From positions 330,770,001-330,834,000 of the forward strand of contig OZ024741.1 of NCBI GenBank assembly GCA_964016885.1: a stretch of 64,000 bases of DNA, written 5' to 3'. Both the position numbers and the translations under genes were made by a program. Each line of letters begins with the position of its first letter. The first letter of the stretch is position 1. The notes under the pieces are model-generated. The model did no database searches. It was given only the letters and a program-made list of their open reading frames with translations, and was not told the DNA's origin. Below, one piece after another: positions 1 to 64,000 of this stretch. This DNA comes from Eledone cirrhosa. Lineage: Eukaryota.

Positions 1-1160
1 GACCTGGTCAATTAATTTAATGTTCTATAGTTTCCCCTATCTAGTACATCTCCTTTACCCTTGTAGCAGTTAATGATGATGCTGCTACGCCAGTCATTTG
101 GTATGACCTGGTTTACTATCCGAGTGACCAGTGTGTCCCACCATTCCAGATGCTTTCAGCATTTCAGCAACTATCACCGAAGGCCCAGCTGCCTTGCCAG
201 TCTTCATATCTTTGATTGCCTTACTTACTATGCTACCTTCAACTTGCACTGCTGGTCCCTCTATTGGATCGTTGTGGGGCAGATCTTTTTCCCATTTATT
301 CTCCTCATTTAGTAGCCTCTCGTAGTGACACTTCCAAGCTACCTTCTTATCAGCATCAGTGATTGCAAGTACACCATCATCATTACGGACACACTTCTCC
401 CCGACAATATCACTGTTTTCCTTGACACATTACCTAGCAATCCTGAACTCCTCACGTAGAACATGCTTGAACTTTCTTTCCTCTGCTTCCCTTCTTGCAA
501 AGTACACTTCACTCCTGGCCACTTGATAGTGTTCTCTATTTCCCCCATCCCGCCATACTTTCCAAGCTTGCTTTTTGGCCTTGATTGACTCCTCCACCTT
601 ACTGTTCCACCACCATGTTACTCTCCTCCTGCCTATAGGTCTGCTCCAGCCACAGATTTCATCTGTCGCCTTCAGCAGGTTAACTTTCAGGAATTCCCAC
701 TGTTCTTCTATACTGTACATCTCTAATTGCTCTTCCTTACTGTCAAAAGCATCAAGTAATATGCTTTTAAATTTGTTACTGGCTGTGGGGTCCTTTAACT
801 TCCATATTCTTCTCCTTAGGGTAGTACTCCTCTGTTGTCGAGTACGTCTCGTCCTGACTATGAGGCTATGTTGGGAGGTGCATTCTTCATGGGGGAGGGA
901 TTTAGTGTTTACAACAGACTCTCTGTCACATCTTCTGGTAAGGACTGACTGGTGTGTTCCCCTGATCTATAGGTGATCAAGTGATTGTCTCGTTTTTTGA
1001 AGTTTGTGTTACAGGTAGTTAGGTTATTAGCGTCACAGAATTCCAGGATTCTGGAGCCATCCTCATTTTTAGTACCAAACCCATCGCCTCCATGGATTCC
1101 GTCATAGCCGTCACAATGTTGTCCAACATGACCATTTAGGTCGCCGACAATAATTATGTG
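1..1160 (-). mobile_element. Degenerate RTE-group LINE fragment (endonuclease-to-RT region), frameshifted
   Basis: 1-430 closely matches the LINE copy at 42900-43332; minus ORF 430-720 (WWWNSKVEESIKAKKQAWKVW) is typical LINE EN-RT linker sequence; runs off the window edge. Confidence 0.85.
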
Positions 1161-2017
1161 TTATCTGCAAAATCTATTAAAGCTATCAGCTTATTTTGCT
1201 CCAGTACTGAGTGAATAAATGTTACTGAAGATGTATAAAAATACTGAAATACAAGGGTTTAGCATTCTCACATGACTACTGAGATAGCTGTGACATGATT
1301 ACAGCTTAAAATACTTATGGTCACATTTGTGTTGCATTATCATCATCATAGTTTAACATCTGTCTTCCCTGATAGGTAGGGTTGGATAGGTTTTCATAGA
1401 CCATGTCAGTACTCAAATGAAGCTGCTGACCTCTTAGATAAGTTGGGGGACCTATATTTAGCTTACATATGTTTCTGTGCTCTACTGAGTGCATTTTATC
1501 TGGGCACCAACAGTAGGGAGGTTGTCATGTCTTTGACACAGCTGAAAAGTCTTTCCAAACTTTTTTTTGGCAGGTTTTTTTTTTTATCACAAATTACTTT
1601 ACATAGTGTGCTGGGTGCATTTATCATGTAAATCACCAACACTTGAGAGGTCATGTCTTTGACCCAAAAGAAGGGTCCAAATCCTTTGTTTATCAGGCTT
1701 TCTATAGCTAGATGCCTTTCCTAACACCAACCACTTTACAGTATGTACTGTTTGTTATATATAAACATATTGTAGTATATACTTTCATATACACCTAAGC
1801 ATGGAAAAGCAGATGAACTATGAAGGAATGATGCTAAAGTTGTGAAATCTTGCATGCATTAATTCCAACTCTTCTTATTAATAACTGCAATGTTTCTTTC
1901 CAAGGACTATGTTGAAAAAAATAAACCTCATTTGGTCATTCCATGAGAATATCATAGTCAGCCTATGAACCTTTCAGCCAACCCTCGGTTATATTTTTGT
2001 TTCCTTTTTTTTTTTAG

Positions 2018-2264
2018 TGCTTTGGATTCTGAAAGTGAACATGTTGTCCAAGAAGCTCTGGACAGAGTAATGGCTGGCCGCACAGTAATAATTATTGCTC
2101 ACCGTCTCTCCACAATTCGCAATGTCGATCGTATCGTTGTACTGAATGATGGAATGGTAGTTGAAGCAGGAAACTATGAAGAATTGATGAAGATACCTGA
2201 CGGAATATTTCAGAAACTAGTTGAACAACAAACTTCACCTGTTGCATTGACCTCTGACATATAA
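2018..2264 (+). CDS. ABCB10: Terminal coding exon of an ABCB-family half transporter, most similar to mitochondrial ABCB10
   Basis: Poly-T/AG acceptor at 2016-2017; (S)[35 protein letters not shown] has the D-loop and H-loop of an ABC NBD; the tail [18 protein letters not shown] resembles ABCB10 more than ABCB8; upstream exons lie outside the window. Confidence 0.75.
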
Positions 2265-2599
2265 ACCAAAAATCAGTGTAGATATAAGCTGTCGTAATAA
2301 TGCTTTTTTTTTTTTTTTAGTGCTTTTACTAATATAATTGAAATTTAAAAAATGATTATTTTGAACCTTTTTGTTACTATATTTCCAATGAAAGACACTG
2401 CCTATTATTTTCAAATAAATTTGGAGGGATTTAGTAATATAATTGACGTTCTTATTATTAATCTGGTGTTTGAAAAAACTTAACAAAAGCTCTTACATAG
2501 AATTATGATGGAAGGTTTTTAGACAAATATATACACATTAAAACAATCAGTTTTGCATCATAGAACCAGGGGTGGCTTGGTATCAAAAGGAATAAAAGA

Positions 2600-2940
2600 T
2601 AAAAGATAACTTATTTAATAATTGGCATCAGGTGGGATGACTTCAACAACAACAAAGAAGTCTGTCAACAAACCCACCAACGTGTCTAACATCATATGTA
2701 AATGTCGACTTGGCTGGTTGGGACCCGTCACACCACTATCAAGTGACAGACATGCTAATCTGGTCCTTTATTGATACCATGGAAAGAAACAAAGAGGACA
2801 TCCGAAGATGAACTGGTGGCAGACACCTGAAACCCGTTGACAAAAGTTGGAATGAGATAATTGATAGATGCAACTGACCATGGTCATTGGAGCACTTTGG
2901 CTACCTCATGCATCTCAAGATGCAGAGCTTCTAAGTTTAA
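2600..2940 (+). mobile_element. Highly decayed RTE-type LINE 3' fragment
   Basis: Broken remnants resembling the RTE C-terminus (GIRWDD..., CRLGWLG...); boundaries approximate. Confidence 0.4.
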
Positions 2941-3267
2941 GATATACTATAAAAAGGAAACATGAGAATGAGGGCTGAAACAATTAGATTAATAATGAGA
3001 ATGTTAATTATATTATTAAATCTTTCCAAAATGTCTTTTATTAGAAATATGGTAACAAAAGGATTATAAGAATTATGAATTCAAATTTGATCTCAATACT
3101 GTAGTTAAATCTGAACATAGTAAATATTTGGCATTCACCTAGATGTCATCACTACTTTCTATATTTGTAATATTATAAATAGGTCCTTCTTGGTAAGCTG
3201 ACTTTACAACTAGGTTTTCATTTACACTTGCAACTATTTACATTTATTATGTCACATGAATTTACAC

Positions 3268-3680
3268 GGTGGATTGGCAGTCTCAGTAGAGTGTTGGACA
3301 TGCTTTGCGGCATATAGTTATGTTCTGATTTCAAATCCTGCCAAGGTTAGCTTTGCCTTTCATCCTTACTGAGTCGATAAAATAAAGCGCCAGTAACATA
3401 CTGGGATCTATTTAATCGATTTTCCTCTCCCCATAAATTGTTGCCTTTGTGCCTAAATTAGAAATAATTGGCGGGGCAGTATTGGTAGAGCATCAGACAT
3501 TTTACAACATATAATTACGCCCCTTTACGTTCTGAGTTCAAATCCCACCGAGGTTTGCTTTGCCTTTCATCCTTATGCTGTCGATAAAATATAGCAATAT
3601 AGCACCAGTAACGCACTGGAGTCGCTTTAATTAACCCCCCCCCCCCCCCCCCCACAATTGTTGGCTTTTTGTCACAACTC
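3268..3680 (+). mobile_element. Two tandem tRNA-derived SINE copies (probable Meta/MESC-type core)
   Basis: Each has a B-box-like gttcaaatcc followed by the core ctttgcctttcatcctt...gtcgataaaat...accagt; the same core recurs at ~7030-7240, 8690-8845, 12600-12690, 13590-14190, 18936-19085 and 23340-23510. Confidence 0.7.
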
Positions 3681-5009
3681 TCCTCTAAAGGTTTAAAACT
3701 ACATGAAGATAGATTCCTCTGTAGAGCATTATCTCATACAAAAAGATCCATTTTGAAGAAACTCATCACGACCAATGTTTTAAATTTCAGTTATTTTGAT
3801 AGGGGTAAAAAATATTTTCAATATTCTAAATTTTTTGTGTAAACTTCTCATATTTCTGGAGAGAATTGGTGAATGTTACTGTAGAAAAATGTTTTTATTA
3901 AAAAATATAATATAGCTTACAGAAAATCGTCTTTGGAATCAATAAAACATATATATTTTCTAATATAAAAAATGTTTGCTGATTTTTTTTTTTTACATAG
4001 ACATTTATTAAAAGTTCTCTACTGTCTGTATTTATATTTAACAAAATCTGTGTTCCTGGCTTAGAATAAGTATACTTGTAGCAGGCAACTAAAACTCAAA
4101 AATGACCCCATGGTGAGCATGAAGCTTTTCATAGAGCTGACCCCTGCTTGAGCAGCGAAAATAGCTTTAAAATGCTTGATATTTATCTAAAAACCTGCTA
4201 TCATAATTATATGTATGAATTTTTGTTTCAAACATCATCTTGATAATGATAAAGTTATATCACCAACTAATTCAAATACTTAAAATTATAGGCAGGGTCT
4301 TTGGTTAGAAATATGGTGACAAAAAGATTAACTTCAATCTGTTCATTGCTATAGAAAGCAGAAACAAATATTAGTCCTACAGATCCATGGAATTTGAAAA
4401 GGATCAGGTAACTCTTTTTATTTAACTAAGAAAATTAGTCAGAACAGAGAAACAAAAATATTGATAGAATAATCAAATGTTTATTATTGATATAGAAAAA
4501 TAATGTATATATAGTTTACCATATGTACAAATGTCATACATACATACAAGTAATAAGATGTAATAAATATATGGCAAGGTTATGTCATAATTGAGATAAA
4601 CCCATAAGACGAACAAATTTTTCATCCACATAATACCAAGTTGTTGTTCAATCTCTGTTGGTTATGATGATGAATGTTCCTATTGTTTGATCAACAGAAT
4701 CTGCTCACTAAATTAATGTGCAAGTGGCCAAGCATACCATAGTGTGACAAGCCTCCCTCCTTAAAATTACAGCTGAGTGGACTAGAGCAATGTGAAATAA
4801 AATGTATAGCTTAAGGACACAATGCACTGCCAGGAATGAAACTCATGATCTGTATGATCATAAGCTAAACATCCTAACTACAAACTTTCCCAGAATCCCA
4901 ATTAGATTATTATTAATCTATTTATAATTCCTTAAAGGTATACTGATTATTTTGTATTTTACTAAGGATGAAGACAGCCAGTGTTCACAAGCACCAATTC
5001 TTTCAGACT

Positions 5010-5245
5010 AGAGAGATGAGATCAAGGAAGTTGATTCTCAACTACAACTTCTGATGGTTGAATTCTGAAGATCAAGGCAGTTGACTTTCAACTGTAACGT
5101 CTAAGTGAAGGTTGAGGTCTGCAGAAGATTAAACGTAGTTGAACCTCAGCTGTAACTTCTGAAGGTTGAGGTTCACAGAAGATCAAGGCAGTTGATCCTC
5201 AACTACAACTTCTCAAGGTTGAAGCTTGCCAAAGGATTAAACATG
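5010..5245. repeat. Diverged minisatellite
   Basis: Recurring gaagatcaaggcagttga...caact(a/g)caacttct...aaggttga units. Confidence 0.7.
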
Positions 5246-6307
5246 GGTGGAGAGAGATTTGCGGAAACTTCTAATGATTATACAAAAGATTGGAAGAAGT
5301 GGGAACATGAATTTTACAGTCAGTAGATAACGAGAGAGCTACTACTCACCCCCCCCCCCCCCCCCAACATACACAGTTGTTTGTACTCAGATATACACAA
5401 CAGATTAAATGTATAGCACAATTTACTTGACACAAAACAGACAACTGATTACATACACAATGCACTATAATACATACTAACAGAATTATAAGCAATAGGT
5501 CTCCTTATAGCAAAGGATTGTAAACTTCTCCCATTCCAACTAAATAAAAAAGCCCTTATCACTAGAAATATTTCTGAATAAATTACATTCAATTTTAAAT
5601 AACCTAAAATTGATGTTGCTATGTCCTTCCACTGTTAATGTTGCTATTACTGTCCTTCCACTGCTAATGATAGTGTTACTGTTATGTCGTTCCACTGTTA
5701 ATGTTACTATTGGTGCTGATATTACTATTGTTTCTATGTCATTACATTGCCAGTGTTAAAGTTGCTATGTCTTTTCACTGCTACTGATTTTTTTGGCTCC
5801 TGGTTTATTCAGAGATTGTCAATACCAATTGTTCCACCCTGTCTGAAATACATCACTAGAACCAGGTATAAGGCACTGGTGTTCAGAAAAATATACTTTG
5901 GAAAAATAAATGGAAAAAGAAAAGATTACAAAGCTGTAAAATATCTTATGTGACCAAATACTTTAGTGTAACCAGTAGCAGATAGGTACTGTTGGTCATA
6001 TGTTTAGCCCTTTGAAAGCCAGCTCTGGTTTTATAGAATAAAATCACCCATTTTAAAGGATTCCTCTTTAAATTAAAATCTTCCAACATAATTTTTATAT
6101 AAGAACCTAAAATTCTTCAATAATTAATTTAAATAGAGTTTAATTTAAATTGGAGTTTACCCAATGAATTTGGGGAACAGCTAAAAATTAAAATAAAGCG
6201 AGTCAAAGTTTAGTTAAAACCTCCAAACAAGAACATCCACATCCAGCATATCGCTTATAACAAAGTGGTGCACACTGGGTGGCAACAATAGAGATGTGGT
6301 AATGTAT

Positions 6308-6445
6308 TTAGTCAAAATCTGGAATGTCTTCAAACGAATAGCCCTCATAACCTTTGTAGGCATAATATGCTATCATAACGTGGTAGGAACCTGGGATGAA
6401 CATGAGAGATCCAAGGATAAGTAGTGGCCAGGTGCGATCAGAGTA
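6308..6445 (-). CDS. TMEM230: TMEM230 last coding exon
   Basis: [45 protein letters not shown] matches the TMEM230 C-terminus (..[29 protein letters not shown]); AG acceptor at 6446-6447, phase 0. Confidence 0.93.
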
Positions 6446-6724
6446 CTACAATGAAAGAAAGGAAGAGAGTTATGAGGTAGTGTATGAAATGGACATAATG
6501 ATCAACAAAGAAGAGAGACAATCTGTAAGAAGTACATGAAAGAAAAATGTTTGTCATTGAACAAAGAGAAAAATGAACTTGAAAATAAAAAAAAAACCCT
6601 TGTAAATTAAACAACAAACAAATACACAGCAGGAAAATTGTGACAGTCTGTAAAAAGTCAGTAAACAAAAAATATGGTGAACAAATGATAAAAAAAACAA
6701 ACAATAAATAAAACTTAGTTTTAC

Positions 6725-6847
6725 CTCACTACTAATATGTCCTGTTAATAGCAGAGCACCAATAATGATAAGAAGGGTACCAGCAGTAAATAAGGCTGTC
6801 GCTAGAGCTATGGCTTTGTATGGAATCTTGCAAGGAGGTTTTTCAAA
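6725..6847 (-). CDS. TMEM230: TMEM230 middle coding exon
   Basis: [41 protein letters not shown]; CAG acceptor 6848-6850, GTAA donor 6721-6724; 123 nt, phase 0/0. Confidence 0.93.
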
Positions 6848-7372
6848 CTGAAATAAGAAGCAAGTAATTTATTTAAGAAAGTCAGTTGTGAGAGATGGTT
6901 AATAACAATAGTCAATATATGTTTACCTGTTCTGGTTTTATTGGATTAAGAAAGTCAGATGAGAAAGATGGTTAATAACAATAGTGAAGACATGTTTACC
7001 TGCCCTGGCTTTTAAATAGTTAAAAGTGGTTTCTAATTTAGGCATGAGGCTAGAAATCGTTGGGGGGCGACAGTCGATTATATCAACCTTCAGTACTACA
7101 ACCAGTATTATTTTATCAACTCTGGAAATACGAGAGGCAAAGTTGACCTCAGTGAGATTTGAACTCAGAACGTAAAGTGCCAGAAATACTGCTAAGCATT
7201 TGTCTGACACTCTAATGATTTTGTCAATCCATCACCCTAAGATGGTTAACAACAACAGCGAAGCTAATATATTTTTACATACTTAAGTGTTAACCTTTTC
7301 ATTACAAAACTGCCTGAAACCACCTCATCCTTTGTTCTATGATACAAGGTTGTTTATTTTTAAATGTTTACA

Positions 7373-8218
7373 TATACCACTATTAGCCGCTAAAGGGTTC
7401 TCCCTAAAAATGAAAGGCAGGTTGTATGATGCCTGCATACGAACAGCAATGTTGCATGGCAGTGAGACCTGGGCATTGTGTGCAGAGGATATACGCAGAC
7501 TAGAGAGGAACGAAGCTTGCATGCTCCGCTGGATGTGTAATAGTAATATACGTGAACGGCAAAGCATAAACGAACTAAGGAAAAAATTAGAAATAAGAGG
7601 GATCAGATGTTGTTTACTCGAGAGAAGGCTACGTTGGTATGGACACGTGATGCGCATGAAAGTCGATAGCTGTATAACAAAGTGCAGGGCAATAAAGATA
7701 GACGGTAGCCACGGAATAGGCAGACCTAGAAAAACCTGGGACGAGCTGATAAACTCCGACCTCACACACTTACACCTCTCCAAGACAATGTCACTGGACC
7801 GAGACCTTTGGCGGTACTCAGTAATAGAGAAGACCCGCCTTACCTAAATACATAGTAAAACCTACTACAGCCAGTAGGCATCTCTAACAAAATACACCCC
7901 GTCCCACCACCCCCACCCCCTTCTATGTAAAGTTATGTTGGTGCCACAACATCCAGGCCGAAACAAATAAGATCGTGTAGGTGTCACGACAAAAAAAACA
8001 CACAGTCCACGCTGTAATGTGGCCGTGTAGGCAACATGGTAAAAACCTCCCAGACCCACACTGTAAATGTGGTTGGTGTTAGGAAGGGCATCCAACTGTA
8101 GAAAGCCTGCCAGACAGTCCTATGCGAGCAAGACAATCACTCTTGCCTCAAGTGGGAATACCCCCGTCCAAACCCATGCAAGCGTGGAACACGGACGTTA
8201 AACGTTGATGATGATGAT
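7373..8218 (+). mobile_element. 5'-truncated RTE-group LINE (subfamily A) with 3'UTR and (GAT)n tail, in a TMEM230 intron
   Basis: ORF ...LHGSETWAL...RRLRWYGHVMRM...GRPRKTW; near-identical to copies at 41.1, 43.9, 45.7 and 55.6 kb. Confidence 0.92.
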
Positions 8219-8396
8219 TTATCTAAAAACCTTTTATTGGGATTTTATGTGCTCCACATCAGCTTAATAATAGGAAAATTAATTATTTTACTAAATCTGC
8301 CAGTGAAGATAATATATGTTTACCTGCTCAGGTGTTGAGATTGTTAATAATAGTTTTTAACTTTAGTACAAAGCCACTAATTTGTCTAAAAAGTCT

Positions 8397-8660
8397 AAAG
8401 TTTGTCTCGAACCCGGAGGCTCATCAGGCTGGGGCTTATCGCAATTTTTGTTGCAAGAAGTGACAGAGTACAAGACTCCAGTCCATCGCAGGGCTAAACC
8501 TCCAGCTACTGCTGATATGCATTTTCAGCAGAGTATACTGGAGCAATGTGAAATGAAGTGTTTTGCTCAAGAACACAACACACAACCCAGTCCAGGAATC
8601 AAACCCATGAAATTATGATCGTAAATCCAACACTCTTACCACTAGGCCATGTGCCGCCAC
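8397..8660 (-). mobile_element. tRNA-derived SINE (second family)
   Basis: Minus-strand tRNA-like head (gggtttgattcc) followed by gtgttcttgagcaaaacacttcatttcacattgctccag; related pieces at ~4770-4880, 16100-16200, 16995-17110 and 40905-41040. Confidence 0.6.
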
Positions 8661-8868
8661 TCTAGCAATTTGGGAGGAAGGGAAAGTGAACCTCAGCACT
8701 TAACTGGTACTTTATTTTATTGATCTTGGAAGGATAAAAGGCAAAGCTAACCATGGCAGGATTTGAACTCAGGGTAGACGCAGTCAAAATAAATACAGCA
8801 AAGCCTTCTATCTGACATTCTAATGACTCTGCCAATCTATTGCCCTTATTTTAAAAAAAGTAGACAAA

Positions 8869-8944
8869 GGTGCCTGCAGGGAATCAAACACCACATCTCT
8901 CGTATGCCAGGCAAGCACGCTTAACTGTTATGCCAAAAGGTACC
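8869..8944 (-). pseudogene. tRNA-like 76-nt sequence (decayed tRNA or SINE head)
   Basis: Acceptor-like ends ggtacct/aggcacc, A-box-like tggcataacagtt, T-loop-like gtttgattcc; stems are imperfect, so probably not a functional tRNA. Confidence 0.35.
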
Positions 8945-9396
8945 TGGCTAGAGATGGTAAATAACGATAGTGAAGATTTCAGCATCATCATCGTTTAACA
9001 TCCATTTTCCATGCTTGCATGGGTTAGATGAGTTGTCACGCTATGAGACAAGTCAGATCGGGAGACCATGTCTTGTTCATATGGATCTATATTTTGGTTT
9101 CTACAGCTGGATGCCTTTCTTAACACCAACCATGTTACAGAGTGGATTGGGTGCTTTATCTTACATGACCACTATACAGTATGGACTGAGTGCTTTTTCT
9201 CGTGTCATCATTGTAACCACTTTACAGTGTGCTTTTTCTTGTGTCACCATCACAACCACTTTACAATATTGACCAGGCGCACTTTGTCATGTCACCAACA
9301 TGATCACCTTGCAGAGTGAATATAATATATGTTTAATTGTTCTGGTTTTTAAATGGTAAATAATGATAGTGTAGATACTAGATAATATATTTTTAC

Positions 9397-9483
9397 CTGC
9401 ATGTCCACAAAGCCATCATCAGATTTATTTAGTCGCTGGTATTTAGCTGATCCACCACCACCACTGAAGAAACGGCGCGACAT
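9397..9483 (-). CDS. TMEM230: TMEM230 first coding exon
   Basis: MSRRFFSGGGGSAKYQRLNKSDDGFVDMQ (cf. KYSRLSSTDDGYIDLQ); GT donor at 9395-9396; likely UTR acceptor at ~9628 and a non-coding exon donor at ~11244; total protein 115 aa. Confidence 0.9.
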
Positions 9484-10307
9484 TTTTTCTAGTTTCGAAA
9501 TGATGCTTGTTTGTTTTTGCACTGGGTAATTGCTGGCCTTGTGCCTAAAGTAGAAACAATTATTATTATTACTACGGCGTTCTCCTTCCCTTCAAAACAA
9601 CAGTGTTAATTCTTCATTCCTGATAATCTGGAAAGAAAAAAAAATTGCTGAAAATTTTTTTACAATAAGTTGAAAACAAAAGGTTTCTCTCTATGAGTGA
9701 AAGGCTAGTTGTCTGATACATACATGCAAAGTGAAATGTTGTATGGTAGTGGAATCTGAGCAGTGAATGCAGAGGATAGATCTAGGCTGGTCAGATATGA
9801 GTTGACAATGCTCTGATTGATTGTAATCTTAGTGTGCATGAACAATGAACCATAGAAGAGCTGAGAAACAAACAGCATAAGAGGAATCCGATGTAGCATG
9901 CAAGAAATAAAATGTCACTGTATGAACATGTGATGTGTATGGATGATGATCGTTGGGTAAAGTGCCAAGAAATCCCAATGGAAGAAAACTGAAGTGGTGG
10001 AAACCCCAATGGAAGAAAACCGCAAAAGAGATGTCAAAGGAATGCAACAAGTGAAAGAAAGCTGTGCTGGAAAAGACCCATCTGGATGCATTTTATCATA
10101 GCACTGATACTTTCACTTTACAGAGTGTACTGAATGTGGCAACAATACTACCATCTTACAGAATGTACAGGGTGCATTTTATCAGGGCACCAGCACTACC
10201 TATTTACAGAGTCAGTGAGTGTGTATGTACGTATGTATGAACGCTTATTTGCATATATATTAACGTTTATTCGTATGTGTTTATATATATATATATACAC
10301 ACATACA

Positions 10308-10339
<32 letters not shown>

Positions 10340-10617
10340 CATACACGTGTGTGTGTGTATATAAATCTACAAATACCTGTATATTTGTACATATTTCATA
10401 CCTTATGGTTACATTTTACTTGTTATACACACACACACGAATAAAGGTTAAGACATGTTTGTGTAATTACATAATTATACTACGTAATCAATCTAATTAT
10501 GTAATAACACCAACCTGTTTTAACGTTTATCCGTGTAACATACTACCGCCATGTAATGTTTAATACTACCAACACCATAGTTTGTTGATTGAAACGATGC
10601 AAATCCAACATTCACAC

Positions 10618-10649
<32 letters not shown>

Positions 10650-11340
10650 AGGTCCCATAATTTATCGATTCGACAAAAAGAGAACGATAAAATATTTAAT
10701 GCGGTCTTCCTTTTGAAGACAGGAAAGCGTGAACTTGAGGAGATTCGTCTGCTATTTCTAGCAAGATAACCGACGGAGTAGAGTTGAGGTTACCCCAAAA
10801 TGTGGTACAAATGTAACAAATGTTACTTCGTCTTTAAACCCTTTGAGGACGATAAAAAGTATCAAAAGATACTCGACTATATATCAATCCTACAAAAAAC
10901 TATATATCATTAGCAGCACTGCTACGTCACTAAAAAAACGTTTTCATTATACAAACAAATCAGATAACGTTCACTTTCCTTTCTTCATATAATATACAAT
11001 TATTGCTGATTACTGTCATTTTACCGAAAGTGTCTATGATTCTAAAACGAAAGATTACTGTGATTTCCTTTGTAACTATGTTTATAATTCTGTTCATATG
11101 TATCTGACTTTTCGTAAATATCTGAGCATTATATATATATATCAATAAATACATGAAGTTTGGCAAGTAATTTGTTTTAGCTCCGATAATAAAAATATCT
11201 ATCCCATTAAAACAGTAGTAAGATGGGATTTACGGGATTATTTACCTCTAGAAACTTTCTTTATTCCGAGTAAGTATTAAACTTGAGACATACAGTAGCC
11301 ATGTTATATAGCACTGCATATGACGAGAACACTGGGGGGT

Positions 11341-11364
11341 CAGTCACATGACTGGCCAGGAAGT
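11341..11364. promoter_or_regulatory. Extended E-box/M-box (cagtcacatgactg) plus ETS site (caggaagt) near the presumed TMEM230 TSS
   Basis: GTCACATGAC resembles the TFEB/MITF CLEAR motif GTCACGTGAC; it lies just upstream of the putative non-coding exon donor at ~11244. Confidence 0.5.
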
Positions 11365-11892
11365 ATGGAAGATCAAACATACAACATAATAATATGAATC
11401 TTGTATATATTCTTTTTTTTTTTATATAATGCTGGCATACTCTTGTTTTCAGTCATACTGATTTATCATGTATTAGTTATATAACTCTTGAAATGTAGCC
11501 AGAGCCGGCGCTACTATCAAAGGCAAACTTAAATGCATTATAAGAATCGGACCTAGTACCTGTACTACCTGACAAAATCGGTAAACCGGTGCTTCTGAAC
11601 TAAAATACCTTGTGATATTTGTTCTACTAGAGTTTTGTCACCTTTATCGTAGTAAATGTAATAAAAGCGTAATCGACCCTTTTGCTACCATCATTTTCTA
11701 ATGAAATGTATTGTTATGTGTTTCAATTATTTTGTTTTAATGATAAAAAAATTTGGAGGAATTGAATAAAATGACCAACTTTTTCTTTATTAACCTGGCG
11801 TTTGGAACAAACCTTTCATAAAACAAAATTAAGTCTTGTATCAAAAGGGTTAACTTTTTTTGTTAGTAACCTGTAACTAATGACGCCAAGAC

Positions 11893-11906
11893 GTGCGCAT
11901 GCGCAC
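11893..11906. promoter_or_regulatory. Perfect palindromic NRF-1 site gtgcgcatgcgcac upstream of COX15
   Basis: Exact match to the NRF-1 consensus YGCGCAYGCGCR, ~200 bp upstream of the COX15 ATG. Confidence 0.7.
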
Positions 11907-11987
11907 TCAGACAAATACGAAATTGCGCGCACATACACACCCACATAAACAATCACACACGTTACATACATATAAAAAAAATAAAAA

Positions 11988-12020
<33 letters not shown>

Positions 12021-12102
12021 AGTTCCATAAGTGTATATAAATATAACTCTTGGTTGGTGCGTGTGTGATCTCGGGTACGTGACATTGGCAGGAGCATCCG
12101 AA

Positions 12103-12279
12103 ATGGCTGTAGCGATGCTTCTCTGTCGTCGTTCTCAGCTGTTACCCAGCAGGAAATATGTCCAGAATTTAGGGAAAACCCACATACAAACGAATTTCAC
12201 AGGGAAAACAATTATTTCTCGTTTCCAGAATAAATGTAAAGTAAATATTTCTCATGAACAATCACCGCCTCTGTTTCCG
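12103..12279 (+). CDS. COX15: COX15 (heme A synthase) exon 1, mitochondrial presequence
   Basis: aaaATGg start; Arg/Lys-rich, acid-poor MAVAMLLCRRSQLLPSRKY...; GTAAGT donor at 12280, phase 0, compatible with exon 2. Confidence 0.8.
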
Positions 12280-13589
12280 GTAAGTTATATTTACTGATTC
12301 TACCGTCATGTATTCGATTATGTCCATGCTGGAGCACCAACTTCAATCAATTATAGCCGACCATATCGATCCCAGTACGTTTCTTCTAGTCTGTTACTTA
12401 TTCTATCGATTATCGATCTCTATTTATCAATAATACGAGAGAATTATAGTGTTGTAAAAAAAAAAAAACTGAAAGAGAAATGTCAAAAGGTAGCTTCGCT
12501 TTCTTGAAATACTGTTATATAAGTTCTCACTGTAATATAAACTTCTAATTATATAAGCTAACTAAATGTTTTCGTTCTCTTTCATAATTGTTTCTACTTT
12601 TGGCACAAGGCCAGCAAATACGCAGTACTGGTACTTTATTTTATCGGCCCCGTAAGGATGAAAGGCAAAGTTAACTTCGGCAGGATTTGTTATTACACTC
12701 GTCTCCGTAATTGTAATATTTTATTTAATGTTTAAATAAGGGTCGTTAGTTGATAGATTTGGGTATAATTTTGAAAATGGAATTAATTTTTTTTTCTCAT
12801 GATTTTTTTTTTTTTATGTTTTGTCGTAAATTATTCATTAGCTGTGACCTCCACCCGAGAACTCAATTATACCTGTCTAAGGGACAGGTGTAATAATAAA
12901 TATTTAACCGTGCCTTAACGATATCCAAAATGAAATTTTGTATATCGTTATTGACGAGCTGGAAATAAAGGAAGATTATTTAGTCATTTCCTTAACACCT
13001 TTCTGTAGATTGCTCCATTTTCAATGACAAGAAGTGTGTTTCAACACATGAAACTTCCTTCAATACCTGTGTTGGAACTCAGTCGATTGCGACGAGGAAC
13101 GTTTTAGTTGTTTGACCAACAAATTTCAATTTAGTTATATAATCATGATGTTTCACATATTCGTGGAACCTTATAAATATAACACAAAAATATACAATCA
13201 TAGCGAAAAAACCCCACCACCAATTCGACACTAAATGCGTCAATCGGTCACACACTACAAGGGTCAACGGAATGTCTCACTAATACTTCTTGAGGCAAGC
13301 GAACACGCTAACAGCATTACCGCGGATGATAGTGAGGCTAAGGTACTGGAACAACCAAGCACCCTCACGGGCATCACCTTGTACCTCTGTAAGGCGAGCC
13401 GTCAGCGATGTCAGCAGCCCAGTTCCCTCGTCTTGAACGTCACAGACTGAAAGAAATAGTTTACCGATCTCGTGAACGTAACAGATACATGTACCCTACC
13501 CTTAACGTAGTTCTCAGAGAGATCCAGATTTTATTGAATATGGAGTGCTAAGAGTTAATGATGATACCATTAATGCTAGTAGTAATAAT

Positions 13590-14190
13590 TGTTTCTACTT
13601 TTTGGCACAAGGCCAGCAAATATCTCAGTGTATTACTGGTACTTTATTTTATCGACCCCGTAAGGATGAAAGGTAAAGTTAACCTCGGCTGGATTTGAAC
13701 TCGGATCATAAAGGGCCGTAACTCTAGGCTGCAAAGCATGGTGTCCGACTCTACCAATGCTGCAGGCACAAGACCAACAATTTTTGGGGAGAAGAAAGTC
13801 GGTTAAATCGATTCCACTGCGTTACTGATACTTCATTTTATCGACTCCATAAAGATAAAAGGCAAAGCTAACCTCAGCGGGATTTGAACTCAGAATATAA
13901 AGGGCTGTAACTATATGACGCAAAGCAGGTTGCCCAACGCTCTGTCGATTACTGCCAATCCACGGCCCTTTGCTAGTAGTATTAATGGTTTCTAATGTAG
14001 ACAAAAGTTTAGTAATTTTAGGGGAGGGGATTTGTCAATTATATCAGCTCCATTATTTTATTCATCCGCGGGAGGAAGAAAGGCAAAGTTGACCTTGGCA
14101 AGATTTGAACTCAGATTGTAAAGAGCCAGAATGAATACACCAAATCATTTTGTCTGGTGCTCTAGCAATTCTTCCAATTCATCTGCCCAC
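13590..14190 (-). mobile_element. Cluster of three tRNA-derived SINE copies in COX15 intron 1
   Basis: Repeated tactttattttatcgac...ggatgaaagg(t/c)aaagttaacctcgg...ggatttgaactc (reverse complement of the SINE core). Confidence 0.7.
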
Positions 14191-14695
14191 TGCGCACCCT
14201 GATCCACCATCAAATTATCAAAGTCTTTGCTTTTTCCTGCCATATTGCAGTCTTTTGGTGGTCTCATTTGCGCCTGTCACCAATTTGGAACTTTTCTTTG
14301 AAAACTAAGTTTTTTTTTTAAAGGTGTCCTTTATATCACTGGGTTTTGAGAGTTTTCATGGGAGCTAATGGTGTCGCCCATTGCACCATTTCCCTTAGTA
14401 GTTTAGGTCTAGGATTGCTTATTTGTCAGGCAGGAGCCCGCTTACATCACAAGTAACCATCATATCTGGTGGCCGTATCACTATCTGCTGTTCTCTAGCA
14501 GTATAGCTCTGCTGAGAAATTATCAAAGTAACTGAGAAAACTTCCCTAGTAGCTATATTGTTATATACAATAGTAACTGTGATAATAGAAGCTGTTGGTA
14601 GTTAAAGCAATAGTAACTGTTGGTAGTAGTAGCAGCAGAAATAGAAGTAGATGTAGCTAAATGATGATTAACCACATTGTTTATCTCCATTACAG

Positions 14696-14877
14696 AAAAA
14701 GTGGTACTATCCATGGAGCCTACAACACATCAGACAGTTAAGTCAGCGATTACACAGCACCGTAGCGACCCAGATTGTACCATCCATACCCCTCAATGGA
14801 CAGAAGATAGTTGGCAAATGGCTGTTTGGCTGTGCTGGAATGGTATTTGGAGCTGTCATATTGGGCGGTGTTACACG
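14696..14877 (+). CDS. COX15: COX15 exon 2
   Basis: ...KIVGKWLFGCAGMVFGAVILGGVTR; CAG/GTGAGT boundaries. Confidence 0.93.
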
Positions 14878-15644
14878 GTGAGTATGTTGGTCACTGTTAG
14901 GTAGAAGGAATATATCAAAAGTTAGTGATGTCATTTTGTTTAGTACCCAGTCCAACCTGTCAGTTGGTCCTTTTGGTGACACACTAAAAAGTACCAGTTC
15001 ACCCTGTGAGGTGGGCAGTCTGTGGTCACGATAAAAAGTACTCAGTCCAATCCGTCAGTTGGTCATTTTAATGCCACAATAAAAAGCCCCACATTCCACA
15101 CTGTAAATGTGGTTGGCTTTAAGAAGGGCATCAAGTTATAAAAAATAAGCCAGAAACAGTTGTGTATGAGCAGGACATGGTCATCTGCTGTGGTCAACTT
15201 TGCCTTTCAGTCTTGATAGACATATAGTACCAGTCGAGAGGCAATGGATTTGTCAGAAATGTTAAAGAGTTGGACAGAATGCTTTGTGGAATTTGATCCG
15301 GTACTGTGCATTCTGGGTACAAGTCCTGTCTCTCTGCTAGGAGTTACAACTGGGAGCTGGCTGATAGTGTCAGCAATGGAAACATTGTTTCCTTATTCCA
15401 ATCTGAAGATCAGCTCCTTTCCTTTCCTTTTTTTCAGAGGAAATTCATTGAAAATTAGCCCTTTTGTTGGCATGATTCTCATGAAAGACACAGCCTGTGA
15501 TTTTCAAATAATTTTGAAAATAATCAAGAATTTAACTTTCTCATTATTAAACTGGTGTTTAAAACTTAAATTTATGTATTTCTGTTGCATTATTCTGACT
15601 TTCTGAAACTTATCAGTCATTTATTATATTATGATTGGTTGTAG

Positions 15645-15767
15645 TTTGACTGAATCAGGTTTGTCAATGGTTGATTGGAAATTATTAAAAGATATGAAAC
15701 CACCTCGCAGCCAAGAAGAATGGATTGCAGAGTTTGAGCGCTATAAAACATTTCCTGAATACAAATA
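15645..15767 (+). CDS. COX15: COX15 exon 3
   Basis: [40 protein letters not shown]; TAG/GTGAGT boundaries. Confidence 0.95.
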
Positions 15768-16560
15768 GTGAGTATTATTCTTTATAAACAAACATTGTAT
15801 GTGAAACTTGAATTTTTGAACTTATGAAAGCGCCGAGGAAATACATTTATAAGATGTAGGAAGCTCAGATGCATAAAATAACTGCAATTACAGTCAGTTG
15901 CTATAAAATAGCTTATAAAAATTGGGTAAAGACCCTTAGAGACAAGAAAAATGTTGCAAGTGGCTGTCTGCAACTGAGCTTCCTACATAATCTTATAAAT
16001 TATTCTTTATATTTTTTTGACAATTCCTTTCCATAGTATTCCAGTTGCCATTTTGTTAGTAATCACCAATTCCATTCTTCCACATATGCTCTCCTACTTA
16101 CATGACCTAGGGTAGTGGGCTCATAATTATACAGTCATTGGTTCAATTCCTGTATCGGGCACAGCAGTGTGTTCTTGAATTTGGTGCTTCATTTCATGTT
16201 GCTTTTCATGGTAGAACTGGAACCCCTATCATTAAAACACTCAAGAAACCTCCTATGAGGTTGTATCTCGTAGAAAGCTAACTAAACCTGGGCTCTTGAA
16301 ACGTGATAGGACTGGAGTCCCTCCTATCATTAAAACACCCAAGAAACCTCCTGTGTGGAATTCAATCAGATGGATTGTATCTAATTAAAAAATTCTAATA
16401 TAATTACTTTTAGTTACTGTTTTCTCCTCATATCTATTATTGTCTCTAACAATCTATCCATTTCTCTTGCTTTAACTATCTATCCCTCTCTTCCTCTCTA
16501 ACAATCCATTGCTCTCTCTTTCTCTCTCTCTAACAATGTATACCTTTTCTCTCTACACAG

Positions 16561-16753
16561 TGTGAGCAGCCAGAAAGAAATTACACTGACAGATTTCAAG
16601 TTTATTTACTACATGGAGTATGCACACCGTATGTGGGGACGTTTGACTGGCATGGTCTTTCTCTTACCTGCTGCTTACTTTTGGAAGAAAGGATGGTTTT
16701 CTGCTGGCATGAAACCTTATATTTTCTTACTGTCTGGTCTCCTGGGTTTCCAG
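16561..16753 (+). CDS. COX15: COX15 exon 4
   Basis: [19 protein letters not shown] (conserved E-x-x-H-R motif)...LLGFQ; CAG/GTGAGT boundaries. Confidence 0.95.
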
Positions 16754-18243
16754 GTGAGTCCTTGCTTTCTATTAAGGTCAAATGTTATGTTTAACTTTGA
16801 TTAACCCAGTCCTTAACTGAAAAGGTTCATCCTTTCGTTCATGGTTATGCTGTCTCCTTTAGAATGTGTGTGTAGCAATCAAATTTCTACTAAAACTTGG
16901 TTCCAAATACACACTGAATTTCTCTCTCTTTCTTAATGGGATAAATACACATAATGGTTACAGTTATCCTTTAATATTCTGTCATGAAATAAGGTGTGTA
17001 GCCGAGTGGTTAGGATGTTGGATTCACAATTATAACATCATTGGTTTAGATCCTAGACTGTATGGTGAATTGTGTTCTTGAGCAAGACACTAAATTTCAT
17101 GTTGCTCCAGTCCTCTTGGCTGAAAAGAAAATGGGTATCAGCAACAGCTGAGTGTTGCCACCTAGAACTGACATGTCTTTCATGATGTGATTGAGGGCTG
17201 ATGTTATTAAAACACCCAAGAACCTATGAGTTGTAACCTTGTAGGAGGCCAGGTAAACCAGCATAGGTGTGAGCTGTAACAACAACAACACATTTTATTT
17301 TCTATATTTCACCTGTTCTCTATCACATTTAACTACAAATTTCTTTGTTTGACTATCTATAGTGCTGGTGCCATGATAAAATGCACCGTGTCCTTTCAGT
17401 AAAAAAGTAGTGCTGGTGTCATGATCAATTGCACCCAGTACACTCTTTAACATGTTAGTGTTATGATAAAATGCACCCAGTACACTCTGTAATGTGTTAG
17501 TGCTGGTGTCATGATAAAATGCACCCATTAAACTCTGTAATGTGTTAGTACTGGTGTCAGGATAAAATGCATCCAGAACACTCTTTAAAGTGGTTGGTGT
17601 TAGGAAGGTCATCCAACCATAGAAATCATGCCAAAATATGAACAAGTTGGTTCCCTGATCTATCTAATCTTGGACTGTGACAACCCATGCTAGCATGGAA
17701 AACAGACATAAAATGATGACGATGACTCTTTTTTTTTTTTTCTTTATATAGTTGATTCTTTCTACTTTTCACACTTTTGGTCAGGTCAGGCTTCTGTCTG
17801 CCACTGGTATCATGTAACCCAGTATAACCTGCTTCATGGTCGATTGATTGGTGACAAAACCAGTTCCCCCACCAGACCTTGGTTTGGTGAGGAGGGTAAG
17901 TGGAACCCCAGTAACTCAAAAAACAAGAGCTGTAAAAAAGGGCAGATGAACTCCTCAGAATCAACAGCTATCCACCCCAACTATAGGTTAAATGGCCTCA
18001 CCAACCCACAATTGACCAAGTACGGCTATACCCTTGACATGATTAAAACCAAACAAGAAGTGGTGGAGGTCAACTAGAGAGGGGTTCCTCCAACAGGAGA
18101 GAGGGAAGGCTCTGCACACTCAAGTCATTTTCTTTACTTTGAATATTTATAACTTTATTTGATTTTGATTTTTTTTTTTTGCATAAAAATATTTGTCCAC
18201 ATTTTTTCTTCCTTCTTTGACACCTTTCTTTTATTTTCTGCAG

Positions 18244-18402
18244 GGATTTCTTGGTTGGTATATGGTAAAGAGTGGCCTGAAAGAAGATATTGATATTCCG
18301 CGAGTGAGTCAGTATCGTCTTGCCGCCCATCTAAGTTCCGCGTTTCTCCTCTATGTTATGTTCCTCTGGTCAGGTTTGTCACACATCAACACTCAACAAA
18401 TG
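18244..18402 (+). CDS. COX15: COX15 exon 5
   Basis: [12 protein letters not shown]...[12 protein letters not shown]; CAG/GTAGGT boundaries. Confidence 0.95.
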
Positions 18403-18407
18403 GTAGG

Positions 18408-18575
18408 TTTAAACCTATATTTTTTAATATCTTCTTGAACCCTTAAACCTATAGATTTTATACCTTCTTGAACCATTAAACCTATAGTTTTATACCATCT
18501 TGAACCATTAAACCTATAGTTTTTATACATTCTTGAATCCTTAAACCTATAGTTTTTTTTATCTTCTTGAACCCT
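18408..18575. repeat. ~31-bp minisatellite starting at the COX15 exon 5 donor
   Basis: About five copies of ttaaacctatagtttt...tcttgaacc. Confidence 0.8.
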
Positions 18576-19450
18576 TATCCTTTTCAGTACCAACCCAGCC
18601 TAAACCACCTCTGGTTCTGTAAAATATAACCATTCATTTTAACCCTTTAGCATTTACATTACTCTATATTTACTATTGTATTTTTACGGTAAAGGCTTTA
18701 TCTCACATAACATTGAAGCTAAGAGATTTTGATGTTATTTATTTTGAGAACAGTACCTTGTATGAATGACCAGTATGATAAACAGACCAGTATGAATGGC
18801 CAATTACAGCTAGTTTGAACAGAAAGAGGTGAGAGAAGTCTGGCCACATATGGCTGGTTTAAATGCTAAAGGGTTAAAGAGTTTCTATTTAAATTAATAT
18901 CTTACAACATAATTTTATATAAGAACCATATTCAGCGAATTGGCAGTCGTTAGAATGTCAGATTAGAATATTTTGTGGTATTTGTTTCAGGTTTCTGAGT
19001 TCAAATCCCACCGAGGTCAATTTTGCCTTTTATCCTTCGAGGTTGATAAAAAAAAGTACCAGTCCAGTACTGGGGTCGATTCTTCCTCTATATCTTTTGC
19101 TTACTTTCTTTCTCTCACATTCTCTATTTTTCTCTGGAAGAAATCTGCTGTATTCAGACCTGAAGAGATGGGCTCTCTCAGGTTTAAAAAAAAAAATATG
19201 CATAAGAAACACCATTTGTCAATATGTCACCCTACGGCTTTCTCAGGAGTTACGGGTCCATACCAATACCATCATTATAATGAAATAATTAATAATTTTA
19301 GCAAATCCTTCAAAATTCTTCATGAATTCAGTGAAATAATGTATTTCATTAGAAATATAGTCATGAAGCAGTTAAGACTTATTTAGTTTGTTTCTTGCGT
19401 TTTTACCTTTCATCATAAACTTATAGAACTTTTTCTTTTCTTATATTTAG

Positions 19451-19532
19451 GTTCCTAAAACTTTACAGATGTTGAGACTACGTAAATTTTCCTTTGCTGT
19501 GACAGGATTAGTGTTTGTTACAGCTTTTTCTG
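19451..19532 (+). CDS. COX15: COX15 exon 6
   Basis: VPKTLQMLRLRKFSFAVTGLVFVTAFSG; TAG/GTAAGT boundaries, phase 0/1. Confidence 0.9.
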
Positions 19533-20660
19533 GTAAGTTCTATACGTTGTTTCAGTAGCTGTTATTTCTGTTGTCATTCCTCCCTTTATTATCCTAGGTT
19601 TCCTCAAATACACCCCCACCCTTATCCCATTTTGATTAGTCATCTAGGAATGTTTTCACCATGACATTTTGACTGTTAATTATTACAACAATTTATCAAA
19701 GTAAACTACTTTAACTTTTTGTGACTGGGAAGGCCAAGCCAAACCAAAATCACAATAATGAATGTATGAACTAGATGTGGTCTGCTGTCCTGTCTAGTCT
19801 CTGAGCATGACAGCCCATCTGGCCCAGGTGGGTATCGAAAGTAAATGTTTAATGATGAGAAGGGTGTAATATGGTTGGCATTTGGAAGGGCATCCAATCA
19901 TAGAAACAAAGTTAAAAAAATATCCGTATGAGCAAGACCTGGCTAGACATGACAACCTATCTAACTCATGCAAGTATAGAAAATAAACATTAAACAGTGA
20001 TGATGAATATACACTACAGTTGGGTATATTGGTATTTCATTCGATATATATTTTTACAATTTACACTATAGTTGGATAGGTATTTTAATTGACACACACA
20101 CACACACATAATATATATCATCATCATTTTACGTCCACTTTTCCCTGCACACACACACACACACTATAGTTGGGTATATTAATATTTTAATTGCTACATG
20201 CAATTATAGATACACCATTATACAATATATATATACACCATTCTTTCCCAGTTTGGATTCCTCCCCAAGTTCCTCCCATTTGTGAATTATAGATCTGACC
20301 TAAAGTGTGTTGGACCTCCGTCAGTTCCGAAAACAAGTGTTCCAGTTGTTCAAACAATTGTACAGTCTGCTCGAAAAATTGTGTAAGTACCTGAGCATTC
20401 CACAAACAAATGTACCTTTAATGTAATTTTCAGGGAGAGTCAACTTGACACAGTGTATGACAAGGCTAGCCCTGTGAATTACAGGTACAGCAAATTTTTG
20501 CCAGCACATCTCTTGGAATTGACTTGCATGGAACCCATGCCAAAATATGCAACATTTGAGCAAAGATGTGGGTCTCGGGCTGTGATGACTTGTTCAACCC
20601 ATGCTATCATGGAAGAAAGCAGACATAGAATGATGATGTTTGTTTTGTTGTTGTTACCAG

Positions 20661-20815
20661 GGGCCTTTGTTGCTGGTCTCGATGCTGGTCTTGTTTACAA
20701 CTCTTGGCCAAAGATGGCTGACAGATGGATACCTTCTGACATTGCTGCTTTCTCACCAAAGTGGAAGAATATCTTTGAAAACCCGACCACAGTCCAGTTT
20801 AACCACCGATGGATG
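20661..20815 (+). CDS. COX15: COX15 exon 7
   Basis: [18 protein letters not shown]...[14 protein letters not shown]; CAG/GTGAGT boundaries. Confidence 0.95.
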
Positions 20816-21159
20816 GTGAGTTCATTGTTTTGTGTTGCTTTTTTTATTTAATGAGTAAAGCAGCAAATTGGCAAAGTCCTCAGTTTAAAAATACATTTAT
20901 ATTTGTCCCGGCTCTCTGCACTCTGAATTCAAATTCCACCAAAGTTAACTTCAATTTCTTCCTACTTTTACTCTTGTTTATCTTTCTATATCTTCTGTCT
21001 CTCATTCTATCTTCTGATGAAGGAACATCCAAAATGTTAAAACAATTTTCCTACTATATCAAGCGTTAAACTAATATTGTACTGTAAAGTTCTCCTGTGC
21101 TGTTTTTCCATGTTAACATTTCACACACATATATATTTATGTAATTTCTGTAAAAACAG

Positions 21160-21273
21160 GGTCAGAGTACAGCTGCTGCCATTATTACACTTTGGATGTT
21201 ATGTCGCAAAGCACCATTAACTCCTCGAGCCAGGAATGCAGTCAACTGTCTTCTTGCCATGGCTTTTATTCAG
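21160..21273 (+). CDS. COX15: COX15 exon 8
   Basis: GQSTAAAIITLWMLCRKAPLTPRARNAVNCLLAMAFIQ; CAG/GTGAGT boundaries. Confidence 0.92.
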
Positions 21274-21745
21274 GTGAGTTTTCAGCACAATTTGATTTCT
21301 TCTTTATATATCGGGTTGCAATGAAAGCTCTTTTTCATTTGTTCTTTATACAATGTGTTTAAAAAAATAAGATATCATTTGAGATGTAAATATCCTAGAA
21401 ACTACAAAGCTTAAGACAACGAGACTGAGCAGGCTTAATGTTGAGCAAGAAGATTTATTCCTCAAAATTTGTCAACATTATAATACTGATTCACAATATA
21501 TAGTGGTAATTTCTGGGATATTTACATTTCAAATGATATCTAATTTTTGAAACACCCTGAATATCAGGCTGCAATGAAAGTTCTTTCATTCTAACATTTT
21601 TCATACCATCCCTCATTCTACAATGCTAAGCTGTTTTTAAAATGTTTATATTTATCTAAAAACCTTGCATTATGATTTTATGTAAGAACCTTTGTTAGGT
21701 TATGCTCCAAACACCAACTTAATAGTATTTGTTTGTTATTTCCAG

Positions 21746-21877
21746 ATTGGCCTAGGTATTGGAACCCTGCTGAGTTATGTTGAAACCCCATTAGCTGCTA
21801 CACATCAGTCTGGATCTCTGGTGCTACTCTCCTTTGCAACTTGGCTATCTCATGAGTTACGAAGAATTCCAAAATAA
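21746..21877 (+). CDS. COX15: COX15 exon 9 (stop)
   Basis: IGLGIGTLLSYVETPLAATHQSGSLVLLS...RRIPK*; joined CDS 1317 nt = 438 aa. Confidence 0.95.
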   Translation: MGLGIGTLLSYVETPLAATHQSGSLVLLSFATWLSHELRRIPK

Positions 21878-22397
21878 ATAATAACTGTAATTTTAATCAT
21901 TCTTGGCTTTTATTTACCATTTTTATTTTTTATTTAGAAACATGCTTCGATATGCGTGATAAACAACCAAGTATAGATGGGCTGAGAGAAAAACTGGTTT
22001 TGGAGGAATCAAATGTAGTGTGCAAGAGGGAAGACTTGGTATAGACATGTGATGCATATGGATGATGATTGTTGGGTGAAGATGTTTTAAGAGTTCCCAG
22101 TAGAGGGAAGCTGCATTAGAGGAAAGCCAAGGAAGACTTGGGTAAAAATGGTGAAAAAGGATCAGTAAAGTGGTAGTGCCAGAGTCACAGCAAAAAACAG
22201 GACCTAGTCAACCCTGTAAAGTGGTGTTGGAGTCACAAGAAAATATTCTCAGTCCACGCTGTAAAATGGTTGGCATTAGGAAGGGCATTCAGCCATAGAA
22301 AACCAAGCCAAAAACGGTGTATTCAAGCGACGGGTGGTTACCTGACCTGTCTAAGCCTCCGAATATGACAACCTATCTAACCCATGCAAGTGTAGAA

Positions 22398-22737
22398 AAT
22401 AGATGTTAAATGGTGATGTGTGTGTGTGAGTGTGCCCATATCTTTGTATTTGTGTGTCTATCCATATCTTCTTTGTGTGTGTGTCTGTGTCCATATCTTT
22501 GTTTGTTTGTGTGTGAGTGTTCATATCTTTGTTTGTATGTCTGTTTTCATGATCTGTTTGTTTCTCTGTGTGTGTGCCTTTGTATTTGTGTCTGTGTGTC
22601 ATATTTGTTTGTGTGTATCTTTGTCTGTGTCTGTGTCTGTGTCTTTGTGTTAGTGTGTCTGTGTTTGTGTGTCTTTGTTAGTTTTGTGTTTCTGTGTGTG
22701 TGTCTTTGTGTGTCCCTGTGTATGTGTGCAAGTCTTT
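22398..22737. repeat. GT/GTCT-rich low-complexity tract
   Basis: Degenerate (GT)n/(GTCT)n sequence. Confidence 0.85.
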
Positions 22738-24162
22738 AGTGTTTACATTTATTATTTGTTTATGTCCTTAGCCTCAGTTTGACAAAAAAGAGATTTCTAA
22801 AATGAATGTGGTGGTTGATATAGTTGACTGAATCCCTTCAAGGCGGTGCCCCAGCATAGCCATAATCTCATGACTGAAACAAGTAAAAGAGTATGCAAAA
22901 TTAATTAATAATAAACATTATTTGATCAATCTCCATTGGTGCTAGGATGAGTATCTAGTCACAGAAATTATAGAACATATGATCATGATATGATAATCAG
23001 ATTGTGTCTTGTCTTGGACTGTGACAACCCAGCCAACCCAAGGTTCCAAGCATGGACATTGAAAGGTTGCAGTCTGCACATCATCTGCTACAATAACGCT
23101 CGTTTTTGTAGCGAAACCTATCCAATCACTGACCCCCAAGAGACATCTAACAGGGATTTTCTAGGTTATATCCTTTGGCATCAGTTGTCTGAAGTAGCAG
23201 GTCATTTTAAGGTGAAAGCATAAATAGCCTGCCTTAGACCATAGAGTAAACATGTAAACAATTGCTTTTCACAGACCCTTTGGTTCTTACTTACTCTGAC
23301 TCCCTCACTCGCTATCTCTTGGTCTCTCTATCGACCAAGCCAGTGAAGTTGAGGAGTTGATTAAATCGACCCCCAGTGCATTGCTGGTACTTTATTTTAT
23401 CGCAAGGATGAAATGCCACGACGGGATTTGAACTCATAATGTAAAGGGACATAACTATGTGCCACAAAGCATGTTCGATGCTCTACCGATACTGCCAATC
23501 CATTGCCCTTCTCACCACAAAATAATTATAGGTAGAGCTAACTGCTACTGAGCATGCCCACAGGTAGTGCATAATGGAGGGGTCTTTAGATATAGGGGCC
23601 AGCTACGAAGAAGTGGGTTTTCCCAATGAATAAGCAGTCATGGAATAGCAGTGGGAGTTTAGATTAGCGAGAGAGAATTTTTTTTTATTCGTAACTCCTG
23701 CTTGGGTCGTAGGGCGCCGTAGTGGCATACATCGTTTCTAGGGAATTATTTTTAAAAAATTAAGCAGAGCCCATCTCCTCCAAGTTTCAATACAGCATAT
23801 TTCTTTCTGAGAAGGATAGTGAGTGAGAGAATGGTAATGAAAAAAGAGATATAGAGGAAGAATCAACTCTAGTACTAGACCGGTACTTGAATGGACGAAA
23901 GGCATAGTTAAACAACTCTGTCAATTCACCGCTTTGCTTCTATTTAAAAAATGCTAGAATGCTCTGTGATAGGATCATGACAATACAAATACAGACAGCT
24001 TTCTAAATAAGTCTGTCTGGTGGGAGAATCTGATCAACACTAGTATGAATTGTGGTTCCACAAAGAATCTGTATTAGCAAGGAATTGGGTCCCTTATTCA
24101 TGTATAACGATGCTCAGTAACTCCAATTGTGAGCAAGATACTCAGAACCTTACTCATATATA

Positions 24163-24340
24163 ACTGGAGTTTGGTTGATAAGTACAGAGACAGACTACAT
24201 TGGAAACGAGATATCTCCACCCTCTGGAGTTTGGTTGATAAGAGACAAGACTACAATGGAAACGAGAGATATCCAGCCTCTGGAGTTTGGTGATAAGTAT
24301 AGACAAGCTATTTTGGAAACGAGAGATCTCCAACCCCTGA
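24163..24340. repeat. ~59-bp minisatellite, 3 copies
   Basis: ctggagtttggttgataag...agac...tggaaacgagatatctcca repeated. Confidence 0.8.
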
Positions 24341-25308
24341 AGTATATTTTGTGACATATATTCTTCAAATTATTTAATATAAAGTGAAAGTATATTCTTT
24401 TGTTAGTACAGTATATGAAACTAACGTATTGACTGAAATCAAATTGACGTACCTTAACGAAAACAACAGGAATAATACCTTATTCATTTATTTATTTATC
24501 GTTTCCTCGAAAACCCATTCATTCATTTATACAATAAAAACGTATAATAAGGAAGTACTGTAACATGCATTGTATAAAAGGAGCCGCTATAACGCTCTAA
24601 TTTGACGAAAACAAATTGATGTTACAGTAAGCTAACAAGTCTTTGTCGTGTTTTATATTAATTTGTTAGAAACATTTCTATAATTTGACATCGACCTGTT
24701 TTTATTATGAAAAGCTGTCGCCATGCATTAACTATAAAATAATCGAATAAATAGAGAAAATTACCCTTGAAGATGGGGCAAAGATCTATAGAGACACCTG
24801 TGGAGATCGAACCGATCGAAATAAAAAACGCAAACAAAAAACAGGGTTTAAGTAGCCTCACTAAACTGCAATTAACCAAGCGTGGTGAGTACGTCCTTAA
24901 CATGACCAAAACGAAACAGAAAGCGTTGGAGGTCAACCAGAGAGGTGTTCCTCCAATAGGATTGTGGCAGCCTTTCACAAGAAAAGCAAATAGATTTCAT
25001 ATTTTCAAACTTGCCAAATATCTTCATAACTCTATCGGTTTGTTAAACAATTCTGTATTTTCCATGTTTACTATAGTTGTACTATTTATCAAAATAACTC
25101 TTTTTTTTTTATATTGTATAGATTATGTGACTTGATATTTGAATAAAATAAATAATTGTTATAAACGTCATTGAATATGTATTTACGAATGTTTAAATAC
25201 GGAGAAAAAAAAAAAAGAGTGTCTGGAAATCTGTGTGAAGGAGACAGAATCTCTGTTAGCACCGTCAAAGAGAGTTGGGTGTAAACAAAACTTCACTTCG
25301 ACCTTAAA

Positions 25309-25329
25309 ATGGAACGTCCTGAAATGTCT
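25309..25329 (+). CDS. Possible 21-nt first coding exon (MERPEMS) of the C10orf88 homologue
   Basis: aaaATGg context and GTAAGT donor at 25330; joins in frame (phase 0) to the acceptor at 26828 (DSAAMCEV...). Confidence 0.4.
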
Positions 25330-26265
25330 GTAAGTTGTTTTATTACCTTTCCCATTTCTTTTAATTTCTTCGTTTCCTCTGTATATGGAATTTTGCCGAA
25401 TATACCATATATATACATACATACACACACAAAACCCCACTGATTTTCAGTCTGTGCCAGTGTCAGATACAACCTACATATTGGGGCCTCACAGTCCGTA
25501 ATTACCTCAAAATAATTAAAAGGCATAATATATTTTTCAATTTTTCTGAGAGCTTTTGCTGCTTTCTTTTTTTAACAGGGCGGGAGTACTTCAAAGCTTT
25601 TGAATAGCTTCGTATCTTATCTCGTCCAAATCTGGCTCTGCTCTCTACCGAATTACGAATGGTGTGTAGAATTAATCTTTTTGTTGCCATATATCTAATG
25701 ACAATACTTACGTTTTTTTTTTTTTTTTTTTTTCAAATAATTTTGAAAAAACAAAACAAACCATAACGGGGATAATCAAGAATTTGATAGGGGTTTAGTA
25801 ACATAACTAACTTTGTCCGTATTGCGCTAGTATTTGGAATATAACTTAACAAAGGTTCGAATAGAAAATTATGATGGAAAGTTTTTTTTAGATAAATTTA
25901 CACACTTTAAAATTAATAGATTTGTTCTGTAGAACATCCCATCATACTTTTGTATAAGTACCTTTATTTTATGTTCCAAATAACAGTTTAATAATGAGAA
26001 AATTAGTTATATTACTAAACTCCTCCAAATTTTGGATTATTTAAAAATTATTAGCAATGTTTTTCATTAGAAATATGGTAACGGAATGGCGTCCAGACAT
26101 TATCCAATGAGTCTTTTTGTAAGTTGATAGGGTGTGGTTTTAGGAAGATTTGGTTGCTGTTTCTAGCAGTTTGATTGACCACATATAGGTTACTTAATTT
26201 TCTGCTTATATATATTTATTGCCTGTAAGTTGTATTCTATTGTAAACTTTGGTCTACTCAACTAT

Positions 26266-26339
<74 letters not shown>

Positions 26340-26341
<2 letters not shown>

Positions 26342-26582
26342 ATTCGTTTTTTAATTTGTTTTGCGGGATTTCTTATCTGAAAACGTGTATTGAAACATAT
26401 TGTTATACTTTGGTCATGCTGCCAATAAAAACACACGCACCTGTTGGTTTTCACTTCAATTTATTGTAAGTTTCCGGTTGGTTGGTTCGATAACCAGAAG
26501 GTTGTTACACAAAATAAAAACCTACTCACTGAGGAGGTCACAGCATGTGTGACGAAAGAGCTTTGACAATATATAAACAACC
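26340..26582. mobile_element. Penelope-like terminal remnant with a degenerate hammerhead (26526-26566, +)
   Basis: 26340-26505 is a diverged reverse complement of 57480-57687; it is followed by tca-CTGAGGA-ggtcac..gtgac-GAAA-gagctt-tga. Confidence 0.65.
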
Positions 26583-26840
26583 TTTTGGTTATGAGGGAAT
26601 GGAGGTTGCATGGAGCAGGAAGGAACATTTTAGCCTTGAGTGGACAGGACTAACAGACAACTATATATGTAACCATAGAAACCATATCATCTGTCTAATC
26701 TTAATGACAACCCAGCTAACCACATGAAAGCATGGAAAATAGACATAGAACAATGATGGCGTTGATGGTGGTGGGGGTATTGATGATGGTGTTGATGATG
26801 ATGATATATATTTCTTTGTTGTTTTTAGGACAGTGCAGCC

Positions 26841-26947
26841 ATGTGTGAAGTTAGTCAGTCTGTGATTATTAAACACAGCTGGTTATCAGAGCAAGATGTT
26901 GGTGACAATGCTGAAGTACATGTAGGAGCTGAAGATGACACTTATAG
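26841..26947 (+). CDS. C10orf88: C10orf88/PAAT homologue, coding exon A
   Basis: MCEVSQSVIIKHSWLSEQD... (cf. SSW motif); acceptor 26828, GTATGT donor 26948, phase 2. Confidence 0.7.
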
Positions 26948-27105
26948 GTATGTACCCTTACACCTGTTGACCTCTGTGGGGTGGGGGCTGAAGATGACAC
27001 TTATAGGTATGTACCCTTACACCTGTTGACCTCTGTGGGGTGGGGGATGAAGATGAGAGTTACAGGTAGATATCCTTACACCTGTTGATCCTTGTGGGAT
27101 AGGGT
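26928..27105 (+). repeat. 59-bp tandem repeat (3 copies) duplicating the exon A 3' end and splice donor
   Basis: gctgaagatgacacttatag|gtatgtacccttacacctgttgacctctgtggggtgggg at 26928, 26987 and 27046. Confidence 0.9.
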
Positions 27106-27734
27106 GGGATGACACCATTGCCCTCAATGTTCATTTACTAATGCTATTATTACCACTATTATCAACACCACTATCATCATCATTACCATTCCAATACCAC
27201 CATTAACACCACCACCACTACCATTTTTTAGGATGCTAGAATGCAATTTGAAGTAGATTTGGCTGCTACTTCACTTTATTTAGAATGTCTTTACTTCATT
27301 CATCTGCCAGGAGTTGCAACCAATGGAAACATTGTTTCCTTGGTCTGATTTGATGTGTTCCATCCCATTTGGTATGTGAGTGAGGTCTGGGATCTTGTTA
27401 ATCAATTCGATCTTCATTTAATTTAAATCTTTAGGATTAGGCATACACATCTCAACTTTTACTGCCCTGTACCACATATAACGGCATTAGCAAAGCATTC
27501 TTGAAAAGTACAAAAGAGTACTATGATTGTATCATTAAATATTTAAGTCTTTATATTCATTCTGCAAATTTTCACAACAATCTGTCCTCTAGTAAAAATA
27601 TTATAAACATTTGAACTAACAAATCTGTTTTTAGATATTTTCTGCTAAATCATTACAGGATGTTAAGAGTTAATTTATCCCCATGTTCCACCACTGAAAC
27701 TTCGCTCAAGCAGTCAAACTTTTGTATCTTCCAG

Positions 27735-27999
27735 GCAGAAGCGGGACTTGTTGGAAACCTCAGCTGATAACAGAATAATTAAAGCAGATAAACCTAATGA
27801 AGCCCAATGTAGATTTGAAATTCAATGCAAACTTGGTACTGGCTTGCTTGAGGTCTGCATATGTTGTAATGTCACACAGTTTGAAGTTTATGATGAGACA
27901 GAAGGCTACCTACTTACCAGGAAGGGAATCCCTGCTTCAAATGGACTTTTATTTTCTACCGTTTCATTTAAAAAACCAAGGACCATTATCTCTATTAAG
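27735..27999 (+). CDS. C10orf88: C10orf88/PAAT homologue, exon B
   Basis: QCRFEIQC...NVTQFEVYDETEGYLLTRKG...IISIK resembles PCFLYLRC...SARNMEVYLGEEYCGTSRG...CKIK; CAG/GTCAGT boundaries. Confidence 0.75.
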
Positions 28000-28374
28000 G
28001 TCAGTGTATTTATATCTTATTTGAGTTTCTGTTTGTATATCATTGAGAGTGGATTATTTTCAAAATGATTTGAAACAAATAGTCCACAGTGTAAGGTGGC
28101 TGGTGGTCGTGCTGGTGACATGACTAAAAGCACCCTGTTCATGCTGTAAATGTGGTTGGCATTAGGAAAGGCATCTTGCCATAGAAACCAAGCCAGAAAC
28201 AGTTCTGTATGAACAAGACATGGTCATCTGATCTGACTTGTCTCTCAATAGGACAACTCATCTAACCCATGCTTGCATGGAAAAATGGAGCTCAAATGGT
28301 GAGGATGATGATAGGAAGTGTATTTCATTAGAAATATGGTCATAAAGGCATTAAAATTTTTTGTTCTATTACAG

Positions 28375-28560
28375 TGTATTGGAATTACGAACCAGTTCCA
28401 AATGAAAGGGATTTTACTGAGGGTAGAGAAAATAACAGAACCCCTATCTGGCTATGGACTCCTTAATGTGTCCACATTGAGAGACATTATTTTAGAACTG
28501 GGTCCAGAAACTTCTGAAAGAGCCCGTTCTATTCTCAACAACATTGAAACTTACCAGAAG
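28375..28560 (+). CDS. C10orf88: C10orf88/PAAT homologue, exon C
   Basis: LNVSTLRDIILELGPETSERARSILNNIETYQK resembles IDLDKVQTIMESMGSKLSPGAQQLMDMVRCQQ; CAG/GTGAGG boundaries. Confidence 0.75.
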
Positions 28561-28990
28561 GTGAGGACCAGAATTTTTACTGCTCATTACTGACATAATT
28601 TATTAGAGCCCAATGTTACCATTAAGGCCAACTAAGCAGCTGCCTAAGACACAGACCTCAGAGAGGGCACATTAATGAACCATAAAGGATCACAGTTTTA
28701 TACAATTGTGTGTATATATGAGTGTGTGTGTGTGTATATATATAGGTGTATGTGTGCTTGTATATATATATATATGTCTGTGTATATATAGTTGTATGTG
28801 TAGATGTTTTTTTTCTGTATGTGATATATATAGTTGTAGATGTGTGTGTGTGTATAGGTGTATGTACGCATGTATATGTGTGTCTGTATGTATATATATG
28901 TATATAATTGTATGTGTAGATGTATATATATGTGTATGTGTATGCTCTGATTCATGTTATTTCTAAAACTGTTTCTTTCCACATTGAAAG

Positions 28991-29202
28991 AATCAGCAAA
29001 ACCAAATTGAAGATATGTCAAAGAACCTAGCAAAAAATACTTCATCGACATCCAACTTTGATATGTCTCGGGTTGTGTCGGCATTTGGCCAGATGCTTCA
29101 GAATAAAGACCAGCCTGGTGTAGAAGAGAACACATCTCAAACAGCGACATTCTCAGCCCTGCAAAATATTTGTAGTGAAGTTACCAATCAACGGAATCAA
29201 GA
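28991..29202 (+). CDS. C10orf88: C10orf88/PAAT homologue, exon D
   Basis: ...FSALQNICSEVTNQR matches the family motif LQNLCSQV; AAG/GTGAGT boundaries, phase 0/2. Confidence 0.75.
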
Positions 29203-30286
29203 GTGAGTTTTGGATGTTTTCTATTGTTTATATTCTGTTTATACAGCCTGTAAAGAGGTTGGTGTTAGCAAGGCATCCAGCTGTAGAGGATGTTGAGAAA
29301 ACCAACAGATGAGAGGACTCTTCAGTTGTGTTGAGGACGTGACAAGTTTGCTAGTGCCATAATAAAATACACTTCTGTACTCTCTGTAAAGTGGTTGGTG
29401 TTAGGAAGGACATCTAGCTGTAGAAAACCATGCCATATAAAGGGTTGAGAAGAATCTTTAGTTGTGTCAAAAATATGACAACTTCTCTACTGCTGGTACC
29501 ATAATAAAATACACCCAATATGTTATGTAAAGTGGTTGGTGTTAGGAAGGGCATCTAGAAACTATGCCAAACCCAGAATATATGTAAACAAGATATGATC
29601 CCCAGCCTGTCTGGGATGACTAGCTCCATCTCTAAGTATCAACTTACTCAACCCATACCAGCATGGAAAAAAACAGATGTTAAATGATGATGATGACAGC
29701 CACAATGACTATAAAGTTAAGGTGTTGGTCATCAGTTCAAAGCTCACTACATATATTGTGTATGGTATGGTCCCATAACTCCTGAAAGTCATATGGGTGC
29801 AGTATTGACATACAGCATTTCTTGGGCATTTTTTAAGCCTGGTGGATCCCATCCCTCTCCAGGCCTGAGTACAACAGATTTTTTTCAGAGAGAGAAAGAA
29901 TTGACCCCAGTACTAGACTAGTATTGTGTATATAAAGTACTTAATTCCACTAGCTGCAGTTTGCCTGATATAGTACAACCATGATACACAATAACTTTTA
30001 TAAACTACCTCTGCCATTATATACTACTACATCAGTAATACTCTACAATGACACAGGTATGGTATTTACCACACCTGTGACCTACCTACTTGTGCTGTTA
30101 AACAATCAACAGTATCCTGCCTGTATTGTTAAACACCAAACCAGGTCTGATACACCACACCTGTTAGCTATGTTGTTAAACAATCAAGTGTCCTACCTGT
30201 ATTGTTAAACACCAAACCAGGTCTGATATACCACACCTGTTAATTACCTATGCTGTTCAGCTTAACATATCGATCTGTTTGTTTAG

Positions 30287-30461
30287 ATTACTGAAGAATG
30301 ACCCTGTTGACGTATCCAAAATGGTGGAAGACCGTGTATCTCAAGCTGAAATAAAAATCCTTGAGACTGTTGATGACCAACTGAAGCAGATGGAAGATCG
30401 GTTGGGTAGTAAACTGGACGCTTTATTAAATACCATTTCAACCATTAAAACCAACCCATAG
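30287..30461 (+). CDS. C10orf88: C10orf88/PAAT homologue, exon E (stop)
   Basis: C-terminal coiled coil EDRVSQAEIKILETVDDQLKQMEDRLGSKLDALL (cf. MEKKLMDYIDQRIHELQEHIDDKI); joined A-E = 945 nt, 314 aa. Confidence 0.75.
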
Positions 30462-31330
30462 CCTACATTTTGGTAGGTTTTTTTTAAATTTTATCTGACT
30501 TTGACTCACCTACCGAATATAGTTGAATATAAGCCGAGGAATATATGACCTCCAAATCAATGGTAGAAGGCCCGGATGGGGGTGGAGGTGTCAGCTTATA
30601 TTTGAGGTCAATATTCGGGTGATTTTTCAACAACTTCAAATTCTACATAAATAAGGTTTAGATTTATGCCCATTTCTCTGACATAAATTAGTGGTGTTGG
30701 CTTATATGCTAATTTCCTGATTAATGTTTACACTTGCTTCTTGGATAGGTCCTGGAGTTGATATTTGGGCAGTGACATAACATATATAGAAGGCAACATA
30801 TAGAAACATTGAATAAAGACTTTAGGTATTTTGCGAGTTGGGGTTAGGGTCACATCTGAACAGAGAGTTTGGCAAACTTTACATTTAGCAGCTGGTCTAA
30901 ATGTGTGACTAACTTGTGAGTAAAGTTTAGCACAATCTATCAGCCAAATTTTACTCAGCCTCAGTGAAGGTGATGGCAAATACTCTGATAGGATAATGCT
31001 TTTCCTATTCAAGGTAGGTAGATCTCTAATCCAGGATGCTACATGCTGTGACATCTTAAACCTTGTTTTGGCAACAAACCTAGGCAGTGCCAACCATAAT
31101 GCAGAGAAGCAGAAGATATTCAAATACCAGGACCTCATCGACCACTTCCTTTGCATGTTGGTCGACTTCAAGATATCTTATGTTCTCGGTCTCTGAACTT
31201 CTGTTTTCCTTTTTGGAGAAGTGCATCCTACCTAAGGAAGGAGCTCTTTAAAGGGGAGTGGCTGATGCAGTGGGTGTCACTGGTTATTCTCTGTGGTAAT
31301 TCCTTCACCATTTTGTCTATTGGGCACAAC

Positions 31331-31505
31331 TGAGATATACCACCCAGACTGGGGTTTAGAGACTACCACTCACAGCTGAGATATACCACCTAGACTGGGG
31401 TGTAGAGTTTGCTACTCACAGCTGAGCTATACTTCCCAGACTGGGCTGTAGAGTCTGCCACTTACAGCTGAGATATACCACCTAGGCTGGGGTGTAGAGT
31501 CTGCC
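31331..31505. repeat. ~46-bp minisatellite, ~4 copies
   Basis: ctgagatataccacc(c/t)agactggggtgtagag...actcacag repeated. Confidence 0.85.
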
Positions 31506-31719
31506 CCTCGTTCCACCTTCACTTTACTTTCGTTATTTAACTTTTCCCTTTTTTTTACAAATATTATATAACTTTATTGAAATTTGTTTGAAGAAAGAAG
31601 ATATATCTTTAAAAAATTTCAGCAAAAGCTTTAAGTTAATAGGAAAGTTTGGTTTAAAGACTAATATTGGGCTAAATTTAGGATTCTTTTGTATGAGTGT
31701 CAGAGTTGGACTTTCACAG

Positions 31720-32110
31720 CTGACATGGAATGAAGAATCCAGTCATTTGAGCACAAGTGCTTCAGAAAGTTGTTACATGTCCCATACATGGAGCACAAAA
31801 CAAACAGCTTTGTCAGGCAACAAGTTAACAAATATGCTGGCAGACAGGAACCTCTACTTGCAATGGTGAAAAGATGGAAGCTTGTTTGGTATGGTCATAT
31901 ATCCCACTACAACTCCTTGTCCAAAACCATCCTTCAGGGCATAGTCGAGAGAGGTAGACAAAGAAAATCCTGGTCCTGCAACATCAAAGACTAAACTGAT
32001 TACAACACCGAGACCCTTCTATGCATAACAATAGAGACCAATGGCGATGACTGATTGCAATGGCGTCTAGAGTGGCACTCCAATGTCTGGCTGCATCAGT
32101 TATGGGAACA
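31720..32110 (+). mobile_element. Decayed RTE (BovB-like) LINE 3' fragment
   Basis: VKRWKLVWYGHISHYNSLSKTILQGIVERGRQRKSW is a typical RTE C-terminus. Confidence 0.7.
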
Positions 32111-34454
32111 TGATGCTGATGATATTGGGTTAGGTTGGAAATTTGGTTTCAACCTTTTTGTTACCATAGTTCTAATGAAAGATAGACTGCCTATAAATTT
32201 CAAATAATCAAAAAGTTCAAGGGATTTAGTAATATATCTAACTACTTAAGTTAATGTTTGGAACAGTTTAATGAAGGTTCTTACATAAAATTATAAAGGA
32301 AGGTTTTTAGGTAAAGATAAACACTTTAAATTATGCCATTTTATATTGTAGAAGCAGGGGTATTTTGGGGTTGTTTAATCCCCAGAGGGTTTATCTGTGT
32401 TCTGTTAAGTCACTGTTAAGAATATTAACCAGTAGATTGCTACATGGCCTAATGTTAGCTTTGTGGACATTCTAGGTATGACCATCCCATCTTTTTCTTG
32501 TCTTTTTCAGGAATGAGGACTCAATTATTCAATGTATAAAGTTGATATTTCATAAACCACAGCTTTTACTACTACTACTACTACTACCACTACTACAACT
32601 ACTATTATCACCAGTACTGCTACAACTACTATCACCTGTGCTACCACAACTAATATCACCAGTACTACTATCTTCACTACCTCCAGAATCACAGACTCTA
32701 TTGGTAACATCAATGAAACTAAATTGCCACTAGAACCATGCGTAGGCAACTACTATTACCACTACTACTATAACTATTATTATTACCCCCAATACAGTTA
32801 TTACTGAAGCTACAATTACTATGACTACTACTACCACCACCACTAACTACATTCATTACGTCCAATATGAAAAACTACTGGTAATGTTAATAAGACTACA
32901 CAGCCACATGAAACCACTCACTACTACAACAACCATCAAACCATCTCTATTAAGCTATATTTTGTATGTATTGGGGACATCTCACACATAATGCAGTTTT
33001 TTTATACTTCTTTTATCTTTAAAAATTAAGATAAACTGCACTTTTCAAAGCTTGCACTAAGAATGATGACAAGGTGAATTTAATACCTGCTTTTATAGCA
33101 AGTTTATGCAGGTATTAACCCCCCCCCCCCCCCAACCTCTCCGACTTTTATTGCATGCAAAAAAAAAATGTATTATCATGGTGCCCCTATTTTTTATCAA
33201 TCCTGAGTGAAATAAAATAGAGACAGCAACCAGAATAATAATGATGACATTTTTTTAAAAGATTCGCAAATATAAAAAGATATAGAAAAAGCATGACAAA
33301 ATAGCAGATAAATCAAAAAAAGAATGTTGGATATAAAATGATTAACAGAATAAATAGAGAAAATGAGAAAAGAATGTAAAAAGCCATTTTTAAAAATGAT
33401 ATATTTAAAGAAATGTGAGACCAATACAAGAACTTTGAAGAGAAAAAAATGTGACCATAAATTAAATTGAGTTCAAATATGTTGTTTACCAAACTTCTCT
33501 CTTCCACATGCATGTAAACAAGCACACATACATATTTACAAACATATATTTATACTCATATACACACACAGACATTCTTACAAACATTTATACTTATATA
33601 TTTATACACACACACACACTCGTATAAACATATTTATACTCATATATGTACACACACTGATACATTCTTATAAACGTATATTTATACTCATGTATACACA
33701 CTAACACATACACACACAAACATGAATATATATAATCTAATATATACATTCACACCAGCATATATATGTATGCATGCATGTACGTACACATACATATAGG
33801 ATTGTGTATATATACATATATATATATATATACATATATATATAGAAAAGCATATATATTGGCATTGATGTTTTTAGAGTTACCTTGCCATTGATTAAAC
33901 ATATATACTGATTGGAATTTGTTGTTTTGCCACATTCCTATTCCTATAACCTATTTATTGATATCTTCATTGATTGATTTATTTTCAGTTTCTATTGCTA
34001 TTGCCTCAAGAAATGATAATAGCAAGGCATTTTTGGAAAATACAAAATAGTACATAGTTTTAAAAAATTGTCTTTCCTTTAATACAGCATAATCTGTCCA
34101 CTAACAAAGATACTACAAACATTTGAATTAACAAATCTCATTAGTAAAACATTCTTGAAAAGTACAAAAAAGCACTATGATTGCACCACATTAAAAGTTG
34201 TTACTTTAAAAACTGCAAATTTTCAGAACAGTCTGTCTGCCACTGCAGACATTACAAACATTTAAATCAACAAACCCATTTTTAGATATTTTCTGCTAAA
34301 TCGGTGCAGAATGTTAAAAGGTAATGCTGGTGTCAGGGTACAAAATAAAAGAAATCTAGAAACAATAAAATATTGAAAACTTGACCACAGTTTTCTGACT
34401 GGAACCAGTAATATATATATATATATGCTTTGTCTCCCTATTTATATACATATA

Positions 34455-35320
34455 TCATCATCATCATCACTGTTTTACGTCCGTTCTTCCATGCTAGCAT
34501 GGGTTAGATGGGTTGTCCTGTTGTGGGCAGTGTCTGGTCGGCTGACCATGCCTTGCTCATACAGGAACTGATTTTGGCTTGGTTTCTACAGCTGGATGCC
34601 CTTCCTAACACCAACCTCATTTACAGTGAGTGCTGGGTGCTTTTTTTTTCCGTGGCGCCTACACGTCCACTTTACAGTGTGGGCTGGGTGCTTTTTTGCC
34701 GTGGCACCTCCACGACCACTATGCAGTGGGAGGGTGTGGGGGCATATTGTCTATATGCTTCAGCTTGTACCCATGGGAGGTCGAGTACTCTGTATTACTG
34801 CGTGACGCCAGAGGTCACGGTCGTGTGTGTTCGCCTTTGAGAGGTGTAATTGGGTAAGGTCGGCTTTTATCACCTCATCCCAGGTCTTCTTGGGTCTCCC
34901 CACTCCACGGTTTCCATTGACTTCTAGTACTCTGCACCTTTTTATGTAGCTGTCATCCTTCATACGCATCACATGTCCATACCAACGCAACCGCCTCTCC
35001 TGCACACAGCATTTGATTCCTCTTATGCTCAGTCTCTCTCTTAATTCATTTATGCTTTGCCGTTCACGTATATTACTATTACACATCCATCGGAGCATAC
35101 AGGCTTCGTTTCTTTCTAATCTACGTAAATCTTCCACCTTCAGCGCCCAGGTCTCACTACCATGTAACATTGCTGTTCGGGTACACGCATCATACAGTCT
35201 GCCTTTCATTTTGCGGGAGAAGCCTTTTGCAGCTAGCAGTGGCAGTAGCTCCCTGAACTTCTTCCATCCCATTCTTACCCTAGTTATTGTACTTTCTGAA
35301 CACCCACCTCCGCTGCTAAT
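34455..35320 (-). mobile_element. 5'-truncated RTE-group LINE (subfamily B) with (CAT)n tail
   Basis: ORF DRISSGGGCSES...LHGSETWAL...RRLRWYGHVMRM; its 3'UTR differs from subfamily A and is shared with 40655-40870 and 58518-58808. Confidence 0.9.
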
Positions 35321-35494
35321 TCGATCATATATACCTGCTATTGTTATGTAGCTTCTAATTGAATGGAAGCATGGGTGGTGTATTGGTGTAATAACACATT
35401 GGTCCAGCAAACCAAAGATGTGGGTTTGTATCTGATGACGATGGATAAACATCCTTAAATACATACACAGTGCTTTTACATGGGTGCTGAGATC

Positions 35495-36290
35495 ATCATC
35501 ACTGAGGAACTTAAAACTGGTACTCCATGGGAGTTCCTTTATGCTTATGACCTAGTCCTCATATCTGAGTCTGTAGGAAAGTTAGGAACAAAATTTCAAG
35601 CATGGCAGAAGAACCTAGAGCTGAAAGGCCTAAAAGTAAATTTAGCAAAGACGAAAGTCTTAATAAGTAGGAAAGAAGACAGGAAAGTGATCGTGATCGA
35701 TATGTCAGAAAGGGGTGGGTAGAAATTTCATAAGGTGACACAATGTAGAATATGGACGCACAAGAGATGTAGTGGGATTGCAGATAAGCTAACGGAAAAG
35801 AGACTTTTTATGCTCAGGAGAAGTAAGCACAAAGAACACACTTGTAAATAGACTCCCTCGGCTGCCAGGGGAGTTCTTTAGAAGTTATGGACAGCTTCAA
35901 ATTACTAATGTAGGAGGATACACTGAAAGTGTGATAGCTAGGATAACAGGCTAGAAGAAATTTAGAGATTTATAAGCATTACTAACAACAAAATGCTTTT
36001 CTCTCAAAGTGAAGGGTAGACTGTATGATGCCTGTGTACCAACCACAATGTTACATGGCAGTGAAACATGGGCCTTGACTACAGAAGACTTGCAGAGGCT
36101 AGAAAGAAATGAGTTGAGTATGCTCCGATGGATGTGCAATGTTAGTGTGCATGAGCGACATAGCATAAGCAAACTCAGGGAACAACTTAGCATAAGAGGA
36201 ATTGGATGTAGTGAGCAAGAGAGAAGCCTGCATTGGTATGGCCATGTGATGCGCATGGAAGATGGCAGCTGCCTAAAGAAATGTTGGTGA
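35495..36290 (+). mobile_element. Old, frameshifted RTE-group LINE fragment
   Basis: ITEELKTGTPWEFLYAYDLVLI (decayed YADD) ... LHGSETWALTTEDLQRLERNE ... WYGHVMRM. Confidence 0.85.
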
Positions 36291-38821
36291 TTTACACGAT
36301 AACTGCACTCAGTTTACACTGTAAAGTGATTGGTGATAGGAAGGGCATCCAGTCGCAGAAATCTTGCCAAACAAAGGGTTGGGAAGGCCCTTAGTTATGT
36401 CAAAGGCATTACAACTCCCCCTAACCACTTGATGGAGCATGATACCATGCATAAGAGCACAGGTTCTTGGACTGCCTGGGCTCTTCTATTGGGGCAAGAA
36501 ACAACAAAATCTCTAGCATTGATGCCATGAAAATGCACCCAGTACACGCTGTAAGGTGGTTGGTGACAGGAAGGGCACCTCGCTGTAGAAACCATACCTA
36601 AAAAGAGTTGCGGGGACCCTTCAGTTGTGTCATGAATGACAACCTCAATAGTGTTGGTAATATACATGATAAACGTACCCAGTACACTCCGTAAGGTGGT
36701 TGGTGATAGGAAGGGCCTTCAGCCATAGAGAGCTTGTCAAACAAAGAGGTGGGAAGACTCTTCAGTTGTGTCAAAGGCATGACAACCTCTCCTGTGCATT
36801 TAGTAAAACATGAGACAATATGTAAGCAAGATGCAAACCCCAGCTGGCCTGGGAGGTCAGTTGCCCCAGTATGTAGACCTGTCCAACCCTTGCTTGCAGG
36901 GAAAACAAACATTAAACAATGATGATGATATAGCTTTATTTATTTATAAGTGCCAGGTAATGAGAGTGGAATTAGAGGAAGATCACAAAAAATCTGGCCA
37001 GATGGTTAGAACTGATGTCAAAATGCAGAAATTCATAGAGGAGATGACAAACGAATGCTCCAAGTAGATGGAAGTTCTATTGGAAAGGACCCATCCAACC
37101 CATTGAGGCATGGAAGAGAAGTCATAAAGTGTTGATGATATATATATATAGTATATACTGCAAAGTGGTTGGTGATAGGAAGGGCATCCAAATATAGAAA
37201 GCTTGCCAAACAATGGGTTGGGAGGACCCTTCAGTTGTGTTAAAATCATAACTGGTTCCATAGAGCCAGTGTCGTGATAAAATGCATTTGGTAGATTGTA
37301 GGATCATATGTAAGCAATATGCAGGGCCGACAGTCCATCCGAGGGGTCAGTAACCCCACTTCAGTACTGACTTAGTCTGTGAAAACCAGTTGAAGCATTG
37401 CTAGCAGGGAAAATGGATGTTAAATGATGATGAATATATATATATGTATGTACATACACACGCACATATATATTTATATACATACACATGCATTCACATA
37501 TATATATATATCATTATCGTTTAACGTCCATCTTCCACGCTAGTGTAGGGACAGCCTGTCCGAGCTGTCCCTTTGAGAGACCAGAACTGATTTTGACTTG
37601 GTTTCTATGGCTGGATGCCCTTCCTAATGCCAACCACATTTACAGTGTGTACTGGGTGTTTTTTGTCATGACGGCTTTTTAGAAAGCTAAACTGTACAAT
37701 AAAAATGACTAAAGACTGCAAGGGCTGGCGCTACACAGTGCTGAAGAAGACTCAACCTGCAGCTTACAATGTGACTGACCTGCCCTCCTCCTACAGTTAG
37801 TCTCAACTTCTCTACTTCAATCCCCACCACACACACATATTTCTGGCAGCCTCCAGTACATGCTGTAAAGTGAATGGTGATAGGAAAGACATCCACCCAT
37901 ATAAATCTTGCTAAACAAAGCGTCAGGAGGACCCTCCATTCATGTGAAAGGCATTTGGGACACTCAATCGCTTGAAGTTCTCGCCTTTGTCCTGTCAACG
38001 ATGATGGATGACATTCCATTTGACCTGTGACCCCAAACCCTTACCTTCTCAGCCAGCCATGCCTGCCTAACAGATTGACCATTACTACTATGAGAATAAG
38101 ATAGACTAAGAATAGGCACAAACACATAGTAAGTTCATATTGTTATATTATACTCTCATCCTATTCTTCCTGCCATATTGTATCTGCAAGACACAACCCA
38201 ACTTATATATTATATCGTCTTCTCTGATACATACATTTACGTAGCTCGTAGCAGCTACCAATTTATTGTACGGATATATTCAAATCAAATTGAATATTGT
38301 TATTATAAAATAAACATTGTTAACAACTCAATCATGGCATTATTCTTTTCATCCAAACACTCATCAAATCAACAACACAACCTATCCGTTATACATGTAT
38401 AAAAAGAAATTAATAGTGAGACGTTTCCAGGTCAAGTCCCCGTGTGACCGTAGTTGCTATAGCTTCTGCAGTTAGATATAGCAGAAGCCTATTAAATGTC
38501 ATACAAACAAAATGACTGATAATTTGGAACCAGTTGCTGGAGATCTTTATCGTCGTCGGGTAGGAAACGGTGACCTTCGGAAACTTCCTGGAGTCGACAT
38601 TGCGCGAAGTAAATTATTTTTTTCACTCTCTTCTTCTTCATCACATTTTCTTCCTGATAACAACTCTACATCAAACCCTAATTGTCACATTTTTAACACC
38701 GCACACACCCATATATATATATATATATATACACACTTATAAATATATATATACATATCTAACTACGTATATAATATATACATACAAAATATAATGTGTG
38801 TGTATATATATATATATATCA

Positions 38822-39191
38822 GAGAGTGTGTGGTAAGATACCAGGTGGACCATAACCCACCAGAGTATTCGATACTTGGGGTAGTAGAGTGGGTAATATG
38901 AAATGGTTTAGGACCCCGACGGCTGAGCTCCGGTCGTTTCGACAGCTAGATCCGAACTGAGATCGGATCTAGCTGTCGAAACCGTCGGAGCTCAGCCGTC
39001 GGGGTCCTGAACTTGTTTATATATATATATATATATATATATAGCAAAATGTATGACCCCGTCGGCAGAGCTCAAGCCGTTTCGACGGCTATTTCTGGAC
39101 TAAATTAGAATTTTTTTATTACCCACTCTACTACCCTAAGTATTGAGTACTCTGGTGCGTTATGGTCCATCTGGTTCCTTACCACAACTCC
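38822..39191. repeat. Nested inverted-repeat element between (TA)n tracts
   Basis: ~70-bp outer inverted arms (38830-38898 / 39118-39186) and an inner near-perfect ~100-bp palindrome at 38910-39009. Confidence 0.8.
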
Positions 39192-39195
39192 TTCG

Positions 39196-39259
<64 letters not shown>

Positions 39260-39914
39260 GCTCCTACAGAAGGAAAAAAGGTTTTTAATTTTAATTTAGT
39301 AGAGCTTAAGGTCTTAACGATGAGCTGTTTTTAGTATTCTTGTTGGCCTGCTCATTTGCCTGAGAATACGGTAGATATTTTGTGTATAGATCAAAATAAT
39401 AATAAAATATGTGTGTGTGTGTAGACAGATACGCAAATGTTTTCCTGTCATCATTCTGTGACAAAGATTGTAAATAATCCCATAAAACCATCAACTTTAT
39501 GATATTTTGCATCACAATCATTTATACTTGATGGTCATTTACATTAACAACCCAGAAACTAACGCCCAAACATTGTGGAAAATTCCTTTATTTGGCAGTA
39601 TTTGACAATCTAGAAATTCAACTTCACTCGCTGAATTAAAGCAAGTAAAAGTAACTATTGTATCAAAAATCAGAAGAAAAAAAAAACTTGTAAAACTATG
39701 TGTATACTATGTGCCTTCATGTGTATACTATGTGCCTTCATGTGTATACATACGCACGCACACTTATATATATATTATATATATAATAGTAATCATCATC
39801 ATCATCACTGTTTAGCGTCCATTTTTTCCATGCTTGCACGATGGTAGTCAAGTCTGGCCAGAGTTGGCCACGCCGTACCTTGCCCTTCCTAACACCAACC
39901 ACATTTACAGTGTG

Positions 39915-40430
39915 GAACTGGATGGCACCGTTATGAAGAGAGACAGGCCAGTTGGCCGTGCCGAACCCATCTCACAACAGAACCATAGTTTTGGAGCCTG
40001 GTACTGGGTGGCACTGCTATGAGGAGGGACAGGCCAGTTGGCTGTGCCAAACACATCTCACAAGGTAATCATAGTTTGGGTCCCAGTAATGGATGACACA
40101 GCTATGAGGAGGAAGAGGTGCAAAACCACAGTTTGGGAGCCTGGTGCTAGATGCACCACTATGCGGAGGGACAGGCCAGTTTGCTGTGCTGAGCCCTTCA
40201 CAGTGGACCCATAGCTCAGGAAGGGAACTGGATGGCACCGCTATGAGGAGGGCCAGTTGGCCGTGCTGAACCCTTCTCATAGCGGATTACAGCTCAGGAA
40301 ACGCATTTACAGACTGTGGCTGAGACAAATGCCTCACACTTCAGAACCACAGTCTGGGAGCCTGCAACTGGATGACGCCTCTATGAGGATGGACAGGCTG
40401 TTGGTCGCGCCAAACACTTCACACAAGGAC
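39915..40430. repeat. Diverged ~60-85-bp GC-rich minisatellite
   Basis: Repeated ctggatggcaccgctatgaggagggacaggccagttggccgtgc...aaccatagtttgggagc. Confidence 0.75.
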
Positions 40431-41040
40431 CACGACGAATCCCTCATGGGCCTGCCTAGCCATGTTTGTGGTGTTGTTTTGAGTTGTTGGCATGGGTCTT
40501 TTGTCGAACGTTGTAGCACTAGAGGATTCGGTCCTATATCATCCGCATTGGGAGATTTAGTTTTAGTCAGGTCTGCCTTTATCGTTTTATCCTATGTCTT
40601 CCTCTTTTGGGGCCTCCTGCAAACTTAAAGCCCTGCATCTCTTTATATATATATATCATCATCATCACCGTTATACGTCCCTTCTTCTACGCTAGCATGG
40701 GTTAGACGGGTTGTCCTGTTGTGGGCAGTGTCCAGTCAGCTGACCTTGTCTTGCTCATACGGGAACTGATTCTGGCTTGATTTCTACAGCTGGATGCCCT
40801 TCCTAACACCAACCTCATTTACAGTGAGTGATGGGTGCTTTTTTTCCGTGGCGCCTACACGTCCAGTTTGCAGTGGAATGATAGTGACCCCAGTCCTATC
40901 ATCTCATTTCTACAGCTGAGTAAACTGGAGCAATGTGAAATAAAGTGTCTTGCTCAAGGAAACAATACATCACTCGGTCTGAGAATTGAACTCACAATCT
41001 TTCGATTGCAGCCCAATCCTCTAACCACTAAGTCATGCGC

Positions 41041-41110
<70 letters not shown>

Positions 41111-41112
<2 letters not shown>

Positions 41113-43332
41113 CATCATCATCATCATCAACGTTTAACGTCCGTGTTCCACGCTTGCATGGGTTTGGACGGGGGTAGTCCCACTTGAGGCAAGAGTGATT
41201 GTCTTGCTCGCATAGGACTGTCTGGCAGGTTTTCTACAGTTGGATGCCCTTCCTAACACCAACCACATTTACAGTGTGGGTCTGGGAGGTTTTTACCATG
41301 TTGCCTACACGGCCACATTACAGCGTGGACTGTGTGTTTTTTTGTCGTGACACCTACACGATCTCATTTGTTTCGGCCTCGATGGCGCGGCACCAACATA
41401 ACTTTACATAGAACGGGGTGGTGTGGATGGGGTGGGGGTGGTGGTGGTGGGACGGGGTGTATTTTGTTAGAGATGCCTACTGGCTGGAGTAGGTTTTACT
41501 ATATATTTAGGTAAGGCGGGTCTTCTCTGTTACTGAGTACCGCCAAAGGTCTCGGTCCAGTGACATTGTCTTGGAGAGGTATAAGTGTGTGATGTCGGAG
41601 TTTATCAGCTCGTCCCAGGTTTTTCTAGGTCTGCCTATTCCGTGACTACCGTCTATCTTTATTGCCCTGCACTTTGTTATACAGCTATCGACTTTCATGC
41701 GCATCACGTGTCCATACCAACGTAGCCTTCTCTCGAGTAAACAGCATCTGATCCCTCTTATCTCTAATTTTTTCCTTAGTTCGTTTATGCTTTGCCGTTC
41801 ACGTATATTACTGTTACACATCCAGCGGAGCATGCAAGCTTCGTTCCTCTCTAGTCTGCGTATATCCTCTGCACACAATGCCTAGGTCTCACTGCCATGC
41901 AGCATTGCTGTTCGTATGCAGGCATCGTACAACCTGCCTTTCATTTTTAGGGAGAACCCTTTAGCAGCTAATAGTGGTATAAGCTCTCTGAACTTTTTCC
42001 AACCAGTTCTGACTCTAGCTACGGTACTTTCAGAGCACCCTCCCCCACTGCTGATTTTATCGCCCAGGTAACAGAAGCTGTCCACTATTTCTATAGAACC
42101 CTCTGCGCAATTGAAAGAGCTAGTATTTTGTGGGCACTTGCTGCTACTTATTGCACCAGAACACCGGCCACATGTAAAATCTATGTTCTTAGTTAGCTTA
42201 CCTGTGATCCCACTACATCTTTTATGCACCCATACTTTGCATTTAGGACATAAAATGGAGTTTCTACCTACGCCTTTCCTACACACCGAGCACGACCATT
42301 TCCCAGAAGGGACCGCCGCCTTGTTTTCTTTCCTACAAACTAGTACTTTGGTCTTAGCCAGGTTAATTTTAAGTCCTTTTGACTCTAGGCCGTGCTTCCA
42401 TGTTTGGAATTTCTTCTCTAGCTCGGCCATTGATTCCGCTATGAGTTTCAGGTCGTCTGCGTATAGGAGTTCCCATGGGCAGCCTGTCTTGAACTCCTCT
42501 GTTATAGCCTGAAGGGCAATAATAAATAGTAGGGGGCTGAGAACAGAGCCCTGATGGACGCCAACTTTTACGCTAAACTCTTCACTATATTCGTTGTTAA
42601 TTCTAACCTTGCTGACTGTTTCTTTATACATGGCTTGTATAGCTCTCACAAGCCATTCGTCAACGCCTAGTTTTCTAAGAGCCCACCAGATAATGGAGCG
42701 GGGGACTCTGTCGAAGGCTTTCTCCAAGTCGACAAAAGCTAAGTAGAGGGGTTTACCTTTAGCTAGGTACTTCTCCTGTAGTTGTCGTACTATGAAAAGA
42801 GCGTCTGTGGTACTTTTGCCTGACACAAACCCGAACTGCATTTCATCTAGGTCAATTCTCTCTCTGATTAGTTGCGCTATTACTTTTTCCGTGACCTTCA
42901 TGACCTGGTCGATTAATTTAATGCCTCTATAGTTACTCCTATCTAGGGCGTCTCCTTTACCCTTATAACAGTTAACGATGATGCTGCTATGCCAGTCCTT
43001 CGGAACAACCCCATTCTGTACGACTTGGTTAACTATGCGGGTGACCATGGTGTGTCCCACCGTGCCAGATGCCTTCAGCATCTCAGCAACTATTTCCGAA
43101 GGCCCAGCCGCCTTACCCGTCTTCATATCCTTGATTGCCTTACTTATTATACTCCCCTCGACTAACACTGCTGGTCCCTCTATCGGGTCGATATGGGGGA
43201 GACTGTCTTTCTCCCATTTATTCTCCTCATTTAGTAGCCTTTCATAGTGACATTTCCAAGCTACCTTCTTATCAGCGTCGGTGATGGCAAGTGTGCCATC
43301 ATCGTTTAGTACACACTTCTCCCCGACAATAT
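41111..43332 (-). mobile_element. Longest RTE-group LINE copy (2.2 kb, 5'-truncated): RT with PHD-like insertion and one nonsense codon
   Basis: RT motifs NYRGIKL, QFGF, FVDLEKAFDRV, GVHQGSVLSPLLF, YADD; TGG>TAG at 41882-41884 splits ORFs 41882-43168 and 41507-41878; (CAT)n tail at 41111. Confidence 0.95.
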
Positions 43333-43614
43333 CTTCTCCTTCTTATAAATTCCTTAATTCTTAATCTAGCGTATTTTCAAACCTCAATCCCTAATTCTAG
43401 CGTATTTTCAAAACAAAAAACAAAATCCTTTCCTTCTTCCTTCTTTCGAAACTCCCGCTTACTCGACCCCCCCCCCCCCCCCACCCACCCGCTACTTCGA
43501 AGGCATGGCGGTCAAACGCCTAACACACACAACCATCATGCGGCCACCCCCCTCTCTCTCTCTCTCTCTATATATATATGATAGGAATTCACTTCGCCAA
43601 ATTTCATTGCTTTG

Positions 43615-43651
<37 letters not shown>

Positions 43652-43688
43652 ATTAAATAAATGGAAACTATATTTATAAAACCATATT

Positions 43689-43754
43689 TATTTCATTATA
43701 TATATTTCAGGGATAACATATTAACAATATGTTATGCCTTCTTCAGACAAAATA
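43689..43754 (-). ncRNA. Minimal type I hammerhead ribozyme motif
   Basis: Minus strand: uauuuugu-CUGAAGA-agg/auaacauauu hairpin/ccu-GAAA-uauaua-UA^-augaaaua; palindromic stem III; predicted cleavage between 43697 and 43696. Confidence 0.7.
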
Positions 43755-43863
43755 CAATATAAACAGTCTTATAAATAAATATTTACTCGTTGTTATAAAT
43801 ATTTACTCGTTGTTAACCCAACAATTTAAATATAACTTTCCATATATATATATATATTTTTAT

Positions 43864-45108
43864 ATCATCATCATCATCATCATCGTTTAACGTCCATATT
43901 CCACGCTTGCATGGGTTTGGACGGGAGTTTTCCCACTTGAGGCAACAGTGGTTGTCTTGTCTTGCTCGCATAGGACTGTCTGGCAGGTTTTCTACGGATG
44001 GATGCCCTTCCTAACACCAACCACTTTTACAGTGTGGAACTGGGAGGTTTTTACCGTGTTACCTACACGGCCACATTACAGCGTGGACTGTGTGTTTTTT
44101 TGTGGTGACACCTACACGACCTCATTTGTTTCGGCCTGGATGTTGTGGTACCAACATAACTTTACATTGAAAGGGGCGGTGTGGATGGGGTGGGGGTAGT
44201 GGGACGAGGGTGTATTTTGTTAGAGGTGCCTAGTGACTGTAGTAGGTTTTACTTTGTATTTAGGTAAGGCGGGTCTTCTCTATTACTGAGTACCGCCAAA
44301 GATCTCGGTCCAGTGACATTGTCTTGGAGAGGTGTAAGTGTGTGAGGTCTGAATTTATCAAGTCGTCCCAGGTTTTTTTGGGTCTGCCTACTCCGTGGCT
44401 ACCGTCTATTTTTATTGCCCTGCACTTTTTTATATAGCTGTCGTCTTTCATGCGCATCACGTGACCATACCAACGTAGCCTTCCATCGAGTAAACAACAT
44501 CTGATCCCGCTTATTTCTAATTTTTCCCTTAGTTCGTTAATGCTTTGCCGTTCGCATATATTACTATTACACATCCAGCGGAGCATGCAAGCTTTGTTCC
44601 TCTCTAGTCTGCGTGTATCCTCTGCACACAATGCCCAGGTCTCACTGCCATGCAACATTGCTGTTCGTATGCAGGCATCATACAGCCTGCCTTTCATTTT
44701 TAAGGAGAACCCTTTAGCAGCTAATAGTTTTTCCATCCAGTTCTGACTCTAGCTACTGTACTTTCGGAGCACCCTCCCCCACTGCTGATTTTGTCACCCA
44801 GGTAACGGAAGCTGTCCACTATTTCTATAGAACCATCTGTGCAATTGAAAGAGCTAGTATTTTGTGGGCATTTGCTACTACTTATTGCACCAGAGCACCG
44901 GCCACATGTAAAATCTATGTTCTTAGTTAGCTTACCTATGATCCCACTACATCTTTTATGCACCCATACTTTGTATTTGGGACATAAAATGGAGTTTCTA
45001 CCTACGCCTTTCCTACACACTGAGCATGGCCATTTCCCGGATGGGACCGGCACCCTATTTTCCTTCCTACAAACTAGAACATTTTATCTTAGCCAGGTTA
45101 ATTTTAAA
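43864..45108 (-). mobile_element. 5'-truncated RTE-group LINE (subfamily A), frameshifted
   Basis: ORFs 44721-45053 and 44260-44736; (CAT)n tail; both ends abut (TA)n. Confidence 0.92.
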
Positions 45109-45719
45109 TATATATATATATATATATATATATGAAAAACAAGGGTTGGAAAACAGCAAGCCACATGGTAGTTATCCGATCAGCATAAGCTGGGTGAATT
45201 TCATGAGCGGTTAGAGAAGCAGACCGTACGCCGTGAATGCGGTGTGAGAAAGAAGGAACCCCACTACTAGCGAACGGGAGGAAGTGAGAAGGGGAGAAAC
45301 AGAGAGTGAGTGAGTGGAAGTGCGAGGAAGAGGTCAGTCGAGAGAAAAAGTGTAACTGACAGAGAGGGTGAAAGAAGGTAAGAGAAACAGAGAGAACGGG
45401 GGAGCAGTAAGAGAGAAAGAGAGAAACAGATAATCGCAGTTTAGGTAAATATATATGAAAAACAAGGGGAAGAAGAATACTGCATGGTTGCACATGGATT
45501 ACATATTATAAAATTAGTCCCTCATCAGTGATTTTGCCAACCATCATTGGTATTTCATCGCATTAAAAATCAGATACCTCAGGTTGGTGCGAGCAATAAC
45601 TAAAATAAGCTATTGGGATAAGTGAAACGTGTAAAGCGAGTGAGACAAGTAAACAACAGAAGGAAAAGCAAATATATATTTATATATATATATATATTTA
45701 TATATACATATATATATAT

Positions 45720-47334
45720 ATATAAAGAAACAGTCAGCAAGGTTAGAATTAACAACGAATATAGTGAAGAGTTTAGCGTAAAAGTTGGTGTCCATCAGGG
45801 CTCTGTTCTTAGCCCCTACTATTTATTATTGCCCTTCAGGCTATAACAGAGGAGTTCAAGACCGGCTGCCCATGGGAACTCCTATACACAGATGATCTAA
45901 CGCTCATAGCTGAATCAATGACCGAGCTAGAGAAGAAATTCCAAACATGGAAGCACGGCCTAGAATCAAAAGGCCTTAAAATTAACCTGGCTAAGACTAA
46001 AGTTCTAGTTTGTAGGAAAGAAAATAAGGCGACGGTCCCTTCCGGGAAATGGCCATGCTCAGTGTGTAGGAAAGGCGTAGGTAGAAACTCCATTTTATGT
46101 CCCAAATGCAAAGTATGGGTGCATAAAAGATGTAGTGGGATCATAGGTAAGCTAACTAAGAACATAGATTTTACATGTGGCCGGTGCTCTAGTGCAATAA
46201 GTAGCAGCACGTGCCCACAAAATACTAGCTCTTTCAATTGTGCAGAGGGTTCTATAGAAATAGTGGACAGCTTCCGTTACCTGGGTGACAAAATCAGCAG
46301 TGGGGGAGGGTGCTCTGAAAGTACAGTAGCTAGAGTCAGAACTGGTTGGAAAAAGTTCAGAGAGCTTATACCACTATTAGCCGCTAAAGGGTTCTCCCTA
46401 AGAATGAAAGGCAGGTTGTATGATGCCTGCATACGAACAGCAATGTTGCATGGCAGTGAGACCTGGGCATTGTGTGCAGAGGATATACGCAGACTAGAGA
46501 GGAACGAAGCTTGCATGCTCCGCTGGATGTGTAATAGTAACATACGTGAACAGCAAAGCATAAGCGAACTAAGGAAAAAATTAGAAATAAGAGGGATCAG
46601 GTGTTGTTTACTCGAGAGAAGGCTACGTTGGTATGGTCACGTGATGTGCATGAAAGACGACAGCTGTATAACAAAGTGCAGCGCAATAAAGATAGACGGT
46701 AGCTACGGAGTAGGCAGACCCAGAAAAACCTGGGACGAGCTGATAAATTCTGACCTCACACACTTACACCTCACCAAGACAATGTCACTGGACCGAGACC
46801 TTTGGCGGTACTCAGTAATAGAGAAGACCCGCCTTACCTAAATACAAAGTAAAACCTACTACAGCCAGTAGGCATCTCTAACAAAATACCCCCCCCCCCC
46901 CACACACACACACCCCCCATCCACACCGCCCCTTCAATGTAAAGTTATGTTGATCCAGGCCGAAACAAATGAGATCGTGTAGGTGTCACGACAAAAAAAC
47001 ACACAGTCCACGCTGACATGTGGCCGTGTAGGCAACACGGTAAAAACCTCCCAGCCCCACACTGTAAATGTGGTTGGTGTTAGGAAGGGCATCCAGCTGT
47101 AGAAAACCTGCCAGACAGTCCACGCTGTAATGTGGCCGTGTAGGCAACACGGTAAAAACCTCCCAGCCCGACACTGTAAATGTGGTTGGTGTTAGGAAGG
47201 GCATCCAGCTCTAGAAAACCCGCCAGACAGTCCTATGCGAGCAAGACAATCACTCTTGCCTCAAGTGGGAAAACCCCCGTCCAAACCCATGCAAGCGTGG
47301 AACACGGACGTTAAACGTTGATGATGATGATGAT
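45720..47334 (+). mobile_element. 5'-truncated RTE-group LINE (subfamily A) with an internally duplicated 3'UTR segment
   Basis: 307-aa ORF 45918-46841; ~110-bp tandem duplication at 47005-47232; (GAT)n tail; (TA)n on both sides. Confidence 0.93.
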
Positions 47335-47365
47335 ATTTATATATATATATATTTATATATATATA

Positions 47366-48266
47366 CTAGCATTAAAGCCCGGCGTTGCTCGGGGGTCATT
47401 AAGTTACCAAAGTTAGGTTGCACCACCCATTTTATGGCAGCACTTTTTTGTCTGCCAGGCACTGGGTCAATGAATTGCAGACCTGGAAGCATGAGCTGCG
47501 CCAGCAGTGACAATTGTAGTTTCGCCTATGGATATTATCTCTGTGCAAAAAAGTGTTGAAATTTATTGTTTCACAGTACTTGCGCAACACGCGCGTAGAC
47601 GATGCCAGCCAAACAACAGAGCTGCGATGGAGTTGTTCTGCATGGTTGTCTGTGTGTTTTCTAAATTTAAGACAGTAGGGAGGGTTGTGATATGAGGGAG
47701 AGTTAGCTGTTGTTTCTAGCAGGTTTAGTGACCTCATAGAGGATATGTGTTTTCTAAATTTAAGACAGTAGGGAGTGGTGTGATATGGGGGAGAGTTAGC
47801 TGCTGTTTCTAGCAGGTTTAGTGACCTCATAGAAGATATGTTTTCTAAATTTAAGACAGTAGGGAGGGGTGTGATATGAGGGAGAGTTAGCTGCTGTTTC
47901 TAGCAGGTTTAGTAACCTCATAGAGGATATGTGTTTTCTAAATTTAAGACAGTAGGGAGTGGAGTGAACGGACTGTATCACCATCAAGCTTGGAAAGAGA
48001 AAGTAGCAGAAAGTATGAAGTTGTATAGATTTTGAATGGTAGTGGAAAGAGTTTAGCAGTTTAAATGACAGAGAAAAATCGTAAAATATTGAGTTTTATC
48101 TATTTTTTGCGTAATTGTGGGTGAAATTGAAAAAATTATCTGTGCCAAGACGCAATCGAAACTATTTCGAATACTGAATGGTAAATTTCAATTGAAGAAA
48201 TTCTATATCGTAGATTTCTATAAGAAAGGAGCATGACCACACACTGAGCTTTATAGATTATGATGA
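47366..48266 (-). mobile_element. Non-autonomous Helitron with internal ~92-bp tandem repeats
   Basis: Minus strand reads A^TC(atcataatctataaag)...hairpin cccgagcaacgccggg...CTAG^T, the canonical Helitron termini at an AT site; repeats at 47653-47962. Confidence 0.7.
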
Positions 48267-48316
48267 TATATATTTATATTTATTTATATATATATATATT
48301 TATATATATATATATT

Positions 48317-48348
<32 letters not shown>

Positions 48349-48562
48349 TATATTGATTTTTTATCTGAGTGTCCCGAATCTTCCAGATCGCAACTTTTCG
48401 ATCGTACGGTTGATTATAGACTTGTTCTATGTGTGACGGTATTTTAACGATAGTTATAGCTCTGATTTATCTAAATTATGGAGCCCTCTGCCGCTCATAT
48501 CGAATTTTGTTTGTCGTGAACTCGTGCGCCGATTTTTCGATACTCGATTATTCTACTATATT

Positions 48563-48641
<79 letters not shown>

Positions 48642-48673
48642 AGATCAAAAGATGGTTAAAGGAGTTCCATATA

Positions 48674-48740
48674 TTTTATTATGCGCATTTCAAAAACAAA
48701 CATCATCAAGCAATAATATTTGTGTTTTCATCAGATAAAA
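48674..48740 (-). ncRNA. Type I hammerhead ribozyme motif (Penelope terminal repeat)
   Basis: Mirror copy of 51540-51606. Confidence 0.75.
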
Positions 48741-50327
48741 CAGGAGAACATGATATGAAGGCTAAAAAACACTTGTTGATAGTGCAGTTTTAAATCAACA
48801 TATGAAAAGTGGTTTTAGATTGATGTGTGATATTGGGAAAAATATTTTATTTAGAGAGGGGGGGGAAGGATGAGAAGGGAAGGAGATGAGAGGGAGAGAT
48901 GGGTGATAGAGAGAAAGAGATAGTTTTTATAACTGAGAGGAGATATATTTTTTATATAGAGGGGTTGAAAACCGTTGGAAGATACTGTATAAATTAAAAA
49001 TTTTGAAAATTAACGAAGGGGGGATATGTGCGAGGAAAAAATATTTTATTTAGGGAGGAGGGTGGAAAGGATGAAAAAAAAAGGGGGAGGAGATGAGAGT
49101 GAAGGTGGAGAGGGAGAGATGGGTGATAGAGAGAAAGAGATAGTTTTTATAACTGAGAAAAAGATATATTGTTTTAATATAGAGAGGTTGGGAACCGTTG
49201 GAAGATAATGTATAAATTAAAGGAATTTAAAAATTAACGAAGGGAAATTATGTATGAAGATAGAGAGAAAAAAAAAAAAAAATAATAATAATTGTGGGTG
49301 AATATTCTAACGTCAAAAGAAGAAATGTATGTATTGTGGCAATTTCAAAATTAGCAAAGAGAGAAATGTTAAGGTTTATGTGTAGAAGGATTTGAGAAAA
49401 ATAATGTGAAGTTAAAGTTTGTATATTGAATTCATATGTATTAATAATGAGTTCGTTGATGGGGAGAAAAAAATAATAATAAATTAAGGATGAAATTGAG
49501 ATTAAAAAGATTTATGATAGAGAGAAAAAATAATAATGATTGCGGATGAATATTCAAAATGTCAAAAACAAATGTTATTGTTTTACGAGAAGATAGAATG
49601 AGGGTAATGAGTAAACGAGTATTATAGAGTGTATAATGCCCTTTAAAGTAAGGTAGATGGGTATATTTTAAAGAGGTGTATGTATATGTGCCTTTGAGAA
49701 AAGATTCTAAATTGATAAAGAATTGAATATTAACTGTATACTTTGTGAAAAGTTCTATGGAATTTATGCAGGCAGATAGAAAACAAATCTGAGCGTCTAT
49801 TTATTATGGATTCTAGGTTAGAGATAATGGTAAATTTTTCATTTAGGCAGAGATTACAGATTTTAGATAGAGAGCTGTTCAAGTATGAGGATGCAGAAGA
49901 AATCTTTTTCCAAAAGATGCTATATTTAATGTTTTTGTCTTTTAAGGACCATATGAGTTCTGAGAGAGCAGTGTTAGTTCTTTTAAGTTTGTATTTGAAA
50001 GATGAATGATGATTATAGAGACGAGCTTTAAAAGAGGTGGAAGTGGAGCCAAAATAGGTGAACTCGTTTACTCATTACCCTCATTCTATCTTCTCGTAAA
50101 ACAATAACATTTGTTTTTGACATTTTGAATATTCATCCGCAATCATTATTATTTTTTCTCTCTATCATAAATCTTTTTAATCTCAATTTCATCCTTAATT
50201 TATTATTATTTTTTTCTCCCCATCAACGAACTCATTATTAATACATATGAATTCAATATACAAACTTTAACTTCACATTATTTTTCTCAAATCCTAAATT
50301 GATTCTAAATTGATAAAGAATTGAATA

Positions 50328-50660
50328 TTAACTGTATACTTTGTGAAAAGTTCTATGGAATTTATGCAGGCAGATAGAAAACAAATCTGAGCGTCTATTT
50401 ATTATGGATTCTAGGTTAGAGATAATGGTAAATTTTTCATTTAGGCAGAGATTACAGATTTTAGATAGAGAGCTGTTCAAGTATGAGGATGCAGAAGAAA
50501 TCTTTTTCCAAAAGATGCTATATTTAATGTTTTTGTCTTTTAAGGACCATATGAGTTCTGAGAGAGCAGTGTTAGTTCTTTTAAGTTTGTATTTGAAAGA
50601 TGAATGATGATTATAGAGACGAGCTTTAAAAGAGGTGGAAGTGGAGCCCAAATAGGTGAA
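50328..50660 (-). pseudogene. GIY-YIG endonuclease C-terminal fragment of a Penelope-like element (second copy 49730-50062)
   Basis: YLGSTSTSFKARLYNHHSSF...TALSELIWSLK...CNLCLNEKFTII...NRRSDLFSICLH: YIG-like motif, catalytic R, E and N, and a Cys/His cluster. Confidence 0.8.
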
Positions 50661-51539
50661 CTCGTTTACTCATTACCCTCATTCTATCTTCTCGTAAAAC
50701 AATAACATTTGTTTTTGACATTTTGAATATTCATCCGCAATCATTATTATTTTTTCTCTCTATCATAAATCTTTTTAATCTCAATTTCATCCTTAATTTA
50801 TTATTATTTTTTTCTCCCCATCAACGAACTCATTATTAATACATATGAATTCAATATACAAACTTCAACTTCACATTATTTTTCTCAAATCCTTCTACAC
50901 ATAAACCTTAACATTTCTCTCTTTGCTAATTTTGAAATTGCCACAATACATACATTTCTTCTTTTGACGTTAGAATATTCACCCACAATTATTATTTTTT
51001 TTTTTTTCTCTCTATCTTCATACATAATTTCCCTTCGTTAATTTTTAAATTCCTTTAATTTATACATTATCTTCCAACGGTTCCCAACCTCTCTATATTA
51101 AAACAATATATCTTTTTCTCAGTTATAAAAACTATCTCTTTCTCTCTATCACCCATCTCTCCCTCTCCACCTTCACTCTCATCTCCTCCCCCTTTTTTTT
51201 TCATCCTTTCCACCCCCCCTCCCTAAATAAAATATTTTTTCCTCGCACATATCCCCCCTTCGTTAATTTTCAAAATTTTTAATTTATACAGTATCTTCCA
51301 ACGGTTTTCAACCCCTCTATATAAAAAATATATCTCCTCTCAGTTATAAAAACTATCTCTTTCTCTCTATCACCCATCTCTCCCTCTCATCTCCTTCCCT
51401 TCTCATCCTTTCCCCCCCCCCCTCTCTAAATAAAATATTTTTCCCAATATCACACATCAATCTAAAACCACTTTTCATATGTTGATTTAAAACTGCACTA
51501 TCAACAAGTGTTTTTTAGCCTTCATATCATGTTCTCCTG

Positions 51540-51606
51540 TTTTATCTGATGAAAACACAAATATTATTGCTTGATGATGTTTGTTTTTGAAATGCGCATA
51601 ATAAAA
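51540..51606 (+). ncRNA. Type I hammerhead ribozyme motif (Penelope terminal repeat)
   Basis: ttttat-CTGATGA-aaac...gttttt-GAAA-tgcgca-TA^-ataaaa; palindromic stem III (AUGCGCAU); predicted cleavage after 51600. Confidence 0.78.
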
Positions 51607-51732
51607 TATATGGAACTCCTTTAACCATCTTTTGATCTTATATTATGCATACTCCAGTCCCACAAACTGTAGAGTGCTTCTTATCCGATATCTGCATTGC
51701 TTTATTGTACTACAATAAAACTCACCTCCTAC

Positions 51733-51795
<63 letters not shown>

Positions 51796-51816
51796 TTATA
51801 TATATATTTATATATA

Positions 51817-51873
<57 letters not shown>

Positions 51874-51932
51874 TTATATATATATTTATATATATATTTA
51901 TATATATATTTATATATATATTTATATATATA

Positions 51933-51973
<41 letters not shown>

Positions 51974-52802
51974 TTATATATAGATATATATATATATTTA
52001 TATATATAATTCAATCAAACATAAGATGAAGTGATTAAGTTAGATCACTGGATGTTGGTTGAGATAAATAGCGATGACCTGTCCGACCCATTGCAGTATG
52101 GGAAAAAAATCGGGCGTTATATCGACGACGACAATAATGATGCATATATATTAGCATAATGAAATATTCATATAATGTGAATGAAATGTTTTTTCCACGT
52201 TAGCATATATTTTTATTGGGTAATGTGCTAAAGAGGGGCAGTTACCTTAGCTAATTCAGGCCCTGTTGGACGATCGTGATTTGCTGTACAAAAAACGTAG
52301 AGATGGTTGGAGTGGATAATGAGTGAAAATCTTCAGAGCTAACGACTTTGTTGTGGTTAATTAACCCTGATCCAGCAGATCTATGATCAAAGGTTTTCCA
52401 GTCTTTTATATATTGTCTATGACTACTTTTTTCAATGTGTCTTTTCTATTTTCAAACTAAATTTTGATTTGAGAGCTGCTATTTCTAGCATAGATGAAAC
52501 TAGTAAAAATTATATATATATATCATCATCATCATTTTACGTCCACTTTTCCCTGCTTGCAAGGGTTGGACGGGTCCTATTCAGCACAGCATCTCTCCAC
52601 TTGTCACGGTCCTTCATCATCTCCTCGGTGAGTTCCAGCGATCTGGGGTCTGCTCTTACCACATCCGCCCATGTTTTTCGTGGTCTACCTCTACTGCGTC
52701 TTCCTTCTACTGGGATTTCTTGGCATATATATAGTATTGCTAGCAGGAAAACGGGCGTTAACTAATGATGATGCCAATGATATGTATGTATATATACATA
52801 TA

Positions 52803-53600
52803 ACATCAATAAGAAGTGGTGTTCCCCAGGGAACTGCCTTGGAACCACTGCTGTTTGTGGTGGCTCTCTTAAACATGCCCTCCTTAGTACAGACAACCTC
52901 CTTCACTAGCTATGCTGATGACATGAATGTAACACAGGCAATCAAGATTCTAGTCGATGCTACTCTCTTACAAGAAGACTTGGATGCCTTATACAAATGG
53001 ACTGAGGACAACAATATGCAGTTTAATGCCGGAAAATTTCAAGCTCTCCACTATCAATCCGCCAACACCAGGCCATTATAACAAAGCTACATGGGAAGGA
53101 GGAGTTGAAACCAAAAAAGGATCTGGATATTGACATAAGCAATGATGTATCAAATATGTGCAGGAAAATGCACATATCACCAAAATGGCAGCACTATGCA
53201 CATGATGCATTGTTTCGATTCTGAGGACTTTCAAAACAAGAGACTGGGATGCCATGCTGGTCCTCTGAAGGACATTTATCTTCAACCGACTGGACTATTG
53301 CTCTTAGCTGTGGTCACCCCAGAGTGTCCAACTAACTACAGAGCTTGAAGCAATCCTATGAAGCTAAATCAAGAGGATTGCCTTAATGAAGGAGATCAGT
53401 TGTTGGGAGAGGCTGAAAGAACTAAAGCTCTACTCCCTGGCATGAACATGGGAGATATATGCAGTGATATACATATGGCAAATCCTGGAAGGACAAGCAT
53501 CGAAACTTTGGCATTGACAGCTGGACCAACCCTCGAATTGAACACTAGTGTGTAGTGCGAAAGGTCCCATCCTTCACATCTAGAGTAAGGACCAGACACT
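52803..53600 (+). mobile_element. Decayed CR1/L2-group LINE RT fragment
   Basis: SGVPQGTALEPLLF...SYADDM...LQEDLDALYKWTEDNNMQFNAGKFQALHY; frameshifted downstream. Confidence 0.8.
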
Positions 53601-53994
53601 GTAATAGTCTGGTAGTTAATGAAAATATATATTATGAAGTATATTAAGCAGTTGAAGTATACAATAGAGTTATATCTGTAAATATAGTGTGTCAGAAAAT
53701 ATGAAATTGAAAAAAAGGCAAAACACCTTAATTAATTAACAATATGAGCGCTAATTATATGCAAATTAGTACATCTATTTCAAATGCTACTAGGAGCAAA
53801 TGGGTATATGTTTTTTCTTGTGGTTGTTTAGATGATATACACACTAATAAGGGCTGAATCAATTAAAGGTGTTTATCATTTTTTTTTCAATTTACAGGGA
53901 AATTTGTATTTTCTAACATGTTTACTTGTCTACATATGAAACTGTGCATACATATTTATATACACATTGGTGCAGTCTTGGTTACCCACTGTAT

Positions 53995-55090
<1,096 letters not shown>

Positions 55091-55623
55091 GGTGTAAGTG
55101 CACTAAATCCCTTTCTATCAATCTCCCCTCTCCTACCGACCACAGGGAGATATATGTATGTATATTGCTCCACCTCCTCACTGACCAGCAGCTGGCCATC
55201 TGGCCATTGCTAAATCTGACCTTTATAAAATAACCCACACCCCCAAATAACTTCTCATTCACTACCAGAAAGGCACACAGCAGTCAACTAGCTGCTACCA
55301 AGATGAAAACTACTATGAAATCCCACAATGAATTTTATACTTGAATTTTCAAATCTCAAATTTTAACTCTTCTTATTATTAATTTTTCTTAATATTAATC
55401 AACATTTGAAAAGATGGCTTTTACAGACCCATCGAAACCGGTCATTTTTTATACCCTTTATTATTTCCTTACCTTATAAAATTATATGTTTTTTCACAAA
55501 AAAGTATTCTGTCTCTTATATATTCCATGTGCCATTACCAACCTCAATTTTCTCTATAATCTTCGTTTTGTGTAGTAAATTACACTTTTCATATATTTAT
55601 ATATATATATATTTATATATATA

Positions 55624-56200
55624 TATGAAAGTCGATAGCTGTATAACAAAGTGCAGGGCAATAAAGATAGACGGTAGCCACGGAATAGGCAGACCTAGAA
55701 AAACCTGGGACGAGCTGATAAACTCCGACCTCACACACTTACACCTCTCCAAGACAATGTCACTGGACCGAGACCTTTGGCGGTACTCAGTAACAGAGAA
55801 GACCCGCCTTACCTAAATACATAGTAAAACCTACTACAGCCAGTAGGCATCTCTAACAAAATACACCCTGTCCCACCACCCCCCACCCCATCCACACCAC
55901 CCCCTTCTATGTAAAGTTATGTTGGTGCCACGCCATCCAGGCCGAAACAAATGAGATCGTGTAGGTGTCACGACAAAAAAACACACAGTCCACGCTGTAA
56001 TGTGGCCGTGTAGGCAACACGGTAAAAACCTCCCAGACCCACACTGTAAATGTGGTTGGTGTTAGGAAGGGCATCCAACTGTAGAAAACCTGCCAGACAG
56101 TCCTATGCGAGCAAGACAATCACTCTTGCCTCAAGTGGGAATACCCCCGTCCAAACCCATGCAAGCGTGGAACACAGACGTTAAACGTTGATGATGATGA
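55624..56200 (+). mobile_element. Short 5'-truncated RTE-group LINE (subfamily A)
   Basis: MKVDSCITKCRAIKIDGSHGIGRPRKTW..., 3'UTR and (GAT)n tail; inside (TA)n. Confidence 0.92.
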
Positions 56201-56202
56201 TT

Positions 56203-56237
<35 letters not shown>

Positions 56238-56240
56238 ATT

Positions 56241-56277
<37 letters not shown>

Positions 56278-56290
56278 ATTTATATATATA

Positions 56291-57685
56291 TTTTGTTATA
56301 CTTTGGGAGGGTCATGTTGCCAATAAGAAAAACACGCACCAGTTGCTTTCACTTCAATTTATTATATATTTATAAATTTATAAATTTACAAATCTACAAA
56401 TCTATAAATTTCTGGTTGGTTGGTTGGTTCCACAACCAGATAGTTGTTTATATATAGTCATAGTCCTTTCGTCACGCACTCTGTGACCTCTTCAGTGACT
56501 GGGGATTCCTTTCTTTGTTTCTGTGCCTTTCCTTTCTTCTGTCCTACGCCATTTTGTTTCTGTGTGTGTGTTGTGTGCTCAGTTTGCGCATGCGCCACAT
56601 CCGGGTGTCTGTGTGTGTTTGTGTTCATTTATCTATTTGTTTATTTATTTACATGTTGTTGGTTGGTTGTTTGTTCTATGTGTGTGTGTGTTTTCATTTT
56701 GTCCTTAATTGTAAGTTGTGATGTTGCTGTTCCACTCATCTTTTCTATTTAATTTTGGTTGTAATTCTTTTATGCTTACTGCCTCTGTAATTTGCCTAAA
56801 CATTGCATCTTTTCTGTGTGTGGATTCTATTTTTATTTCTATGTTCTCTAATTTACCCTTGTGTTCTATCTTAGCATGTTGGTAGAGTACAGATGATTCT
56901 TTATTATCTTGAAGGTCTCGCCAGTGTTCATTTATGGAACGGATAAATGAACACTGGCGAGACCTTCAAGATAATAAAGAATCATCTGTACTCTACCAAC
57001 ATGCTAAGATAGAACACAAGGGTAAATTAGAGAACATAGAAATAAAAATAGAATCCACACACAGAAAAGATGCAATGTTTAGGCAAATTACAGAGGCAGT
57101 AAGCATAAAAGAATTACAACCAAAATTAAATAGAAAATATGAATTACAACCAAATAAAAGAATTACAACCAAAATTAAATAGAAAAGATGAGTGGAACAG
57201 CAACATCACAACTTACAATTAAGGACAAAATGAAAACACACACACACATAGAACAAACAACCAACCAACAACATGTAAATAAATAAACAAATAGATAAAT
57301 GAACACAAACACACACAGACACCCGGATGTGGCGCATGCGCAAACTGAGCATACAACACACACACAGAAACAAAATGGCGTAGGACAGAAGAAAGGAAAG
57401 GCACAGAAACAAAGAAAGGAATCCCCAGTCACTGAAGAGGTCACAGAGTGTGTGACGAAAGGACTATGACTATATATAAACAACTATCTGGTTGTGGAAC
57501 CAACCAACCAACCAGAAATTTATAGATTTGTAGATTTGTAAATTTATAAATATATAATAAATTGAAGTGAAAGCAACTGGTGCGTGTGTTTCTTATTGGC
57601 AACATGACCCTCCCAAAGTATAACAATATCGGTTTCAACACACGATTTCAGATAAAGAATCTTGCTAAACAAATTCAGAAACGAA

Positions 57686-57687
<2 letters not shown>
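56291..57687 (+). mobile_element. Second Penelope-like element forming a ~1.3-kb palindrome centred at ~56939
   Basis: 56292-56933 is the reverse complement of 56944-57625; ORF ERINEHWRD...SVLYQHAKIEH...RQITEAVSIKELQPKLNR is a GIY-YIG C-terminus; hammerheads in both arms. Confidence 0.85.
57427..57471 (+). ncRNA. Minimal hammerhead ribozyme motif (mirror copy 56456-56500, -)
   Basis: agtca-CTGAAGA-ggtcac agagtgt gtgac-GAAA-ggac-TA^-tgact. Confidence 0.68.
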
Positions 57688-57717
<30 letters not shown>

Positions 57718-58033
57718 ATTTATATATATATATATTTATATATATATATATTTATATATATATATATTTATATATATATATTTATATATATATTTATATA
57801 TATATATTTATGCTTTCATATATTTTTCTATCTGTATATCTGTTTGACCCGAAATAGGAGATCGAATCTTCGCTGTGTGGATAATTAGTTTAACCACCAT
57901 CTAAGTGTGTTTGGCCTTTAACGTAAGTTGTAAGCTCTAATTCTTTTGAATTATTGAGCGCTTGCCTCACAATTCGAAAGTGTTTTTTCGTTATTTCATA
58001 GGCTGAAATTCGATTCTCGCTAATTTTTACTTG

Positions 58034-58066
<33 letters not shown>

Positions 58067-58180
58067 TTATATATATATATATTTATATATATATAAATAT
58101 ACAGATACCTCAGGCACAGAAAGTGATTATCGCTAAATGCTGATGTTGGTTAGATTATCAATATTAGTATTATTGGAGCA

Positions 58181-58307
58181 CCCACTGATGAATTATAGGA
58201 GCCCACTTGAATATATATCTATTGATGGTATACAAGCTCCTACATAAATTGGTATAATTTCACCCAAATTGTAGGAATCCTATATTGAAACGAGACGTCC
58301 GTCTGGG
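58181..58307 (+). ncRNA. Hammerhead ribozyme motif with an unusually long stem II insert
   Basis: ccca-CTGATGA-attatagga...(~75 nt)...tcctatatt-GAAA-cg agacgtc c-GTC^-tggg. Confidence 0.6.
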
Positions 58308-58517
58308 AAGAGATATATTAGATATGTCTCATTTGAAATAATACAGCCAATTTTCCACGCAATACTTTTAGTTAGCACCCCGAACACATAATTGGGAATA
58401 TAATCACTTAATTCCTAATGTTTGTTGAGTGAGTTGGAATTTGACCGGAGTATCGCTAAAAAGCTTTCTCCGATATTGTATTTATTATATATATATTTAT
58501 ATATAATAAATACAATA

Positions 58518-58808
58518 TGCCCCCCCCCCCCCACCGCAAGGTGGTCGTGGAGGTGCCACGGCAAAAAAGCACCCAGCCCACACTGTAAAGTGGACGTGTA
58601 GGCGCCACGAAAAAGCACCCAGCACTCACTGTAAATGAGGTTGGTGTTAGGAAGGGCATCCAGCTGTAGAAATCAAGCCAGATCAGTTCCTGTATGAGCA
58701 AGGCATGGTCAGCCGACCAGACACTGCCCACAACAGGACAACCCGTCTAACCCATGCTAGCGTGGAAGAACGGACGTAAAACGGTGATGATGATGATGAT
58801 GATGATGA
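58518..58808 (+). mobile_element. RTE-group LINE (subfamily B) 3'UTR with (GAT)n tail
   Basis: Reverse complement of 34455-34745; abuts the tandem array. Confidence 0.88.
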
Positions 58809-59132
58809 TATTTAGTTGAAAAAAAAAATGAAAACGGAATTTCATTTCTCACTCTTAGTATGGCACTTACTTAAATGTAAGTATGTATGTATACGTACAT
58901 ACATATATGTATACAGACGTACAGTAGCATGCATATATATATACATATACATATATATATATATATATATATACATATATACACATATGCATACAGGTAC
59001 ACATACATATATGCACGCATCAGTTTAGCCTACGTTTATTATAACGCCGGCCGCTTTGTTCGTTTGTTTGTCAACAAAGCGAACAGCCTGAATTTATGCC
59101 ATACGGTGTTAAGGCAACCACGTCACCTTTTT

Positions 59133-59219
59133 GTTCAACACTGACACAGGAACGATGTACTAGTTTCAAGCTTGTTAGCTATCATCAGCACCGTTTACCC
59201 ATCTGCCAGATAGTTGAAC
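59133..59219 (-). ncRNA. Type I hammerhead ribozyme with extended stem I (unit 1; the same motif is in all 10 full units)
   Basis: Minus strand: guucaac..cuggc..ggg ua aacggug-CUGAUGA-u agcu aaca agcu u-GAAA-cua-GUA^-caucguu ccu..gucag u guugaac; core at 59182-59188 and 59164-59167; predicted cleavage between 59158 and 59157. Confidence 0.82.
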
Positions 59220-59268
59220 GTTCGAAAGTATATACTTTCCTTATGAAAATTAACGGCTGAGCAGCCTA

Positions 59269-59276
59269 ATTTGCAT
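59269..59276. promoter_or_regulatory. Octamer motif ATTTGCAT/ATGCAAAT in every array unit
   Basis: Exact POU/Oct-1 octamer ~80 nt upstream of the hammerhead core on the minus strand. Confidence 0.5.
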
Positions 59277-59447
59277 ATTGAGTGAGTTAAATCGGTCAGG
59301 CATACCGAAAACGATTAGTTGAAAAAAAAAATGAAAACGGAATTTCATTTCTCACTCTTAGTATGGCACTTACTTAAATGTAAGTATGTATGTATACGTA
59401 CATACATATATGTATACAGACGTACAGTAGCATGCATATATATATAC

Positions 59448-59484
<37 letters not shown>

Positions 59485-59953
59485 TACACATATGCATACA
59501 GGTACACATACATATATGCACGCATCAGTTTAGCCTACGTTTATTATAACGCCGGCCGCTTTGTTCGTTTGTTTGTCAACAAAGCGAACAGCCTGAATTT
59601 ATGCCATACGGTGTTAAGGCAACCACGTCACCTTTTTGTTCAACACTGACACAGGAACGATGTACTAGTTTCAAGCTTGTTAGCTATCATCAGCACCGTT
59701 TACCCATCTGCCAGATAGTTGAACGTTCGAAAGTATATACTTTCCTTATGAAAATTAACGGCTGAGCAGCCTAATTTGCATATTGAGTGAGTTAAATCGG
59801 TCAGGCATACCGAAAACGATTAGTTGAAAAAAAAAAATGAAAACGGAATTTCATTTCTCACTCTTAGTATGGCACTTACTTAAATGTAAGTATGTATGTA
59901 TACGTACATACATATATGTATACAGACGTACAGTAGCATGCATATATATATAC

Positions 59954-59990
<37 letters not shown>

Positions 59991-60957
59991 TACACATATG
60001 CATACAGGTACACATACATATATGCACGCATCAGTTTAGCCTACGTTTATTATAACGCCGGCCACTTTGTTCGTTTGTTTGTCAACAAAGCGAACAGCCT
60101 GAATTTATGCCATACGGTGTTAAGGCAACCACGTCACCTTTTTGTTCAACACTGACACAGGAACGATGTACTAGTTTCAAGCTTGTTAGCTATCATCAGC
60201 ACCGTTTACCCATCTGCCAGATAGTTGAACGTTCGAAAGTATATACTTTCCTTATGAAAATTAACGGCTGAGCAGCCTAATTTGCATATTGAGTGAGTTA
60301 AATCGGTCAGGCATACCGAAAACGATTAGTTGAAAAAAAAAATGAAAACGGAATTTCATTTCTCACTCTTAGTATGGCACTTACTTAAATGTAAGTATGT
60401 ATGTATACGTACATACATATATGTATACAGACGTACAGTAGCATGCATATATATATACATATACATATATATATATATATATACATATATACACATATGC
60501 ATACAGGTACACATACATATATGCACGCATCAGTTTAGCCTACGTTTATTATAACGCCGGCCGCTTTGTTCGTTTGTTTGTCAACAAAGCGAACAGCCTG
60601 AATTTATGCCATACGGTGTTAAGGCAACCACGTCACCTTTTTGTTCAACACTGACACAGGAACGATGTACTAGTTTCAAGCTTGTTAGCTATCATCAGCA
60701 CCGTTTACCCATCTGCCAGATAGTTGAACGTTCGAAAGTATATACTTTCCTTATGAAAATTAACGGCTGAGCAGCCTAATTTGCATATTGAGTGAGTTAA
60801 ATCGGTCAGGCATACCGAAAACGATTAGTTGAAAAAAAAAATGAAAACGGAATTTCATTTCTCACTCTTAGTATGGCACTTACTTAAATGTAAGTATGTA
60901 TGTATACGTACATACATATATGTATACAGACGTACAGTAGCATGCATATATATATAC

Positions 60958-60994
<37 letters not shown>

Positions 60995-61462
60995 TACACA
61001 TATGCATACAGGTACACATATATATATGCACGCATCAGTTTAGCCTACGTTTATTATAACGCCGGCCGCTTTGTTCGTTTGTTTGTCAACAAAGCGAACA
61101 GCCTGAATTTATGCCATACGGTGTTAAGGCAACCACGTCACCTTTTTGTTCAACACTGACACAGGAACGATGTACTAGTTTCAAGCTTGTTAGCTATCAT
61201 CAGCACCGTTTACCCATCTGCCAGATAGTTGAACGTTCGAAAGTATATACTTTCCTTATGATAATTAACGGCTGAGCAGCCTAATTTGCATATTGAGTGA
61301 GTTAAATCGGTCAGGCATACCGAAAACGATTAGTTGAAAAAAAAAATGAAAACGGAATTTCATTTCTCACTCTTAGTATGGCACTTACTTAAATGTAAGT
61401 ATGTATGTATACGTACATACATATATGTATACAGACGTACAGTAGCATGCATATATATATAC

Positions 61463-61501
<39 letters not shown>

Positions 61502-61970
61502 TACACATATGCATACAGGTACACATACATATATGCACGCATCAGTTTAGCCTACGTTTATTATAACGCCGGCCGCTTTGTTCGTTTGTTTGTCAACAAA
61601 GCGAACAGCCTGAATTTATGCCATACGGTGTTAAGGCAACCACGTCACCTTTTTGTTCAACACTGACACAGGAACGATGTACTAGTTTCAAGCTTGTTAG
61701 CTATCATCAGCACCGTTTACCCATCTGCCAGATAGTTGAACGTTCGAAAGTATATACTTTCCTTATGAAAATTAACGGCTGAGCAGCCTAATTTGCATAT
61801 TGAGTGAGTTAAATCGGTCAGGCATACCGAAAACGATTAGTTGAAAAAAAAAAATGAAAACGGAATTTCATTTCTCACTCTTAGTATGGCACTTACTTAA
61901 ATGTAAGTATGTATGTATACGTACATACATATATGTATACAGACGTACAGTAGCATGCATATATATATAC

Positions 61971-62011
<41 letters not shown>

Positions 62012-62979
62012 TACACATATGCATACAGGTACACATACATATATGCACGCATCAGTTTAGCCTACGTTTATTATAACGCCGGCCACTTTGTTCGTTTGTT
62101 TGTCAACAAAGCGAACAGCCTGAATTTATGCCATACGGTGTTAAGGCAACCACGTCACCTTTTTGTTCAACACTGACACAGGAACGATGTACTAGTTTCA
62201 AGCTTGTTAGCTATCATCAGCACCGTTTACCCATCTGCCAGATAGTTGAACGTTCGAAAGTATATACTTTCCTTATGAAAATTAACGGCTGAGCAGCCTA
62301 ATTTGCATATTGAGTGAGTTAAATCGGTCAGGCATACCGAAAACGATTAGTTGAAAAAAAAAATGAAAACGGAATTTCATTTCTCACTCTTAGTATGGCA
62401 CTTACTTAAATGTAAGTATGTATGTATACGTACATACATATATGTATACAGACGTACAGTAGCATGCATATATATATACATATACATATATATATATATA
62501 TATACATATATACACATATGCATACAGGTACACATACATATATGCACGCATCAGTTTAGCCTACGTTTATTATAACGCCGGCCGCTTTGTTCGTTTGTTT
62601 GTCAACAAAGCGAACAGCCTGAATTTATGCCATACGGTGTTAAGGCAACCACGTCACCTTTTTGTTCAACACTGACACAGGAACGATGTACTAGTTTCAA
62701 GCTTGTTAGCTATCATCAGCACCGTTTACCCATCTGCCAGATAGTTGAACGTTCGAAAGTATATACTTTCCTTATGAAAATTAACGGCTGAGCAGCCTAA
62801 TTTGCATATTGAGTGAGTTAAATCGGTCAGGCATACCGAAAACGATTAGTTGAAAAAAAAAAATGAAAACGGAATTTCATTTCTCACTCTTAGTATGGCA
62901 CTTACTTAAATGTAAGTATGTATGTATACGTACATACATATATGTATACAGACGTACAGTAGCATGCATATATATATAC

Positions 62980-63016
<37 letters not shown>

Positions 63017-64000
63017 TACACATATGCATACAGGTACACATACATATATGCACGCATCAGTTTAGCCTACGTTTATTATAACGCCGGCCGCTTTGTTCGT
63101 TTGTTTGTCAACAAAGCGAACAGCCTGAATTTATGCCATACGGTGTTAAGGCAACCACGTCACCTTTTTGTTCAACACTGACACAGGAACGATGTACTAG
63201 TTTCAAGCTTGTTAGCTATCATCAGCACCGTTTACCCATCTGCCAGATAGTTGAACGTTCGAAAGTATATACTTTCCTTATGAAAATTAACGGCTGAGCA
63301 GCCTAATTTGCATATTGAGTGAGTTAAATCGGTCAGGCATACCGAAAACGATTAGTTGAAAAAAAAAATGAAAACGGAATTTCATTTCTCACTCTTAGTA
63401 TGGCACTTACTTAAATGTAAGTATGTATGTATACGTACATACATATATGTATACAGACGTACAGTAGCATGCATATATATATACATATACATATATATAT
63501 ATATATATACATATATATACATATGCATACAGGTACACATACATATATGCACGCATCAGTTTAGCCTACGTTTATTATAACGCCGGCCGCTTTGTTCGTT
63601 TGTTTGTCAACAAAGCGAACAGCCTGAATTTATGCCATACGGTGTTAAGGCAACCACGTCACCTTTTTGTTCAACACTGACACAGGAACGATGTACTAGT
63701 TTCAAGCTTGTTAGCTATCATCAGCACCGTTTACCCATCTGCCAGATAGTTGAACGTTCGAAAGTATATACTTTCCTTATGAAAATTAACGGCTGAGCAG
63801 CCTAATTTGCATATTGAGTGAGTTAAATCGGTCAGGCATACCGAAAACGATTAGTTGAAAAAAAAAATGAAAACGGAATTTCATTTCTCACTCTTAGTAT
63901 GGCACTTACTTAAATGTAAGTATGTATGTATACGTACATACATATATGTATACAGACGTACAGTAGCATGCATATATATATACATATACATATATATATA

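Follow-up and report, generated by a model that had tools for sequence, protein, structure and literature searches.

The tandem repeat that closes our window (the whole 64,000-nucleotide stretch of Eledone cirrhosa DNA analysed) is one insertion of a dispersed family and no lone satellite, and we consider, with good confidence, that this family is a non-autonomous Penelope-like (PLE) retroelement of the metazoan non-LTR retrozyme class. The original prediction had read the locus as a tandem satellite: the tandem array is real, but it belongs to a dispersed mobile family with PLE-type ends, which had been missed. The class itself is already known, and the family is an unusually clear member of it through its informative insertion scars, with a promoter lead in addition. 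Earlier arguments that PLEs mobilise animal retrozymes drew on co-occurrence and on pLTR similarity; in this family the scars left by insertion themselves match PLE chemistry.

The array and its hammerhead

TRF found one array in the 64-kb window, at 58812–64000 (10.3 copies, 98% matches), made up of 10 full units of 499–510 bp and a partial unit of 150 bp, in agreement with the predicted repeat of ~503 bp in at least 10 near-identical units. The predicted bounds, 58811 to 64000, needed adjustment at both sides, since the array starts at 58812 and runs on past the window end to a total of 19.2 units (G000:C2:330838487), after which an inverted arm of 2.5 units is joined head-to-head and ends at C2:330839748. 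Units differ from one another mainly in the length of a TA tract and an A run, with four substitution sites besides those tracts. The array has a GC content of 35% and no ORF of at least 170 aa and is thus, as for non-LTR retrozymes, non-coding and below 50% GC. Its main features are as follows.

58812–64000, minus strand: left arm of the two-armed retrozyme insertion (10 full units and 150 bp within the window)
58812, 59315, 59820, 60326, 60825, 61330, 61837, 62347, 62846, 63352 and 63851: unit starts
58813–58871, minus strand: 59-nt 'tail' between two alternative 3' ends, with a hairpin and a U10 run (58819–58828)
58872–59015, minus strand: TA-rich tract, variable in length, folding into long hairpins
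59133–59219, minus strand: extended helix I, consisting of a 7-bp stem (59195–59189 with 59157–59151), a UA bulge and three further helices
59158–59188, minus strand: hammerhead core of unit 1 (C3 59188, U10.1 59181, stem II 59180–59169, U11.1 59168)
59164–59159, minus strand: palindromic stem III of unit 1, followed by A17 (59158); predicted cut at 59158/59157
59663–63724, minus strand: hammerhead cores of units 2–10 (C3 at 59693, 60199, 60698, 61203, 61710, 62220, 62719, 63225 and 63724), with predicted cuts 30 nt past each C3

All 10 full units carry the same complete type I hammerhead on the minus strand, as had been proposed, and the proposed parts were all found: the 7-bp stem I with its UA bulge and three helix extensions, the AGCU-AACA-AGCU stem II and the ACUAGU stem III. 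We derived the same cleavage position again (GUA^, 59158/59157), and the four hairpins listed for the rest of the unit are seen in the monomer fold. Of the canonical type I hammerhead, the CUGANGA, GAAA and UH core segments and helices I–III are all present; the R10.1-Y11.1 pair is replaced in the window family by U.U. This U.U, which had been put forward as a caveat, is indeed there, but it is a weak caveat given the precedent of axolotl HHR_Amex2, whose helix II has U.U at its base and which is reported to cleave (22% in an hour as monomer, more as dimer; PMC7229834), and given the sister family with 468-bp units, in which most copies have G10.1-C11.1. U.U at these positions recurs in other hammerhead families of the E. 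cirrhosa genome. Judged by its sequence, the family is a metazoan non-LTR retrozyme by every test but one, the 10.1-11.1 pair, for which there is published precedent.

Across 10 aligned rows, the UA of the bulge and the AA of loop II are invariant and the last loop A is kept in 9, and the predicted geometry of loops I and II, with a putative tertiary contact, resembles that of HH9. Rfam models run on the minus strand, a check proposed earlier, did return HH9, though weakly (18.5 bits, E 0.049, against a cut-off of 52); the 468-bp sister family scored higher (37.7 bits, E 1.5e-8), also below the cut-off. The Rfam matches listed for 54000–64000 (150 of 257) were set aside as TA-driven miRNA noise. 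With the TA tract removed, the minus strand folded beyond what chance would give (z −5.2, compared with −2.4 on the plus strand; 60 shuffles). The monomer circle is predicted to be highly self-paired (−178.9 kcal/mol), and the predicted extended helix I juxtaposes both ends of the cut monomer, which would therefore be suited to ligation.

The window subfamily combines U.U at 10.1-11.1 with a stem III of 1 bp, and the active fold of a single motif lies 7.8 kcal/mol above an inactive misfold in which the core CUG pairs with the UAG of stem III. For a two-unit transcript, in a model that does not include tertiary contacts, a nested double hammerhead (−210.0 kcal/mol) lies 10.8 kcal/mol below two single hammerheads (−199.2) and 4.4 above the free minimum (−214.4). 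A palindromic short helix III that works in dimers is described as the norm for metazoan type I motifs (PMC4209133). The earlier proposals of a dimer-acting hammerhead and of a retrozyme are both supported by covariation (below), folding energies and close published precedent (PMC7229834, PMC4209133), and the ribozyme is likely, on this modelling, to cleave as a dimer.

Copy number and conservation of the ribozyme

The 3.0-Gb genome holds tens of thousands of copies of the repeat. Two disjoint exact-core patterns, which take in all subfamilies, matched 12,478 (U7) and 16,090 (other N7) times, compared with 1 and 9 matches for reversed controls, and the core matches listed are singles and short arrays. 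Units measure 464–541 bp in the window family, 424 and 430 bp in sister subfamilies and 466–468 bp in the distant family, and the families are only about 64–78% alike across alignable blocks. A hammerhead-bearing repeat family of this size is easily misannotated as a simple satellite.

Compared across three subfamilies, in units chosen by their core pattern, the core varies in 2 of 31 columns and the rest of the unit in 95 of 389 ungapped columns. Core invariance in alignments A1 and A2 is partly circular because their rows were chosen by core patterns, and the non-circular set is that of 21,976 copies retrieved with an anchor in the flank, outside the core. In the first 100 of these, inspected by eye, common variants occur only at N7, at one loop II base and at pair 2.3/1.3, which is paired in 97 (40 G.U, 47 U.G, 9 A-U, 1 U-A; 3 U.U). 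Rarer changes in about 22 of the copies, several in the core, fit decay after insertion, as expected. Across families, the 468-bp family included, two-sided changes were found in 9 of 22 hammerhead pairs; 91.8% of cells pair compared with 32–48% for slid controls, and the covariation score was reached by none of 500 shuffles, in an alignment that rests on about three lineages and with a shuffle control that ignores relatedness. Separately, contigs from four runs of unrecorded kind (X1, 4,583; X6, 26; X5, 1; X4, 0) show variants and are uninformative on transcription; X1 may itself come from the source material.

Insertion ends and Penelope-like elements

The outer ends of the window locus fall at unit positions 1–2 and about 61, and both are 3' ends of the hammerhead strand. 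There are thus two alternative 3' ends, ~59 nt apart and one per arm: the window arm terminates in the tail end (58812/58813), and position 58872 is the counterpart of the short end used by the opposite arm. Forty-one regions were surveyed. One four-ended locus being left out, both ends could be called in 14 simple two-arm loci, and all 14 combine a tail end with a short end; of 62 rows, 9 were set aside as internal or unresolved. The 468-bp sister family follows the same one-of-each rule in 13 of 13 two-arm insertions, with ends ~70 nt apart. By eye, 49 of 53 true ends adjoin TA runs; the four exceptions include the left end of the array in the window, which is preceded by a (TGA)8 tract. In the two-armed insertions the arms are inverted and 5'-truncated. 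Over 83 junctions their 5' ends are scattered, the arms continuing through cut sites, and these ends gather neither at the cut site nor at the predicted start, only 3 of 83 lying at −37 to −51.

Inverted truncated copies, an optional tail and a (TA)n bias are described as PLE hallmarks (PMC8557442). PLEs and their non-autonomous derivatives share with the present family the inverted 5'-truncated copy at the 5' end, the optional tail at one end, the bias for (TA)n and a hammerhead upstream of the reverse transcription start sites, as reported in PMC8557442, PMC11167929 and PMC4209133. A PLE protein assayed in vitro is reported to cleave the two strands of AT-rich DNA and to begin reverse transcription at two internal sites, which define the PLE tail (PMC11167929). 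The Eledone family differs from PLEs in having no ORF, a tail of 55–70 nt rather than 30–40 and a canonical-type rather than a minimal hammerhead; moreover, a search of four PLE families for an autonomous member with a homologous pLTR found none. On balance, the retrozyme is very probably a non-autonomous element mobilised by PLEs, and their enzymes are, from the insertion sequences, the most likely agents.

A candidate partner within the genome was an abundant PLE family, many copies of which have an open 784-aa frame with reverse transcriptase (RT) and GIY-YIG domains, and which also has twin ends on (TA)n, with a 40-nt tail. We call it Neptune-like on the basis of its linker cysteine motif (PMC8557442). 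Of 735 homologues of the PLE protein, the 120 listed include no cephalopod name. The family was suggested as partner by a head-to-head junction 3 kb beyond the array and by a common terminal AACTA, and was not confirmed: this composite ends in a tail on both sides, and the PLEs at other junctions belong to other families. The 3' ends of the two elements align no better than shuffles (84 versus 100), no hammerhead was found in the Neptune-like family, and only 4 of 113 arm junctions directly adjoin PLE coding sequence, from three different families.

The arms read through cut sites many times, so their template was either circular or a multimer left uncut. The units of one locus are near-identical, in both of its arms, and those of different loci differ at a mean of 9.2 positions; at locus C6, 13 identical units show no substitution in 78 unit pairs, which is no proof of a single template because C6 also equals the window's subfamily. 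Circles are, from these sequences, plausible templates. A two-unit alternation at locus C10 and a four-unit repeat at C3 fit poorly with the copying of one monomer circle alone and, together with recurring variants within the window array, point to possible multimeric templates or DNA-level duplication.

The alternative that survives best keeps a non-autonomous PLE but has it copied only from uncut linear read-through multimers, with no stable circles and the hammerhead kept as a fold, or cutting rarely or only with protein. Cleavage is reported to be dispensable for PLE insertion in vitro, Poseidon hammerhead mutants still inserting and the Poseidon ribozyme cutting only with protein present (PMC11167929); of 9 dimers of Xenopus retrozymes assayed in vitro, 8 failed to cleave and only 1 did so (bioRxiv 10.64898/2026.07.22.740005). 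The predicted preference for the inactive misfold and the higher-order periodicities would suit it as well. Set against this, core positions and helices are kept across families only about 64–78% alike, and comparable coral, mussel and axolotl repeats are reported to cut and to accumulate as circles (PMC7229834), so that we regard exclusive copying of uncut multimers as improbable. Far less probable, and largely refuted, is an ordinary DNA satellite spread and expanded by DNA mechanisms, with a relic hammerhead from an old pLTR: the repeated variant patterns within arrays do suggest DNA-level duplication, but the arrays are short and dispersed, with fixed paired ends, inversions with scattered 5' truncations and TA targeting, and the covariation is at the RNA level.

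A model for mobilisation and its place among known systems

For the preferred reading, a PLE-mobilised retrozyme, we propose that the minus strand would be transcribed as multimers. In these, the palindromic ACUAGU of one hammerhead would pair with that of its neighbour, giving a stem III of 6 bp, and cleavage would release ~500-nt monomers that a host RtcB-type ligase could circularise. RtcB is reported to have ligated other retrozymes; we lean slightly towards circles forming in vivo. Acting in trans, a PLE protein with reverse transcriptase and GIY-YIG domains would nick both strands of a TA-rich site; cDNA synthesis would begin internally, one nicked strand receiving the tail end and the other the short end, and RT copying round a circle or along an uncut multimer, stopping at scattered points, would yield a head-to-head pair of arrays, probably expanded later at the DNA level.

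Each unit also contains a candidate U6-type promoter.

59266–59277 (read 59277–59266), minus strand: octamer-containing 12-mer TATGCAAATTAG, putative promoter element
59229–59234, minus strand: TATA-like box, 43 nt after the start of the 12-mer

The 12-mer lies in one of two blocks conserved with the distant 468-bp family and occurs twice in 603,904 background bases. Three U6 loci, unlinked and each with a TATA at −30, have it at −77 to −79, and it is absent from 11 other U6 copies, the readable ones outside these three (3 of 14 were unreadable; probably pseudogenes), and from eight U1/U2 upstream regions. With a matrix built from the three U6 sequences, the candidate site ranked first in three of four families (13.4, 13.4 and 16.7; 99th percentile of 387 background windows, 12.9), the 424-bp family scoring 6.5; a Pol II snRNA (U1/U2) matrix lent the site no support. 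The spacing between 12-mer and TATA is 43–44 nt in the retrozymes compared with 47–49 in U6. From the position of the TATA-like box, transcription is predicted to start near 59199–59204, just 5' of the hammerhead and stem I, and since Pol III is expected to terminate at the tail's U10 run, short of the tail end, it would by itself be unable to supply multimers. Whether the U6-like motif acts as a promoter is, from sequence likeness, a close call on which we incline marginally to the negative.

A bolder version of the mobilisation model, though rather unlikely, is a self-contained circular-RNA retroelement, in which a captured U6-type promoter in each unit would precede a dimer-gated hammerhead and PLE RT, starting at two fixed sites, one for each nicked strand, would roll round circles of one or more units. 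On that reading the genome would preserve, in its tens of thousands of insertions, a direct record of rolling-circle reverse transcription, and any mechanism of PLE integration would have to account for the strict one-tail/one-short rule. The very young copies (as at C6) and nested subfamilies offer material to test circle templating of tandem insertions, the origin of the tail and inverted arm, and array transcription. A domesticated, host-serving cluster of non-coding RNA genes with a U6-type promoter, for which the 12-mer and TATA-like box in three of four families could speak, is barely credible: the copies are dispersed and number tens of thousands, many of these being young and truncated, the subfamilies turn over, and the window locus shows no sign of anything special.

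We found no published description of this family in the open literature, as distinct from subscription journals, Repbase and Dfam, and a prior entry in a repeat library is possible; 235 Rfam hammerhead hits are reported for giant squid (PMC6962438). With the metazoan non-LTR retrozymes of coral, mussel and axolotl (PMC7229834) and the vertebrate families (bioRxiv 10.64898/2026.07.22.740005) it shares, as these are reported, non-coding units in tandem that each hold one type I hammerhead, a GC content below 50%, a highly paired predicted circle and PLEs in the same genome. Its unit falls within the 51–972 bp range of the preprint and is larger than the 170–400 nt circles reported as assayed for known retrozymes, and its hammerhead joins the weak stem III of axolotl HHR_Amex1 to the U.U of HHR_Amex2 (PMC7229834). 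The inverted-arm, twin-end signature was not found described for retrozymes in the sections consulted of the retrozyme papers. By description, the family is also like the hammerhead satellites named in the original prediction, newt satellite 2, Schistosoma Sm-alpha and Dolichopoda pDo500, the last of similar unit size (~500 bp; PMC2837043). For the newt and schistosome repeats, internal promoters of the snRNA type (Pol II) and for Pol III are reported (PMC2220036), whereas the Eledone motif resembles the U6 upstream element of its own genome and not its U1/U2 element.

Repeats flanking the array

Repeats make up most of the window, including:

430-966, 7287-7847, 34760-35551, 41882-43342 and 45813-46841: fragments of one putative LINE-type reverse transcriptase family
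near 26338-26593: additional pLTR copy (compare the insertion at 56290-57690)
about 48600-51700: second inverted pair of Penelope-like element (PLE) type
56290-57690: separate PLE insertion with two inverted, 5'-truncated arms
about 58513-58809: SINE-like repeat with terminal (TGA)8

The (TGA)8-ended repeat immediately adjoins the left end of the array of ~503-bp hammerhead retrozyme units, and the same repeat adjoins another insertion at L073, a further locus of this genome. The LINE-type label is a reading of the fragments' translations rather than a database match.

The arms of the PLE insertion at 56290-57690 comprise the GIY-YIG C-terminus and the pLTR, with a hammerhead (at 56495, minus strand, and 57432, plus strand) that differs from that of the array. 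The left end of this insertion is the short end and its right end carries the 60-nt tail, the stretch between the two alternative 3' ends of the element, with (TA)n on the flanks. Endonuclease fragments lie at 49748-50657 within the second inverted pair, which also has two hammerhead-like cores, one on the minus strand at 48734 and one on the plus strand at 51546; this pair accounts for the GC-skew flip at 48-52 kb of the window.

Neptune-like PLE and snRNA promoters

In the abundant Neptune-like PLE family (L051 6798-8162 and 3362-5713), the 784-aa RT/endonuclease frame is overlapped by a 455-aa upstream frame in a different phase; our search of the pLTR of this L051 element for a hammerhead core found none. 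Among the snRNA loci compared (U6, U1 and U2; L176-L178, L186, L188, L210-L213, L216 and L217), the octamer-like element of U6 genes sits near the gene, at -78, and U1 and U2 genes have in common a TCAGT element (about -57) and a TATA-like box.

Insertion junctions and further hammerhead families

At several insertion junctions (L071 5500-5570, L073 3930-4020 and L016 near 1920), short stretches of the target or template are present as duplicates or inverted copies, suggesting template jumps in the course of insertion.

At least six more hammerhead families occur among loci L059, L071, L044, L055, L053 and L063, several of them combining U.U at the base of stem II with a palindromic stem III. 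In an array of the sister 468-bp retrozyme family (L218; G000:C10:47398000-47404900), a linked variant changes G10.1-C11.1, the pair found in most of that family, to A.C in alternate units across units 2-8, an alternation that could come from a dimeric template in which one of the two ribozymes is weak.
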